A stretch of DNA of 64,000 nt from Myxococcales bacterium (lineage in GTDB: Bacteria > Myxococcota_A > Polyangia > Polyangiales > DASUME01), in NCBI GenBank assembly GCA_047601445.1, contig JASGJH010000001.1, positions 5,664,001 through 5,728,000 of the forward strand. Direction: 5' to 3'. This document shows positions 1 to 64,000 of the stretch, piece by piece. Numbering within the stretch: position 1 is the stretch's first letter; every line of letters starts with the position of its first letter. Below the pieces are notes generated by a model. That model saw only the letters and a program-made list of their open reading frames with translations, ran no database searches and had not been told where the DNA came from. The position numbers and the translations under genes are program-made.

Positions 1-1
1 C

Positions 2-1654
2 CTCGCCTGTCAGAGCGGCTTCGTGGACATGTTCCTGGACGAGGCGCGCATCGTGTCGTGTGTGCACCATCCGAACGTGTGCCGAGTGCTCGATTTCGGC
101 ACCGCCGAGGGCACCTACTACCTCGCGATGGAGTACGTATTCGGTGAGACCTGGGCCGCGCTCCAGGGGGCGCTGGCGGCGGACGACGCTGGACGCCAGG
201 CATTGCCGGCCATCAGCGCCTACGTGATCGCCCAGGCGGCCGAGGGGCTGCACGCGGCGCACGAAGCGGCGGACGATCAGGGCGAGTCGCTGCACATCGT
301 GCACCGCGACGTCTCCCCGCAGAACATCTTCGTGGCCTACGACGGCACCGTGCGCGTGCTCGACTTCGGCATCGCGCGCGCGGCCGACCGCATCACGACC
401 ACCCAGGCCGGCACCGTCAAAGGTCGCCTCGCGTACATGGCGCCCGAGCAAATGGAGGGCAAGCCCCTCGACCGGCGCGCCGACATCTGGTCGCTCGGCG
501 TGGTCTTGCGCGAGGCTCTGGAGAATCGCCGGCTTTTCCGCAAGATCTCCGACGCCGAGACCATGATGGCCGTGACCACCGATCCGATGCCCGCCTGGGT
601 CGGCTCATGCGCACCGAGGCTGCGTGAGATCGTGGATAAGACGCTCGAGCGGGAGATCGGTCAGCGCTACCTGACGGCTCACCACCTCAACGTGGACTTG
701 ATGCGCTTCGGTCGGGCTCAGGCGTCGCCGGTGGCGATGCCCGAGGTGTCCGCGTGGATGCACCGACTCTTCAAGGAGCGACTCGAGGAGAAGCGGGCGA
801 TGCTCCAGGAGCAGGCGCCCGAACCGCGCACCGGCAACACGGGCCCCGTCGCGCTGCCGTGGCGTGCGGCGCCTTCGAGCCAAGGCTTCACACCTTCGGG
901 CGGCACGGGCGAGCCACAGTCGCAGCCCTACTCTGCGTCATCCTCCACTCAGGCAGGCCCGCTCGACGAGGCCGAGCCCGCGGACGAACGCAAACGCAAC
1001 AACCTGGCCGCGGGCGCGTTGTTGTTCGCGCTGGTGGCAGGCGGCGCGGGCGCGGGCGTGTGGTACGCGCGGCGCTCGAGCGAAGGAGGATTCTCCGAAG
1101 CGCGCCTGGCCGTGACTCCCTCAGCTCAGGCCGCTAACCCGAGCGCCAACACGGGGGTCACCGCGCCGAGTGAAGCGCACCCGCTGCCATCGGCACCCGT
1201 GGTTACCGCACTGCCACCCCGTGAGGAAGTGCGAGAGGCGCCCAGCGAGGTGCCCATCGTGGCGCCGACCGCGAGCGCCCAGGCCGCCGAGGAACCGAGC
1301 GATGCGCTCGCCGAGGAGGCCAAGCCGCGGCAACGTCGTCGTGAGAAGACGGGCGAGGGCAAAGAGGGCGTCACCACGGCCCCGGTGCCTGCAGCGACCC
1401 CCACGCCCCCGCGCGTGGAAGCGAGCGCGCCCGTTGCCCCGGGAGCGACCGGCACCGTGGTAGTGGCCTACGTCGGCGGTTGGGCCGAGGTGTATCTCGG
1501 GAACAAGTTGCTCGGCACGACGCCCGGTCGCTTCACCGTGCCCGCCGGCAAACAGGTGCTGACCATCAAGCCGTTCGGCGCGGGGGATCCCGATCAGCGC
1601 ACGGTCGAGGTCCCCGCGGGCGGCACGTTCAAGCTCGCTATCTCACCGCACTGA
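2..1654 (+). CDS. Ser/Thr protein kinase (Hanks type) with TM helix and C-terminal PEGA-like domain; 5'-truncated by window edge
   Basis: HRDVSPQN, DFG, YMAPEQ and DIWSLG motifs; hydrophobic LAAGALLFALVAGGAGAGVWY segment; C-terminal WAEVYLG..LGTTP. The frame is open back to the window start. Confidence 0.92.
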   Translation, partial: LACQSGFVDMFLDEARIVSCVHHPNVCRVLDFGTAEGTYYLAMEYVFGETWAALQGALAADDAGRQALPAISAYVIAQAAEGLHAAHEAADDQGESLHIVHRDVSPQNIFVAYDGTVRVLDFGIARAADRITTTQAGTVKGRLAYMAPEQMEGKPLDRRADIWSLGVVLREALENRRLFRKISDAETMMAVTTDPMPAWVGSCAPRLREIVDKTLEREIGQRYLTAHHLNVDLMRFGRAQASPVAMPEVSAWMHRLFKERLEEKRAMLQEQAPEPRTGNTGPVALPWRAAPSSQGFTPSGGTGEPQSQPYSASSSTQAGPLDEAEPADERKRNNLAAGALLFALVAGGAGAGVWYARRSSEGGFSEARLAVTPSAQAANPSANTGVTAPSEAHPLPSAPVVTALPPREEVREAPSEVPIVAPTASAQAAEEPSDALAEEAKPRQRRREKTGEGKEGVTTAPVPAATPTPPRVEASAPVAPGATGTVVVAYVGGWAEVYLGNKLLGTTPGRFTVPAGKQVLTIKPFGAGDPDQRTVEVPAGGTFKLAISPH

Positions 1655-1739
1655 CGCGCCCGTTCGACGCTTACGGTTAAGCCCGTGGACAAGGGTTTCG
1701 ACAGGGGTAAGAGCCCTGCCGAAACAGGATGGTCCCCGG

Positions 1740-3746
1740 ATGACGCTGCGGTCGACACATGTGCTTCGTTCCTGTCTGCTCGGCCTGATCCTCCTGGCGG
1801 TGGGTGGTTGCGGAGATTCCACTCCCCAGGACGGCGACGACCTCGGGCCGGACGCGGGCGGTAATCCTCCCGCGTCCGACGCCGGCGCGAACCCCAGGGG
1901 CGATGCGACCGTCGACCCATCCGGCGATGCGTCTCTCGCCAACGATGGGGCGACCCCGGCCCATGATGCTGCGGCCCAGCCAGCCGATGGCAGCAACGCC
2001 GCAACCACTCCGTCGACCTACGAGCTCCGCGTCGCAAAGTCCGGAACGGGCGCCAGGTACGGAAGCGTGAGCTCCAACATCACGGGCATCGATTGCGGCC
2101 CGGATTGCAGCGGGCTTTACCCGCCGGATAGCAAGGTCGTGCTGAGCGCGGCGATCGACCCCGTGGCGGGCACGTTCGTGGGGTGGAGCGGCGCGGACTG
2201 CGCGGGCACGGGGCCCTGCGAGGTGACCATCGCCCAGGCCATGGAAGTCACGGCCGAATTCCACCTCGTCTCGTATTCGCTGACGGTCTCGCGATCGGGC
2301 CTCGGCTCGGGCAGCGTCAGCGCCACGGGGATCGACTGCGGGAACGACTGCAGCGAGACGTTTCCTTACGGGTCCGTGGTCAGTTTGACCGCAAAACCGG
2401 GCACCTATTCGGCGCTGAAGCAGTGGTCGGGTGGTGGCTGCTCCGGGCATGCGGCTTGTCAGGTCACCATCACAGAAGCGACCCAGATCCACGCCGAGTT
2501 CGAGATCCCCAAGTACACGCTCACCGTGTCGAAGAGCGGCACGGGTTACGGAAGCGTGAGCGGCCCGGGCGGACTGAGCTGCGGCGCCACCTGCGCGCGC
2601 GACTACACCGCGGGGGAGAACATCGTCCTCACAGCTCAAGCGTCGACCAACCCAGCCAGCGACGACTCGACGTTCATCGGCTGGTCTGGCGCGGGTTGCT
2701 CGGGTACGGGCACGTGCTCGGTGAAGTTGAGCGCCGCGACCACGGTGTCGGCCATCTTCGCGCTCAAGCCGAACATCGCCTTCGTGACCTCCACCACCCA
2801 GAACGGCAAGCTCGGCGGGCTCGATGGTGCCGACGCCCTATGTCAGCAGCGCGCCAAAGAGGGCAACCTGGCGGGCACCTACAAGGCCTGGCTGTCGAGC
2901 TCCACGACGAATGCCATCGACCGCATCGGCAACGCGAGCGGCTGGGTGCGGCCGGATGGTCGACCGGTGGCGAGCACGCAGCAAAGCCTGGTCTACGGCA
3001 AGCTCTACTACCCGATCCGGCTCGACGAACAGGGCGTCGACCGCGGAGGCGTCGGTGTGTTTACCGCGACCACGATGGGCGGCGAAAACTGGGGCAACAC
3101 CTGCACCGACTGGACCGCCAATGGCAGCAGCCAGGTAACCATGGGCCGCAGCGATTCTGCGGGCATCATGTTCACCGACTTTGGGATTGGGCCCTGCAGC
3201 TTGCTGCAGGGGTTGATTTGCCTGGGCGTCGACCGCGCGGCCGAGGTGGTGGCACCCGCCGCCCAGGCCGGCATGCGCAAGGCATTCGTCACCGCCCAAC
3301 ACTGGACTCCTGCAGGCGGATTGAGCGCAGCGGATGCTTTCTGCAACGAGCAGGCCGCCCCGCTGGAAGGGAACTTCAAGGCTTTGCTGGCCACCACCAC
3401 CAGCAGCGCAGCATCGCGCTTCACCGGAAGCAGTGGCTGGAGTCGCGCGGACAACGTTCCACTCGCGGCGACCGCCGAGGAGTTCATGAGTGCGGACTAC
3501 TGGGACGCGCCGCTCAACCTCCCACCCGAGCAGGCCTACCAGATGGGCAACAACGGCGTGTGGAGCGGAGCCGCCACGCTCGACGCCGTCGGCACCACCG
3601 CCACCACGTGCAACAACTGGACGAGCAGTGCGGGCACCGGGAGCACCGGTATGGCCGGGAGCAGCGAGGTCGACCTCGCGCGCAACTTCCCCGGCACGTC
3701 GAACTGCAACGTAACCTACATCTACCTGTTCTGCCTCGAAGACTGA
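1740..3746 (+). CDS. Lipoprotein with 3 divergent InlB B-repeat-like domains and 2 DUF1554/endostatin-like domains
   Basis: Lipobox VGGC; repeats L.V.KSGTG.GSV...GIDCG..C...F.GWSG..C.GTG.C.V; twice FVT...GGL..ADA.C...A...KA.L. Confidence 0.8.
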   Translation: MTLRSTHVLRSCLLGLILLAVGGCGDSTPQDGDDLGPDAGGNPPASDAGANPRGDATVDPSGDASLANDGATPAHDAAAQPADGSNAATTPSTYELRVAKSGTGARYGSVSSNITGIDCGPDCSGLYPPDSKVVLSAAIDPVAGTFVGWSGADCAGTGPCEVTIAQAMEVTAEFHLVSYSLTVSRSGLGSGSVSATGIDCGNDCSETFPYGSVVSLTAKPGTYSALKQWSGGGCSGHAACQVTITEATQIHAEFEIPKYTLTVSKSGTGYGSVSGPGGLSCGATCARDYTAGENIVLTAQASTNPASDDSTFIGWSGAGCSGTGTCSVKLSAATTVSAIFALKPNIAFVTSTTQNGKLGGLDGADALCQQRAKEGNLAGTYKAWLSSSTTNAIDRIGNASGWVRPDGRPVASTQQSLVYGKLYYPIRLDEQGVDRGGVGVFTATTMGGENWGNTCTDWTANGSSQVTMGRSDSAGIMFTDFGIGPCSLLQGLICLGVDRAAEVVAPAAQAGMRKAFVTAQHWTPAGGLSAADAFCNEQAAPLEGNFKALLATTTSSAASRFTGSSGWSRADNVPLAATAEEFMSADYWDAPLNLPPEQAYQMGNNGVWSGAATLDAVGTTATTCNNWTSSAGTGSTGMAGSSEVDLARNFPGTSNCNVTYIYLFCLED

Positions 3747-3851
3747 CCTGAGTCGCTCCCCGAGCAGACTTTCTGCCCACGGCTTCACCCGGCACTCCAC
3801 TTGAGGTGACGTCGCTGGCCCGCGGGTCGGGCGCGAAATAAATCAGCGCCC

Positions 3852-5723
3852 ATGCAACGCATCGGTACGCGCGCACTTTGGGTGGTGGTCCTTACGGGCT
3901 GTGTCAACGACTGGAGCATGCCGCTAGAGGGCGATAGCGGCGCTCCGCACGAGCCCAGGCAGGATGGCTCATCCGACATGCAGCCGAACCCGGTCTCTGG
4001 AGACTCCGGCACAGTCTGCGACGCGAACTGCGGCGGGGGGCCGCGTTGCGGCGACGGGATTGTGCAGGATGGGGAAGCCTGTGACGGCGCGGGAGAGCGT
4101 GCCGAGTGCAACTTCAACTGCACGATCGCTTCCTGCGGCGACGGCGTCGCCAACCATGCGGCAGGCGAAGACTGCGACAGCGCCGGCCAGACCGCGCAGT
4201 GCGAGAGCAACTGCAAGAGCGCCGTGTGCGGCGACGGAGTCCTCAACCTCGCGGCAGGCGAAGAATGTGACGACGGCAAAGACGGCGACGATCTCGATGG
4301 CTGCACCGACACGTGCAAGGTGTCGTGCTCCGCGCAGCGAGAGTGCCCGGCCGGCTCGGAGTGCGTGGCGCCCGTCTGCCGCCCGTTCGTGCTCGACACG
4401 CCTCAGGAGATCTCGGCGCAAATCCCCATCACGCAAACGCGCAATGAGCGACCGGCGCTCGCGATGGACGGCCTCGGGAATGCGCTCGTTATCTACTCAC
4501 CGGAGGAGGCAGGAAAACCTCCGGCGCTCGAGCAGATTTGGTACAAGTCTGGGACCGGATGGGCGAGTCACACCCCGTTCCTGCCCAACGAAAATGGCGC
4601 GAACGTCGACTATGGCCTGCTGACACGCCTCGCCAGCGACGGAAAGGGCGGGATGATGGCGGTCTGGCACCAAGGCTCCCAGACTCTCCCGGCGACCCTG
4701 ATGGGACGACGCGGCACGGTGGCGGGCTTTGCCGATGCCTTCGACATCCTCGCGCAGCAGCCCGATCGCCTGCCGTACGGCTATCGCTCAGCCCAGGTGG
4801 CGCTCGACGGCGACGGCAATGCCTGCCTTGCCTGGCCCGTCGATGAGGCCAACTCGAAGTACTACTACTCCGCGTCGTGCCCTGCGGGATCCACGAGCTG
4901 CTGGGGCCAGGTCGGCGCCACGGTGAACAGTCTCTGGTCTTCGATGCAGGTCGCCTGTCATGGCAACAACCGCACGATGCTCGCGTACCTGGACAACAAT
5001 GCCGACGATACGCGGCAGGAATTTCACGTCGCCTACGATCACGACGCGAGCTGGTCGAACGACCTGCTCCTCGACGACGTCGGAATGGGGATGGGATCGC
5101 TCAACGGCGACGTACCGAGCGCCGTGGTGGTGGATGCGCTCGGACGTACGACCGTGATCAGCGTGTCGGGTGACTACCCGAACACGGCCATCAAGCTCAC
5201 TGCAAACACCTGCACGGACGGCTTCGGAACGTGTACCTGGACGGCGAAAAACGACTTCCCCGTGAGCCGCAAGGATGGGACCTTCATCGCGTCGCTGACC
5301 GGTCAGCCGAATGGCCGGCTATTCCTGGTGTACGCGGACAGCGAGTTGCAGGGGCAAACCTTGCTCAGCGACTACCGCGTGGCGACGCGTGGACCCAACG
5401 CTGCGGACTGGGAGATCGTCGACGAGCTCGCCGCCAAGGACATCGTCATCACGGGTGATGACGCGATGGTGAGCGGCAGCGATGCGTCCGGCAACGCGCT
5501 GATCGCGTGGACGGAGAAGGACGGAACCATGAACCGGCTCTTCTACAGCCACTACGTCGCGGGCCAGGGCTTCAAGGCCAAGCGCGAACAACTCGCCGTG
5601 TCGGCCGCAGGCCACGTCCTCAAACAACTCGCCCTGTCGATGCAAAACGACGGACACGCCGTCCTCACCTGGGTCGACGAGAGCGCCGACGCCTTCAAGA
5701 TTTGGGCGGCAGTCCTGCACTAG
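3852..5723 (+). CDS. Lipoprotein with myxobacterial Cys-rich repeats (DUF4215-like) and a beta-rich C-terminal domain
   Basis: Lipobox LTGC; three CGDG...E.CD repeats; C-terminal LAMDGLGNA/VALDGDGNA/SDASGNALIAW blade-like motifs. Confidence 0.8.
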   Translation: MQRIGTRALWVVVLTGCVNDWSMPLEGDSGAPHEPRQDGSSDMQPNPVSGDSGTVCDANCGGGPRCGDGIVQDGEACDGAGERAECNFNCTIASCGDGVANHAAGEDCDSAGQTAQCESNCKSAVCGDGVLNLAAGEECDDGKDGDDLDGCTDTCKVSCSAQRECPAGSECVAPVCRPFVLDTPQEISAQIPITQTRNERPALAMDGLGNALVIYSPEEAGKPPALEQIWYKSGTGWASHTPFLPNENGANVDYGLLTRLASDGKGGMMAVWHQGSQTLPATLMGRRGTVAGFADAFDILAQQPDRLPYGYRSAQVALDGDGNACLAWPVDEANSKYYYSASCPAGSTSCWGQVGATVNSLWSSMQVACHGNNRTMLAYLDNNADDTRQEFHVAYDHDASWSNDLLLDDVGMGMGSLNGDVPSAVVVDALGRTTVISVSGDYPNTAIKLTANTCTDGFGTCTWTAKNDFPVSRKDGTFIASLTGQPNGRLFLVYADSELQGQTLLSDYRVATRGPNAADWEIVDELAAKDIVITGDDAMVSGSDASGNALIAWTEKDGTMNRLFYSHYVAGQGFKAKREQLAVSAAGHVLKQLALSMQNDGHAVLTWVDESADAFKIWAAVLH

Positions 5724-5744
5724 GCGGGACGAACCGGAGGCGGT

Positions 5745-5895
5745 TCCGTGGCGGAGACTTCGCGGTGGCGGAGGCCGTGGCGGAGACTGTCGCAGTGACC
5801 GTGGCGATGACTGTCGCCGTGGCAGTCCGCACTGGCCGTGGCAGTCACCGGAAGCCGTGGCCGTCGCCGTCGCCGTGGCAGTCCGCACTGGTGGC
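5745..5895. repeat. Degenerate GCCGTGGC/GTGGCG tandem repeat (left arm of an inverted pair)
   Basis: Many CCGTGGC(G/A/C) units; CCGTGGCAGTCCGCACTGG occurs twice. Confidence 0.7.
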
Positions 5896-6129
5896 AGCGG
5901 GGACCGGTGCTGGTCGGTCCCGCCTTTCATTGAGAAGGAGGGCTCCGCGGCGTGTCTGCACGCGGACTGTGCTGGCGAACGAGCTCGCCGCGAGGGGCAT
6001 TTGATCGCCGCGCGGCTATCCGTACCTCATGTCTTCCTCGCGCCCACAGGGTCCATGAGCAACCGGGGACATGGGTAACGTTTTAGACCGAGCACATAGG
6101 TGACACTTTCAGCAGGAGGCTCGGACTAG

Positions 6130-6238
6130 TTCCCGCCACGGCACTCCGCCACGGCCACAGTTTCCGCCACGGCCACAGGCTCCGCCTCCGTCACAGCCTC
6201 CGCCACGGCCACGGCCACAGCCTCCGCCACAGCCGCTG
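6130..6238. repeat. Degenerate CCGCCACGGCCACAG tandem repeat (right arm, inverted relative to 5745-5895)
   Basis: Repeated CCGCCACGGC units, the reverse complement of the left-arm units. Confidence 0.7.
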
Positions 6239-6260
6239 GCCTTCGTCTCCGCGCGCGTTC

Positions 6261-8645
6261 TTATTGCTGCAGGCAGAAGAGGGGCATGGCCCATGCTGGG
6301 TCGCAGGATCCCGCTCCGTCCTTGAACACGTACGTGCTCTTGTACGTGGCGGTGCCGTGCTCGCCGTTGAACGCCGAGGTGGCGGTCGTCCAGTTGTTGC
6401 AGTTGTCGGTCGCGGTGCCGACCCAGGGCATCGAGTCGGCCAGCCACTGCTTGGCCGCGCCGATGTTCAAGCCGGTCTTCAAGACGAGCTGGTTGTCGGC
6501 CGTCACGGTGCCGAGCTGGGCAGCCTCCATCCAGAGCACGCCGTCGGTTCTGTAGTAGTTGCTACCGGTCGCGCTGAAACGCGAGGCAGCAGTGTTGGTG
6601 CTGGTCGCCAGGAATGCCTTGAAGATGCGGCTCGTGCCCGGGTTGGAGGCGCAGTTGGCCGAGCCCGTGAGGCCCGCAGAGCAGGCTTCGTTCTGGCAGA
6701 TCTTGTCGGCCGCCGCGAGTCCCCCGCCCGCCGTCCAGAGGGTGGTCGTGGTGAACGCCAAACGTCCGGTGGGTGCGGCAATCGCCGGCAGAGCTGCGTT
6801 CTCACCGATGCTGAAGCAGTAGTAGGGCCACGGGTCATTGCAGGGGTGGGTGAACACGTACTCGGCCGAATCGCCCACGGACTCCGGCGAGCCCCACGTG
6901 GCGTTACCGCTGCTGGAGGTCCAATCCACGCAGGTGCTGCCCGCCTTGACCTCGCCGCCAGCGCAACCGGTGATCGCCACCGTCGTGTGCCAGTCGGTGT
7001 CGTTGTAATAGACCGGGTGCAGCCAGCGGCGATTCTTGAGGTCAGCCTGCGTGTCCGCAATGGGCTCGCCCTGCAGATTCACCCAACCGCGCGATGAGCC
7101 CATGCGCTGCGTCGGATGACATGAGCCCGAGGCTTGCCCTGGACACGGTGCTTCCGTTCCGAGGTAGGCAATCCACTGAGTCGGGTGCAGCCCCGCCACG
7201 CCCGCGAGGCGCTTGCACTCGTTGTCCGCCGCGGTGATGCCACCTGCCGGTACCTCCGTGGAGGCGACGAAGGCCAGGTTGTGGGCAAAGTTGATGTTCG
7301 CAGTGAGGCTGACGTCCGAGGTCACCGTGAAGGAGCAGCTGTTGCCCGTGCAACCAGCGCGCGACCAACTCGCGACCTTCGAATACGGCTTCGCCTGCCC
7401 GGTTACGGTGAGCGAGGTACCGCTGAACACCTTGCGCACGCAGCTGACGTCACAAGCCGCCAGCCCATTATTGAAGGAGACCCCGCCCTGGCCGTCTCCC
7501 TGCAAGGTGATGGTCACCGTGTACTGCCGTGCGCACGCGCCGCTGCCGTTGAGCGCGTAGCCGGTGTCGCACGCTGTGCAGTCGGAGCCCGCGTAGCCAG
7601 GCGCACAAGCGCAGCGGTTGCCCGTACGCGAGCAGGTTCCGCCGTTCTTGCAGGGATTGGGGTTACACACGTCGTTGACGCAGTCCTGTCCGGAGAAACC
7701 GGGCGCACAGTTGCAGCTGTAGTTGTTGATGCCGTCCACGCAGGTTCCCCCGGGCGGCAAGCAGCTGGCCGCGGGGCAATCGTTGTGATTGGCGCAGGCC
7801 TGGGTACCCGTGCCGTCGTAACCGTTTCCGCACTGGCAGTACCAGTTGGCTTGGTCGACGCAGACACCGCCGGGCGCACAGGCGTCTTCCGGGCAATACA
7901 CCACCGGCGTGCACGCGTGGGTCCCAGTCCCCGTGTACCCATCGGGACAGTCGCAGGCGTAGTCGCCGACCTGATCCACGCAGGTCCCGTGTTCGCACGC
8001 GTTCGCAGGACAATCGTCGGGGTTGATGCAGACGCCCTGTCCGTCGTTCATGTAGCCCGCGTCGCAGAAGCAGGATGAGCCCTTGGCGCTCTCGCAGTGA
8101 GCGTGCTCCGGACAACTAGCCACTTCCACGGTCACCAGGTCGATGCCGCAACCAGCCCGCGACAGGCCGTCGCAGACGGGCCCGGGGTTGCGCCCCAGGC
8201 ACAACTTGGGCACGTCGACGCAGCTACCCTGACTCGTGCCGCGGCGTGCGTCGCAGCGCTGCTCCTCGGGACACATCTCGGCAGGCTGCCAAGTTCCGCC
8301 CTGACAGATCAGGGGCTGACGCGAAGCGTGGCCATCGCACGAGCGGCTGAGCTCGGGTTCCCCGTCGCAACCGTCTCCCACGACGGCCAGGATGAAGAGC
8401 GCCGGATCGGGCGCCGCTCCGCCATCGGGGTCTACCGTGAGTGGGTCGCCCCCGTCGTCGGTGGGACCGCCGTCCGTGTTGGCCGGATGCATGGAGCCCG
8501 AATCGAGAACATGCCCATGGTCCCCGGCATCCGCTCCTGTCGCGTCGTGCGCGGGCGGCTTCGACCAGTCCAACGAACACCCGGAAAGCACCAGCAAAAG
8601 GAGCCCAAGACGAGTCAGCGCCACACTTCTCACGTCGACGAACAT
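6261..8645 (-). CDS. Lipoprotein with EGF-like repeats, an InlB B-repeat-like domain and 2 DUF1554-like domains
   Basis: ATG at 8645 precedes signal RLGLLLLVLSGC; EGF patterns C.HGTC.D..Y.C.C..GY.G and CNPNPCKNGGTC; the C-terminal domains resemble those of 1740-3746. Confidence 0.8.
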   Translation of the reverse strand: MFVDVRSVALTRLGLLLLVLSGCSLDWSKPPAHDATGADAGDHGHVLDSGSMHPANTDGGPTDDGGDPLTVDPDGGAAPDPALFILAVVGDGCDGEPELSRSCDGHASRQPLICQGGTWQPAEMCPEEQRCDARRGTSQGSCVDVPKLCLGRNPGPVCDGLSRAGCGIDLVTVEVASCPEHAHCESAKGSSCFCDAGYMNDGQGVCINPDDCPANACEHGTCVDQVGDYACDCPDGYTGTGTHACTPVVYCPEDACAPGGVCVDQANWYCQCGNGYDGTGTQACANHNDCPAASCLPPGGTCVDGINNYSCNCAPGFSGQDCVNDVCNPNPCKNGGTCSRTGNRCACAPGYAGSDCTACDTGYALNGSGACARQYTVTITLQGDGQGGVSFNNGLAACDVSCVRKVFSGTSLTVTGQAKPYSKVASWSRAGCTGNSCSFTVTSDVSLTANINFAHNLAFVASTEVPAGGITAADNECKRLAGVAGLHPTQWIAYLGTEAPCPGQASGSCHPTQRMGSSRGWVNLQGEPIADTQADLKNRRWLHPVYYNDTDWHTTVAITGCAGGEVKAGSTCVDWTSSSGNATWGSPESVGDSAEYVFTHPCNDPWPYYCFSIGENAALPAIAAPTGRLAFTTTTLWTAGGGLAAADKICQNEACSAGLTGSANCASNPGTSRIFKAFLATSTNTAASRFSATGSNYYRTDGVLWMEAAQLGTVTADNQLVLKTGLNIGAAKQWLADSMPWVGTATDNCNNWTTATSAFNGEHGTATYKSTYVFKDGAGSCDPAWAMPLFCLQQ

Positions 8646-8793
8646 GCGCTGCCTCTGTCCGTGCCGAGAGATCGGGTCAAGTTGGCATCCCCCCAACTCA
8701 CCCCTAGATGGGCTGAGCGTGGAGGGCGTCCGACGGCCCGCGGTGTGAAAGCTCACACAAGGTCGCGACCCGAGCGCACCACCCGCGACGAGA

Positions 8794-8811
8794 GGAGGTC
8801 TCGTGACCTCC
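8794..8811. repeat. Single REP-like palindrome GGAGGTC-TCGT-GACCTCC
   Basis: Same palindrome family as 28529-28595 and the 107-bp array; lies just past the stop of the C-type lectin gene. Confidence 0.6.
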
Positions 8812-8822
8812 CGTCAATCCCC

Positions 8823-11531
8823 TCAGTAGCTCTCGCAGATGTAGCGCTTGCCCAGCGTGCAGTCCGCGTCGTTCCACTTGCCGCCCTGCAAGAACGCGCC
8901 GCAGTCCTCGGCGTCCTTGCAGCTGCCACCGGTCAGCGGGCTGCCGGAGCAGGAGCAACCCGAGTTGTTGGGCTCGCCGTCGTTCCAGCTCAGGTAGGCG
9001 CTGTTCTTCACGCCGCACTTGTCGCCCGGGTTGGGCTGCTGGCAGAACAGCAGGCCTTCCTCACTGTCGGCGCCAGGGCTAATCCAGTACCAGCTGCCTT
9101 CACCGGAAGACGGATGGTTGCTGTCGCAGCCGTTGCTCGCGAAGGGCCAGCCCGGACCACCGTTGTCGCCCCGGTCGTTGGCGCCGAACCAGGCCTCGGT
9201 GCCACCCACGATCTGATTGAGGAAGCCGTTCTCGCCCACGTTGTTGACCACGGCCAGGTCGAAACCTCCGTAGGCCTTGCAGCGCGCGCGAGCATCGCTC
9301 CACTTGAGCGGGCCGTTGCAAGTCAGGTAGTCGTGGGTGCCGTTCTTGGAGAGCACACACTCTCCGATGGCGTTCGTGGGCATGCAGGCGCCGCTGACGC
9401 AGGTCCGATTCGCGCCGCACGGGTTGTTGCAACCGCCACAGTTTTGGTTCGAGGTTTGTACGTCCACGCAGCTGCTGCCGCAGCGTTGTTCGCCCGCGAC
9501 CGTGCACTGACAGGTGCCCGTGTCGTCGCAAATCGCGTTGGCCCCGCAGGTGCTGCTGTTCGCGTCGGGCAGGCAGTTGCCCTGGTTGCACGTGCTGCTG
9601 GACGTGCACGCCTTGCCGTCGTCGCAGCTATTGGTGTTGAACGCGCTCACGCAGCCCTTGCCACCCGAGCCGGGCACGCAGGTGTCAGTGGTGCAGTCGG
9701 GCTCGCTGCCGTCGCCGCAGAAGTCGTTGTCCGCATCGGCGATACACACACCGTTCTGGCAGCGGTCGTTCTTGGAGCACTCGGTGTTGTCGTTGCAGCC
9801 GCCAGGGCCCGTGGTGAGCGGCGTGTTGACGCAGGCGCCATTGGTGCACTCGTCCTTGGTGCACGGCTTCTTGTCGTCACAATCGAGGGCCTTCTGACAG
9901 GTGGCGCAGATCTTCAGCACCGGATCGCACACGGGGTCGCCGGGGCAGGCGTCGGGACCGATGCACTTGCCTCCCGAGCAAACGTCCGGTCCAGTGCACC
10001 CGATGCCGTCATCGCAGGTGAGTCCGTCCTTGAACTGATGCGTGCAGCCATCGGCGCTGGGCGGATTGCAGAGGTCCTCCGTGCAGGCGACGGTGTCTTT
10101 GCACTGGTTGTGATCGCGCCCTGGGCCCGTCAAGCAGGCGCCGTCTTGGCAGAAGTCCCCGGTGGTGCACTTGTAGGGATCCTGGCAGCTCGCGCCGTTG
10201 TTGAACTTGCTGACGCACATGCCTTCGACGCAGGTCTGGGTCACGCAGACGTTGGAGTTGTCGCAGTCGCTGTTCTCGACGCACTCCACGCAGCGCCCGG
10301 TGGGACCGCAGAATTCTTGGCCGTCGCAGTTCTCGCTGCCCACGCAGGTGCCGTTCGCGCAGTGATCACCGCTCGTGCAATCTTGCAAGTCGGTGCAGGC
10401 CAGCTCGGGATCGCTCGACTTGGTGAACACGCAGCCCTTGCCCTGCTGACAGGTATCGAGCGTGCAGTCATTGTTGTCGGTGCAGGATCCGTCCTGCGGC
10501 GCGCCCGCGCACACGCCCGCCATGCACACGTCTTCCGAGGTGCACATGATGCCGTCGTCACAGCTCGCGCCCTCCTCGGCCGGCGTGTGCGTGCACAGAC
10601 CGCCCTGACAGTCCGGGGTGTCGCAGCTGCAGTCGTCGAGCGTGCACGGGTCGTTGTCGTCGCACTGCCCGTCCTTGGTGCAGCTCACACACTGGTTGAG
10701 CTCGCGATCGCAGACCTGGTCCGCTCCGCAGGTGCTTTGGCCCCAGCAGCGACCGTACTGGCACTTCTCTCCGCTGATGCAGGGGGCGGGGTCGTCGCAG
10801 TCGCCTTCGACGGGCATGCTGGTGCAACCCACACCGACCAGGCAGACCTCCTGGGTACACACCTCTTCGTCCTTGCAGAACGAGTCATTGGCGTCGCCCG
10901 AGATGCAGCGGCCCTTCTCGCATACGTCGCCCAACGTGCACAGCACCCGGTCGCACTCGAGCGTGGCGGAGAAGGCGAACGAGACGCACTTGTTGTCGAT
11001 GCACTGATCGCTGGTGCAGGCATTGCCGTCGTCGCAGCCGTGGGAGCAATCGAGTACGAAGTCTCCGCCGTCGGGGCCCGCGTCACCCGCCGTGCCCCCG
11101 TCGCTGCCCCCGTCGCTGTCCAAATCGGAACCCGAATCGAGCAGCATGCCTTCCTGGTCGCAGGCGTCGGAGGTGAGCAGCGTGACGATCGGTGCCTTCG
11201 CGGGCAGGTTGCCGACGACGCAGCCACGGGCCACCTCGCCGCCGCCAACGCTGGCCACCGCCTCGAAGCCGTAGCGACCCGCTGCCAGTTCCTTGATGCC
11301 GGGCGCGCTCTCCCCGCGCATGAGCATGGCGCTGTAGACCTGTTTCCCCGAGCAACTCCCGCGCATCACCCGCAGGGCAACCTGGTCGGCGCGTGCCCGG
11401 TCGGACTCGCAGGCGAAGCTGACGCTCCAGCCGAGGTCAGTGGGTTTGAGACCGTCCGAACAACCGGCGAGGAAGGAGAGCAGCAGGCAGGTCCAGACGC
11501 GGAACGCGAGGCGGGTGTGGACGGGTGGCAC
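8823..11531 (-). CDS. Large Cys-rich lipoprotein (CDD.N.CT.D.C repeats) with C-terminal C-type-lectin-like domain
   Basis: GTG at 11531 with upstream GGAG; lipobox LAGC; many CDDG..CT..D.C..G.C repeats; W.DAR..C...LA.V...EN.FL, WFGAND, EPNN, WND..C..R.ICE. Confidence 0.85.
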   Translation of the reverse strand: MPPVHTRLAFRVWTCLLLSFLAGCSDGLKPTDLGWSVSFACESDRARADQVALRVMRGSCSGKQVYSAMLMRGESAPGIKELAAGRYGFEAVASVGGGEVARGCVVGNLPAKAPIVTLLTSDACDQEGMLLDSGSDLDSDGGSDGGTAGDAGPDGGDFVLDCSHGCDDGNACTSDQCIDNKCVSFAFSATLECDRVLCTLGDVCEKGRCISGDANDSFCKDEEVCTQEVCLVGVGCTSMPVEGDCDDPAPCISGEKCQYGRCWGQSTCGADQVCDRELNQCVSCTKDGQCDDNDPCTLDDCSCDTPDCQGGLCTHTPAEEGASCDDGIMCTSEDVCMAGVCAGAPQDGSCTDNNDCTLDTCQQGKGCVFTKSSDPELACTDLQDCTSGDHCANGTCVGSENCDGQEFCGPTGRCVECVENSDCDNSNVCVTQTCVEGMCVSKFNNGASCQDPYKCTTGDFCQDGACLTGPGRDHNQCKDTVACTEDLCNPPSADGCTHQFKDGLTCDDGIGCTGPDVCSGGKCIGPDACPGDPVCDPVLKICATCQKALDCDDKKPCTKDECTNGACVNTPLTTGPGGCNDNTECSKNDRCQNGVCIADADNDFCGDGSEPDCTTDTCVPGSGGKGCVSAFNTNSCDDGKACTSSSTCNQGNCLPDANSSTCGANAICDDTGTCQCTVAGEQRCGSSCVDVQTSNQNCGGCNNPCGANRTCVSGACMPTNAIGECVLSKNGTHDYLTCNGPLKWSDARARCKAYGGFDLAVVNNVGENGFLNQIVGGTEAWFGANDRGDNGGPGWPFASNGCDSNHPSSGEGSWYWISPGADSEEGLLFCQQPNPGDKCGVKNSAYLSWNDGEPNNSGCSCSGSPLTGGSCKDAEDCGAFLQGGKWNDADCTLGKRYICESY

Positions 11532-11951
11532 GGAAACAGCTCCCCGGGTCGATAAGAAAGTCAGCGCGGTGACTCGGCACGAGCCCAGGCGACTAGGGCG
11601 TGCGGGCCCCCGAGTATCGCAGAGATCGGGTCGAATGGGGTGATGCTTAGCCGAGATTGGCAGCGGGATGCACTGGTTAGGCACCGCCACATGACGAAGC
11701 AGCGCTGACGCGCACCTCGGGCCCGGGGGCTTCGCTCGGCCCCGGGGAAGTTCGGTGGCCTCCTTCACGCCGACGCGTCGAGCCACGCGTGTGCATTCTC
11801 ACAGACCGCGCGGCGCTGGGTTTCGCCAACAAAACCTGGGGGGCCCGGAGTAGTCTTTGGTTGAACAAGTGATTTTCCCTCTGTAGACAGCGGCTGCGCG
11901 CCACGCGCTGCCTCGTCACCTCTGCGCCGGATGGGCGGTTCTTACATTCCA

Positions 11952-12773
11952 ATGCGTTCGAACTTCTACGGCTTCACTTTGAGGTTTGCGGCGTGGTTGA
12001 GCGCGCTCTGGATCGCTCTGCCCTGCGGCGTGGCCTGGGCCAACCCCCAACTCGACGAGGCCAAGCGCCTGGTCACCGAGCTCGAGTTCGACGCTGCCCT
12101 GGCGTCCTTTCAGGCAGCCATCGACAGCGGGGAGCTGACGCGTGACGAGCTGGTGGACCTGCTCTCGGAGCGCACGCTGGTGCTGCATGCGCTGCACCGC
12201 GAGAGCGAGCTGGTCGAGGACTTCATCTGGCTCGCCGCGCTCTCTCCCGAGCACATCCTCGACATGCGGGCGCCACCCGCGATGGTGGCCATGTGGAAGT
12301 CCGTGCGCGATCAGTCGCGCGGTCCGCTCGGCGTGAAGCTCACCCAGGAAGTGTCGGCAGGCGAGCTGCGGCTGCGGGCCGAGCTCACGGGCACGGTGCC
12401 CGAAGGCGCGCGCGCTCGGCTGGCCATCCGCGACCCGAGCGGCAGCTGGGAGATCGCGGAGGGACCGGAGCGCACCCTGGCCCTGAACGAGCGGCTCGAG
12501 CTCGCGGGCTACGCGCAGGCGCTCGGACTCGGTGGCCTGGTGGTGGCGGAAGACGGCAACGCCGAGAGTCCGCGCAGCATCGTGGCGGATCCGAGCCTCG
12601 CGGACGAGGGCGGCGCGGGCGGCCGCGACGGAACCCTGCGGCGACGTCGGGCCTGGATCATCGGCACGTGCGCGGTGGCTGTAGCGGCCGCGGCAGGTGT
12701 GGCGACGTACTTCCTGGTGCATGACGACGGCGAGAAGGCGCCCACCAACCTGAACCCGATGGTGACGTTCTGA
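11952..12773 (+). CDS. Secreted helical (TPR-like N-terminus) protein with C-terminal hydrophobic segment; coupled to the downstream kinase
   Basis: Signal peptide ending AWA; LDEAKRL..ELEFDAALASF; C-terminal hydrophobic stretch; TGATG stop/start overlap with the kinase. Confidence 0.7.
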   Translation: MRSNFYGFTLRFAAWLSALWIALPCGVAWANPQLDEAKRLVTELEFDAALASFQAAIDSGELTRDELVDLLSERTLVLHALHRESELVEDFIWLAALSPEHILDMRAPPAMVAMWKSVRDQSRGPLGVKLTQEVSAGELRLRAELTGTVPEGARARLAIRDPSGSWEIAEGPERTLALNERLELAGYAQALGLGGLVVAEDGNAESPRSIVADPSLADEGGAGGRDGTLRRRRAWIIGTCAVAVAAAAGVATYFLVHDDGEKAPTNLNPMVTF

Positions 12774-14656
12774 TGCCGCTGCCAGGGGACGGCTACAGCC
12801 TTGCGCGGGCGTACGAAGGAAAGACCTTTGGCGCCTATCGCATCGCGCGTGCCATCGCCACGGGCGGCATGGCCACCGTGTTCCTGGCGCGCCGCACGGG
12901 TCCTGGTCGCTTTGCGCAGACCGCCGCCCTCAAGGTCATTCATCCGCACCTGGCCCGCGAGAAAGAGTTCGTGGACATGTTCCTGGAGGAGGCACGCATC
13001 GCTTCCTCCATCAACCACCCGAACGTGTGCCGCGTGCTCGACTTCGGGCAGGCCGAGGGCACGTTCTACCTGGCCATGGAGTACGTGCGCGGCGAGACCT
13101 GGGCCACCGCACTCGAGCGGCTCACGAGCCAGCGCGAGAGCCGCATGCGCATGCACGCCCTGAGCACGTACGTGATCCAGCAGGCCTGCGAGGGCTTGCA
13201 CGCGGTCCACGAGGCGGTCGATCCCAACGGCATTCCGCTGCAGATCGTGCATCGCGACATCTCCCCGCAGAACCTGTTCATCGCCTACGACGGCAGCGTG
13301 CGCGTGCTCGACTTCGGCATCGCCACCGGGGCGGGCGGCTCGGTGCAGGGGGCCGGTGGGCAATCCACCACCCAGGTCATCAAGGGGCGCTACGCGTACA
13401 TGGCGCCAGAGCAGGCGCGTGGGGCCGAGGTCGATCGGCGCGCGGATATCTGGTCGTTGGGCGTATGTTTGAGAGAGGCGCTGGGCGGCGAACGGCTGTT
13501 CGAGCGCGACACGCAAGTCGCCACCATCCTGGCGGTCACCAAGGAAGAGCTGCCAGCCTGGCCACGCCAGGTTCCGCTGCTCTTGCGCGAGGTGTGCGAT
13601 CGCGCCCTCGAGCGCGATCCGGAGCTGCGCTTCCAAACGGCACGTGAGCTCGGTAGTGCGCTGGCGCGCTTCAGCGCCAGCGAAGCCGAGCCCGCGGGCG
13701 GGGCCGAGGTGGGCCGCTGGATGCGCACGTTGTTCCCCGAGCAGATTGCCCAGAAACGCGCCGAGCTGCGCGAGCTCGCAGGGGAAGACACCAACACCGG
13801 CTCGTTTACCTCCATCATGCCGCTCTCCGGCACCACGCGCTCCGCGGCATTCGAAGCACAACCCACGCCGGCCACCGGAAGTCCGCGCCTGCGTCGCATG
13901 AGAAGGCAGGTCGGTAGCTGGGCCAGCGCCGCAGCCCTCGCCGTCGGAGCGGCCTACGTCGCGTTTCGTCTCACGCCGCAACTCATGCACTCGCAGGCCA
14001 GCCCCGCCCCGACGGCCGTGAATGCGGAAGTTCGCCCGGGCTCTTCCGCGGGCATCCCCGAAGTGCCGCTGGCCAAGCCAGCGTTGGCCCAGGCACCTGG
14101 GATCGAGCCGCCCATCGCTGTCGCGCCTGGCGTACAGGTTACGGTGACGTCTGACATAGTCGCGGTCGCGCCTGGCGCGGACGAGCCCACGACTCCCGAA
14201 GCGTCGCCAGCCGACCTGCAGGCCGCTCAAGTCGCGCCCAGCGCTGCGAGCGATTCCGTGCTCGCTGCGTTCGCCAAGAGCGACAGCCCGAGCGACGAAG
14301 AAGGGCACCACCATCATCGCCACCACCGTCATCGCAAGGAGGGCACGGGCGAGGGCACGCCAAGCCAAACAGGCGCCCCTGCGAGCGACACCAAGAACGC
14401 TCCGACGACGGCAACCATTGCCACACCGACCAAGTCCAGCGAGAGCGCAGCACCCGGCACGCTGCTGGTGGCCGCCGCCAGCGGTTGGGCCGAAGTCTCC
14501 TTGAACGGCAAGGCGCTGGGCACCACGCCCTTTCGCGTGGAGCTTCCCGCAGGCAGCCATCGACTCGAAGTTCGGTTCTTCGGCACCGGCAGCCCGCAAC
14601 CCATGGGCGTCGAGATCCAGCCTGGCAGCGTGACCAAGCTGCGCCTCACGCAGTAA
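12773..14656 (+). CDS. Ser/Thr protein kinase with TM helix and C-terminal PEGA-like domain (paralog of 2-1654)
   Basis: GGMATV, ALK, HRDISPQN, DFG, YMAPEQ, DIWSLG; TM helix; His-rich linker; WAEVSLNG..LGTTP. Confidence 0.92.
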   Translation: MPLPGDGYSLARAYEGKTFGAYRIARAIATGGMATVFLARRTGPGRFAQTAALKVIHPHLAREKEFVDMFLEEARIASSINHPNVCRVLDFGQAEGTFYLAMEYVRGETWATALERLTSQRESRMRMHALSTYVIQQACEGLHAVHEAVDPNGIPLQIVHRDISPQNLFIAYDGSVRVLDFGIATGAGGSVQGAGGQSTTQVIKGRYAYMAPEQARGAEVDRRADIWSLGVCLREALGGERLFERDTQVATILAVTKEELPAWPRQVPLLLREVCDRALERDPELRFQTARELGSALARFSASEAEPAGGAEVGRWMRTLFPEQIAQKRAELRELAGEDTNTGSFTSIMPLSGTTRSAAFEAQPTPATGSPRLRRMRRQVGSWASAAALAVGAAYVAFRLTPQLMHSQASPAPTAVNAEVRPGSSAGIPEVPLAKPALAQAPGIEPPIAVAPGVQVTVTSDIVAVAPGADEPTTPEASPADLQAAQVAPSAASDSVLAAFAKSDSPSDEEGHHHHRHHRHRKEGTGEGTPSQTGAPASDTKNAPTTATIATPTKSSESAAPGTLLVAAASGWAEVSLNGKALGTTPFRVELPAGSHRLEVRFFGTGSPQPMGVEIQPGSVTKLRLTQ

Positions 14657-14698
14657 CGGCGCACCGAGCGCCCACTCCGACGCCAGGCTTCGCCGCGC

Positions 14699-16240
14699 TC
14701 AGTCGCCGCAGGTGGGGCTGCGATAGATCGTGGCGACGTCACTGGCCGACAACGTCGCGCCGAACAGCACCACATCGTCGAGCAGCCCATGGAAAGGAAA
14801 GCTCGGACTCTCCGAGGTTACGTTGCCGAGCTGCAGCTGACTCACGTCGATGGCCTGGGCGCTCGTCACTACCACGTGATTCCAATCGCTCCCCAGCGTG
14901 GCGCCAGGTACGCCGTTCACGTACGTGATGGCGCCGGGCCAGTTGCTTGCAGCCATGCCGAGCTGGGTATCCACGAACTCGACCTTCGCGCTGGCGTTAA
15001 GGTTGAGGATGTTGCGGGGATTCTGGTAGTCCGAGTACTTGATCTGCACCGTCAGATAATCCACCGAGGCCGCCAGACCCAAGAGGCCGCTCAAGCGCAC
15101 GCGTACGCGGAAATTCGCGTCGCTGAAGTCCGAACGTTGCCAGCTGCGTCCCCACAGCTGAGCGACTCCTCCATAGGTGCTCAAGTTGTTGGAGCCCACG
15201 ATGGCCGTGCCGCCGTAGCCCGCGCTCGTGTGGCTCGAGCCGCCGTCCCACGAGAGCTCCACGCCGAGCCCCTGGATCACGCCGAAGGTCGACGACTTGA
15301 TGATCACCGTGACGCCGAGGATGGACACGCCCTGCGGGATCGCACTGTCCAGGTGGAAGCCACCCCAGTGCTCATTCTTGCTGCCAAGCAGCGTGAGGTT
15401 GGCGGTCGCGCTGCCGCCGCCATCTGCATAGGCATTTTGGGGCGACGACCAGTCATTGTTGGGACCGTAGGAGCTCGGAAACACCGCGGGTGTGAGGTTC
15501 GTGATCGCCGTGCCCGAGCTCGGCTTGGCCCAGAATGAGAGGCCCTTGATGGCGCTGCCGGCCGCTCCAACCTGCACGTAGTCATCGACTCCGTCGAAGC
15601 TGAGCGCGCCGTCGACGTGTCCCTGCGTCCAGGGCGTGCCCGTGACGTTGGTCAGGGTTCCATTGGGCGCCTGCCCGGTCGCCTCACTCGCTACGTTGCC
15701 GGAGGTCTCATCGAGCATCCAGTGCGCGGCACGCACGGGCGGTGGCGTCACGTTGCAGCCGCAGGCATCCGCCACGGCGCGCAGCGGATCGAGCGGGCAA
15801 GCATCGACATCATCGGCGCTTCCGTCGCCATCGTCGTCGTCGTCGCACACGTCGCCAAAGCCATCGCCGTCGAAGTCCTTTTGATCGACGTTGGCCAGGG
15901 CGAGGCAGTTGTCTGCCGAATCACAGAGACCATCGCCGTCCATGTCGCTGCAGCCCACGGCCGCGTCCGACCCGGGATTCGCGATAGGTCCCGCATCGCC
16001 GCCGCCACCCGTCCCGGGATTCGCAGCGGGCCCTGCGTCTCCATCGCCACCGAGCATGTCGTCGGGAAGCGCGCCGGCGTCGCTACCCGGCAGTGAGCCC
16101 GGCGTTGCGGCATCTTGCCCACCGTCTGCCACCTGAACGGGCAAGTCGAGCAACTTGAGACCGAGCCGGCCGCAGCCTGCCGTGGGCAGGGCGACCAGAG
16201 CTAACGATAGCCCCAAGATCGACCGCAAACTCCGTGACAC
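14699..16240 (-). CDS. Lipoprotein with TSP3-like Ca-binding repeats and a LamG-like domain split by an insert
   Basis: Lipobox TAGC-GRLG; DMDGDGLCD.ADNC..N.DQ.D.DGDG.GD.CD; AHW.LDE.SG, ALSFDGVDDYV, WNHV, F.G.LDDV. The start is uncertain (ORF extends to 16276). Confidence 0.8.
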   Translation of the reverse strand: MSRSLRSILGLSLALVALPTAGCGRLGLKLLDLPVQVADGGQDAATPGSLPGSDAGALPDDMLGGDGDAGPAANPGTGGGGDAGPIANPGSDAAVGCSDMDGDGLCDSADNCLALANVDQKDFDGDGFGDVCDDDDDGDGSADDVDACPLDPLRAVADACGCNVTPPPVRAAHWMLDETSGNVASEATGQAPNGTLTNVTGTPWTQGHVDGALSFDGVDDYVQVGAAGSAIKGLSFWAKPSSGTAITNLTPAVFPSSYGPNNDWSSPQNAYADGGGSATANLTLLGSKNEHWGGFHLDSAIPQGVSILGVTVIIKSSTFGVIQGLGVELSWDGGSSHTSAGYGGTAIVGSNNLSTYGGVAQLWGRSWQRSDFSDANFRVRVRLSGLLGLAASVDYLTVQIKYSDYQNPRNILNLNASAKVEFVDTQLGMAASNWPGAITYVNGVPGATLGSDWNHVVVTSAQAIDVSQLQLGNVTSESPSFPFHGLLDDVVLFGATLSASDVATIYRSPTCGD

Positions 16241-16308
16241 CAACTCAGATCGTAAGTGGCTTCCTGTCGGCCCCACTCCACGAATCGGCTAATACCAACC
16301 ACATTTGG

Positions 16309-16341
16309 GGGAGCAGGTAGGTTTGCACGCAAGATCGCGCA
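16309..16341 (-). promoter_or_regulatory. Conserved upstream motif shared with 17736-17768
   Basis: GGGAGCAGGTAGGTTTGCACGCAAGATCGCGCA vs GGGAGCAGGTAGGATTGCACGCAAGATCACGCA, upstream of both LamG paralogs. Confidence 0.55.
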
Positions 16342-16387
16342 GCAAGGATCGCCCTCCTGCCTACAGCCAAATGCAACCGCACGTGGT

Positions 16388-17665
16388 TCAGAGGCCGCAC
16401 TCCGGACTCTGTGCGAGCACTTGAGCCTGGGTCGCCGTAAGCGTCTCCGCGAAGAACATCACATCGTCCAGGGTGCCCTGAAAGGCCGTCCCGGCCGCCT
16501 CGCTCTTCACGTCACCGAGCTGCAGCTGGGTCACGCCGAGCGCCTGACTGCTCGTGATGAGCACGTGGTTCCAGTCCGCGCCGAGCCGCGCGCCCGCCAC
16601 ACCGTTCACGTAGGTCATGGCACCCGGCCAGTTGGTGGCCGAGATCGCCCCTGCCGCGTCGGCGAACTCCACCTTCGCGCCATCGCTGAGGTTGAGGACG
16701 TTGCGCGGATTCTGCGCGTTCGTGTACGCGAGCTGCACGGTGATGTAGTCGATGGATGCCGCCAGACTCACCAGGCCCCCGAGCACGACGCGCACGCGAA
16801 AGTTCGCGTCGGTGAAGTCCTGGGCCTGCCAACTACGACCCCACAGTTGATCCGGCCCACCATAGCTACTCAGGTTGTTCGAACCGACCAGTGCCGCACC
16901 ACCGTAGCGCGCGTCCGTCTGCGTGTTCCCCGCGTCCCAGGAGAGCTCCACGCCGAGCCCCTGAACCACGCCGAAAGTGGCCGATTTGATGGTGACCGTG
17001 ATGCCCACGACCACCGCCCCCGCCGGCAGCTGCGCCGGCAGATGAAAGCCGCCCCAGTGCTGCTCGCGGCTGCCGATCAAGTTCAGGTTGGCCGTGGCGT
17101 TGCCGTTGCCCTCGGTGAACGCCTTCTCGGGCGTGTCCCAGTCCTCCTTCGGGCCGGTGCTGCTCGGAAAGACCGCACCGGTCGCGCCCTCGCTGGCCAC
17201 CAGGCTCCCGGGCCTGGCCCAGAAGGCCAGGGTCTTCACGGGCGCCGCCAGGGCCCCAACCTGCACATAGTCATCGACGCCGTCGAAGCTCAACGCGCCA
17301 CCCACTTGTCCGCCTACCCAGGCAGGCATGGCCGCAAAGTTGGTGAGCACGCCAGCCGGCGCGCTGCCGGTCGCTTCCGCCGCGCTGGTGCCCGCGGTCT
17401 CGTCGAGCTTCCAGTGAGCCGCGGGTAGCGGGGGCGGCACCACGTCCGGCTGGTCCAACAGACAAGAACCTGCGTCGGTGTCGACCCCTGCGTCCCCGTT
17501 GCTTCCGGCTCCCCCGTCCGGCTGGAGCAGCCAGCCCGCGTCTGCGTCCGCCGACGCACCGGCCCCCTTGTTCAACAGCTTGAGGCCGACGCGACCGCAC
17601 CCCTGGAGCGCTGGCAGCGACACGCAAAGCCACGCGACGAAACCGAAACGACCCCAAGAAAACAC
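16388..17665 (-). CDS. LamG-like lipoprotein, tandem paralog of 14699-16240
   Basis: Lipobox LQGC-GRVG; near-identical blocks such as ALSFDGVDDYVQVGA, HWGGFHL, GLGVELSWD, QLWGRSWQ. The start is uncertain (ORF extends to 17701). Confidence 0.8.
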   Translation of the reverse strand: MFSWGRFGFVAWLCVSLPALQGCGRVGLKLLNKGAGASADADAGWLLQPDGGAGSNGDAGVDTDAGSCLLDQPDVVPPPLPAAHWKLDETAGTSAAEATGSAPAGVLTNFAAMPAWVGGQVGGALSFDGVDDYVQVGALAAPVKTLAFWARPGSLVASEGATGAVFPSSTGPKEDWDTPEKAFTEGNGNATANLNLIGSREQHWGGFHLPAQLPAGAVVVGITVTIKSATFGVVQGLGVELSWDAGNTQTDARYGGAALVGSNNLSSYGGPDQLWGRSWQAQDFTDANFRVRVVLGGLVSLAASIDYITVQLAYTNAQNPRNVLNLSDGAKVEFADAAGAISATNWPGAMTYVNGVAGARLGADWNHVLITSSQALGVTQLQLGDVKSEAAGTAFQGTLDDVMFFAETLTATQAQVLAQSPECGL

Positions 17666-17735
17666 TGCAGGAACGATCGTAAGTCGGCGCCTCCCCGACA
17701 CGCGCCAACAATCCGATCACGACTGCCACAATTGA

Positions 17736-17768
17736 GGGAGCAGGTAGGATTGCACGCAAGATCACGCA
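17736..17768 (-). promoter_or_regulatory. Conserved upstream motif shared with 16309-16341
   Basis: 31 of 33 positions identical to the motif upstream of the paralog. Confidence 0.55.
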
Positions 17769-17829
17769 TCGGCGTGCCGCTCTCCTTTCTCCCACATCCG
17801 AAGGCTGGCGGGCTTCGCTCGAACAGCAC

Positions 17830-18141
17830 TCAAGAGATGACTTGGGCGAGCACCCACGGCTGGACGATCACGCACTGAAAGCGCGTGCTCCCTCCCGCTT
17901 CGGAGAGCTCTCGCGCGTCGTCGTCGCTGGCCCTCCGCAGCCCGCCCTCGCTCAGCCAGCGCTCCACGCGCGCGCGGTCGTCGCTGGCGATGGCCTCGGC
18001 CACCTCGAGCAGGTCGAGGGAACCCGCGAGCAGGAGCAGGGCACCCCGCGCGAACTGCGGCACCAGATCCGACCAACTCACTGCCATCACTTCGCCACGT
18101 AGCTTGGCGCGGGCGGGACTGTCGCTGCGGGACTCCGTCAT
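17830..18141 (-). CDS. DUF2288 family protein
   Basis: W.DL.PQFARGAL...LDL.EVAEAIA.DD...V..WL and VIVQPWVLAQ pattern. Confidence 0.8.
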   Translation of the reverse strand: MTESRSDSPARAKLRGEVMAVSWSDLVPQFARGALLLLAGSLDLLEVAEAIASDDRARVERWLSEGGLRRASDDDARELSEAGGSTRFQCVIVQPWVLAQVIS

Positions 18142-18209
18142 CGGGCTGCCTTTTGGCCTTTTGTGGGCCTTTTCGCAAGCTCCGTTGCCTGTGCAGACCC
18201 GGACGAGAG

Positions 18210-18224
18210 TGGCACAAAGCGTGC
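18210..18224 (+). promoter_or_regulatory. Candidate sigma-54 promoter (-24/-12)
   Basis: TGGCAC-AAAGC-GTGC (GG-N10-GC) ends 14 nt before the kinase ATG at 18238. Confidence 0.4.
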
Positions 18225-18237
18225 GTCATAGGGCCCA

Positions 18238-19367
18238 ATGGCTGCGTGTTTTGAAACCGAATGCGAGGACGTACGACCCGAAGTCGTGCGGACCTTTTCG
18301 CCTGGAACCAGGCTTGGCCCCGATCTCACGATCATCGGAATCCTTGGCGAAGGAGGCACGGCCATCGTCTACAGCGCTCACCATCGAGTGCTCGAACGGG
18401 AAGTGGCCGTCAAGGTCTCCGTGGGGGACGAGTGCGGGCCGCAAAGTCGCCTCGTGCGTGAGGCAAAAATGTGCGCATCCGTTCGCGATGCCCACATTCC
18501 TCGCGTGTACGGGCTCGACTACCTGGAAGACGGCAGCCCCTACATGATCATGGAGAAGGTCGAAGGCGAGATGCTCACCAAGCTCCTCCAGCATCGACGC
18601 CTCGCGGTGCGCGAAGCCTGCGAGTTCGCCTGTGAACTGCTCGAGACCTTGGACGCCATCCACTTTGCGGGGCTGCTCCACCGCGACGTCAAGCCCAGCA
18701 ACCTGATGGTCGATCCCAACCCCGAAGCGCTCGTGCGCCTGCGCCTGCTCGACTTCGGCGTGGGAAGATCCTGCGCACCGAAGAGAGCCAGCTCCCGCAG
18801 CTGACCCGCAAAGGCGAGCTGCTCGGCACGCCCCTCTACATGGCGCCCGAGCAAGTCCTCACCATGCCCGTGGACGAACGCGCCGACATCTACGCAGCCG
18901 GCGTGGTGCTCTACGAGATGCTCGCCGGTCGCACGCCCTTCCACGGTGAAAGCATCGGCGAAGTCTTCGCGGCGGTCCTGCGCGACGAGGTCCCACCCTT
19001 GCGCAGCATTCGCCCCGAACTCCCGGCGTCACTCGAGCACCTGGTGCACCGCGCCATGGCTCGCCAACCCGAGGCGCGCTTCCAGACCGCATACACCATG
19101 CGCGCAGCCCTCTTGAGCGCGATCCAGGAACTCGTCGCGCTGGGGCCCGTGCCCGCCCTCGAAGCCCTCGAGACGCCAAGGGAAGGCGTGTACGAAGCTC
19201 ACCTCGAGACCGTGGAGACCCATTTCGAGGTGCTCACCGCCGAACTCGAGGAGGTCGACCTCGACCTCGAGGCCGAGGAGTGGTTCGCCCTGGAGTACAC
19301 CGAACGCTCGAGCGGTGAGCGCGTCAAGGGCACGCCTGCTCGCGCGCTCGCTGCGCGCTCCAAATGA
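18238..19367 (+). CDS. Cytoplasmic Ser/Thr protein kinase, split by a 1-nt frameshift near 18763-18767
   Basis: First frame has GEGG, VAVK, HRDVKPSN, DFG; second frame continues ILRTEE..LTRKGELLGTPLYMAPEQ, DIYAAG. One added base before ATC at 18768 fuses them. Confidence 0.85.
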
Positions 19368-19385
19368 GCGCTCTGGCGACGGCAA

Positions 19386-19742
19386 GCCTCCGCGCCCATA
19401 CGAAGCCCGTGCGCACACGGGTTCTCCCTTCTGCGCGCGGTCGCCTCCGCGCCCATACGAAGCCCGTGCGCACACGGGTTCTCCCTTCTGCGCGCGGTCG
19501 CCATCGGCTGCGATCCACGGTTGTACGTCATGGGGTCGCTTAGGGCGGTGGGGCCGCGAACTCGCTCCTTGAGTGCACCCGAGTTTCGCTCAGACAGCGC
19601 GGCTCATGGGGCGGCTGACTTGGTGGTACTTCTGTTCTGCGATTTACCCCGGGGGCGTGCCATGCGCGCAGAAGGGAGAACCCGTGTGCGCACAGGCTTC
19701 CCCTGGGTGCTCGGTGTGCTCTAGCTCGGGTGAACTCGAGTG
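19386..19742 (-). repeat. Structured repeat element copy A (direct repeat with 20565-20919)
   Basis: Two 57-bp tandem units; 37-bp inverted arms 19459-19495 and 19664-19700 around a ~168-nt core; CTCGAG-containing flank. Confidence 0.9.
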
Positions 19743-19841
19743 GGCCCTTTGGGTGCACTCGGGTGCTCGGTGTGCTCTAGCTCGGATGCTCTCGAGTGTG
19801 ACCCATCCGAATCGCTCGAGTGTGCTCTGGGTTTCCCGGAT

Positions 19842-20480
19842 TCACTCGAGGGGGCTCGGGGCGCTCGCGTGGGCTTGTTTGAGGTCTTGCTCGAGTTCAC
19901 TCGACCGGTGGGCATTTTCGGTGGAGTCAGGGTCCGTGCTCCTCGGATCGGCGCTGACCGCCATGAAGACGATCGCGAAGAACAGCGAGAAGACCAGGAG
20001 CAACCGCGTCCACCAGATCGCTTCGTTGATGGAGCGAAACTTCGCGACCGCGATGCTGCTCAGTGTGTGGGTATGCTTCGCGTAGTGACCGACGATCTCG
20101 GACTCGCCCAGGCCCTGCAGGTCGCGCATCAATGCTTCTTCGCTCATCAAGGCCGTGTCAGGGAACGACGCGAGCGATTTGGAGGCGAGCGTGGCGCGCG
20201 CGGTCAGGGCGACCAGCGCGAGATGTGCGATCCACACGAAGCTCAAGATGGCGGGCGTGGCGGCGGCCGTGAGCAAGACCTTGTAGGACGTGCCGATCGA
20301 AGTCGTAAGCGCCGCGTTGGCAGCTGCGACGATGACTCCGACCACCGTCGTTGCGAAGGCGAGCACAGCAGCGGCCTTGGTATCTGCAAACTTGATGTAG
20401 TCGCTCGCATAGTCGCGATTGCTTCGAGCAAACTCAATGCGGAGATCAGACAAGGTGTCCTCGCATGCTGGCTTGGCCAT
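19842..20480 (-). CDS. Pycsar effector (PycTM/DUF5706)-like membrane protein, no adjacent cyclase
   Basis: YIKFADTKAAAVLAF followed by two TM helices, SLASF.D, LS.IA.AKFRSINEAI and a third TM helix, the pattern of this family. Confidence 0.7.
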   Translation of the reverse strand: MAKPACEDTLSDLRIEFARSNRDYASDYIKFADTKAAAVLAFATTVVGVIVAAANAALTTSIGTSYKVLLTAAATPAILSFVWIAHLALVALTARATLASKSLASFPDTALMSEEALMRDLQGLGESEIVGHYAKHTHTLSSIAVAKFRSINEAIWWTRLLLVFSLFFAIVFMAVSADPRSTDPDSTENAHRSSELEQDLKQAHASAPSPLE

Positions 20481-20564
20481 GTTCTAGCCCACTTGACGCT
20501 GCGATCCGAGCTTTCGACCGGCGGACCGAGAGTGTTGGCAAAATGCCACTAAAACGCCTCCTCC

Positions 20565-20919
20565 GCCTCCGCGCCCATGCGAAGCCCGTGCGCACACGGG
20601 TTCTCCCCTCTGCGCGCGGTCGCCTCCGCGCCCATGCGAAGCCCGTGCGCACACGGGTTCTCCCCTCTGCGCGCGGTCGCCATCGGCTGCGATCCACGGT
20701 TGTACGTCATGGGGTCGCTTAGGGCGGTGGGGCCGCGAACTCGCTCCTTGAGTGCACCCGAGTTTCGCTCAGACAGCGCGGCTCATGGGGCGGCTGACTT
20801 GGTGGTACTTCTGTTCTGCGATCTACCCGGGGCGTGCCATGCGCGCAGAAGGGAGAACCCGTGTGCGCACGGGCTTCCCCTGGGTGCTCGGGGTGCTCTA
20901 GCTCGGGTGAACTCGAGTG
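20565..20919 (-). repeat. Structured repeat element copy B
   Basis: Near-identical to 19386-19742; inverted arms 20638-20674 and 20841-20877. Confidence 0.9.
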
Positions 20920-21039
20920 AGGGGGTGAGCTCTCAAAGCGCAACCCGTGTGCGCCCACGAGTTCACTCGAGCAGGGGCCCGACTCGAGCACACCAGGCTG
21001 AGTACACGCGTTCCCACATGAGCACGAGAACACACGAGC

Positions 21040-21339
21040 ACGAGGGCTCGCGGCGCGCACTCGGGTAGCCCGCTGGTGAGGGCAAGGGGCTTCCCTCTGC
21101 GCGCATGGCACGCCCCCGGCTGAAGCGCAGAGCAGAAGTACAACGTCCGCAGCGGCCTCATGAGCCGCGCTGTCTGAGCGAAACTCGAGTCCACCCGAGG
21201 AGCGAGTTCGCGGCCCCACTGCCACAAGCGATCTCGTGACGTACAACCGTGGATCGCAGCCCATGGCGACCGCGCGCAGAGGGAAGCCCCTTGCCCTCAC
21301 CGGCGGGCTTTCGGTGTGGGGCGCGCCGCGAGCCCTCGT
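21040..21339 (+). repeat. Structured repeat element copy C (inverted relative to A/B, different terminal stem)
   Basis: Same core (ATGGCACGCCCC...TGTCTGAGCGAAACTC...GGAGCGAGTTCGCGGCCC...GGATC..AGCCCATGGCGACC); arms 21067-21104/21272-21309 plus an outer perfect 19-bp pair 21040-21058/21321-21339. Confidence 0.88.
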
Positions 21340-21346
21340 ACGAGTG

Positions 21347-22957
21347 TTACTTGGGCGCCTTGCCCAGGCGCGTGAGACGGGCTTCGTCGGCCAGGTACTG
21401 CTCGTAGTTCATGTTGAGGTCGTAGTACTTCTCGCCCGCGAGCTCGATCACGCGGGTAACCAGCGAGTCGACGAACTGCACGTCGTGGGAGCTCACCATC
21501 ATGCTGCCGGTGAACTTGAGCAGGCCGTTGTTGAGCGAGGTGATCGACTCGAGGTCGAGGTGGTTGGTGGGGCCGTCGAGCAAGAGCACGTTGGGGTCTT
21601 GCAACATCATGCGGGAGACCATGCAGCGCACCTTCTCACCGCCCGAGAGTACGTTCGCGCTCTTCTTGCTTTCCTCGCCCGTGAACAACATGCGGCCCAG
21701 GAACCCGCGCACGAAGGTTTCTTCTTGGTTGGGGCTGTACTGCCGCATCCAGTCGATGAGGTTCGAGCTGGTCTTGAAGAATTCGTTGTAGTCCTTGGGG
21801 AAGTAGCCGAGGTTCACGGAACGGCCCCAGCGCAGCTCGCCCTCATCGGGCTTCACCTCGCCCGCCAGCACCTGGAGCAGCGTGGTGGTAGCGAGGTCAC
21901 TGCCGGCCACCGCCACACGCTCTCCCTTGGAGAGGGAGAAGCGCATGTTCTTGAACAGCGTGACGCCGTCGATGGACTTGCTGATGCCGTCGACGAACAG
22001 CACTTCCTTGCCCAGCTCACGCTGCGTATCGAACACGATGTACGGATACTTGCGCGACGAAGGCTTGATGTCGTCGAGCGTGATCTTGTCGAGCAGAGCC
22101 TTGCGCGAGGTGGCCTGCTTGCTCTTGGAGGCGTTGGCGCTGAAGCGCTGGATGAAGGTCTTGAGCTCCTTCATCTTGTCTTCCTTGCGCTTGTTGGATT
22201 CCTGGCGCTGCCGCAATGCAAGCTGACTGGTTTCGTACCAGAAGCCGTAGTTGCCGGTGAACAGCGTGACCTTCTGGAAGTCCACATCGGCGATGTGCGT
22301 GCAGACCTTGTCCAGGAAGTGGCGGTCGTGAGAGACCACGATCACGGTGTTCTTGAACTCGAGCAGGAAGTTCTCGAGCCACAGGATGGAGTCGACGTCC
22401 AAGTGGTTGGTAGGCTCGTCGAGCAGGAGGATGTCGGGCTCTCCGAACAGCGCCTGCGCCAGTAGCACGCGCACCTTCTCGCTGTCCTCGAGGTCCTTCA
22501 TCAGGCGCTTGTGCTTGTCCTCGTGGATGCCAAGGCCGCTCAGCAGGCTCGCCGCGTTGGACTCCGCGTTCCAACCGTCGAGCTCGCCGAACTCCCCCTC
22601 GAGCTCCGCAGCGCGCGCGCCGTCCTCGTCGCTGAAGTCGGCCTTGGCGTAGAGCGCGTCCTTTTCGGCCATCACCTTGTGCAGCTGGGAGTGGCCCATG
22701 ATCACGGTGGTGAGCGCGTCCGCCTCGTCGTACGCGAAGTGGTCCTGCTTGAGCACGCTCAGGCGCATGTTCTTGGGGATGACCACCCTTCCCTGGGAGG
22801 GATCTTGGTCGCCCGACAGGCACTTGAGGAACGTGGACTTGCCCGCTCCGTTGGCCCCGATCAACCCGTAGCAGTTGCCGGGGGTGAACTTGATGTCGAC
22901 GTTCTCGAACAGCGCACGGCTGCCGAACGACAGCGACAAACCTTCTGTGGAAATCAT
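21347..22957 (-). CDS. ABC-F family ATPase (YbiT/YkpA-like ribosome-associated factor)
   Basis: Two NBDs and no TM; GANGAGKST, LDEPTNHLD, SHDRHFLD, linker FIQRFSANASKSKQATSRK, LSGGEK. Confidence 0.92.
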   Translation of the reverse strand: MISTEGLSLSFGSRALFENVDIKFTPGNCYGLIGANGAGKSTFLKCLSGDQDPSQGRVVIPKNMRLSVLKQDHFAYDEADALTTVIMGHSQLHKVMAEKDALYAKADFSDEDGARAAELEGEFGELDGWNAESNAASLLSGLGIHEDKHKRLMKDLEDSEKVRVLLAQALFGEPDILLLDEPTNHLDVDSILWLENFLLEFKNTVIVVSHDRHFLDKVCTHIADVDFQKVTLFTGNYGFWYETSQLALRQRQESNKRKEDKMKELKTFIQRFSANASKSKQATSRKALLDKITLDDIKPSSRKYPYIVFDTQRELGKEVLFVDGISKSIDGVTLFKNMRFSLSKGERVAVAGSDLATTTLLQVLAGEVKPDEGELRWGRSVNLGYFPKDYNEFFKTSSNLIDWMRQYSPNQEETFVRGFLGRMLFTGEESKKSANVLSGGEKVRCMVSRMMLQDPNVLLLDGPTNHLDLESITSLNNGLLKFTGSMMVSSHDVQFVDSLVTRVIELAGEKYYDLNMNYEQYLADEARLTRLGKAPK

Positions 22958-23200
22958 GGCTTCGATGGCTCCAGGCGTGCCTCCCGTACTGGCTCTCGTG
23001 CATCAAGGCAAACCGAACTTGAGCCTCCCGTGCTTTCTCGCGCGCTGACGGGCCTTTTTCGGCGCGCTCGCGCGGGCACTTTCGCGCGCTGGGATGCGCT
23101 CCGTGCCCTGAATGGGCTGAGTTTCTAGCGTCCCGAGACTCGTGGCTACCTCGGTGATCCTGGGTGCCCCAAGGGCCCCGCAAAACGCAGGGGGAACGCC

Positions 23201-24085
23201 ATGGCTCGTACGATCGCTGCCTCGCAGCACCCGTCGCATCGCCCAGTGCGTGCGGCCACCACCACACTCTCGCTGCTCACGCTATTCGGCGCCGGCTGCG
23301 CCAAGAATACGCCCCAGCATCAACAGCCCATCACCGAGAACCTGGCGCCCGCCGTGGCCAGCCCCGCTACCGAAGCCATCTCGATGCCGGACCGCGACTC
23401 CACCGGGTACTACTCCAACGTGGCCGACGCCAAGGAGATGGGGGTGACGGCCCCAATGGAAGAGCCGGGGACGCCGGAATACGACGAGAACGAGGCTGCA
23501 CAGCCCAAGCCCCGCGTGATCGTCCACGAGTTCGTGCCGAAGGTCACCCGCGTGATGGTGCCCACCATCACCACCATGCCTGCAACGGTCACGGAGACGC
23601 CCGTGGCGGCGACGGGGCTCACCGATGGCCAAATCGTGCGCGTCGCACAGACCATGCAAGACGCGGAACTCGCCCAGGCCAGCATCGTGGCCGAACGCGC
23701 GCAGAGCGACCGCGTGAAGAAGTTCGCGGCCCAGCTGCAGTCCGAGAACAAGAACTTGAAGGATCGGACCCAGGCGCTGGCCAAGAGCGACAAGCTGACG
23801 CCCGTCGAGAGCACGCTCTCGGCCGACATGCGTGTCAAGGCCAGCCAGGAGCTCACCAGCGTGGAGCTGGCCAAGCCCGAAGAATTCGACAGGGCCTTCA
23901 TCGACGCGCAGGTGGAGCAGAACCAGCAGCTGTTGGAACTCCTGGACAACCGCCTGATCCCGGACGCCAGTGAACCGAAGCTGAAGGCCACACTGAGCAA
24001 GTCGCGCTCGGTGCTCGAGCGTCAGGGGGAAGAGGCCAAGGAGATCCAGCGCGTGATGCAGAACGCGCCCGAGAGTACCCCCTGA
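23201..24085 (+). CDS. DUF4142 domain lipoprotein
   Basis: Lipobox GAGC; LTDGQI...E...A..A...VKKFA..L, FDRAFIDAQV..L.L.LDNRLIP.A. Confidence 0.75.
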   Translation: MARTIAASQHPSHRPVRAATTTLSLLTLFGAGCAKNTPQHQQPITENLAPAVASPATEAISMPDRDSTGYYSNVADAKEMGVTAPMEEPGTPEYDENEAAQPKPRVIVHEFVPKVTRVMVPTITTMPATVTETPVAATGLTDGQIVRVAQTMQDAELAQASIVAERAQSDRVKKFAAQLQSENKNLKDRTQALAKSDKLTPVESTLSADMRVKASQELTSVELAKPEEFDRAFIDAQVEQNQQLLELLDNRLIPDASEPKLKATLSKSRSVLERQGEEAKEIQRVMQNAPESTP

Positions 24086-24144
24086 GGCGGCGCACCTGAC
24101 CACGCCCCGATCACGGTAGATCGCAACAAGGAGCGACCGAACGC

Positions 24145-25425
24145 ATGGACTTCTCCGGCGCTGCCCACAGTTCGCTGACGCCGCTCGCGATCATTCTCGC
24201 CCTGATGCTACTGCTGCCGAGGTTGTTCGAGTACCTGAAGTTGCCGGGCATGCTCGGACTGATCGCGGGAGGCGTGCTGCTCGGCCCCCATGGCTCCGGT
24301 TTGCTCGGCGCGGAACATCCCTCGATCGACGTCTTGTCCGAGATCGGCAAGCTCATGATCATGTTCTTCGCCGGTCTCGAGATCGATCTGGCGAAGTTCC
24401 GAGAGGTCAAGTACCGCTCGCTTGCGTTTGGCCTTACGACATTTGCGGTTCCACTGGTGCTCGGCGTGATCATCGGGCGCTACTTCCACTACGGCTGGCC
24501 GGCTAGCTTCTTGATCGGCTCGCTGATGAGCTCGCACACGTTGCTGGCCCTGCCGCTGCTCCAACAGATGGGCCTGATGCGCAACAGCGCCGTGACCATC
24601 ACGGTGGGCGCCACCGTGTTCACGGACGTGCTCTCGCTGGTGGTGCTGGCGATGTGCCTGTCCATCCACACCCAGGGCTTTTCCCCCAGCGTTCTCACGC
24701 GCGACTTGGTCGAGCTCGCCATCTACATTCCGTTGCTGGTGGCGGGCGTGGGGCGTGCGATGCGCTGGGTCCTGCACCGGCTCGGTGACTCCGAACTGAC
24801 CCGCTCCTACGTGTTGCTGCTGACGTTGATCCTGGCCGCGCTGGGAGCGGAGTTGATCGACCTCGAAGGGCTGGTCGGCGCGTTCTTGGCGGGCTTGTCC
24901 GTGAACGCGGCCATGCAGGGGCGCTCGGTGCACACGCACCTGGAGTCGGTGGGGCACCTGCTGTTCATCCCGGCCTTCTTTCTCACCACGGGCCTGTTGA
25001 TCGACTTCGGAGCCTTCGGTCGCGTGCTGAGCGAGAGTCCGTTGCTGGTGGTCGGCATCGTGGCGGGCTTGGTGTTCTCCAAGTGGCTCGCCGCCGAGAT
25101 CGCGGGCCGCGCGATGCGCTTCGACGGCTCGACGGTTCGACTGATGTGGTCCCTCACTTTGCCCCAGGTCGCAGCCACGCTTGCTGCCACCATCGCCGGC
25201 TATCAGGCGCTCGATGCCAGGGGTGAGCGCTTGTTGGACGCGTCGGTCCTCAACAGCGTGCTGGTCCTGATGGCCGTGACCGCGGGGCTTGGCCCCGTCC
25301 TGACGGCTCGCTTCGGCCGGGAGGTCCTCGCCAACGGAGGGGGCGTCGCACCGAGCCCGGTGGGCGCGCCGGCGCTGCCGGAGCCGTCGAGCGCGCCGGG
25401 AGGCTTGCGCCCGCTGCCACGGTGA
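24145..25425 (+). CDS. Cation:proton antiporter (CPA2 family)
   Basis: Many TM helices; G.LLGP.G, FFAGLEID, SSHTLLA.P, GAFLAGL, PQVAATLAA. Confidence 0.88.
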   Translation: MDFSGAAHSSLTPLAIILALMLLLPRLFEYLKLPGMLGLIAGGVLLGPHGSGLLGAEHPSIDVLSEIGKLMIMFFAGLEIDLAKFREVKYRSLAFGLTTFAVPLVLGVIIGRYFHYGWPASFLIGSLMSSHTLLALPLLQQMGLMRNSAVTITVGATVFTDVLSLVVLAMCLSIHTQGFSPSVLTRDLVELAIYIPLLVAGVGRAMRWVLHRLGDSELTRSYVLLLTLILAALGAELIDLEGLVGAFLAGLSVNAAMQGRSVHTHLESVGHLLFIPAFFLTTGLLIDFGAFGRVLSESPLLVVGIVAGLVFSKWLAAEIAGRAMRFDGSTVRLMWSLTLPQVAATLAATIAGYQALDARGERLLDASVLNSVLVLMAVTAGLGPVLTARFGREVLANGGGVAPSPVGAPALPEPSSAPGGLRPLPR

Positions 25426-25531
25426 CGCTTGTAACGGGCCGTTAACAGGTTCCGACAGGGGCTGGGTTAGCTGCGCGCAGGCGCACACCTGGCTCCTGCT
25501 TACCCAAGGCCTTCGGCACCGCGAGGAATCC

Positions 25532-26041
25532 ATGTCTCTCCATCTCGTTACCGCGCCCCAGTTCTCGAACATGCTCGGCAACCTCGACCGCTGGCTCGAC
25601 AAAGCCGTCGAGTACGCGGCCTCGCGCTCCTTCGACGCAAACGTGCTCCTCCAGGCACGCCTGGCTCCGGACCAGTTTCCGCTGCTGAGGCAAATTCAGG
25701 TCGCCTGCGACACCGCCAAGATCTCCGCTTCCCTGGCCACGGGAAAGACGCCGCCCAAGCACCCTGACACCGAGCAGACCGTCGCCGAGCTCAAGGCCCG
25801 CATCGCGTCGGTGCGCGCTTACCTCGACGAGTTCACGGCCGCCGACTTCGAGGGCGCCGAAGGACGCGTGCTGAGCCCGCCTGCGCTCCAAGGCCGCTCC
25901 GCCAAGGCCGTAGACTACGTGGCTGCCTTCTCGCTGCCCAACTTCTACTTCCACGTATCCATGGCCTACGCGATCCTGCGCCACAACGGCGTGCCGCTCG
26001 GCAAGAAGGACTACATCGGCCGCGTGAAGTTGATCGACTAA
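25532..26041 (+). CDS. DUF1993 family protein
   Basis: ARLAPDQFPL..QIQ.ACD.AK and PNFYFH.SMAYAILRHNGV.LGK.DYIG. Confidence 0.9.
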   Translation: MSLHLVTAPQFSNMLGNLDRWLDKAVEYAASRSFDANVLLQARLAPDQFPLLRQIQVACDTAKISASLATGKTPPKHPDTEQTVAELKARIASVRAYLDEFTAADFEGAEGRVLSPPALQGRSAKAVDYVAAFSLPNFYFHVSMAYAILRHNGVPLGKKDYIGRVKLID

Positions 26042-26123
26042 CTCTCTCCCTGGCTCGCGTGCGCCCGAAGGAGCCCTAGCGGGAGCAATCTCGACTAAAG
26101 TTTCTTTCGCGGGTGCAGGCTCC

Positions 26124-26648
26124 CTAGGAGCCATCCGAAGCGCTTCCCATTTGCTCTGCGAGCCACCTCAGCTCTTCCACCATCTCAGGGTGGTCAGCGA
26201 TGACGCGTTCATTTTCGTGGCGATGGTTCAAGCCATAGCGCTCGTGAAGCTCGGTATCCTTGATGCCAATGAGCGCCTCGGCGACTCGGGGAACTGCGTC
26301 CCGCCGGAGCTCTCTTAGCGCCGAAACCAAGGCCGCAGCGGCCGTACTGGTCTCGGAAACGACCATTTCTTCGAATGCCTCTAGAGAACCGTCGGCGGCG
26401 GGTGCGATGAGGACATCGTAGACATCATCAGCGCTGCACGCGATGACCTGCGGATCGCCTTCAAGTGCAACCTTCGCCTTGGCCAGTAGCTCGTGAAGAA
26501 ATGCTGCAGGTTCTCCGCCAACCGCTCGTGTGTAGATCGAGCAAACGCGTTCTGCACAACGAAGTGCAAACCCAAGCACGGCGGGCAGGGGTGCGCGCTT
26601 CGCCCACGCATCAATTACCCTAAGTTGCTCTAGCGGTTGCACGAACAA
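26124..26648 (-). CDS. Hypothetical helical protein, DUF416/immunity-like
   Basis: FALRCAERV..IY N-terminal motif and HPEMVEEL.W C-terminus; visibly more AT-rich than its neighbours. Confidence 0.5.
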   Translation of the reverse strand: MFVQPLEQLRVIDAWAKRAPLPAVLGFALRCAERVCSIYTRAVGGEPAAFLHELLAKAKVALEGDPQVIACSADDVYDVLIAPAADGSLEAFEEMVVSETSTAAAALVSALRELRRDAVPRVAEALIGIKDTELHERYGLNHRHENERVIADHPEMVEELRWLAEQMGSASDGS

Positions 26649-26704
26649 TCTCCGATCTACGGCGTTCTCGCGCGGCGCCGGGGCGCTCGAATGGGCTCGG
26701 GCAG

Positions 26705-27286
26705 TCAGGGGCTCTGGAGGGTTAGTGTGTCTGCGTCGAGTGCGTCATCCGTGAACGAGGCGCTCGCGTACTCGGTCGTGAGGCTCGAGAGGTAGGCCTG
26801 ATTCTTTTCGTTTTCTCCGTAGGCGAGGCGGATCTCGTCGTACGAGGAGACGCGACCTTTCACCTTCACATCGACGAGCACGACACGGTCTGCGTCCACG
26901 TCGCGCAACGAGAGCGTGCCCAGGACGGCCATTTCGTATTCGGTGGCGCACGCTGAGGCGCCCTTGAAGAAGGTACGGGTGCCACAGGCGGAGGCGCGGT
27001 TGCCCGTCCAGCCGCGCATCCAGCTCGCGCGCGCGTCCTGCTCTTCCGTCGCGGCCTCCAGCATCAGGCTCACCTCGTAATGGTGGCGATCGTTCGTCAC
27101 GAACGACCAGGTACCCCGCTCGTTCACCTCGGCGATCTTCGACAGCAGCTCCATCTCGACCTTGCGCGTGTCCACGTCGTTGTCTTCGCTCGTGGCCTCG
27201 CAGCCAGTGAGGTAGCCGGGATTCACGACGAACATCACGGAGAACACCGTGACGCGAAACAGCCACTTCAAGGATTGCTGGAGCAT
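26705..27286 (-). CDS. Hypothetical exported protein/lipoprotein
   Basis: Hydrophobic N-terminus ending VNPGYLTGC; ACG.RTF...A.AC motif; GC3-rich codons. Confidence 0.65.
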   Translation of the reverse strand: MLQQSLKWLFRVTVFSVMFVVNPGYLTGCEATSEDNDVDTRKVEMELLSKIAEVNERGTWSFVTNDRHHYEVSLMLEAATEEQDARASWMRGWTGNRASACGTRTFFKGASACATEYEMAVLGTLSLRDVDADRVVLVDVKVKGRVSSYDEIRLAYGENEKNQAYLSSLTTEYASASFTDDALDADTLTLQSP

Positions 27287-27497
27287 GACTTCTCGCAGGT
27301 AAGGGGAGACCCGGATTGTACACGGAGCGCCCTTTCAACGAGGGAACGAAAAGATCCCCGCCCAGGGTGATCCCCGCAAGCCTCACACCACCCGAGGGCA
27401 CGAGATTCCCGGGCAAAAGCGAAGCGAACACGAGGGCTACTCCGGGTCCGCCAAGAAACCACTCGAGAAACCTCGAGCAAACACCGAGCGAACACAT

Positions 27498-27776
27498 GGC
27501 TCTCGTGAATTCCCACGTGTGAACCCCAGCGGGAGCAAGAACTCCCCTTCAGCGCGCATGGCACGCCCCGCGTAAAGCAAAGAACGGACGTGCGACCAAG
27601 TCAGCCCCCATGAGCCGCGTTGTCTGAGCGAAACTCAAGTGCGCTCAAGGAGCGAGTTCGCGGCCCACCGGGACAAGCGATCGATCGACGTACGACGGTG
27701 GATCAAAGCCCATGGCGACCGCGCGCTGAAGGGGAGTTCTTGCTCCCGCTGGAGCTCCTTCGAGTACACGAGGGCC
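27498..27776 (+). repeat. Structured repeat element copy D (third terminal-stem variant)
   Basis: Perfect 32-bp arms 27526-27557/27721-27752 around the shared core; outer 10-bp pair 27498-27507/27767-27776. Confidence 0.88.
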
Positions 27777-27988
27777 CAACAGAGAGCCCTTCGAAAAGCC
27801 GACGCGGAAGCGTGCGCTAGCCGTCGAACGCTCATGATTGCGGCGAAGTCACGAGCTCGCACGCGTACCGCAACGTGGGTCGCTGGCTTTGCAAAAAGTT
27901 GCTTGCGGGCTGAACTCCGCAAGACTGTCTGGCAACCATTCGTACAGAGGCGCGACAACCTGCGCGCTTGAAACGAGGAGGATGCTCC

Positions 27989-28522
27989 ATGCGAGCTCAC
28001 TATCTGCGCTCTTGTTTGGTCGTAGCTCTCGGGGTCGGCGTCGGCGCTGTAGCGGCCTGCGGTAGCGACAACAACGAAACCTACAACGATGCTGGCGCTG
28101 GTGACGGCGATGGCGATGGTGACGGTGATGGTGATGGCGACGCCGGGGGCGGCGATGGCGACGCCGGGGGCGGCGTCATCCCGACCCTCAACGGCTGCGC
28201 GCCCAGTGACTACAAGGATGAGACTGCATCCTCGTCCGATCGCGTGGTCACGATCGCACCCGGGGGCAAGCTCGAGTACTCGCCCAAGTGCATGACCATC
28301 AAGGTCGGCCAGAAGGTGAAGTGGGAGGGCGATCTCTCGAAGCATCCGCTCGACCACGGAAGCCCCACCAACGAGGACCTCGGCAGCCCCAATTCGCCAA
28401 TCAAGGAAACCAAGAGCGGCGACAGCGTGGAGTTCACCTTCTCGGCGCCCGGCACCTATCCCTACTACTGCGAGGTGCACGGCACGCTCGGCATGGTGGG
28501 TAGCATTCACGTCGAAGAGTAA
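27989..28522 (+). CDS. Plastocyanin/cupredoxin-domain lipoprotein
   Basis: RBS GAGGAGG; lipobox VAAC; (GD)n linker; type-1 Cu ligands HPL...YYCEVHGTLGMVG. Confidence 0.88.
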   Translation: MRAHYLRSCLVVALGVGVGAVAACGSDNNETYNDAGAGDGDGDGDGDGDGDAGGGDGDAGGGVIPTLNGCAPSDYKDETASSSDRVVTIAPGGKLEYSPKCMTIKVGQKVKWEGDLSKHPLDHGSPTNEDLGSPNSPIKETKSGDSVEFTFSAPGTYPYYCEVHGTLGMVGSIHVEE

Positions 28523-28528
28523 GAGCTT

Positions 28529-28595
28529 CGGGGAGGTCGCGTGACCTCCCAGCTAAAACACCGCGACGGGCGGGGAGGTCGCGTGACCTCCCCGC
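28529..28595. repeat. Two REP-like palindromes GGGGAGGTC-GCGT-GACCTCCC between convergent genes
   Basis: Copies at 28529-28550 and 28570-28595, each followed by TAAA(A)CACCGCG. Confidence 0.8.
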
Positions 28596-29191
28596 TAAAC
28601 ACCGCGCATTTGGAACGTGTAGCGCGTGACCAGGCGCGCGTCGGAGTGCCGCTGCAGGAGCTCCGATCGCACATCGCAGTCGATGCCGAGCTCATCCCGG
28701 ATTCCCTCGAAGAAGGGGTGCAGCGTGGGCCACGTCAGCTGGTCCACCAGTCCAAGGCTTTCCGCCGCGCGATAGTAACGGTCCACGCCGCTCAAGCGCA
28801 CGCTGCATAGCCGTTCGTCGTAGTGCTCCACGTGGAACACGTATTCGGGGCTCGCGTTGTAGATGGCTGAGATGAGCAAGGCCACCAGGTCGCGCACGTC
28901 GCCATGGAAGATGGGCGTGCTCGCGTGCTGCGCGCGTGTGGCGCGTGTCTTGGCTCGGCCCAAGCGATAGAACAGCGCGCGCGAGGCGCGGTCCACGGCA
29001 TGGGCACCCATTTGCTCGGACATCACTTGCAGCAGCAGTCCGTAGAACAACGAGGTCACCTTGGAGAGGTCCGTGGCGAGCTCTCCAGGATCGGCCGGGA
29101 AGAATGCGCCCATCAGCAAGCGTGCGTCTTGCCCTGGATGAAAGTGGTCCTCGGAGCGCATGGACTGGGCGAACGCGAGATCGGCACTCAT
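28595..29191 (-). CDS. Hypothetical protein, possibly V4R/H-NOX-like ligand-binding fold
   Basis: ATGA overlap with the upstream peptidase; helical LFY.LG..K segment followed by a beta-rich C-terminus. The fold is an inference. Confidence 0.6.
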   Translation of the reverse strand: MSADLAFAQSMRSEDHFHPGQDARLLMGAFFPADPGELATDLSKVTSLFYGLLLQVMSEQMGAHAVDRASRALFYRLGRAKTRATRAQHASTPIFHGDVRDLVALLISAIYNASPEYVFHVEHYDERLCSVRLSGVDRYYRAAESLGLVDQLTWPTLHPFFEGIRDELGIDCDVRSELLQRHSDARLVTRYTFQMRGV

Positions 29192-30372
29192 ACGCATACC
29201 TCGAGCTGGTTTTCGAGGGTGTAGCTGCCGTCGCTGGCGGGTTCGATGCGCGCCATGCCGCCCATGCCGAGCGGATAGTTCATGGCGCCGTGTCCGCAGA
29301 TCTCGGGCTGACGATAGACGGGGATCCGCGTGCGACTCGCCACTTCACTCACGATGGCGTCGAGCTCGGCGCGGTCCAGTTGCGCGGCTTGCTTGCGAGC
29401 CTCGGGTTCGAGCTGCGCGTGAGCGACGCGCTTCATGGGCAGCATGGCGCCGACCAGCAGGGCGGCAGCACCCGTGCGCTCGAGCTGGCGGGCCAGGGAC
29501 GAGAACGTGCGATGGAAGTCGTGGGCGTGCCGGTCGTAGTCCTCGCACAGCACGATGCGGCCGCGCAGGTCGGGCATCCACTCCTTGTCCCGATTCAGCA
29601 GGATCGCGCTCAAGTTGCCACCGGACAGCGGACCCACCACGCCCTGTTCGTGGGCCGCGGCGGCGTCGTTCAGGCGCAGCACACCCGTGTAGCGCACGCT
29701 CGACGCGCCGCGCACCAGCGCCCGCAAGTTGTGCACGTTGGCGCTCGGCAATATCTCCCAGTACGCGCACTGGGTGGTGCTGATGGCGTGAGAGAAGAAG
29801 CCCTGGCCGCGCTGGCTCTGGGCGAACAGAGCCCAGTCGGAGTGATGGCTGAAGCCCCCGAGCAGCACCACGGGCCGCCTGGGACGAAAGCTGCTTTCGG
29901 CGAGCGCGTCGACGACACCGTGGCAGCCGCCCTTGCCGAAGAGCGGGAACACGGCGTCCACTCGGTAGTCATCGAGCAAGCGCACCACGTGACGCACCCG
30001 CTCCTCCGGACTGCCCGCCCAACGCTCGAAGTAGGGTGCCACCGCGGCCTGGGTGCGGTCGATCACGGGTTCGAAGCCGAGCTCGCGAATCAGCGCGGCG
30101 CCGGCGGCGAGGCCGGCCTGATAGTCGAGGGCGATCTCGCGGTCACCGTGCAGGGTGTCGCACAGGATGCCGACGCGTGAGCCCGGCGCGAGCAGGGCGG
30201 GCCCTTTGTGGTAGCCGAAGTCGACGCTGCCCTTGAGCCCGACGAAGGGCACGGGCTCGGGTGCGACCGAGGGCCACGCGAGGCGCGCCCTGGCGAGCGC
30301 GGGCGAGGAGCGTCGCTCGGGCAGAGAATGACGGGGAATTGCGGGAAGTTGGCGGGTCGAATGGATGGCCAT
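29188..30372 (-). CDS. S66 family LD-carboxypeptidase/MccF-like peptidase
   Basis: AGS.EER, G.GG, GFSH (catalytic Ser), G.LSGGNLS, LCED (Glu), CGHG..N.PL..G (His). Confidence 0.85.
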   Translation of the reverse strand: MAIHSTRQLPAIPRHSLPERRSSPALARARLAWPSVAPEPVPFVGLKGSVDFGYHKGPALLAPGSRVGILCDTLHGDREIALDYQAGLAAGAALIRELGFEPVIDRTQAAVAPYFERWAGSPEERVRHVVRLLDDYRVDAVFPLFGKGGCHGVVDALAESSFRPRRPVVLLGGFSHHSDWALFAQSQRGQGFFSHAISTTQCAYWEILPSANVHNLRALVRGASSVRYTGVLRLNDAAAAHEQGVVGPLSGGNLSAILLNRDKEWMPDLRGRIVLCEDYDRHAHDFHRTFSSLARQLERTGAAALLVGAMLPMKRVAHAQLEPEARKQAAQLDRAELDAIVSEVASRTRIPVYRQPEICGHGAMNYPLGMGGMARIEPASDGSYTLENQLEVCV

Positions 30373-30540
30373 GGCAGGTTCTCTCCGGGGCCGGAGCGAA
30401 CTGCTCCAAGGCCATGAGGAGATGCTGGGCAGACGGCGTGTGAACGGGCGTGAGAGTCAGCGTGGAAATTTCGCGCGCGCGAGGCCGTATGTGGGGATTC
30501 GCATCGCACCCGTGTTGCCACGAGAAGGAACGTCCGCGCC

Positions 30541-33500
30541 ATGTCGGCTCCCGGAGACACCCTGCAGATCCGTATGCTCGGCGAATTGCGCATGTTGCGC
30601 AACGGCGTGCCCCAATCGTTACCTCCCTCCAAGAAGACGCGGGCGCTGCTCGGGTATCTTCTGCTGAGCGGTCGCGAGCAACGGCGCGAGCGTTTGTGCA
30701 GCATGTTCTGGGACGTGGCCGACGACCCGCGAGGCGCGCTGCGCTGGAGTCTGAGCCGATTGCGCAGTCTGCTCGACGATCCACAGGCTGCACGGCTCAA
30801 GCCCGGGCGTGAGACGGTGGGGGTCGAGCTGTTGGGGGCGGAAGTCGACGCGCTCGCCTTGCGGCGAGCCGTGTTCGCGGCCGGCGGCGTCGAGCGCATG
30901 GAGACGGCGGCCCTGGAGCATTGGGCGGAATCATTCTCGGGCGAGCTACTCGAGGGGCTCGATCTGCCGGACTTCGAGGAGTATCAGGCCTTCCTGGTGG
31001 GCCAGCGCGAGGAGCTGCGCGGACTGCGCATCGGCGTGCTCCGTAGTCTGTCGTCGCGCCTGGCCGCGAGCCCAGAGCGCGCGCTTTCGTACGGCCGTTG
31101 CCTGGCGAAGCTCGATCCCGGGAGTTTGAGCGCGCGTGTGGAGCTGTTGCGCCTCGCTCATCTCACGGGTCGAGTCGACGAAGCTACCCAGCACTACACG
31201 GCGGCACGGCGACATTTTCAAGAGATCGGCTCGCGCGACCTGGCGGCGCTCGAACGGGCTTGGCACCAGCTGCGCCAAAGCCCGGCATCTTCGACCGCCA
31301 GCTCCCAGCCGGCGGCGCCCGTGCTGGACGAGTCGGCCCCACGTGTCTCCCGTCTCTCGTGGTCGCTCGGCGCCAACGACAGCGAGGTCATCGGTCGCGG
31401 CGAAGAGCTCGCGTTCTTGCGCACGTGCCTCAAGGGCGTGGTCAGCGAACAGCGCCCCAAGGTCGTCCTGCTGAGCGGTGAGCCTGGTATCGGCAAGTCC
31501 CACGTGTTGCGCTTCTTCAGCGACTGGGCGCGCGCGCGCAACTTGCAAGTGGTGGCCGGCACGGCCTACGAGGGCGAGCGAAGCCGGCCCTACGGTCCCC
31601 TGCTCGACTGCGTACGCGCCACGGGAGAGCTAGCGCCAATCGCGCGCATGGACTCGTCGCACGCCATGCCGGTGTTGGAGGACGAGCGTGCACGTCAGCG
31701 CTCGCGCGAGGAGTTGTTTGCAGGCACGGCCCAGTTCATCGAGCGCTGCGCCGGCAAGGCGGCGGCGCTGTGCTTGATTCTAGAGGACGCGCAGTGGCTC
31801 GATCGTGCGAGCGCGGAGCTCTTGCACTACGCGGCCCGCAGCATGAAGGCGCCCGCCTTGATTCTACTCTCGGTACGCAGCGAGGAGGCCGCCGACAATC
31901 CTGCGCTCGTGCAGCTCTTGCGTGGTTTGCGGCGCGACCGCTTGCTGGAGGAGCGCAGCCTGGCCCCGCTCGACGCCGCCGCCATGGAGGCGCTGCTGGG
32001 TGCCCACGGTTGCGCGCTCGATCCTGAGCGTGTGGCCGAGCAATCTGGCGGCAATCCCCTGTTTGCCCTGGAGATCGCGCGGCTCGGGGAGATCCCGGGG
32101 GAGCGATTGCCGGAATCGATCAGCGAAGCCGTCCGGGAGCGCCTCGCACGCCTGAGCGCAGAGTGCGCGGAGGTGCTGCGCTGGGGCGCGGTGCTGGGCG
32201 GAGCCTTCCACGTGCGCGAGCTGTCCGATCTGAGCAGGCTGAGCCAGGAGACGTTGGTCGAAGCCCTGGAGTCGCTGGAGCGGGCGGCGCTCCTGCGTTG
32301 CGAGCCTTCGCCGGGCTCGCCGGACAACATCTGCTACCGCTTTGCCCACGAGCTCGTACGCCGGGTGGTCTACGCGGATCTCTCGGGCGCCCGTCGACAG
32401 CTCTTGCACGGGCGTGTGGCACGCACGCTCTACGCGCGCGATGTCCACGACGAAGAGCGCCTCTCTCGGCTCGTGCGTCACGCGGCGTTGGCACAGGAGC
32501 ACGCGCTGGCGGCCGAAGCCTGCGTCGCGGCGGGCACACGCTGCCTGCGTCTGTACGCTTACTCGCAGGCCAACGCCCTCGCTTGCCAGGGCGTGCGGCA
32601 CGCCGAACAGCTGAGTGGATTGGAGAGCATGCGTCTTCTGATCGAGCTGCTCGAGATCCAACTGCGGTGCGCGCCACGACGGCAGGCCGCCGCGCTCGCC
32701 GAGCGCATTCGGGCCCTCGGCGAATGGGCCCATTCCACCGGAGCTTTCTCCCATGCCAGACGCGCACACAAGGTCCTGAGCTACTGGCACTTCGACGAAG
32801 ATGGACCGCTCGGCCTCACGCAACACCACATCACGATGGCCGAGCTGATCAGCCGCCACGCCGCGCCGGACGAGCAGCTGGGCTCACTCTCCGAGGCGGC
32901 ACGCTGCATGTTGTTGCTCGGCCGCGAGCACGAGCGTGCCCGGGGTCTCTTGCACGACGCCGAGCAGCAGGCGCAGCGGCTGCACCTCGAGCCCGCGGTG
33001 CTGCGCGACGCCCAGGGTCTCGCGCACCTGTTTCGCGGCGAGTACGAGCGAGCCGCGCCGTGCTTCGAGCAGGCGGCGGCTCTGGCCAGCGCCGAGCGCA
33101 ATCCCGTCCTCGAGTTTCACGCCCTCGATCACCGAGCCACGCTGGAGTTCGAACGTCACGACCATCACGCGGCCGCACGCTTTTGCCGGACACTGGTGGA
33201 CGTGGCCCGCAGCGTGCGCGCGGGCGCCGAGCTCCCCTACGCCCAGGGTCTCGAGGCCATGGCGCGCTATGCCCTGGATCCAACGTGCCATCAGGAAGTC
33301 GAGATCCACATGGATCGCCTGCGGGTACTCGAGGCCCAACGTCGGCTGATGCATGCGCTGGCCGTGTTCACCCAGCTCGACGCCCTGCATGGGTGTGCGG
33401 CGCGCGCGCTGGTCCACGCTCACGAAACCCTGGCGCTGGCCCGGGCACTCCAGCGTCCCAACGAGCTCTATCTCGCGCTCGGCGTGATGTGCTGGGCCGA

Positions 33501-33651
33501 GACGGAGCTCGGCCATCCGGAGCGGGCGGCTCAGGCTCGCGCTGAACTGTCACTCCTGGACGAGCGCGAAGTGGCCGAGGGCAGCCGCAAGAACGTGCCG
33601 CGGCTGTGGGCGGCGCGCACGGAAGCGCGCCAGAGCGCCGAGGTCGGCTGA
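30541..33651 (+). CDS. BTAD/SARP-like transcriptional regulator with AAA (STAND) ATPase and TPR-like tail
   Basis: K.RALL.YL...RE.L..MFW...ALRWSLSRLR; GEPGIGKS; LEDAQWLD.AS; SGGNPLFALE; F.HELVR. Confidence 0.88.
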   Translation: MSAPGDTLQIRMLGELRMLRNGVPQSLPPSKKTRALLGYLLLSGREQRRERLCSMFWDVADDPRGALRWSLSRLRSLLDDPQAARLKPGRETVGVELLGAEVDALALRRAVFAAGGVERMETAALEHWAESFSGELLEGLDLPDFEEYQAFLVGQREELRGLRIGVLRSLSSRLAASPERALSYGRCLAKLDPGSLSARVELLRLAHLTGRVDEATQHYTAARRHFQEIGSRDLAALERAWHQLRQSPASSTASSQPAAPVLDESAPRVSRLSWSLGANDSEVIGRGEELAFLRTCLKGVVSEQRPKVVLLSGEPGIGKSHVLRFFSDWARARNLQVVAGTAYEGERSRPYGPLLDCVRATGELAPIARMDSSHAMPVLEDERARQRSREELFAGTAQFIERCAGKAAALCLILEDAQWLDRASAELLHYAARSMKAPALILLSVRSEEAADNPALVQLLRGLRRDRLLEERSLAPLDAAAMEALLGAHGCALDPERVAEQSGGNPLFALEIARLGEIPGERLPESISEAVRERLARLSAECAEVLRWGAVLGGAFHVRELSDLSRLSQETLVEALESLERAALLRCEPSPGSPDNICYRFAHELVRRVVYADLSGARRQLLHGRVARTLYARDVHDEERLSRLVRHAALAQEHALAAEACVAAGTRCLRLYAYSQANALACQGVRHAEQLSGLESMRLLIELLEIQLRCAPRRQAAALAERIRALGEWAHSTGAFSHARRAHKVLSYWHFDEDGPLGLTQHHITMAELISRHAAPDEQLGSLSEAARCMLLLGREHERARGLLHDAEQQAQRLHLEPAVLRDAQGLAHLFRGEYERAAPCFEQAAALASAERNPVLEFHALDHRATLEFERHDHHAAARFCRTLVDVARSVRAGAELPYAQGLEAMARYALDPTCHQEVEIHMDRLRVLEAQRRLMHALAVFTQLDALHGCAARALVHAHETLALARALQRPNELYLALGVMCWAETELGHPERAAQARAELSLLDEREVAEGSRKNVPRLWAARTEARQSAEVG

Positions 33652-33744
33652 GGAGGGCTCTGCCGGGTCTGACGCGGGCGCTCTGCGGGCCACCGAGAGT
33701 TCGAGCAGCCTCCGAGTAACCTCGGGCCTGGCTGCGACGTATAG

Positions 33745-34746
33745 ATGTCGAAGATGTCCACCCGCGGGCCAAGGCAACCGAAAGACGAGGTCACCCCCGA
33801 GGCGCTTTACCTGCGCCGGCGCGAGTTCGTGCGCAATACTGCGCTGTTCGGGCTCACCGCGGCGGGAGTGGGCGGCAGCTTGCTTGCGCTCACAGGGGGC
33901 GTGCGTGGCACCCCCAAGCCGGTCGCCGCTCCCACTTCTCTGCCTCCCGCCTTCTCCCAGCCTCCAAGCAAGTCCGCGCGCTACACGCTCGACGAACCGC
34001 TCACGCCCTACGCGGCCGTGACCACCTACAACAACTTCTACGAGTTCGGCTTCGAGAAGGACGACCCTGCGGCCAACGCCGGCTCCCTGCGCACGCGCCC
34101 CTGGACACTCCGCATCGACGGCGAGCTCAAGCGTCCGCTCGTGCTCGACATCGACCAGCTGCTCGGCTGGTTTCCCCTGGAAGAGCGCGTGTATCGCATG
34201 CGCTGCGTGGAGGCCTGGTCCATGGTTATCCCCTGGCTCGGCTTCCCCCTGGGTGATTTGATCCGGCGCGCCGAGCCCACCTCGCGCGCCAAGTACGTGG
34301 CCTTCACCACCCTGTTCGACCCGCAGCAGATGCCCGAGCAAAGTGGCGACGCGCTGGGCTGGCCCTACATCGAGGGCCTGCGCATCGACGAGGCCGTGCA
34401 TCCCCTCACCTTGCTCTCGGTAGGACTCTACGGAAAGCCCCTGCCCAACCAGAACGGCGCGCCGATTCGTCTGGTGGTGCCCTGGAAGTACGGCTTCAAG
34501 GGCATCAAGTCCATCGTGCGCATCACGCTGCAGGAGCAGCCGCCTGCAACCACCTGGAACCTGGCGGCACCCTCGGAGTACGGCTTCTACGCCAACGTGA
34601 ATCCGCGCGTGGACCACCCGCGCTGGAGCCAGGCCAGCGAACGCCGCATCGGTGAGCTCGAACGGCGACCGACGCTGCCCTTCAACGGCTATGCCGACGA
34701 GGTCGCCTCGCTCTACGCTGGACTCGACCTGAGGCGGTCCTTCTGA
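33745..34746 (+). CDS. msrP: Protein-methionine-sulfoxide reductase catalytic subunit MsrP
   Basis: Tat signal [53 protein letters not shown]. Confidence 0.96.
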
Positions 34747-35360
34747 TGGCCTCCCTCGCAGCACACGAGAAGCCTCTCCCACGGCGCAAGCCCTCACTGG
34801 CCTGGCTCAAGCCCGGCGTGCTGGTGGGGTCGTCGATTCCGCTGCTCGATCTCGTGCTGCGTGCTTCGCGTGGAGAGCTCGGTGCCAACCCGGTCTCCGA
34901 GGCACTCAACCGACTGGGCCTGCTGGCGCTCATCTTTTTGATCGCGTCGCTCGCCTGCACGCCCCTCAAGTTATTCGGCTGGGCCACACCGATGCGATTG
35001 CGGCGCATGTTGGGCCTGCTCGCCTTCTTCTACGCGAGTCTGCACTTTGGTGTGTATCTGTTCCTCGACCGCTTGGGCGCCCAGAGCTCCCTGACCCAGG
35101 ACCTCACCGAACGTCCCTTCATCAGCGCGGGCTTCCTGGCGTGGCTCTCACTCGTACCGCTCGCCGCCACCTCCACGGCCGGCATGATCAAGCGCCTCGG
35201 CGCGGCCCGCTGGCGTAAACTCCACCGGCTCGCCTACGTGGCGGCGGGGCTGGGAGCGCTGCACTTCGTGTGGCGCGTGAAGCGGGACGTCACGGAGCCC
35301 GTGATCTACGGGCTGGTGTTGCTGTGCTTGCTGGCCGTGCGCTTCAAACGCACCAAGTGA
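34746..35360 (+). CDS. msrQ: Heme-binding membrane subunit MsrQ
   Basis: SLACTP, RRMLGL.AFFY..LH, PLA.TS...W.KLH.L.Y, LHF.W; coupled to msrP. Confidence 0.94.
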   Translation: MASLAAHEKPLPRRKPSLAWLKPGVLVGSSIPLLDLVLRASRGELGANPVSEALNRLGLLALIFLIASLACTPLKLFGWATPMRLRRMLGLLAFFYASLHFGVYLFLDRLGAQSSLTQDLTERPFISAGFLAWLSLVPLAATSTAGMIKRLGAARWRKLHRLAYVAAGLGALHFVWRVKRDVTEPVIYGLVLLCLLAVRFKRTK

Positions 35361-35406
35361 ACGCTGCACGCCATCGGCGGCACCCGGGTCGTAGGTAACC
35401 GAGTGC

Positions 35407-36126
35407 TCACCGACGCGGCGGGCGCGGACCGCGATGGCGGGCGTGGTGATGCGTGTCCTCCGTGTTCAGCGACGGGGATCGCACCTCACCGAGTTCATCG
35501 CCCTCGAAGTCGAACAGAGAAGCGTCGTGGAGGTTGTCCTCACTCACGTCGAGCTCGTTGGGTCCTTCGCGCTCGAGGTCGTCTTCATCGTCCTGGTTGC
35601 GCTCCACGGCGGCCATGGCCGGAGCGAGCTCCTCGAGCGCGCGATCCGAGGTGCCTGCCGCCATGGTCTGATTGACGGTGTTGCTCCACACGTCCTCGTC
35701 AGGGTCGAAGTTGGGCCCGGTAAGCGCCTCGTCGCTACGCGGCCCGCTGTCGATCTGCAGCTCGTCGTCCTCGCTGTTCGGTGCGGCTTCGAAATCCCCG
35801 GCCTCCATCGCATCATTCAAGAACTGACGTCCCATCTCCTCGGGCTCCATGGAGAGCCCTTCCTCATTGCGCTGATGCACATGCAGTTCTTCGCCCAGCT
35901 CGTCGGGCTGTGCGGTCAGCGTGCTGGAATCCACGGGCGCGGGAACATGGGGCGTTCCTCGCCCGGTCCTGGCTGCTCGCCCTTGCCGGGTCGACCTGCC
36001 AGGGTCGCGCCGACTGCTCACCGCACGCCTGCTGGGTGCGTCGGGAGATGCCGCCCCCTTGCGCGTGCCTCCGCTCTCCGCTCGCGCGCCCGAGGACGCG
36101 CTTCGACCGTGTTTCGCCTCGGTCAT
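35407..36126 (-). CDS. Hypothetical acidic protein
   Basis: ATG at 36126 with AGGAG RBS; D/E-rich C-terminal region; GC3-rich codons. Confidence 0.6.
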   Translation of the reverse strand: MTEAKHGRSASSGARAESGGTRKGAASPDAPSRRAVSSRRDPGRSTRQGRAARTGRGTPHVPAPVDSSTLTAQPDELGEELHVHQRNEEGLSMEPEEMGRQFLNDAMEAGDFEAAPNSEDDELQIDSGPRSDEALTGPNFDPDEDVWSNTVNQTMAAGTSDRALEELAPAMAAVERNQDDEDDLEREGPNELDVSEDNLHDASLFDFEGDELGEVRSPSLNTEDTHHHARHRGPRPPRR

Positions 36127-36335
36127 GTCTCGCTCCTGAATCGACGAGGTCCTGCTCACGACGTACGCGCGAGACCGCGCGACCGCTAGGGCCACGAGCA
36201 GCCGCCCCCAGAACCGCGCGGAAGTGAGGCGAGAGTGCCTGAGGTCCAACGACTTGTGCGAGGCTCTTCGTGTTTTCGCCCTGCGGATCGACGAATCATG
36301 CCAAGATCCGGCGATTCATGGCGGGTCTCCACCCG

Positions 36336-38144
36336 ATGCAGGAGCCTCGAGCTTCTACCCGTTCCACCGGCACACGGCGCCGGGACTCACGCGCGCGTCA
36401 TGGCAAGCAGCTGTCACGGTTAGCCCTCCTGTGCTGCTTGCAGGCGAGTTGCAGCGAACCTACGCCGAGCGTCGTGCATGCCCCAGTCGTGGCCACACCC
36501 GAGCAGCTCGGCGAGCACTGCCGGCAAGCCGTGGGCGCGCCGCGCGTGGAGAAAGTGGGCGATCGCATCTTCGTGGCCATCGGCTACGACCTGGCCAACA
36601 CCATCGCGATCAAGACCGAGCACGGACGCATCATCGTGGACGCCATGATGAGCCCCGAACGTGCACAGCTGGCCAAGGCCGCCTTGGACGCTCAGGTCCC
36701 CGGGCCGACCCACGCGGTGGTGCTCACGCACAGCCATATCGATCACGTGGGTGGCATCGGCACCTGGCTGGAAGCGAATACACAGATCTGGGCCACCGAC
36801 GCCTTCGCTGAACACTTCTTGAAGCAGTACGGGGTCTTTCAAGCGGCCGAACGGGCGCGTGGCCTGCGTCAATTCGGCGCTCACTTGCCCGACGCGGCGC
36901 TGCCTTGCTCAGCCCTCGGTCGCAAGCCCGACTTCTCCGCCAGCGTGGGCGCCGGCTTTCGCATGCCGACCCACACCTTCAGCGGCCAGCGAGACCTGAG
37001 CATCGATGGCGTCGCACTCGAGCTCGTGGAGGCGCACGGTGAGACCGACGATCAGCTATTCGTATGGCTGCCGAGCGAGAAGGCGCTCTTACCTGGCGAC
37101 AACTATTACCAGGCCTTCCCCAACCTCTACACCATCCGGGGCACGCGCCCGCGCCATGTGGACCAATGGATCGGTAGCCTCGATCGTATGCGTCGCCGCG
37201 AGCCCGAGTACCTCGTCCCTTCCCACACGGTGCCGCTGCGAGGACGCGCGCAAGTCCTGGAGCACCTGACCAACTACCGCGACGCGATCGCTTATCTGCA
37301 AGCGCACGTGGTGCGAGCGGCCAACGCAGGTACGTCGCTGGGAGCGCTCAGCGAACACCTGGCCCTGCCAGCGCATCTGGCGAGCCAGCCCTACTTGTTG
37401 CCACTCTACGGTGAGCTGCACTGGTCGGTGCGCGCCATGTACATGAACGAGCTCGGCTGGTTCGATGGCGAGACCGCAGAGCTCTACCCGCTCCCTCAAA
37501 GCGAGCTCGCAGCGCGCGAAGTTCAGCTGCTGGGGGGACCCGACAAGGTACTCACGCTGGTGGAGCAAGCGCTGACGCAAAAGGATCCGCAGTGGGCGCT
37601 CCACCTGATCGCGAAGCTCGAGCACTCCCAGCTCGTTGCAGCCGAGGTCCAGCAGCGACTGCTGGCGGCGCGCATCCAGTCGGAGACCGCGCTCGGCGAA
37701 CGCGTGACCAACACCAACGGCCGCGGCTACCTGCTCGAGTCAGCCCTATCGCGTCAACACCCGGAGCTCCCGAGCTTCCGACCCAAGCTGGAGGGCGAGC
37801 TGCTGTCGACCATCCCGGTGCGCATGTTCTTCGAAGCTTTGCCGGGCCGGCTCAGGCCCGACGCCGCGGGCGACATCGTGGAGACCTTGGCGGTGGAACT
37901 CAGCGACGTGAAGTCGCGCTTCGTGCTCACCTTGCGACGCGGTGTACTCGAAGTGGTGGAGGGCGACCCGCTGCCGCTCACGCCCACTCCCTTCGCTATC
38001 CTGCAAACCGACAGCGCCACCTTCAAGGATCTCGCCCTCAAGCGCACGAGTCCCCTCGTGGCCATTGGAAGCGGCAAGCTCTCCATCACCGGCAATGCCC
38101 TGCGCGTGCCAGAATTCTTCGGGCTGTTTCAGCAGGAGCTGTGA
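36336..38144 (+). CDS. Alkyl/aryl sulfatase (BDS1/SdsA-like MBL fold) with dimerisation and SCP2 domains
   Basis: THSHIDHVGG, HGETDD, GDNYY.AFPNLYTIRGT, PSH, YG...W.VRA.Y...GWFDG. The start is uncertain. Confidence 0.9.
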   Translation: MQEPRASTRSTGTRRRDSRARHGKQLSRLALLCCLQASCSEPTPSVVHAPVVATPEQLGEHCRQAVGAPRVEKVGDRIFVAIGYDLANTIAIKTEHGRIIVDAMMSPERAQLAKAALDAQVPGPTHAVVLTHSHIDHVGGIGTWLEANTQIWATDAFAEHFLKQYGVFQAAERARGLRQFGAHLPDAALPCSALGRKPDFSASVGAGFRMPTHTFSGQRDLSIDGVALELVEAHGETDDQLFVWLPSEKALLPGDNYYQAFPNLYTIRGTRPRHVDQWIGSLDRMRRREPEYLVPSHTVPLRGRAQVLEHLTNYRDAIAYLQAHVVRAANAGTSLGALSEHLALPAHLASQPYLLPLYGELHWSVRAMYMNELGWFDGETAELYPLPQSELAAREVQLLGGPDKVLTLVEQALTQKDPQWALHLIAKLEHSQLVAAEVQQRLLAARIQSETALGERVTNTNGRGYLLESALSRQHPELPSFRPKLEGELLSTIPVRMFFEALPGRLRPDAAGDIVETLAVELSDVKSRFVLTLRRGVLEVVEGDPLPLTPTPFAILQTDSATFKDLALKRTSPLVAIGSGKLSITGNALRVPEFFGLFQQEL

Positions 38145-38273
38145 AACATCCGCTCTGCTCACAGGGCCCCGTTCACCCCTAGTTCCCGTGCATTTTTGGT
38201 GCGCCGGGACGTCGGGCCGTCTTTCATAGCACTCCCGCGACGACTCATGCTGCGGGCGCTGCAAGGGGACGAG

Positions 38274-40004
38274 ATGAAGCGAACGAGCACGGCACACGTG
38301 GGCCTGAGTTTGTGTCTGATGATCGGCGCTGCCTGCGGTGATGACGGCGGTGGCCATCCTGGCAAGCTGCCCGACGGCAGCCCAAACACTGGAAATGACG
38401 CGGGTGCGGACGGCGGTACCCCGGGGGATCACTCGGACTCGGGCACCATGGCACCGGAGGACTACGGCACCTTCACCGGCCTGACCGGCGTCCCCAAGCG
38501 CCTCGCCTTCGACGGCAGTGAGTACTGCGCGCTCGACGCCCAGTCCCACGCGGTGTGCCCGACTGCCTTCTACGATCCACCCACCGACGTGGCATTCGGC
38601 ACAATCGATTTCGACGACGATAACGGCTGCGGAATCGGCCCGGACGGCAAGATCACCTGCTGGGGCAGCGGCTCCACCACCAAAGCGCCGGTCGGTCCCT
38701 TCACTGCGCTCTCCATGGGCGAAGACGATGCCTGCGGCATTCGCCCCAACGGCAAGGTCGTGTGCTGGGGACGTCAGAAGAGCTTCGCGGCTTCCACCAG
38801 CGGTACCTTCGTGGACCTGGCAGTGGACGACGACGCCGTGTGCGCGCTCGACACCGCGGGCCACGTGACCTGCTGGAGCTCCACCTTCAGCACCACCCCG
38901 ACCTACGAGGGCGAGTACAAGCAAGTCGTGCAGCACGCAGGCAACGTCTGTCTGCTCAAGAAAGATGGCTCCGCCACCTGTCCGGACGCGACCTTCCAGC
39001 CGCGGGACGCCGCAGGTCCTTTCGAGTCTCTCACCGTGGGCGCGAGCTTCGCGTGCGGCCTCGATACGGCGGGCAAGATCACGTGCTGGGGCAACGGCGC
39101 GATCACCCGTCTGGCGCCGCCGATCGGTCCGTTCACCGATGTCTGCAACGACTACGAGAACGCCTGCGCGCGGCGCGCCGACGGCACGGTGCAGTGTTGG
39201 GGCGGCACCTGGGGCGACGGCTCTTCGGTGCTCGACTGCAAGATCGACACCGCCAAGTTGAGCGGCACCCTGGGCGGAGCGGCCTACTCCACCACGCGCG
39301 AGAGCACGCCCCAGTACGGCGAGTACGAGTTCACGACCGCGGCCCGCTACGGCTACACGCTCGATGCGCTCGAGACCAACGGCACCGAGCTCGGCCTGCT
39401 CGCCATCACTGCCAACAAGAACCTCTACGGCAACAGCTTGGTCACGGCCCTCAAGGACGGCCAAAGCACGACCATCGACGAAGGTCTCGTGATGCTCGGC
39501 AGCACGGCGGCTGCGCCCGGTCCACTCTACTGCACGGGACCCGGTTCGAGCGCCACCATGCATATCGACGAGCTGCGCGTGACGCTGGCGAATCTACACA
39601 ACCTGGGCACCTGCCCGGGCACGCCGGTGGCGGGCGATGTCACCGTGTGCTGGGGCAGCAACGGCTGCGGCGACGAAGTGACCGGCACCCTCGAGGGCAA
39701 GGAGTTCGCCCCGAATGGGTTCATTCAGGGAGGCCTCGGCGAGGACGGCGGCGACGCCAACGACCTCGACAACACTTTCATGCGTCTGCGCGGCAAGGAC
39801 GGCAAGGTGGACTGGGGCATCATCATCACCGCGCCCGACTCTCCACAGGGCGCGAACGTGTATTGCGTGGGGGCCAACTCCACCATCACCACCACGGGCA
39901 CGGGCTTCAACGAGACGAGCACCTTCGCCCTGAAGAACTTCTCCAAGCTCGGCACCTGCCCGGACACCAACACGGGCGATAGCCTCACGGGCTGCGTGCG
40001 CTGA
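38274..40004 (+). CDS. Lipoprotein with RCC1-like repeats and a duplicated C-terminal domain
   Basis: Lipobox GAAC; repeated CG...DG.ITCWG; LYC.G.GS...L.N...LGTCP motif twice. Confidence 0.78.
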   Translation: MKRTSTAHVGLSLCLMIGAACGDDGGGHPGKLPDGSPNTGNDAGADGGTPGDHSDSGTMAPEDYGTFTGLTGVPKRLAFDGSEYCALDAQSHAVCPTAFYDPPTDVAFGTIDFDDDNGCGIGPDGKITCWGSGSTTKAPVGPFTALSMGEDDACGIRPNGKVVCWGRQKSFAASTSGTFVDLAVDDDAVCALDTAGHVTCWSSTFSTTPTYEGEYKQVVQHAGNVCLLKKDGSATCPDATFQPRDAAGPFESLTVGASFACGLDTAGKITCWGNGAITRLAPPIGPFTDVCNDYENACARRADGTVQCWGGTWGDGSSVLDCKIDTAKLSGTLGGAAYSTTRESTPQYGEYEFTTAARYGYTLDALETNGTELGLLAITANKNLYGNSLVTALKDGQSTTIDEGLVMLGSTAAAPGPLYCTGPGSSATMHIDELRVTLANLHNLGTCPGTPVAGDVTVCWGSNGCGDEVTGTLEGKEFAPNGFIQGGLGEDGGDANDLDNTFMRLRGKDGKVDWGIIITAPDSPQGANVYCVGANSTITTTGTGFNETSTFALKNFSKLGTCPDTNTGDSLTGCVR

Positions 40005-40736
40005 CTACGGCTGCGACGCGCTGCCCGCTGTGCTCAAGGCCGCGCGTAACGCGGTCTCGACGTTGGCGGCGAGCTTGGCGTGGCCCTCGGCCGTGGGATG
40101 TAGGCCGTCTTCGAGGTTGAGCGTGGGGACGCCCGCCACTCCCTGCATGAAGTAGGGCACCAAGGGCACCGACAGCTCCTGGGCGAGCTTGGGGTAGAGC
40201 GCCTCGAAGGCCCCGGCGTAGTCCGCGCCGTAGTTCGGCGGGATGCGCATCCCGAGCAGGAGACAGCCCGCACCCGCCGCGCGCACCTTCTCGACGATCG
40301 CACGCAGGTTGGCCTCGATGGTAGGAACGGGAATCCCGCGCAAACCGTCGTTGGCCCCGAGCTCCAGCACCACGAGTCGCGGCTTCTGTTTGAGGAGCCA
40401 GTCCACGCGCCGCAGTCCGCCCGCGCTGGTGTCGCCGCTGACGCCGGCGTTGAGCAGCCGAAACGGTGCGCCCGAGCTGCCCAAGTTCTTCTCGAGCAGC
40501 GCCGGAAACGCCTGATCGGCCGTCAGATGCAGGCCTGCCGTAATGCTGTCACCGAGAAACACGACGGTTGGAGCGGTGGCAGCAGCAGTGGCCTCGCTGG
40601 GTCCCGGCTGGGGGACCGCCTGCACACTCGCTGGAGCGCTTGTCGCGGTCGCAGCGTCGGTGCACCCTTCGAGCCCGGCGCAGCTCACGTACGCTGCTGC
40701 CAGCGCGAATCGCAGCGTAGAGCACCGGTTCGCCAT
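40005..40736 (-). CDS. tesA: Arylesterase / acyl-CoA thioesterase I (SGNH)
   Basis: FLGDSIT, NAGVSGDT..GGL.R, ELGANDGLRG, PPNYG, DGLHP; divergent from ybbAP. Confidence 0.88.
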   Translation of the reverse strand: MANRCSTLRFALAAAYVSCAGLEGCTDAATATSAPASVQAVPQPGPSEATAAATAPTVVFLGDSITAGLHLTADQAFPALLEKNLGSSGAPFRLLNAGVSGDTSAGGLRRVDWLLKQKPRLVVLELGANDGLRGIPVPTIEANLRAIVEKVRAAGAGCLLLGMRIPPNYGADYAGAFEALYPKLAQELSVPLVPYFMQGVAGVPTLNLEDGLHPTAEGHAKLAANVETALRAALSTAGSASQP

Positions 40737-40745
40737 CGATCTTTC

Positions 40746-40806
40746 GCTCGCGCGCCCGAGGGCGCTCTTCGACTCTCTGCTCGCGTGCCCGAGGGCACGC
40801 TTCGAC
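40746..40806. repeat. Two tandem 28-bp hairpin motifs between divergent tesA and ybbA
   Basis: GCTCGCGCGCCCGAGGGCGCTCTTCGAC and GCTCGCGTGCCCGAGGGCACGCTTCGAC; third copy at 36080-36107. Confidence 0.6.
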
Positions 40807-40821
40807 CTGAAACGAGACAGC

Positions 40822-41543
<722 letters not shown>

Positions 41544-41547
<4 letters not shown>

Positions 41548-44099
41548 AGGCCGCGCTCACGCTACGCATGATCCTGCGACAGGCCCGCGGTGCGCGCGGC
41601 CGGCTGGCGGTGTTGGCGCTGTGCATCACCGTCGGCGTGGCCGCGTTGGTCGCCGTGTCCTCTCTGGTGGAAGGGGTGGAGCGCGGCATTCGCGTGCGCG
41701 CGCGGGAGCTCCTGGGTGGCGATCTCGCGCTCGAGTCACGCCGCCCCCTACCCGATGCTCGCCCCTACTTTCCAGCCTCCATTGCGCCCACGCGTATGCG
41801 CCAGGTGGACATGAGCGTGCTCTCCACCATGGCCAGCAACCCCGCCGGGGCGAGCCGCCTGGTGGAGGTCAAGGCGGTGGACACCTCCCGCGGCCAGTTC
41901 CCGCTGGCGGGCAAGCTCGAACTCGATCCCGCGCGCCCACTCTCGGAGCTGCTCGACGATCACTCGGTCTTGGTGGCGCCCGAGCTGCTCGCGACGCTCT
42001 CCCTGCGGCATGGCGACTCCCTGCGCATCGGCGCGCTCGACTTCCGCATCGCGGGCAGCGTGCAGCGCGAGCCTGACCCGCTCACCTTTTCGCTCTCACT
42101 CGGTCCGCGTGTGCTGTTGACCAAGCGCGCACTGGAGTCCACGGGGCTCTTGAGCTTCGGCAGCCGCGTCGTGCATCGCAGTCTGTTCGCCTTCGATCCG
42201 GGCCTCACCGATCACGAGCTCGACGAGCTCAAGCTCGCGCTCGAGCGCAGTGTGCCCGGAGGCGGCAGCTTCGTGAGCGTCGAGACCCGCAACGAGGCGC
42301 AGCCTGCCCTGCGCCGCACCCTCGAGCGTACGCGGCGCTACTTGGGCCTGGTGGCGCTGCTCTCTCTGTTGGTGGCCTGCGTCGGTGTGGCGCAGACGGT
42401 GTCCACCTGGTTGCGCGAGACGCTACCTCAGGTGGCCGCCTTGCGCTGCATGGGCCTCACGGCGTGGGAGATCTTCGGGCTGCATGCGGGCTTGGTGCTG
42501 CTCACGGCGACGGTGGGTAGCTTGATCGGCAGCTTGCTGGGCGCCTCGGTGCCCATGCTGGTGGCGCGCCTCGAACCAGACCTGATCCCGCCAGCGCTGG
42601 CTTCTTTCGTTCCCGTCGAGTCCCTGCTGCTCGGTCTCGCGCTCGGCATCGGCGTGGCCGTGATCTTCAGCTTGCCCGCGCTCACGGCGGTGTGGCGCGT
42701 GCCCCCAGCACGCGTGCTGCGCAGCGAAGCCGCGCCGTTACCTGCCCCCCGCGCCGTGATCACCGGTGCCTTGCTCATGGTGGCTGCTGGACTGATCGCG
42801 GCCGCCTATCTGCAAACCCACGAGCTTAGTCTCGCGCTCGGGTTCACCGCCGCGGTGAGCGCCTTCACGGGCATCCTCTGGCTCGCCGCACGCGGCCTGC
42901 TGTGGGCCGTGGCGCGCTTGCCGCGCGAACGCATGGGGCCCTACTTGCGCCATGGCACGGCCGCCTTGAGCCGACCCGGAGCGGGTAGCGTGGCCGCGAT
43001 GTTGGCGCTGGGGCTCGGCACGCTGGTGGTCTCGAGCATCACGCTGCTCGAAGACGTCCTCGGACGCGAGATCCACACGGCCCTTCCGACCGACGCACCC
43101 AGCGTGTTCCTGGTGGATATCCAGCCCGATCAGTGGCCCGGCCTCGAAGCCCTCGCGCGAGAGCGTGGCGCCCGCAACGTACAGAGCGTGCCCGTGGTGA
43201 TGGCACGGCTTTCCCACGTGGATGGCCGCACGGTGGACACGCTGCTCAAGGAGCGCGGCGGCAATCCCAACGAGAAGCAGCGCGTGCACTGGGTCCTCAC
43301 GCGCGAGCAGCGCATCAGTTGGGTTCAGGAGCTGCCCGCCGACAACAAGATCCTCGAGGGTCGCCTCTGGCAAGATCCCGATCCCCACGAGGTCAGCCTG
43401 GAGGCCGAGTTCGCCAAGGACCTGGGGGCCCAGCTCGGCAGCGTGCTGCGCTTCGACGTGCAGGGCATACCGATGGACTTCAAGGTGACCAGCCTGCGCA
43501 GCGTGGTGTGGCGCAGCTTCTCCATGAACTTCTTCATGTTCACGGAGCCCGGCGCGCTCGACGACGCACCGCAAATCCGCCTGGGCGGCGTGCGCCTCGC
43601 GCCCGCGGCCGAGCAGCCCTTTCAGGACGAAGTCGCCAAGCGCTACCCGAACGTGACCGTGTTGAAGGTCCAGGAGTTGCTCGAGCGCGCAGGCGGCATT
43701 CTCGAACAAGTAGCCCTGGCCGTGCGCCTGCTCGGCGGCTTCGCCGTGCTCACGGGACTCTTGATCCTGGTGGGCACCGTGGCCGCCACCCACTTGCGAC
43801 GCGCACGCGAAGCCGCTCTTTTGAAGGCGCTCGGACTGACGCGCGCGAGTGTGCTGAAGCTACTCGTCATCGAGTACGCCCTGCTGGGCAGCGTGGCGGG
43901 ACTGCTGGGTGCCGCGGGCGCGTATGCTCTGGTCTCGCAGGTGGCCTATCGAGTGCTCGAGATGGACTCCGCACCATCCGTCCCACTGACGATGATTAGC
44001 CTCGGTTCCACCGTGGTCCTCGCAACCCTGGGTGGACTCGCCGCTAGCGTGCGCGCACTGTTGGTGCCTCCCCTCGCGGTGCTCCGCCAAGAGAGCTGA
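41544..44099 (+). CDS. ybbP: ABC transporter permease (YbbP, two FtsX domains)
   Basis: GTGA overlap with ybbA; ARELLGGDL, PSVFLVDIQPDQ, LRSV.W.SF..NFF, REAALLKALG. Confidence 0.85.
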
Positions 44100-44110
44100 C
44101 CTGTAGATCG

Positions 44111-44170
44111 CGACGGTCATTGACGTGGGCGTTGACGGTGCGTTGACGGCGACGGCGACGGCGACGTGAA
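44111..44170. repeat. GACGGC/GTTGAC hexamer simple repeat downstream of ybbP
   Basis: TTGACGTGGGCGTTGACGGTGCGTTGACGGCGACGGCGACGGCGACGTG. Confidence 0.55.
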
Positions 44171-44313
44171 CCCGAGCGCCCCCATTGACTCTCGGCCTCT
44201 CTCCCGCCTCTCACCCCTGCGTGGCCTTGACCCGCCCATGGGACGCGAATAGGCGTAGCCCTCACAAGGTAGGGACGAACCACGTCACCGCACCATCTTC
44301 CGGAGGGGCCTCT

Positions 44314-45102
44314 ATGCAGCTTTCAGGATCTCAATCGCTCACACGCGTGGCCAGTTTGGCGGCGCTAGCATTCGTTGCCGCCTGCATGGGCGAAGTGGGC
44401 GACGATGGCGAGCCGCTCGATACCGCAGGCGAGCAGGAGCTCGACACCGAAGGCCAGGGCAGGCAGGTTTTCGGAACGAGTCAGGGTCTAACGGATCGTC
44501 AATGCGATCCGCATCCCAACGAGGTTGGGCTTTGGGTCAACACCAACTACACGGGGGCGTGCACACTCTGGCCGATCGGTGCCTATTCTTCGGTGCCCGC
44601 GGTCCTCAACGACGCCATCTCCTCTTTCAAGGTCGGAGATGGCGCTACGGTCAAGCTGTGTGCGAACCCCGACTTCGGCGGAGGCTGTACACGAGTTCTT
44701 ATCGGCAACAGGTCGGATCTGAGTACGGAAGCCAGAGTCGAGAACGCGCTGACTATCAACAATGTTACAAGTTCAGTTTTTGTAGGGCAGGCAAATAACA
44801 CTGCCGTGTATGTCGCAGAAGGTCCGGACATCTGGAGCGCCAGTATGTCGCCGCTTACCATCGGCAACTACAATACGGCCGGCTCCATGGGTATTCAGAA
44901 CGATGCACTCTCGTCGCTCATGATTGCGGGGGGCTACGGTGTGATTCTCTACACGGGCAACAACTACACGGGGTCGTCCGTGAGGTTTGACAACCCCTCT
45001 TCCAGTCCTTCGACCTGGCTGTCTGTGCAACTAGACCAGGGAGCCGGTGCGCCCAATGTGCCCGATAACTCTGTGAGCTCGATCAAGGTGTATCGTCTCT
45101 AG
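44314..45102 (+). CDS. Beta/gamma-crystallin (Protein S-like) lipoprotein
   Basis: RBS GGAGGG; lipobox VAAC; Greek-key motifs NYTG...NDAISS.KV, DFGG...NNVTSS, NDALSS, NYTG...DNSVSSIKV. Confidence 0.8.
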   Translation: MQLSGSQSLTRVASLAALAFVAACMGEVGDDGEPLDTAGEQELDTEGQGRQVFGTSQGLTDRQCDPHPNEVGLWVNTNYTGACTLWPIGAYSSVPAVLNDAISSFKVGDGATVKLCANPDFGGGCTRVLIGNRSDLSTEARVENALTINNVTSSVFVGQANNTAVYVAEGPDIWSASMSPLTIGNYNTAGSMGIQNDALSSLMIAGGYGVILYTGNNYTGSSVRFDNPSSSPSTWLSVQLDQGAGAPNVPDNSVSSIKVYRL

Positions 45103-45596
45103 CTTTTCGTTGAGTTCCGAGATTGCCTCCTACTCACTGCGAGCTCTCCGACGCACAGCGGTAGAGAGCCATCGGTTCGCCAGTCATACGTGCTCAGCAC
45201 GACGACCAGGCGACGAGCAAGCCCGCGACGAGAATGACCGCCGCTACGGGTCGCCCAGCTCGCAGCGGTGCCAGCTGACGGCGACCTGCAGCGAGCAGCG
45301 CGACGCCGATGAGGCGAAGAACACCTGGCTGCATAGTGGAAGAAGCAGCGATGAGGCCCCGATGCTTCTTCCTCTGCCTCCGCCGACGGAACCGACTGAA
45401 CCGCTTCGAGCAGGGCGTTCATTCCCGCGCACCACCAATCTGCACGCCGCTCTACACTCCCTCGCGAACTAGCCGGAATCACCCCGGCTTTCGCAGCGCA
45501 CGGGCTCACAGCTTGCATCTCGACGGCTCCACCACGTGAGGCGTTGGCAAGAGCCGGCGCAACACGTGTGAACGCCTACGGGCGGATCCGCCCGTC

Positions 45597-47186
45597 TTGC
45601 CGCGAGACCCCTCGGAGTCCTTCGTGTTCGTATCCTATTGTGTCGCGCAGCTTCGTCTGTGCGCGGTGTGCCTCGTGTTGTCGCTCGCGAACTTGGTGGC
45701 CTCGTCTGCCGAGGCGCAAAGCGTGTCGTACTCGTCCGTGCCGCGCCTGCGTGATCCCGTGGTGGCTTACGCTGAACTCCACCGCCCCGGCCCACGTCGC
45801 CTGTGGCTGACGGCGCTGGAGGAAGCCGCATTCTTGGGAATCGGCGCAGGTTGGTACTTCTTGGACAAGGGCACCAACATCGTCGACTGGGACAATCCAG
45901 CCTGGGATCAGCGCTTCACGCGCCACGTGCTGCGCCTCGACAACAACGCCTTCCCCATCAACTTCGTGTGGCACCCGCTCTCGGGCGCGGCCTTCCACGC
46001 CGCCGCACGCGCCAACGGCAGCTCACTGTTCGGAGCGATGGCCTTCTCGGCCTTCACCTCGGCGGCCTGGGAATACCTGGTGGAGTTCCGCGAGAAGGTC
46101 AGTGTGAACGACTTAATCGTCACACCCGTGGCCGGCATCGCGCTGGGCGAGTTTGCCTCGCAACTAGGGCGCTACCTACACCGCACGGCACGCCACCCCA
46201 CCCGCGTGCAGCGCACCTTCGGTTGGTTGTTCGGACCCATGGAGGCCATCCACAACGGGCGTCGGCCTTCGCGCGGACTCGGCACACCCGCCGACAATCT
46301 CGGCTTTAGCGCGGACATTTGGCATCGCTTCTCCCTGCAGGCGGGCTACGCAGCGGGCCTCGATTGGGTGCCACGCAGCGCGCACCTCGACAGCGAGTCC
46401 GTTCGTGGAGCGGAGCTGCGCAGCGAGCTCGAGCTCGTGGCCGTCCCCTCTCACCTACACGCGGGCTCATTTCGGCGCTTCTTCCATGACGCAGATGTCA
46501 CACGTCTGCGCCTGCGAGGAAGCCTGGGTCCCGCTCAGCAGCAGGACATCGACCTGTTCGCCCAGAGCACCCTGTTCGGCTTCTATCAGCAACGCATGCC
46601 CGAGCCCGGTCAGGGCCACAGCTGGCTCGCAGGCTTTCAGCTGGCCTATCGATACCGACGCATGAGCTTCGGCGAATTCACCGACGACCTCGGGCTCGCA
46701 CTGGGCGGCCTGAGTCTGCGCAGCTGGACCCGCACGCGAAACTGCCTGGTGGACATCGGACTCGACGTGGGCCCCGGCATGTCCGGCATCCACTCCTTTC
46801 GCTACGACGACTGGGCCAACGAGCACACCAGCGAGGTCGGCAAAAGCATCCTGGAGAAACACGGCTACTCCTACGGCTTCGGTGGTTGGGGCCAGTTCAC
46901 CTTGGCCATCGAGAGCGAGTTCGTGCGCCTCACCACGCGCCTCCACGCCGGCCAGTACGACTCCAAGCAAGGCCTCGACCGCACCCAGGAGAAAGTCACC
47001 GACGACGCTCCCACCCGAGAGCGCCTGCTCGACCTCGAAGGCATCTTCGAGCTCATGCCCTTCCGAGAAAATGGCTTCACGATCGCGCTGTCGCTGCTCT
47101 CGCAATTGCGTACGTCGCAGATCGACGAGCTGTTGGGCAAGGCGCGGCTGACGCGGGCGTTCGTATTGAGCGGGTGGACGTTTTAG
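45597..47186 (+). CDS. DUF3943-domain outer membrane protein
   Basis: DNNAF.INF..HP..GA..H..ARANG, WEY..E.RE..S.NDLI.TP..G..LGE; C-terminal GWTF. The start is uncertain. Confidence 0.75.
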   Translation: MPRDPSESFVFVSYCVAQLRLCAVCLVLSLANLVASSAEAQSVSYSSVPRLRDPVVAYAELHRPGPRRLWLTALEEAAFLGIGAGWYFLDKGTNIVDWDNPAWDQRFTRHVLRLDNNAFPINFVWHPLSGAAFHAAARANGSSLFGAMAFSAFTSAAWEYLVEFREKVSVNDLIVTPVAGIALGEFASQLGRYLHRTARHPTRVQRTFGWLFGPMEAIHNGRRPSRGLGTPADNLGFSADIWHRFSLQAGYAAGLDWVPRSAHLDSESVRGAELRSELELVAVPSHLHAGSFRRFFHDADVTRLRLRGSLGPAQQQDIDLFAQSTLFGFYQQRMPEPGQGHSWLAGFQLAYRYRRMSFGEFTDDLGLALGGLSLRSWTRTRNCLVDIGLDVGPGMSGIHSFRYDDWANEHTSEVGKSILEKHGYSYGFGGWGQFTLAIESEFVRLTTRLHAGQYDSKQGLDRTQEKVTDDAPTRERLLDLEGIFELMPFRENGFTIALSLLSQLRTSQIDELLGKARLTRAFVLSGWTF

Positions 47187-47190
47187 AGAG

Positions 47191-48367
47191 CTAGTTGGGT
47201 GTCGCGGGAGTTCGCGGCTGCATCCCTTGCTCGAGCACCCTCATCAGATTGAGTCCCATGATCTTCGCGATGTCGTCCTCGGAGAAGCCCTGATCGATCA
47301 ACGCCTGGGTGACTGCCGCCAGCTGCGACGCATCGAACCCCGTGGTCACCGCGCCGTCAAAATCCGAGCCCAGCGCCGCATGATCGATGCCCACCAACTT
47401 CACGACATGCGCGATCGCACGCGCCACCGCGCGCGGCTCGAGTGAGCACACCGCGCCTTCCCAGTAGCCGATACCGATCACGCCGCCCGTGCGGGCGATG
47501 CCACGGATTTCGGTGTCGGTCAGGTTGCGATTCACTTTGCAGGTGGCCTGCACGCCGCCGTGGCTCGAGACCACGGGGCGCTTGGCGAGTCGCAGGATCT
47601 CGGCCACCGCCGTGTGGCTCGCGTGGGCGACGTCGACGATCATGCCGAGCTCCTCCATGCGTCGCAGCACGTCGCGCCCGAGCGCCGTGAGGCCGCCCTT
47701 CTTCACGCCGTGCATGGAGCCCGACACGTCGTTGTCGAAGAAGTGCGCGAGGCCAGCCATGCGAAAGCCGTGGGCATGGAGTACGTCGAGGTTTTCGAGC
47801 TTGCCCTCCAGATCTTGCAGGCCCTCGATCGAGAGCACGCCGCCCACCACCTTCTGCCGCGTGCGCGCTTGGCGCAGGCTCTGAAGGTCGCGTGGGTCAC
47901 GCACGGCCTGCAATGAACCGCCCGCGTTCTCCACCGCGCGCTGGAACTTCTGCGCATGGAAGAGTGAGCGCTCGAGCAACGAACCCCAGGTACGCGGCGG
48001 CTGCAGTTGCACGATGGTGAGCAGCGTGATGTTGTCGGTGTCTGCGGGATTGGAGTTGTAGTTCTGGTGCCGCGGCGTCTTGGTCACCGAAGAGAAGACT
48101 TGGAGCGCGTAGTTGCCCTCGAGTAGCCGTGGCAGGTCCACCATGCCGCGCTCCGAGCGCTCCACCAACGAACGTCTCCAGAGCAGGGTATCGGCGTGCA
48201 TGTCGGCCACCAACAGCCGCGCGTGCAGGGCCCGCGCCCGCTCGGAGATTCTGGAGGCGCACCGGCGTCACGCGATTGAGGGACTTCTCCACCGAAGGCG
48301 AAAGCACGGCGGAAGTCAGCCAAAGCAGCGCCCCGAACAGCACCAGAACCACGAGCCACCTGCGCAT
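47191..48367 (-). CDS. Membrane dipeptidase (M19), split by a 1-nt frameshift at ~48250
   Basis: D.HAD, VDLPRL, SIEG, DVAHAS, SHGG, RNL.D, LGSDFDG; the N-terminal anchor MRRWLVVLVLFG is in another frame and joins when base 48250 is removed. Confidence 0.88.
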
Positions 48368-48456
48368 CGAACCTCCGCACCGAACCACCCGCGCGAGCGC
48401 ATCCTTGCACGGGAGTTTGCCCGCGCCCATGCTCCCTGGGCCGTACGATTGGAGAG

Positions 48457-48878
48457 AAGCGAGCCACTTCGTGAGAGAAGCGAACCTCGCGGAGGGGTGG
48501 GTCCCAGCGCGGCTTTGCCGGGCTGGGCGGGGAGGTCCCGTGACCTCCCCGTATAAAGGACACAAGCGAGCCACTTCGTGAGAGAAGCGAACCTCGCGGA
48601 GGGGTGGGTCCCAGCGCGGCTTTGCCGGGCTGGGCGGGGAGGTCGCGTGACCTCCCCGTTCAAAGGACACAAGCGAGCCACTTCGTGAGAGAAGCGAACC
48701 TCGCGGAGGGGTGGGTCCCAGCGCGGCTTTGCCGGGCTGGGCGGGGAGGTCGCGTGACCTCCCCGTTCAAAGGACACAAGCGAGCCACTTCGTGAGAGAA
48801 GCGAACCTCGCGGAGGGGTGGGTCCCAGCGCGGCTTTGCCGGGCTGGGCGGGGAGGTCGCGTGACCTCCCCGTATAAA
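48457..48878. repeat. Tandem array of four 107-bp multi-hairpin units (BIME/REP-like)
   Basis: Units start at 48457, 48564, 48671 and 48778; each contains CCCAGCGCGGC-TTT-GCCGGGCTGGG and CGGGGAGGTC-GCGT-GACCTCCCCG. Confidence 0.95.
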
Positions 48879-48894
48879 AGATGAGGAGGGGAAT

Positions 48895-49449
48895 ATGGGA
48901 ATCTTCGGATTGGGGCTCGTGGCAGCGGGGGCGGGGGTTGCCTTTATGGCCTCGCGCAAACCCGACAACTTCAGCATCTCACGGCGCGCCTTGCTCAAGG
49001 CCTCGCCCGAGGCGCTGTTTCCGTTGGTCAACGACTTCCACCGCTGGACCACCTGGTCCCCCTGGGAGAAGTTCGACCCGAACCTCCAGCGCACCTATGC
49101 GGGGCCCGAGCTGGGCGTGGGTGCTTCCTATGAGTGGTCGGGCAACAACCAGGCTGGCTCCGGCAAGATGACCATCCAGGAGAGCACGCCCAACCAGCGC
49201 ATCATCATCGAGCTCGTGTTCACCAAGCCCATGGCCGCCACCAACCGCACCGAGTTCCTCTTCACGCCCAAAGACGGCGGCACCGAAGTGAGCTGGACCA
49301 TGAGCGGCACCAACAGCTTCGTGAAGAAGCTGTTCCTGGTGTTCATCGACATGGAGAAGTTCGTGGGCCCGCAATTCGAAGAGGGGCTGAAGAGCCTCGA
49401 GCGCGTGGCGAGTGGTGGCGGGGAGAAGCAGTTGAGCTCGGAGGTCTAG
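48895..49449 (+). CDS. SRPBCC (polyketide cyclase/START-like) protein
   Basis: F.ISR...A.PE.LF..VNDF..W..WSPW..DP, G.GA.YEW.GN..G.G.M, FEEGL..L. Confidence 0.9.
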   Translation: MGIFGLGLVAAGAGVAFMASRKPDNFSISRRALLKASPEALFPLVNDFHRWTTWSPWEKFDPNLQRTYAGPELGVGASYEWSGNNQAGSGKMTIQESTPNQRIIIELVFTKPMAATNRTEFLFTPKDGGTEVSWTMSGTNSFVKKLFLVFIDMEKFVGPQFEEGLKSLERVASGGGEKQLSSEV

Positions 49450-49486
49450 GCGGCCCTGATTGGAACTGCCGATTGCTTCCTCCGAC

Positions 49487-52400
49487 TCAGGGGGGAAGCA
49501 GCAGCGCGTGGAGGGCGCGTCGCTTGTTGACGCGTCGACTCCAGACCAGCCACGTGCCCTGACTACTGCCCACCAAGCTCGTATCGCGAGCGTCCGAGAG
49601 CGACAGTTCCGTGCGCGCCAGGTCCAGGGCATCTGAGTCCGGGCCGGAACTGGCGAGTGCGCTGCGTGAGGGAGCAGAGCCGGCCTGATACGCGAGCACG
49701 TAACCGGCACCGCTCATCGCGAGAACCGGCATCGACTCCGCCTCGGCTGTGGTCAACAGGGGCTGCAGGGCTCCGACGGGGGATGACCCGAAGCGGCGAA
49801 CAGGGCGCATCTGCACGTTGCCGAGCGGGTCCACGTCCTTCGCGGTCCACGCAACGGCGTAGTCTCCGTTGGGTTGAACCGTAGCCGTGGGTTCAGCATG
49901 CAGACCGCTGGCCAGCTTCAATGTCTCGTAGTCGACTGGGTTCATCGAGGCCGTGAAGCGTCGCGCCAGCACGCCCCGGGCGGTGCTACTCATGGTATCG
50001 CTCTCGGACCAGGCCACCAGGATCTGTCCCAATGAGCTTGCAAGAGTGGGCTCTCGCTGCGAGACCCCGGCCGCCGAGGAGGCGACGGAGATCGAAGCTC
50101 CTTCGGGCAGCCCGTCGGCACCAAACTTGCGCAAGCGTATCCGAGCATCGGCTGCATCCGCTGCCACCTCTACCCAGGCGATGGCAAAGCCGTCGGCGAG
50201 CTCCACCACGCGCGGCTCGACCTGCGCCTTGCCGTTTCCATCGGCCAAGGTGATCCCGGAGCTGAAACCATCGCCGTTCACCAAGGAAAAGACGATGCCC
50301 GATTGTCCCTGGGGCGTGTCACTCGCAAAGGCGACCACGAAGCCGCCCTGGCTCAATCCCGCCACCGTGGGCCTGGCTTGATAGCCGCGTGGAATGCCCG
50401 TCTTGATATCGAACTCGGGACCGAGCTGGTTCCCGAAGGCATCGAAGCTGGCGCCTCGAACAGCCTGGGTTTCTCCGGCCAAGGCGTCGGCCGTGTACAC
50501 GACGAGTGCACGGCCCAGGCCGTCCACCCCCGCCGCAGGCGCGGGTCCAGCGGGCCAGCCCTCCGGGATCGTGGGCTCCAGCTCTCGCGTCTCGATGAAG
50601 CAAGACGAAGAGCAGCCGTCGTGATCGTCCAGATTGCCGTCATCACAGGCTTCGTAGGGCACTCCGTCGTCGCCGTTGGAGCGCGCTCCGTCTCCACAGC
50701 CTGGTTTGTCGCAGGCCCCCGCGACACACTGCCCCTCCTCGGCGCACGGAGTCCCAGTCAGTGGAGTTCGCATGCAGAGCCCGACCACGCACGCCGTCTC
50801 TTCGCAGACGGAGCTCGGACGGCAGCTGCGGCAGCCTTCTCCGGGCTCGCGATAGGCAAGCATGTCGGTGAGGTAGCTGCCCAGGGTTTCGAGATCAGGC
50901 TGTACGTACTGCTCCGGGCTCGCATGGTTTTGCAGGCTGGCGGAACCAAGCAGAGTTCGGCTGCCATGGACCTTCCGAGTCACATAGACCCGGCCATGCT
51001 TTCGTTCCGGAGTGAGCGCGGAGTCCCAGCCTGCCGCGGTGGGCCATGCGAAACCCACAAGGCGAACATGCACGCTGCCGTCCGCGTCCGTGCCCGCGGG
51101 GTGGGCCAAAGATTGCGCTGAGCTGAAGCGAAAGTCGGCCTCGTTGCAATCGTGGCCCGCGAGCTTGCCCGTGGTGGCACACAGAGCTCCTGCATCGGTC
51201 CACCAAAGCTCGACGGTCTTCAGGGGATCCTCGCTCGCATCACTCAAGCGCAGCTCGAGGGTCGGTACGACGGGCTCACCTGCGTCCGCCTCGAACGCCA
51301 AGGACACCCGCGAGCCCAGGGCCATCGCTGCGACCTGCGCTCGAATCTGCTCGCGCTGACCACGCTCCACTGCGCTCCAGCCTTGGCTGCGAGCGATTCT
51401 GCGCGCCATGGCCTGCTCGAGTGCTCCGAGCGCGTGGAACACGCCGCGTGAAGCGAACGCCGAGGGCCAGGCATCCTCCGCGAGGGGCGCACGCCCCTCC
51501 GTGAGCGCATACAAATGAGCCGCTAGCGGAGCGGGATAAGCGGCCTCCGCATCGAGGACTTGGAGCGGGTTGCTGCTTGGGACCGGCCGCAACGTGTTGG
51601 CGCGTGCCTCGGACAGCTGAACCATGCGCACCGCCGCATCGCCGAGCTGTCGGCGCGTCAGTCCGAGTGCGGAGAGGAAGCCGCCCGGAGTCGCCGGCAG
51701 ATCCTGGTAGTCCACAGGGTTCACCGCGACGAGGCGTTGGCGCAAGCGCGACGCCAGCACGTCCCCGTAAGCGACCTCGACGAACTTCTCGCTCGAGAAC
51801 GAGCCATCTTCGAGGGACAGATCGGGCAGCAAAGGATGAAGCCCTGCCTCGCGCAAGCGGCTCTCCGCGAGTGCGTCTTCGGCAAGCAATGCGGGCTTGG
51901 TGACCACGGGAAAGCGACCGAAGGCATCGTCCAAGGCATCGGGGTCGCCATCGGTGCGCGAGTACAGGCCCACGGGAACCGCGAGCAAGAGCCGCGCAGC
52001 CGCCAGCTTCGAATCACGCAGAGCACGTACCGCTCCCTCGACACGATCGGCCGCCCTCGATTCGGTCTCCCAGCGCGCTGCGATGCGGTCGGCTTGCTGG
52101 TACCAGAGATCGAGAAAGCTCGCCTGTAGGTCCGCAGTCTGACTTTGAGCGAGCGTCCACAGCGCGGACTCGAGGGCTGGTTCGTCGTCGCTCGCGGTTT
52201 CGCTCGTCTCCTGGCAGGCAAAGGCGTCGAACACCCTACCCAGCTCCGCCACCAGCGTGAGCCTGAGCTGGTGCTTCCAAAGCGCTAGTGAGAATGCTTG
52301 CTCGTCGTCCTGCGTAGCCACGCCATAGCCGGCGACGGGCGAGCCCGGAGCGCCCTCGAGCTGGCCCAATAGGCACTTGAGCTCGGACAGGCGCTGCAGC

Positions 52401-54572
52401 CCGCGCGTGTCGCAGAGGTTCCCGTCGGGGCCGCGCCCATGGATCGATTCAGCCACGCACGCGGCGGAGACTTGCGCCTCGAAGGCAAGCCGCTGTGCAT
52501 CGAAGGGCTGTGCCAGATCGAAGACCGTGGACGCACCACTCGGATCCTTCAATGTCAGCCTTCGCCCCCACAGCAGGGGCACCGGGTCCTCGGCGTTCAG
52601 CGCGAACTCGAGCTCGCCCGTCGGCGCTCGAGGTTGACGTGGGATGCTCGCCGCCACCTCGTCGCCGTAGACACGCGCCGCATTCTCGTGCGCGTCCGCT
52701 TCCAAAGCGAGGGTAGCGCAGCGCGGCTCCGAGGAAGGATCCAGCGGCCGCGTCGATACCGCGCCCACCACACTGCGCGCATTCGGTGCGCCCTGATCGC
52801 GCCCGCGTTCCGTGAGATAGAGACGCTCCGGAAGATCACCGGAAAAGACCTGAAAGCGAAGTGCCCTGGCGGCTTCGTCGTAGGAACTCGGAAGACTCAC
52901 AACAGGCTCGCAAGGCCGCCCGAGCAGCTTCCCCGTAGTCGCACATGCCGAGTCCCGCTCGCCCGCAAACAGCTCGTAGCGCGGCGACTCTGCGGAGCCC
53001 AGCGCGTCCGGCTCGAGATCCAGCACGGCCAGGTTCAACGTGGTTGCGTCAGGGTCACTGCGGACACAGACCTCGGCGCGACCATGCGCGCTGGCGAGCA
53101 GTGCCATCAACGCGTCGTGCCCCTCGTTCGAGAGATCGAGCTCGAGCGCCTGGCGTGCCATGCGGTAGGCGTACTCCTGCGCGGCCTTGTTGCTCTGGCC
53201 GGTATAGTCGGGACCACTCGTGCCAGTCAGCGTGGCACGAGCTTCCGTGATCGCTCCCACGTAACCGAACGGTGCGCCTACCGTGAGTGCCCGGAGGGTC
53301 TCGAGCGCGTTCGGCTCCTGGTCGCCCAAGCCGCTCCACACGAGCGGCGTCCCCGACACGCGCAACTGCTGCCCCAACCATTGCGCTCCGTGCGCCAAGT
53401 CGGCCTGCGTGACTTGGAAGTGCGCGAGCGCCCCTTCAGCGCCAGCGGCACCGAGTCTCCCGAAGACGAGTGGATCTCTGGCTCCGAAGCGAAGCGAACC
53501 ATGCGTCGAGCAAGCTCGAACCATCGAGCACCTTGCCATGATCGTCCAACACGGGGCTGCCGAGGGCGCTGAGCAGCAGCGCGGCACTCTCGGCGTTCTC
53601 ATCGAAGGGCTCGTACAAGGCAGGGAAGCGAGCTTCGTCGTCCGTAAGCGATACGACCTCGTTCGGCGGTGAGAAGGCGCCGTAGGGGACGGCTAGGTAA
53701 AGCTTGAGTCTCTCGAGCACGCTGTCGTTGAGGGCGCGAGTGGCTTGAGCGCGGGCGGTGAGGTCGCCTGCGGAGCTTGCGTAGCGCTCCTTGAGGCGGG
53801 CGGAGAGAAGCTGGTCGGCTTGGGTTGTGGCTGCGGCGAGTTTGGAGGAGGCTTCGGCGAGTGCGCTGGAAGCTATCGATAGCGAATCGGTGTCATCCTC
53901 GGTCGAAGCGCAGCCGGACGTCTCGAGCTGCGCGCCCGCGGTGCCTATCGCTTGGCGGTACATCGCCACCGAGAGGAGTGCCCAACTCGCGCGATCCTGC
54001 AAGGTGGTGGGGGTCACCGAGAAGGACGCGTCAGTGCGATCTGCGGGCGAGAGGTCCAGCTCCGTCACGTCGTCGCCAACAACGAGCGATGCCGAGGAGT
54101 GCTCTTGAGAGAAGCCGAGCGCGGCGCGAGCCCGGCACAGATCCACGTGCGCTTGCAGCGCTGCACCTGAGCCGCAGGTGGCAGCGAGATCCCACGCGGG
54201 ATTGGTCAGAGACAGTCGCTCGGCAACTTGCGAGCGGCAGGCGCGCTCGAGATCGGCGAAGAAGTCTTGGTAAGTCGGATGGCTTGGATCGTCGAGTGGG
54301 ATGCGCGTGGAGAACGGGGACGACTCTCGGCGGTCGGTCACGGTGACAGTGCGGCCGTAGAGGAGGGGGACGACTTGGCCGGGGGAGGATAAGAGTGGGC
54401 GGGTCCCGGGGAGAGTGAGTGAGTCGGAGGGCGGAGGCGGGAGGGGGATAGAGGAGTCGGGGGCGGGGGGAGGGGAGGAGGGGTGGGGGTTGTGGCAGGC
54501 GGTTGATGCCCCGAGACAGACACCAACGATCAGAACAGAGAGAAGGTCCTTCGGAAGTGATGCGCAGCACAT
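49487..54572 (-). CDS. Giant (~1,700 aa) putative lipoprotein with internal duplication, Cys-rich repeat and C-terminal beta-rich domain; 1-nt frameshift at ~53477
   Basis: Signal LLSVLIVGVCLGASTAC; two overlapping ORFs join when base 53477 is removed; CGDG..EACDDGN..D.DGCS..C. Confidence 0.7.
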
Positions 54573-54612
54573 CGCAAGGCGTGGTCCGTTGACGGCGGGC
54601 GAGACCCGGAGC

Positions 54613-55062
54613 CTATTTGAAAGAGTTGCTATGGCCATCGGCGGTGGTGACAACCACGGTCGCTCCGACGGTCTCGATACCAGTCGGAATTTCGGAAAGC
54701 CCTCGCATCTCACGGATCGACCAGTCACGACTGACCGTCAAAACCTGGTCATCACACACAATGGCTGTGAACTCCGGAATGCAGTAGATCTCGTACAGGA
54801 AGCCGCTGAGTGCGACACAGAAAAGTGTTTCTCCAAGTTCGCTTACACACGCAACGCGTTGGTCGACGCCAATCCAAACCGTGCCATCTCCCTCAACGAC
54901 GACGGGTTCGATCATATCACTCGGCCAAGACAGTCCTAGGGTCGCCTGCGTTCTATTAAGGGTAAGTTTCGCGAACCGGCGCGAGTGCTCATGAACGATC
55001 AGCCGGTTGACCGGTGGCACTTCGGCGAAAATCTCGGCTGAAAGCGGAACCAGTCTACCCAC
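54613..55062 (-). CDS. Putative immunity protein for the upstream Rhs toxin
   Basis: 149-aa ORF starting 9 nt after the toxin stop, AGGA RBS, AT-richer than the host genes. Confidence 0.6.
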   Translation of the reverse strand: MGRLVPLSAEIFAEVPPVNRLIVHEHSRRFAKLTLNRTQATLGLSWPSDMIEPVVVEGDGTVWIGVDQRVACVSELGETLFCVALSGFLYEIYCIPEFTAIVCDDQVLTVSRDWSIREMRGLSEIPTGIETVGATVVVTTADGHSNSFK

Positions 55063-55071
55063 GTCGCATCC

Positions 55072-58000
55072 TCACTTTGAAAAGAGCTTGGGGATTATGG
55101 TCGAGATTTCAGGAGTCAACGACATGTCCCCACCTCGATAAAAGTACTTGACGTCAATGGCTCCAACCTCGCCTACGTTCACCCTTCGGGTTATCGTGAT
55201 TCCGTACTCTGATGTTTTTATCTCTCTTGCCGGAAGATTTCGACCATAAGCGAACAACTCCGTCAATTCTTCTCGTCCACCAGCGGATTCGTCGAAACCA
55301 AGTCGCTTCAAATCTGCTGCGTTCTGAATGGATCGATTCTCGATTGTGAACGTTGGATTTTACGCGTCCAAAGAAGTAATCCCATTTGCCAGGCTTGACC
55401 TCCACCTTGGATGACGCGGGTATCCGCAACGCGTCGTCTAAGAATTCCGATCCTGCGACCTCGTCGAGTTCGCGAAGTGCCACTCGAGCCGTGTCGTCAG
55501 CCGGCTCAACCGCCTGGGACACCGTCCTTGCCGCAAGACTCGCCGCCTTGCGTTCCATTGTGCCGAAGACCTTGCGGGCAAGGAACGAAGTGCCCACCGA
55601 CAGTGCGGCCTCGACTAGGTCAACGACGTCAACTGGATCGCTCGCCGTTTGGCCGCTCTCAGTCTGGCCCCACCGCATCCATTCGCTTGACCCGCCGCTG
55701 CATCTCGCACAGTCGGCCCCGACCTGGCGATACCAAAAGACCTCGTCAGAAACGCTCGAGTCGCGCTGCTTGCGCCACTCGAACTTCGCCCCACGCATGT
55801 CTTCTGGGGCCCACGCGGGGGCCTCGGTGGATTCCCAAGCACTCTGGGCACCATTGCCCTCTGCGGCGCCCTGGAACGCCTCTCGAAGTGCTTCGCCAGG
55901 AATCGCCTCTTGCAACCCCAGCGGATCCCGCGCCTGCAACAGATTCCCGCTCACGTAGTGATACGCATTCAGCGCTTCACCACCGCCCGCCGCGTGCACA
56001 CTCAGCGGATCAGGCGAAGCCCACCTTCCGAGCCGCTGCACCAAATACCGCTCACCGAAGTACGTGAGCCCAACCTCTTCATCCGCCTCTTTGCCCGTGA
56101 ACCCAACGGGCTCGAGCGGGATCTTCGCGTACGTCGCTGGCGGAGGCGCCGGAGGCGGAGCTGCGATTCTCCGGTCCCGCGATGCCCCACTTGGCCGCGA
56201 GCAACGCAGTGATGTCGTCGCGCCTCTCGTCGCTGTGCGCCGTGTTGTACACGACGACGTCGCCCATGAAGCCGGAGAAGGCGTCCTCTGTGCCATCGAC
56301 GTCACCGACAGGACCTACCGGCCAGCCGCCCAAGACAAGGTCGAGATAGGTCCGGTGGATCTCCAGCTCGTACTCGAGGCTTGGATTCCCGTTGATCCAA
56401 GTTCGAATGGTCCCTGACTCGTCGCGGCTCAGGACGTGGACAACGGGTTCGTCCCAGACCTCCTCTGCGTTGTACCAGTGATAGTAGTAAAACTTTTGGT
56501 TAGCGTTCCAAGGTCGGACGTTCTCCCAAACATCGTCGCTCTCGGACCAACCGTCTGGCGGAGTACTCCAGTTCACCAAAGAGACTGTGAAGCCCTGGAA
56601 GTCGTAAGGATTGACTGTCGACCACAAGTAGCCACCAGTCTTCGGGTAGTCCAGCAGCGCGCCCGTAAACTTCGGCGAAGAGACGGTGTACACCGTGAGT
56701 GCGTCGTTTTGTCCAAGCAGCTCCGACAGCACGTGCCGGCCTCGCAGCACTTGGCCCAATTCCTCCTCCTCGGAGAGCGGGACCGGCAAGAACTTGAGAG
56801 CCGCGCGACCATTGATCGCGTTTCCGACCTTGATCGGTTGCTTCTCTGGATCGTCCTGATCCAAGGTTTGGTGGCTGACACGGTCCCAATACGAGCTGAC
56901 GGGACCCTCGTCGAGGTCATCCGGGTTCAGCCAACCGACTAGGTCGGCCGCCTGGAGCGCGTCGGTTGGATTTACCTCCCCATAGCCGCTCGCCGTGAGC
57001 CAATGCTCACGGGCGCCGTTCGGGTAGAAACCGGTGACTTCGGTCAGCTCACCGCTCACCAGATCGACGACCGCGCTCGTGCTGCCAACCAGGTTGGTGA
57101 TGGCAAGCGTAAGACGGTGCTCCGGATCGAAGAGGCTCGAGTGGGTTTGCCGGTTCTTCCAGACCAGGCGAGCGCCAGCGATAAGGTACTGCGCCTCCGC
57201 TTCGTCGCTGACGGGCACCCAGCTGTCGCCATCTTCGGCGTCGACCACCATCCCGCGAAGCTCGAAGTCACCGGGAAACACGTACAGGGCTGCACGCTCA
57301 TCGCTCGAGCCAGCCACTAGCGTGTGCTTCACGGTGCGTTGGTTTTGGCTGTCGTAGCGATAGCGCTGCCGTGCCGCGTAGCTCCAGCTGCCGCCGCTCG
57401 TTCTGTCGTATCGACGAGCCTCTTGCAGGCGATTGAGCGCGTCCCAGCGGTAGACATAGTGCTGTTCGGACTGGCAACTACAACGGCTGCGCAGCGCGCT
57501 ACGTCGCGTGCTCGGATCGGAGCCGCCCGGATCGCTGCACGTGGAGGCGCTCGCATTCACGCAGCGGGCGTGCACGGTCATGGCCAAGAGATTGCCGCCA
57601 CGCCCGTAGTCCGTCTCGACCCAGCCACCGAGATCCGTTGGTGTGCTCGGGTCGAGATTGCTGGCCAGGTAGAGTGCACTCGGACGGCGCGCTGGACTTG
57701 CACCCGTGGCCAAATTCGCGCCATTCGTGATGCTGCCCAGCGAGCGCTCGTAGAACATGTGACCGTCGTCGTCCCACGAGGTCATGTTGGCGAGCCAGTC
57801 GTAGCTGTATTCCAAGTCCACGACGCGAGCGCTGCCTTGCGCCGAGAGCATGGGCGCAGCGGTACTCGCCATGGGGTCCGCGTCGCGATGCTCGTCTTCC
57901 GTGTCGCGCCAGTCGCTGGCGTCATCGAGCGAGTTCCCCGTCTCGTAGACGTGGTTGACGTGCGCAACACGATAGAGGGCATCGTGTGAGATGAACTGAT

Positions 58001-61000
58001 TGAAGGGCTTGTGGCCCCTGGGCCATTCGTAGCCCGGCCGCAGGTCCTCAACGGATACCAGGTTGCTCGAGCCATCCCATGTGAGGCGCTGATCGGTTAC
58101 CACCGAGACGTTGCCCAGGGTGCCCGGCAACGCAGTGGCCGCCGTAGAGCGGGCTGTATAGAGATGGAAAGGCCGCCGACGGGCGTCGTAGATGGTGGAG
58201 CTCGCGGTAGGCGCACGGCCGGTGAAGGCCTGATCGCCGTATACGGTGCGCGACGAAAGCCCATCACGCGTGTAGGACATTTGGGCGACCACCGGATACG
58301 CTGTTTGATCCAATAGGACCTCCGCCCGTCGCACCGCACCGTTCGCGTAATAGTGGAGCTTGCCTCCCACGCTGGGAGCGCCTGCGCCGCCTTGCGGGAG
58401 CCCCATCGCGTAGGGTCGGCCTGCATGGTCGTAGCTACTCGTGCGCTCGTAGGTGTTCTGGGTGTCGTACAGAACGCTAGCGGTGCCCGCATTGGTCTCG
58501 TCGAGCCCGTCGAAGACCGGCCTACCGTCGGTTCCCGTTGACGGCTGAGCAGGGAGGTTCGCAGGCGGTGCGATCACCGCCAACTGCTTGGCGCTCCACA
58601 CGGTGTTGCCGCGTTGGTCATAAGCGACCGCCGATCGCTGCGCGCGGTCTTCGCTGGCGGTGAGCTTCCCCAACACACCGGCGGCATCACTGGGCAGCAG
58701 GCTTCCGGCCCAGCTCGGGTAGGCATCGAAGTGGTAGCGCGCGTGGACCTTGGTCACGCTGCTCGTGAGCCCGAGCGACACGCTGCCCGCGGGCACGTCC
58801 GAGCTCGCGAGCTCGGCGGACTGGGCTTCGCTGCAACTCGCGTATGCTTCACCGACCAGGCGTCCGGCGAGGTCGTAGTAAAAGTTCTGTCCGCAACCGC
58901 GAGGGTCTCGCACGGCGACGAGGTCGCCGGCGCGATTGTACAAGTAGCGCCAGGTTCGGCGCGCCAGCGAGGACTCGGCACGGTTGTCCGTATCGGGATC
59001 TTCCGATGCCACACGGCGGCCGAGGGAATCGTAGTGGAACCGTCGCTCGACATAGGAGCCGAAGATCCCTCCCTCCGGTCGCAGCATGTTGTCGGGCGTC
59101 ATCATGCGCACCACGCGCGTCACGGCGCCGTCCGGCCGGTAGAAGCTGAAGAGCCGGTGATTTTCGTGAGTGCCCCCGCTCGTCACCTGGCGTAGCTGCT
59201 GATCGATGACTCGCCCGTGACCATCCGAGCGCTCCGTGGTGCAACTGCCGCGGAAGTCCTGGTTCCCGTCGGCCGAGAATCCATTGTCGACCTCATCGCA
59301 AAGGTCTCTGCTGAGTGCGTGGTAGCTGATGGAGCTGTACGTGTTGTCTTCGTTTATCGACAGCGTCGGACGTCCGAACGCGTCGAACATCGCTCGCGTG
59401 TACGGCGTATTGGGTCGCGCGATGGCGGCTTGAAAGTCGTCTGCACTGCCGTCGAAATACTCGCTCTGATAGGCCAACCGCGGCTGCCCGCGCTTGGTGA
59501 AGATTTGGCGGCCCGACAAGATAAAAGAGTGAGGTCGACCGTCCTCCCAAGCATCGGCGTCGGTCTCGCCCTCGCTGAGCGTGGCGCGTGCTCTGCCGAG
59601 TCCATCGACATAGCTGTGGTTGACGAGCTGACTGGCAGGATCGCCGTAGCTGCCGCACGAGAGCAACGTCGTCGTGCTCACTCGGCTGAGCGGACGCGCG
59701 GAGGGTACTGTGGTGACGTCGTACTCGATGAGCGTGCTCGGCACCCGGGTGCCGGCACAATCGCGCACGCTTGGAACCACCAACGAGGTCAGGCGGCCAA
59801 GCCCGTCGTAGCTCACCTGACTCAGATACCCGTTGGCATCCTCGGTCGCGACGAGTACGCCCAGCCCGCGATCCCAAGCCGCCGTGGTGGTGAGGAAGTG
59901 GGGAGTGCCTCCAGTGGCGTCCGTGGCGATGGATTCGGACGCGACCAGGTCTTGATAGGCTTCGTCGTAGCCGAGCTGACTGAGGCGTAGGCAGGGGAAA
60001 TTGGTCTGATCCGCAAGGAGGCCACCACCGCATGCCTGGAGCGGTTGTCCCCAGCTATCGTAGGTCGCGGAGCCGAGCTCGTTGTCGGTCGTCTGCGCGA
60101 AGCCGAGCGCCTCGGTCGTGGCCGCGAACTCGAACGCGCCAACGCTCGGCAGCGTCGCGATCTTGCCGGCCATCTTCTGGTCGCCGCAGCTCGTATAGTC
60201 GAACTGGGTTCGCCCGTAAGCAACGCCAGCGCTATCCGCGACGTACGACTCGGCTGTTCGCCATAGCCAGCCGGTGTTGGAACAGGCGTCGTCGTACAGG
60301 CGCGTAGGGGCCGTCACGCTGGCGATCCGCTCATCTCCGACCTGCTCGCCGAACTCGCCGACACCCCCACGTCCCCACGCGGTCTGCTGGAACTGGTTGC
60401 CTACGTTGTCGACCACGTCGATGACATTCCGAATCCGCGCGTAGTGGAACGCGCGGACAGGCACCGCGTGGTTGGCGTCACCGGGCAAAGCCTGAGCCGC
60501 GCCCATTGCCCATGGACCGCCTCCGATGGTCGCCTCCTCGCGGGCTACGCTTTGAAGCGACATCACGGTGGCGCGGCCGTCCGGATTGGACGTGTCGTAG
60601 CGGAACTCGTCCGTGGCCTTGACGAAGGCGTACGAAACATCGCTGCCATTGAGGCCGTGCATCAGACGCCGCACGACGTACCCGGCGTGGCTGGTGCTCA
60701 GGTAGTTTCCGGACTCGTCGAAGACCTCCGTGAGATACTCGCGCCCCTTGAGCGCTTCGTTGGGGTTGTCCGCGAGGCGCTCCGTAGACAGCTCGTTCGG
60801 CCGCTGCCCCTGGTGGAAGTACGTGCGTGTGATGGAGGTCGGCTGATAAGCATCTCCGTACGCGATGGCGTCGGCCGCTCGAAAGCCGCGGAATTCCTGC
60901 TCGATGCCCTCGTAGTAGCCATCGTGGTAGCGATACTCGGTCTCGCTCACGGATGCTTCGGCCCCGAGCACATCGAGCCGGTCCGTGGTCGTGATGCGGC

Positions 61001-63893
61001 GGACCACGGAGCTCAAGACCGGACTTCCGCTGATGCGATGGACGCAGAGATTGCTCAGCGCGTCGATCTTGGCGTCGCAACCAGCCTTGGCCTGGTCGGG
61101 CAGCAAGGGCTCGTGGTGCCAGGTGAAGCAGTCGAGCGCATTCGGGTCGCACGAAAGAGAGGTCTTGAGGTCGCGCAGGTAGTCCTGGGCGCTGGAGCCG
61201 TACTCGAGTGTGGTGAGCGCACCGAGACCATTGTCGACCCCGACAAGAAGGCGGGGCTTGGTGCCGCCCATGAAGTCGATCCAGCGATAGTTGCCGCCTT
61301 GCGCGTAAACCAGGTCGCTGGTGGTGCTGCCGTCGATGTCGGCCACGCGCACTCGCCCGAGCACCTCGGCCGCAAACGGCGTGTTGTCGACGATCAGGCG
61401 ATCGGAGAAGCCTTCACCACCGCGATTGAACCAGACGCTCAGGAAGTCGAAGCCAACCAACAGGAGGTCCGCGGTGCCATCTTCGTTCACGTCGGAAAGC
61501 TGTAGTCCCGCCAAGTCAGGATTGAGCTCCTGCGGCGGATTGCTCATCTCGAAGTGACGCTGCGCGCGATTGCCATCGTCACAAGCGTGTGATCCGTCGC
61601 CAAACGCCCCTTCGCCTCGCCCGGGCCACCAAATCACCCGGTCGGACGCCACGTGCGCAATGTCCACGATGCCATCGCCATTCATGTCGGCGATGCGAAC
61701 GTTGGACTCATCGAAGCCCAGGTTCTGCCCGGCGTAGGGCAGGCAGGACTCGGTGGGCTCCGTGCTGAGAGAGAAGCCATTGGCGTTCGCGGTGGCGGAA
61801 CCGAATCGCCCCTCTCCTCCAGGGTAGCGTCCGAGGTTGAGCCAGGTCTGAACCTTGGACCCAGTAGTTCGAACGATGTCGATCAGATGGTCTTTGTTGA
61901 CGTCGAGGGTCTTGGTGGCAACGCCGTCTGCCCCGAGGTCAATGCGCGGATCAGTCACTCCCGACGGCAGCAGGTTCGACACGTGAGCGAACGACCAACC
62001 CTCGAGCGGAGCATAGGTTCCCCCCGTTGGCGTTGGATCCTTGCTGAGCAAGAAGTAGCCGTAGTTCGCAGAGCGAGGCATGTGGAGAATGTCCTCGCGA
62101 CCATCTCCATCGACATCCATTGGAACGATGTTTACGCTCGCGAGATTGAGCGTCGAAGCGAGCCCGGCCGGCACGCTGATGTGGGCGGCGACCGAGAACG
62201 CGCCCGCAACTGCAGGCGTGTTGCCGGAGAATCCGTTGAAGTAGACTCCCGCGCCGTTGTCGTAGCGCGCAGGATCCGTCACGAGCACATCCGTCAAGCC
62301 ATCCGCATTGACGTCGAAAAACTCCACGCGCGCTTCGTCTGCGGATACCTCGGGGCTCGCGGAAGAGGTGTGCAGCGTGTTATCGATGCCGCCAAAACCG
62401 GCAACCTGACCGGCGGTCGTGCTCGGCTTCGAATAGGCAAAGCTGATCGGAGGCAGCAGCTCGCCCACGATCGCATCGCTCAGCGACTCCTCGGCCACGC
62501 TTGAATCGCCGATCGACGCCCCAAAGCTGGTATCGCGGTAAGAGGGACGGCCCTCGACTTGCACCGACGACAGTAGTGAGTGGTAGCTCCCTGGTTCGTA
62601 GCGGAGGTGGTAGCGCCTGACGAGGGTGCGCGTGCCGGGCCCGGCCGCGGCGCTCGTAACGTCGATGCGCTTGAGACGAAGGTTTCGCTCCGTGCGCCAC
62701 GTGGACGCGTAACTGGACGTGCGATCCTCGCGCGCCTCGTACACCATGGCGACACGATGGGCGTACTCGCCAAGGCCCACGGAGCACGCACGCGCGGTTG
62801 CGGCGTAGCCAGCCGCGCAGCGCACGGGGGTCGTGTAGTAAATCGCTTGCAGGTAGAGGTTCCCGCCGTCCTTCAGGTAGCGGTAGTCCACCGTGGAGCC
62901 GTGCGCGTCGCTCATCCGAACCAGCGCCCAGGAGAAGATCCGGCTCGCCTGTTCGGGATCCGTCTGAACCGCTGCCTGGCAGCTTCCGCTTTCAGCGCTG
63001 GGGCAGGCGCCGAAGTCGAAGCGCGTGCCGTCCTTGGCTTGCACCACCCATCGGGCGGAATCTGGCGAACGGAAGAAGCGCATGAACGCTCCCTCCACCT
63101 TGGCGCGATACTGCTGCCACCCGCTCAGTTCGGCGGGAATCGTGCCGGTGTCGATGCCCGCGGCCACGCTGGAGTCGACTGGAACGAGCTCCTGGCCGCC
63201 GTTGTACATGAACGTGTCTTCCTGGAAATGCCAGGTGGCACCATCGACATAGTGGGGAAGACCCTTGTCCGTTTGGCGCGAGATGAACGGCACCGCGACT
63301 GACCAACCCAGGCCCGCCACACCGTCACCGCCGCTCGTGGAGTAGGCGAGCGAGAGGCTCGGCTGCACGCCGGCGCGACCCTTCGGTAGCGCGATCGGAA
63401 CGCTGAACGTGCCGGTGCCGCTGGAGAGGTTGGGCGTGAAGCTTTCGCCCATGCCCTGGATGGAGCCTTCGCCCTTGGGAAGTGCGATCTGCTGTCCGGA
63501 GATGGTCGCGGAGGTGCCGCCCGTTGGAAGGCCACCGCCTGAACTAGAGGAGCCCTCGCCGGCAAACGGAACCGGAGCAGAGCTCGACTGCTCCTCCAAG
63601 GTTTGCCGTTGGTGATCGGCAACTACGGACTCGAGATTCTCTTGGGTGCGTTGTTCAACGTCATGGTTGGCCTTATCCGTGCTCTTGTGCTGGCCGGCCG
63701 CGAGATCGTCGGCCACGACCTCCCGCATCCGCTCCGCACCGGCCGCACGGTCCGCTCCGCTGCGACGCGGAGCAACGAAGCCACTCGGCTCCGGCTCTTG
63801 CGCACGCGCAAGTCGAGGAACCAGAGGCGCCCAAAAGAGCAACGTAGCCAAACAGGTCGACAGAAGTCGTACGAAGATCGAGGAACGTCTCAT
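55072..63893 (-). CDS. Secreted SpvB/TcB-like + Rhs fusion polymorphic toxin (~2,940 aa after repairing 1-nt frameshifts at ~56168 and ~55337)
   Basis: Sec signal; LPKG.G.I.GMGE.F..N.SSGT..F.VPI..P.GR...P.L.L.Y....G.GW (SpvB); D.N.DG.D FG-GAP repeats; EFRGF; YD..GR repeats; FTGKE.D.EVGL.YFG.RY, GRW.SPDP, DPLGL, then a variable C-terminus. Confidence 0.88.
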
Positions 63894-63937
63894 CGCTCGT
63901 GCTCCGAAAGTGCGAGGTCATTGCGGGAGCACGAGCA

Positions 63938-64000
63938 CTAGTTGAGGCGCGTCCAGTAGCGGTAATGCATCACCAGCTGCACGTCCTCGAGACGATTCCA
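63938..64000 (-). CDS. 3' end of an upstream gene (partial), C-terminus resembling the TcA TcB-binding domain
   Basis: Reverse strand reads WNRLEDVQLVMHYRYWTRLN* and stops 44 nt before the toxin ATG; only 20 codons are visible. Confidence 0.5.
   Translation of the reverse strand, partial: WNRLEDVQLVMHYRYWTRLN

Follow-up and report, generated by a model that had tools for sequence, protein, structure and literature searches.

Organization of the locus

The analysed window, the whole stretch of 64,000 nucleotides from a Myxococcales genome (referred to as G000), carries a repeated structured element inserted between a Ser/Thr kinase gene and an ABC-F gene (Table 1). Two directly repeated modules, A and B, are 98% identical over 19386-19742 and 20565-20919 and enclose an orphan Pycsar-type membrane effector gene (PADLOC E 5.5e-21). 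This cargo gene is present as a single copy in the genome, its final ~38 codons extend into the spacer, and no cyclase gene was found between modules B and A. A third module, C, stands back to back with B and ends a few bases from the ABC-F stop codon. Spacers like the one between B and C are also present in two other pairs, located at 4.678 and 5.443 Mb.

Table 1 Features of the element and its flanks (positions in the window)
Feature	Position	Strand	Description
Ser/Thr kinase gene	18238..19367	+	two ORFs in this assembly; left insertion boundary
Module A (left/A-type)	19386..19742	-	3' arm 19459-19495, core 19496-19663, 5' arm 19664-19700, then spacer start
Tandem duplication of module A 3' end	19386-19442	-	57 nt
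Core motif of A	19561..19596	-	TGTCTGAG-hairpin-CGAG(TT) within GCCGCG/CGCGGC stem
CTCGAG-rich spacer/leader repeats	19705..19910	.	inner (5') side of A
Cargo gene, orphan Pycsar-type membrane effector	19842..20480	-	PycTM domain, residues 15-173
Module B (left/A-type)	20565..20919	-	arms 20638-20674 and 20841-20877
3' duplication of module B	20565-20621	-	57 nt
Core motif of B	20740..20775	-
CTCGAG-rich spacer	20890..21039	.	between back-to-back modules B and C
Module C (right/C-type)	21040..21345	+	core flanked by arms 21068-21104 and 21272-21308; outer stem ~19 bp
Core motif of C	21171..21206	+
ABC-F gene	21347..22957	-	right insertion boundary
Module D (solitary, third arm type)	27526..27752	+	flanked by divergent genes; arms 27526-27557 and 27721-27752
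Core motif of D	27621..27656	+

Copies and geometry of the element

The coordinates given for copies A to D in the earlier note are correct; the cores measure 168, 166, 167 and 163 nt, and the arms 37, 37, 37 and 32 bp. The genome-wide search it had proposed revealed nine full copies instead of four, as well as a half copy at 310 kb and an inverted 3' remnant. Core length is 163-168 nt and arm length 32-39 bp in eight of the nine full copies. The genome holds three intact divergent pairs and a collapsed one at 5.913 Mb. The A/B-type modules are the left half and the C-type modules the right half of one divergent two-module unit; D is a solitary module with a third arm type. The element is also larger than first described, as the outer stems, the 57-nt 3' duplication of A and B, and the CTCGAG-rich spacer belong to it. 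Its A-type end is fixed (GGGCGCGGAGG in four loci), and the C-type ends are alike in four loci as well. Together with its outer stem, copy C reaches a folding z of -12.5 against 100 shuffles. Arm palindromes lacking a core were not found in G000, where only chance matches of 15-24 nt occur outside the known copies; the idea that the arms are pre-existing palindromic targets was therefore rejected.

The element had been portrayed as a conserved core with replaced arms. This is true between arm types but not within a type, where the arms are conserved as well as the cores or better: within-type identity is 85-100% for the arms (one damaged copy aside) versus 78-98% for the cores. For instance, over positions 11-36 of the 3' arm, four A-type copies share 96-100% identity (the fifth, damaged copy 81-85%) and three C-type copies 85-88%. 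Arms are not exchanged copy by copy, and arm type follows the left or right half. The suggested co-conversion of arms does take place on a small scale, as mirrored small changes in both arms of one copy. The contrast drawn with MITEs mostly disappears because A/B and C form one unit with arms conserved within each type. A tree of 11 cores showed no grouping by arm type and no resolved branching.

The argument from wobble pairs fared less well. The single arm mismatch of A, B and C does read as G.T on the proposed strand (minus for A and B, plus for C and D) in three of three cases, but other mismatches read as G.T on the opposite strand or are T.T or G.G, and an overall strand bias is not supported. 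Two A.C mismatches immediately outside the 32-bp arm of D and the A.C found on the sense strand in the central stem of the myxobacterial copies are G.T on the opposite strand, and T.T and G.G mismatches occur in the stems of other copies. As for the internal stems, GAGCCGCG..CGCGGCC is kept in 11 of 11 aligned copies, with one C>T in the 5' side of D; the GATC..GATC stem is not, its first GATC being present in only five of the 11 copies and absent from A and B.

Insertion and distribution

The unit occupies the space between convergent genes or adjoins their ends, and relatives do not carry it at the orthologous sites. At the syntenic site of genome G004, the A-gene-B-C block is absent, and the kinase and ABC-F stop codons are 23 bp apart versus ~1,980 bp here. 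This was the one syntenic locus among seven ABC-F loci compared in relatives, two of which were viewed at the wrong end. Likewise, the element follows the dnaK stop codon in G000 and in none of nine relatives, the site in genome G007 being empty; no ortholog of the site of the 5.443 Mb pair was retrieved in the empty-site search. No target-site duplication was seen by eye, the single syntenic empty site being too diverged for a base-level alignment.

The distribution is patchy: the element occurs in two of 401 genomes of the order and two of ten of the family. The long pattern of the window type had no match in the genome contigs or viral contigs searched, and a BLAST comparison of the core with plasmids gave just one 27-nt match. 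Cargo beside or between modules was found in three unrelated genomes.

A core motif shared across phyla

The core motif, TGTYTGAG-hairpin-CGAGT within a covarying stem, recurs in several phyla. When 29 distinct pattern matches were taken blind, 13 showed at least seven of eight stem pairs, whereas 5,000 flank swaps gave 0.48 on average and never more than 4. Stem covariation was 0.509 versus 0.144 in shuffled and at most 0.191 in slid alignments, for 29 rows picked by eye and including kin. In 11 betaproteobacterial genomes, 20 of 21 neighbouring pairs closer than 3 kb are divergent, with separations of 168-295 bp. The core motif, the underlying stem and the divergent layout are common to the myxobacterial repeats and those of other phyla, and these three features, the motif being ~19 bases long, make up the link between them. 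The myxobacterial copies lack the T-rich 3' domain found in the repeats of other phyla. The motif strings had no match in a text search of the literature, and TGAGCGAAGCGAG and GTTTGAGCG are absent from the accessible part of the supplement of PMC2267715 (for shorter terms, from some passages only).

The motif is also found near phage origins. In 16 of 17 informative RstA loci of Vibrio filamentous phages, which are close kin and in effect one lineage, it is carried by the viral strand, 55-60 nt to the 3' side of a conserved origin hairpin, presumably the nick site of the HUH protein RstA. VEJphi is without it, and the relaxed motif pattern matches somewhere in 105 of 630 shuffled loci. The sequence GAGCGTAGCGAGT, a 13-mer situated downstream of the ColE1 origin, is identical to one in a Vibrio filamentous phage. 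ColE1 and phiX174 hold only the 3' half of the motif, without TGTYT, at what we take to be their primosome assembly (pas) sites. The phage copies would form a single-stranded hairpin on the displaced strand near the start of replication; the chromosomal copies have no local origin.

Proposed mechanism

These similarities suggest that the core motif is likely a signal read by host replication proteins, of the kind present at primosome assembly sites or single-strand origins, with PriA as a candidate partner. As a tentative explanation, which may well be right but is far from assured, the element would be a selfish, gene-less DNA with a single-stranded fold around such a signal, copied via host replication proteins. 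Each module would fold as single-stranded DNA around the core motif. An apical hairpin may be closed by tandem sheared G.A pairs between the GAG..CGAG halves; the loop that is recognised would then be TGTYT, facing GTT. With one module per strand, a fork or a displaced strand running in either direction would expose one foldable copy. Replication starting or stalling at the unit could give rise to the 57-nt 3' duplications, the collapsed 5.913 Mb pair and the capture of a gene between modules A and B, and template switching that repairs one arm from the other could account for the perfect arm pairing. Replication by the host at the signal would copy and spread the unit without any gene of its own, and spread by use of a host replication signal is likely. 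More doubtful is the extension of this explanation to a pan-bacterial class of gene-less selfish DNA, in which back-to-back single-stranded folds, bearing the same signal that adjoins the replication origin of filamentous phages, would be copied by means of the host restart primosome and capture genes on their inner side, defence and toxin-antitoxin genes included.

Search for a mobilising enzyme

Alternatively, the element could be a REPIN- or BIME-like substrate of a HUH nuclease acting in trans (Y1 RAYT, Y2 IS91-type or Rep_trans), with the motif as binding or cleavage signal and movement by single-stranded cut-and-paste. We consider this unlikely, but several features speak for it. REPINs and BIME-1 are likewise inverted doublets at the ends of genes, and tandem 3' duplications and cargo fit rolling-circle read-through. 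The phage motif lies just 3' of the putative RstA nick-site hairpin; it may even belong to the RstA origin, which would speak for a HUH nuclease. The 5' arms of the C-type, and of this type only, begin with GTAG; the corresponding 3' arms, however, do not end with CTAC.

Gene-linkage searches, moreover, did not find an enzyme excising or inserting the unit. No motif or model match was obtained near RAYT/HUH, Y1, Y2, Rep_trans or tyrosine-recombinase genes, and the earlier suggestion of an RT, RAYT or tyrosine-recombinase gene beside the copies led to no linked gene. G000 encodes one IS200-like Y1 without the motif beside it, G007 encodes no Y1, and Rep_trans is found in neither. No Y2 was found in G000, but the search control gave no match either. 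The element motif or model was absent beside nine Y1 loci (G000 and G401-G404), and the model from 30 Y2 loci taken from about 100 Y2 matches. Among the neighbouring ORFs listed (49 of 80 and 45 of 98, some calls in GC-rich loci being wrong-frame shadows), no transposase family or shared neighbour gene was present. No autonomous IS with matching ends was found, and the cargo between widely spaced modules belongs to no Pfam family.

DNA or RNA as the folding molecule

Structural selection on one strand, which had been deduced from the wobbles, is instead supported by covariation across phyla, the bias of mini-hairpins and the placement in phages. With the motif masked, 15 of 18 lineages have more mini-hairpins with GNA or GNNA loops on the sense than on the antisense strand (p 0.0075). 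The element has 43 on the sense versus 13 on the antisense strand, the far-flank control also leaning to the sense strand (22 versus 12). The copies in the window are not enriched (0.9 sense and 0.6 antisense, background 1.5), and folding of the alignment gave almost no compensatory change inside the myxobacterial core. Loops of this type are far more stable in DNA and are present at single-stranded DNA origins (PMC13037366). The sense-biased loops include GCCA, GACA and GTCA, which are not GNRA. The element therefore likely folds as single-stranded DNA.

That RNA is the working molecule, either as two structured RNAs read outward from the spacer or as 3'-end stabilisers or terminators of convergent genes, seems improbable. 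The copies do lie at gene 3' ends, standard folding favours the antisense strand of the modules, which convergent transcripts would carry, and betaproteobacterial copies have T-tracts after both the rod and the outer hairpin. Tandem G.A pairs are stable in RNA too. Nevertheless, GNA triloops and the GNNA loops that are not GNRA point to DNA, the motif adjoins origins of single-stranded DNA phages, and an RNA role leaves the spread of the element unexplained. Positions 19300-21400 gave no sigma-70-like promoter, and the ends of the modules in the window gave no terminator. The Rfam scan called for previously matched no described family: with Rfam 15, neither the window nor the element at 20 related loci reached a gathering threshold (the loci yielded one tRNA only), and the matches to the element were weak, of miRNA or snoRNA type, far below the cut-off.

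Even less probable is a domesticated, host-selected replication element like E. coli RRS/TRIP1, making transient single-stranded gaps or restart sites near the origin. Its size and GC-rich fold are similar (PMC10592627), and none of the five loci with full copies in G000 is more than 1.1 Mb away from dnaA (post hoc p ~0.001-0.003). However, the position of RRS is conserved across enterobacteria, unlike that of an element confined to two of ten family genomes and missing from the dnaK site of G007, and the antisense G-runs are not preserved in every copy. Homology with RRS was rejected, as neither a sequence nor a model match was obtained and RRS does not contain the core motif.

Finally, dispersed retron msr-msd copies with the arms as a1/a2, an idea also raised in the earlier note, are very improbable: long closing repeats are known from myxobacterial retrons, and msDNA-like copies without an RT have been reported for Nannocystis (PMC6868368), but the two RTs of G000 do not reach the retron NCBIfam cut-off and are far from the copies, the branch-point context TAGC/CAGC/GAGC is absent at the inner stem end on both strands (ATGG sense, GGTC antisense), and retrons resemble neither the divergent pairs nor the copies at phage origins.

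Significance and comparison with known systems

Bacterial genomes commonly contain small structured repeats that have no transposase and, for the most part, no explanation. In the present case, a single short motif connects a myxobacterial repeat, repeats from several further phyla and the surroundings of the origin in CTX-type single-stranded DNA phages, with a conserved divergent layout. An orphan hairpin repeat is thereby turned into a specific 40-60-nt fold with which questions on PriA, single-strand initiation or HUH nicking can be asked. The motif may be a previously unassigned signal in a well-studied phage origin, and the element may offer single genes, such as an orphan Pycsar effector, a way into chromosomes.

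Like REPINs and BIME-1 with their RAYT, the element consists of non-coding inverted doublets at gene 3' ends with perfect arms, a patchy distribution and probable folding as single-stranded DNA. In contrast to REP palindromes of 20-40 nt, it forms rods of 290-350 nt with a conserved inner motif; it has no linked RAYT, GTAG..CTAC ends are not found in all element types, and the arms never occur without the core. With MITEs and integron mobilisation units it shares the non-autonomous state, fixed ends and two copies around cargo. As differences, a transposase with matching ends was not found, and conservation is highest in an internal, strand-specific part; a target-site duplication was not seen by eye. 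IS91/ISCR elements move by a Y2 enzyme between distinct ori and ter ends, whereas the two ends of the element are of the same kind. Retron msr-msd and the Nannocystis msDNA-like repeats (PMC6868368) resemble the element in their long closing inverted repeats, ~165-nt structured core and myxobacterium-like genome; the element differs by its divergent pairs and by the lack of a retron RT and of a branch-point context. E. coli RRS/TRIP1 are likewise GC-rich structured intergenic repeats, of ~220 bp, acting as single-stranded DNA (PMC10592627), but are positionally conserved and G-quadruplex-based.

The primosome assembly sites of ColE1 (n' pas/ssiA) and phiX174 have in common with the element a putative single-stranded hairpin of the form GAG-CG-loop-CG-AGT, and CTX-type phage origins carry the full motif. 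Compared to these sites, the element is chromosomal, multicopy, doubled back to back and embedded in a long rod.

Copies, arms and pair architecture

The genome studied (G000) is a single contig of 9.5 Mb with 66% GC, and the window covers its positions 5,664,001-5,728,000. The four window copies (A to D; sense strand minus in A and B, plus in C and D) were confirmed at the positions claimed for them in the earlier note, and BLAST brought the total to nine full copies plus two incomplete ones, namely a half copy and an inverted remnant of a 3' end. A module consists of a core and closing arms of 32-39 bp. The arms have at most one mismatch in eight of the nine full copies, and the ninth lacks most of its 5' arm. 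The copies are arranged back to back, an A-type module reading leftward and a C-type module reading rightward, with a CTCGAG-rich spacer between them. At arm positions 11-36, four A-type copies are 96-100% identical to each other and three C-type copies 85-96%, compared with just 54-65% between the types; core identity is 78-98% whatever the arm type. Therefore, the arms are type markers of the left or right half of a pair, and the arm replacement from copy to copy proposed before does not hold. D and two copies in the relative G007 represent additional arm types. No arms without a core were found.

Mirrored arm changes were seen in the A copy of the 5.443 Mb pair (an extra G/C) and in the C copy of the 4.678 Mb pair (a two-base change and an insertion). 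Hence, either one arm was corrected from the other or selection holds them. Template switching at quasi-palindromes is a known route for such correction. Outer stems lengthen the rod, and copy C including its outer stem has a folding z of -12.5.

As for the smaller structural claims, a strand bias of wobble pairs is not sustained. G.T occurs on the sense strand three times (A, B and C), yet other mismatches occur as well: two A.C just outside the arm of D and one A.C in the central stem, all on the sense strand, and T.T and G.G in other copies. Nor is the GATC..GATC stem kept, the first GATC being present in just 5 of 11 copies. Where copies differ by one base, the difference is somewhat doubtful because dnaK and the kinase gene contain probable 1-bp assembly indels; the repeat family as a whole is independent of this one assembly.

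A REP-like palindrome not related to these repeats, GGGGAGGTCNCGTGACCTCCC, also occurs in the window; it matches G000 70 times at about 53 places, and the occurrence at 48.5 kb belongs to a 107-bp tandem array. Stretches of 73% identity are shared by a pair of adjacent paralogues, one of which carries a TSP_3 repeat; one such stretch, of 94 nt, lies near the gene starts.

Positions of repeats and neighbouring features
Feature	Sequence	Position	Remark
Intact pairs	G000	4.678, 5.443 and 5.685 Mb	
Collapsed pair	G000	5.913 Mb	
Half copy	G000	310 kb	
Inverted 3' remnant	G000	5.9137 Mb	
Inverted likeness to 3' arm of D	window	26042-26088	weak; directly past DUF1993 stop codon; could be a remnant of D's partner
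REP-like palindrome	window	28519-28599; 48451-48985	
Paralogous stretches	window	14820-15273 / 16509-16962; 16248-16341 / 17675-17768	
Kinase gene	window	18238-19367	two ORFs; probably assembly indel
dnaK	G000	~5,913,970	1-bp insertion near 3' end vs 9 relatives; probably assembly indel
Reverse transcriptase	L024 (G000 ~4.49 Mb)	1216-2763	
Low-GC region	L059 (G000)	first 100 kb	57% GC vs 66% overall; IS200-like gene, broken integrases; island or contamination
Divergent pair past polA	L176	3440-4560	
Direct module copies	L173	2280-4600	
Pasteurella divergent pair	L193	1130-1555	
Aeromonas repeat	L194	1340-1580	
13-mer	ColE1	1332-1344	GAGCGTAGCGAGT

Insertion sites and mobility

In the relative G004, 23 bp separates the ends of the orthologous kinase and ABC-F genes; in G000 the distance between these ends is about 1,980 bp, taken up by A-gene-B-spacer-C. 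An element is likewise present at the 3' end of dnaK in G000, where its arm overlaps the stop codon; none of nine relatives has it past the dnaK stop in the 68-200 bases compared. Module 3' ends lie about 0-20 bases from stop codons or within gene tails. At A-type ends, three of five copies carry a 57-nt tandem duplication, with two, two and four units. A and B share 98% identity across ~355 bp; the PycTM gene between them is without a cyclase partner and has a tail extending into the spacer. All five full-copy loci are within 1.1 Mb of dnaA, a post hoc observation on few loci. Two of the 401 genomes in the order carry the motif, and the covariance model has matches in 2 of 10 genomes of the family. 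These absences count little since most relatives' assemblies are fragmented.

The wider family in other bacteria

An exact core-derived pattern matched 33 genome_contigs loci and 8 metagenome loci. Judging from record titles, the sources are Bacteroidales, Beta- and Gammaproteobacteria, Nitrospiraceae, Omnitrophota, Saccharibacteria and Myxococcales. Among 29 distinct matches taken blind, 13 had at least seven of eight pairs beneath the motif; flank swaps gave a mean of 0.48. In an alignment of 29 rows picked by eye, all eight stem pairs changed on both sides, and the covariation score was 0.509 (0.144 shuffled, at most 0.191 slid). Of 121 genomes related to G402, 20 had matches to the covariance model built from this alignment, 109 in all. 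Close pairs (<3 kb) were divergent in 20 of 21 cases, at a spacing of 168-295 bp, in 11 betaproteobacterial genomes. With these matches, the invariant core shrinks to TGTYTGAG-hairpin-CGAGT(T). They also carry repeated terminal hairpins and a T-rich 3' domain. Because this domain is absent from the window copies, their kinship with the repeats of other lineages would rest, at sequence level, on motif, stem and layout.

Some repeats enclose genes. The L176 pair, directly past polA, surrounds two small ORFs of 101 and 163 aa, both AT-rich and with no Pfam family, one of them lipoprotein-like. The two L173 copies lie on either side of a duplicated 3' end of a GMC-oxidoreductase gene and an apparent toxin-antitoxin pair, which reads by eye as RelE-type. 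The Pasteurella and Aeromonas repeats have the betaproteobacterial T-rich 3' domain; their core differs and they gave no model match. A wider superfamily may include them.

Phage and plasmid replication origins

The compact motif, a short form of the core motif, was found at 78 viral loci in 37 distinct contexts. The basal stem is present in 8 of 31 distinct viral contexts. The remaining contexts include Vibrio filamentous phages, in which the motif is on the zot-coding strand in all four checked. At loci of RstA, the replication protein of CTX-type Vibrio filamentous phages, it lies on the viral strand in 16 of 21 cases, all close kin, between -371 and -497, and a conserved hairpin with GT in its loop precedes it by 55-60 nt on the 5' side; of the misses, four loci lack upstream DNA, and VEJphi genuinely lacks the motif. 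The remaining contexts also include prophages (L227, L232, L237, L241, L242, L245, L285 and 35 loci sharing their flanks), where the motif is found between a cII-like gene and phrog_1524 and adjoins AT-rich direct repeats. This site is possibly an origin region.

The ColE1 13-mer is identical in phage PE003B, and a related stretch, GACCAAGCGAAGCG, is present in the F-G intergenic region of phiX174; we take both the ColE1 and phiX174 stretches to be pas sites (primosome assembly sites). TGTYT is absent from both. PMC3167613 and PMC5778457 describe pas sites as hairpins of ssDNA that become exposed in phiX174 and, in ColE1, downstream of the origin.

Interpretation and search for a partner enzyme

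Tentatively, and at somewhat less than even confidence, we read the repeats as a gene-less back-to-back ssDNA element, the core of which would act as a signal for host replication of the pas/single-strand-origin kind. Its architecture, its insertion and the motif in common are established by the data; both its protein partner and its route of spread are putative. That the repeats are instead the substrate of a HUH enzyme is rather unlikely. G000 does hold one IS200-like Y1, unrelated to the repeats, but neither a RAYT-like Y1 nor Rep_trans was found there, and Y2 gave no match, with the control also silent. The earlier note had proposed looking for an RT, RAYT or tyrosine recombinase next to a copy; no motif or model match lies beside any of the Y1, Y2, RT and six tyrosine-recombinase loci searched. 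Among 94 neighbouring ORFs, no recurring family suggests a partner. Separately, the genome encodes a 515-aa reverse transcriptase (L024), below every NCBIfam cut-off and with weak likeness to group II, Drt3a and retron St85, which is possibly an unclassified defence RT.

DNA or RNA fold

The GAGCGA on both sides of the loop would pair solely via tandem sheared G.A pairs, as judged from known DNA and RNA structures, and its halves would thereby close the apical loop. An RNA as the functional molecule is improbable. Standard folding prefers the antisense strand and gives almost no compensatory change within the myxobacterial core. When the motif is masked, 15 of 18 lineages have more GNA/GNNA mini-hairpins on the sense strand than on the antisense strand (43 vs 13; p 0.0075), but the far flanks show the same lean (22 vs 12); G000's own copies show no enrichment. 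According to PMC13037366, GCGNAGC and GCGNNAGC hairpins are far stabler as DNA than as RNA and are found at ssDNA origins.

Comparison with known systems

No Rfam family matches the repeats. The motif was found in no paper of the open-access literature searched. A host element like RRS, the E. coli structured repeat (TRIP1), is a distinctly improbable explanation: RRS (PMC10592627) is an analogue without the motif. A retron is hardly credible, no retron RT being found in G000. The repeats are like REPIN/BIME doublets and MITE pairs in layout, but agree with neither in all tested membership features. Their core is like pas sites, again without full agreement: the phage copies of the motif lie near a replication start, and the chromosomal copies have no local origin.
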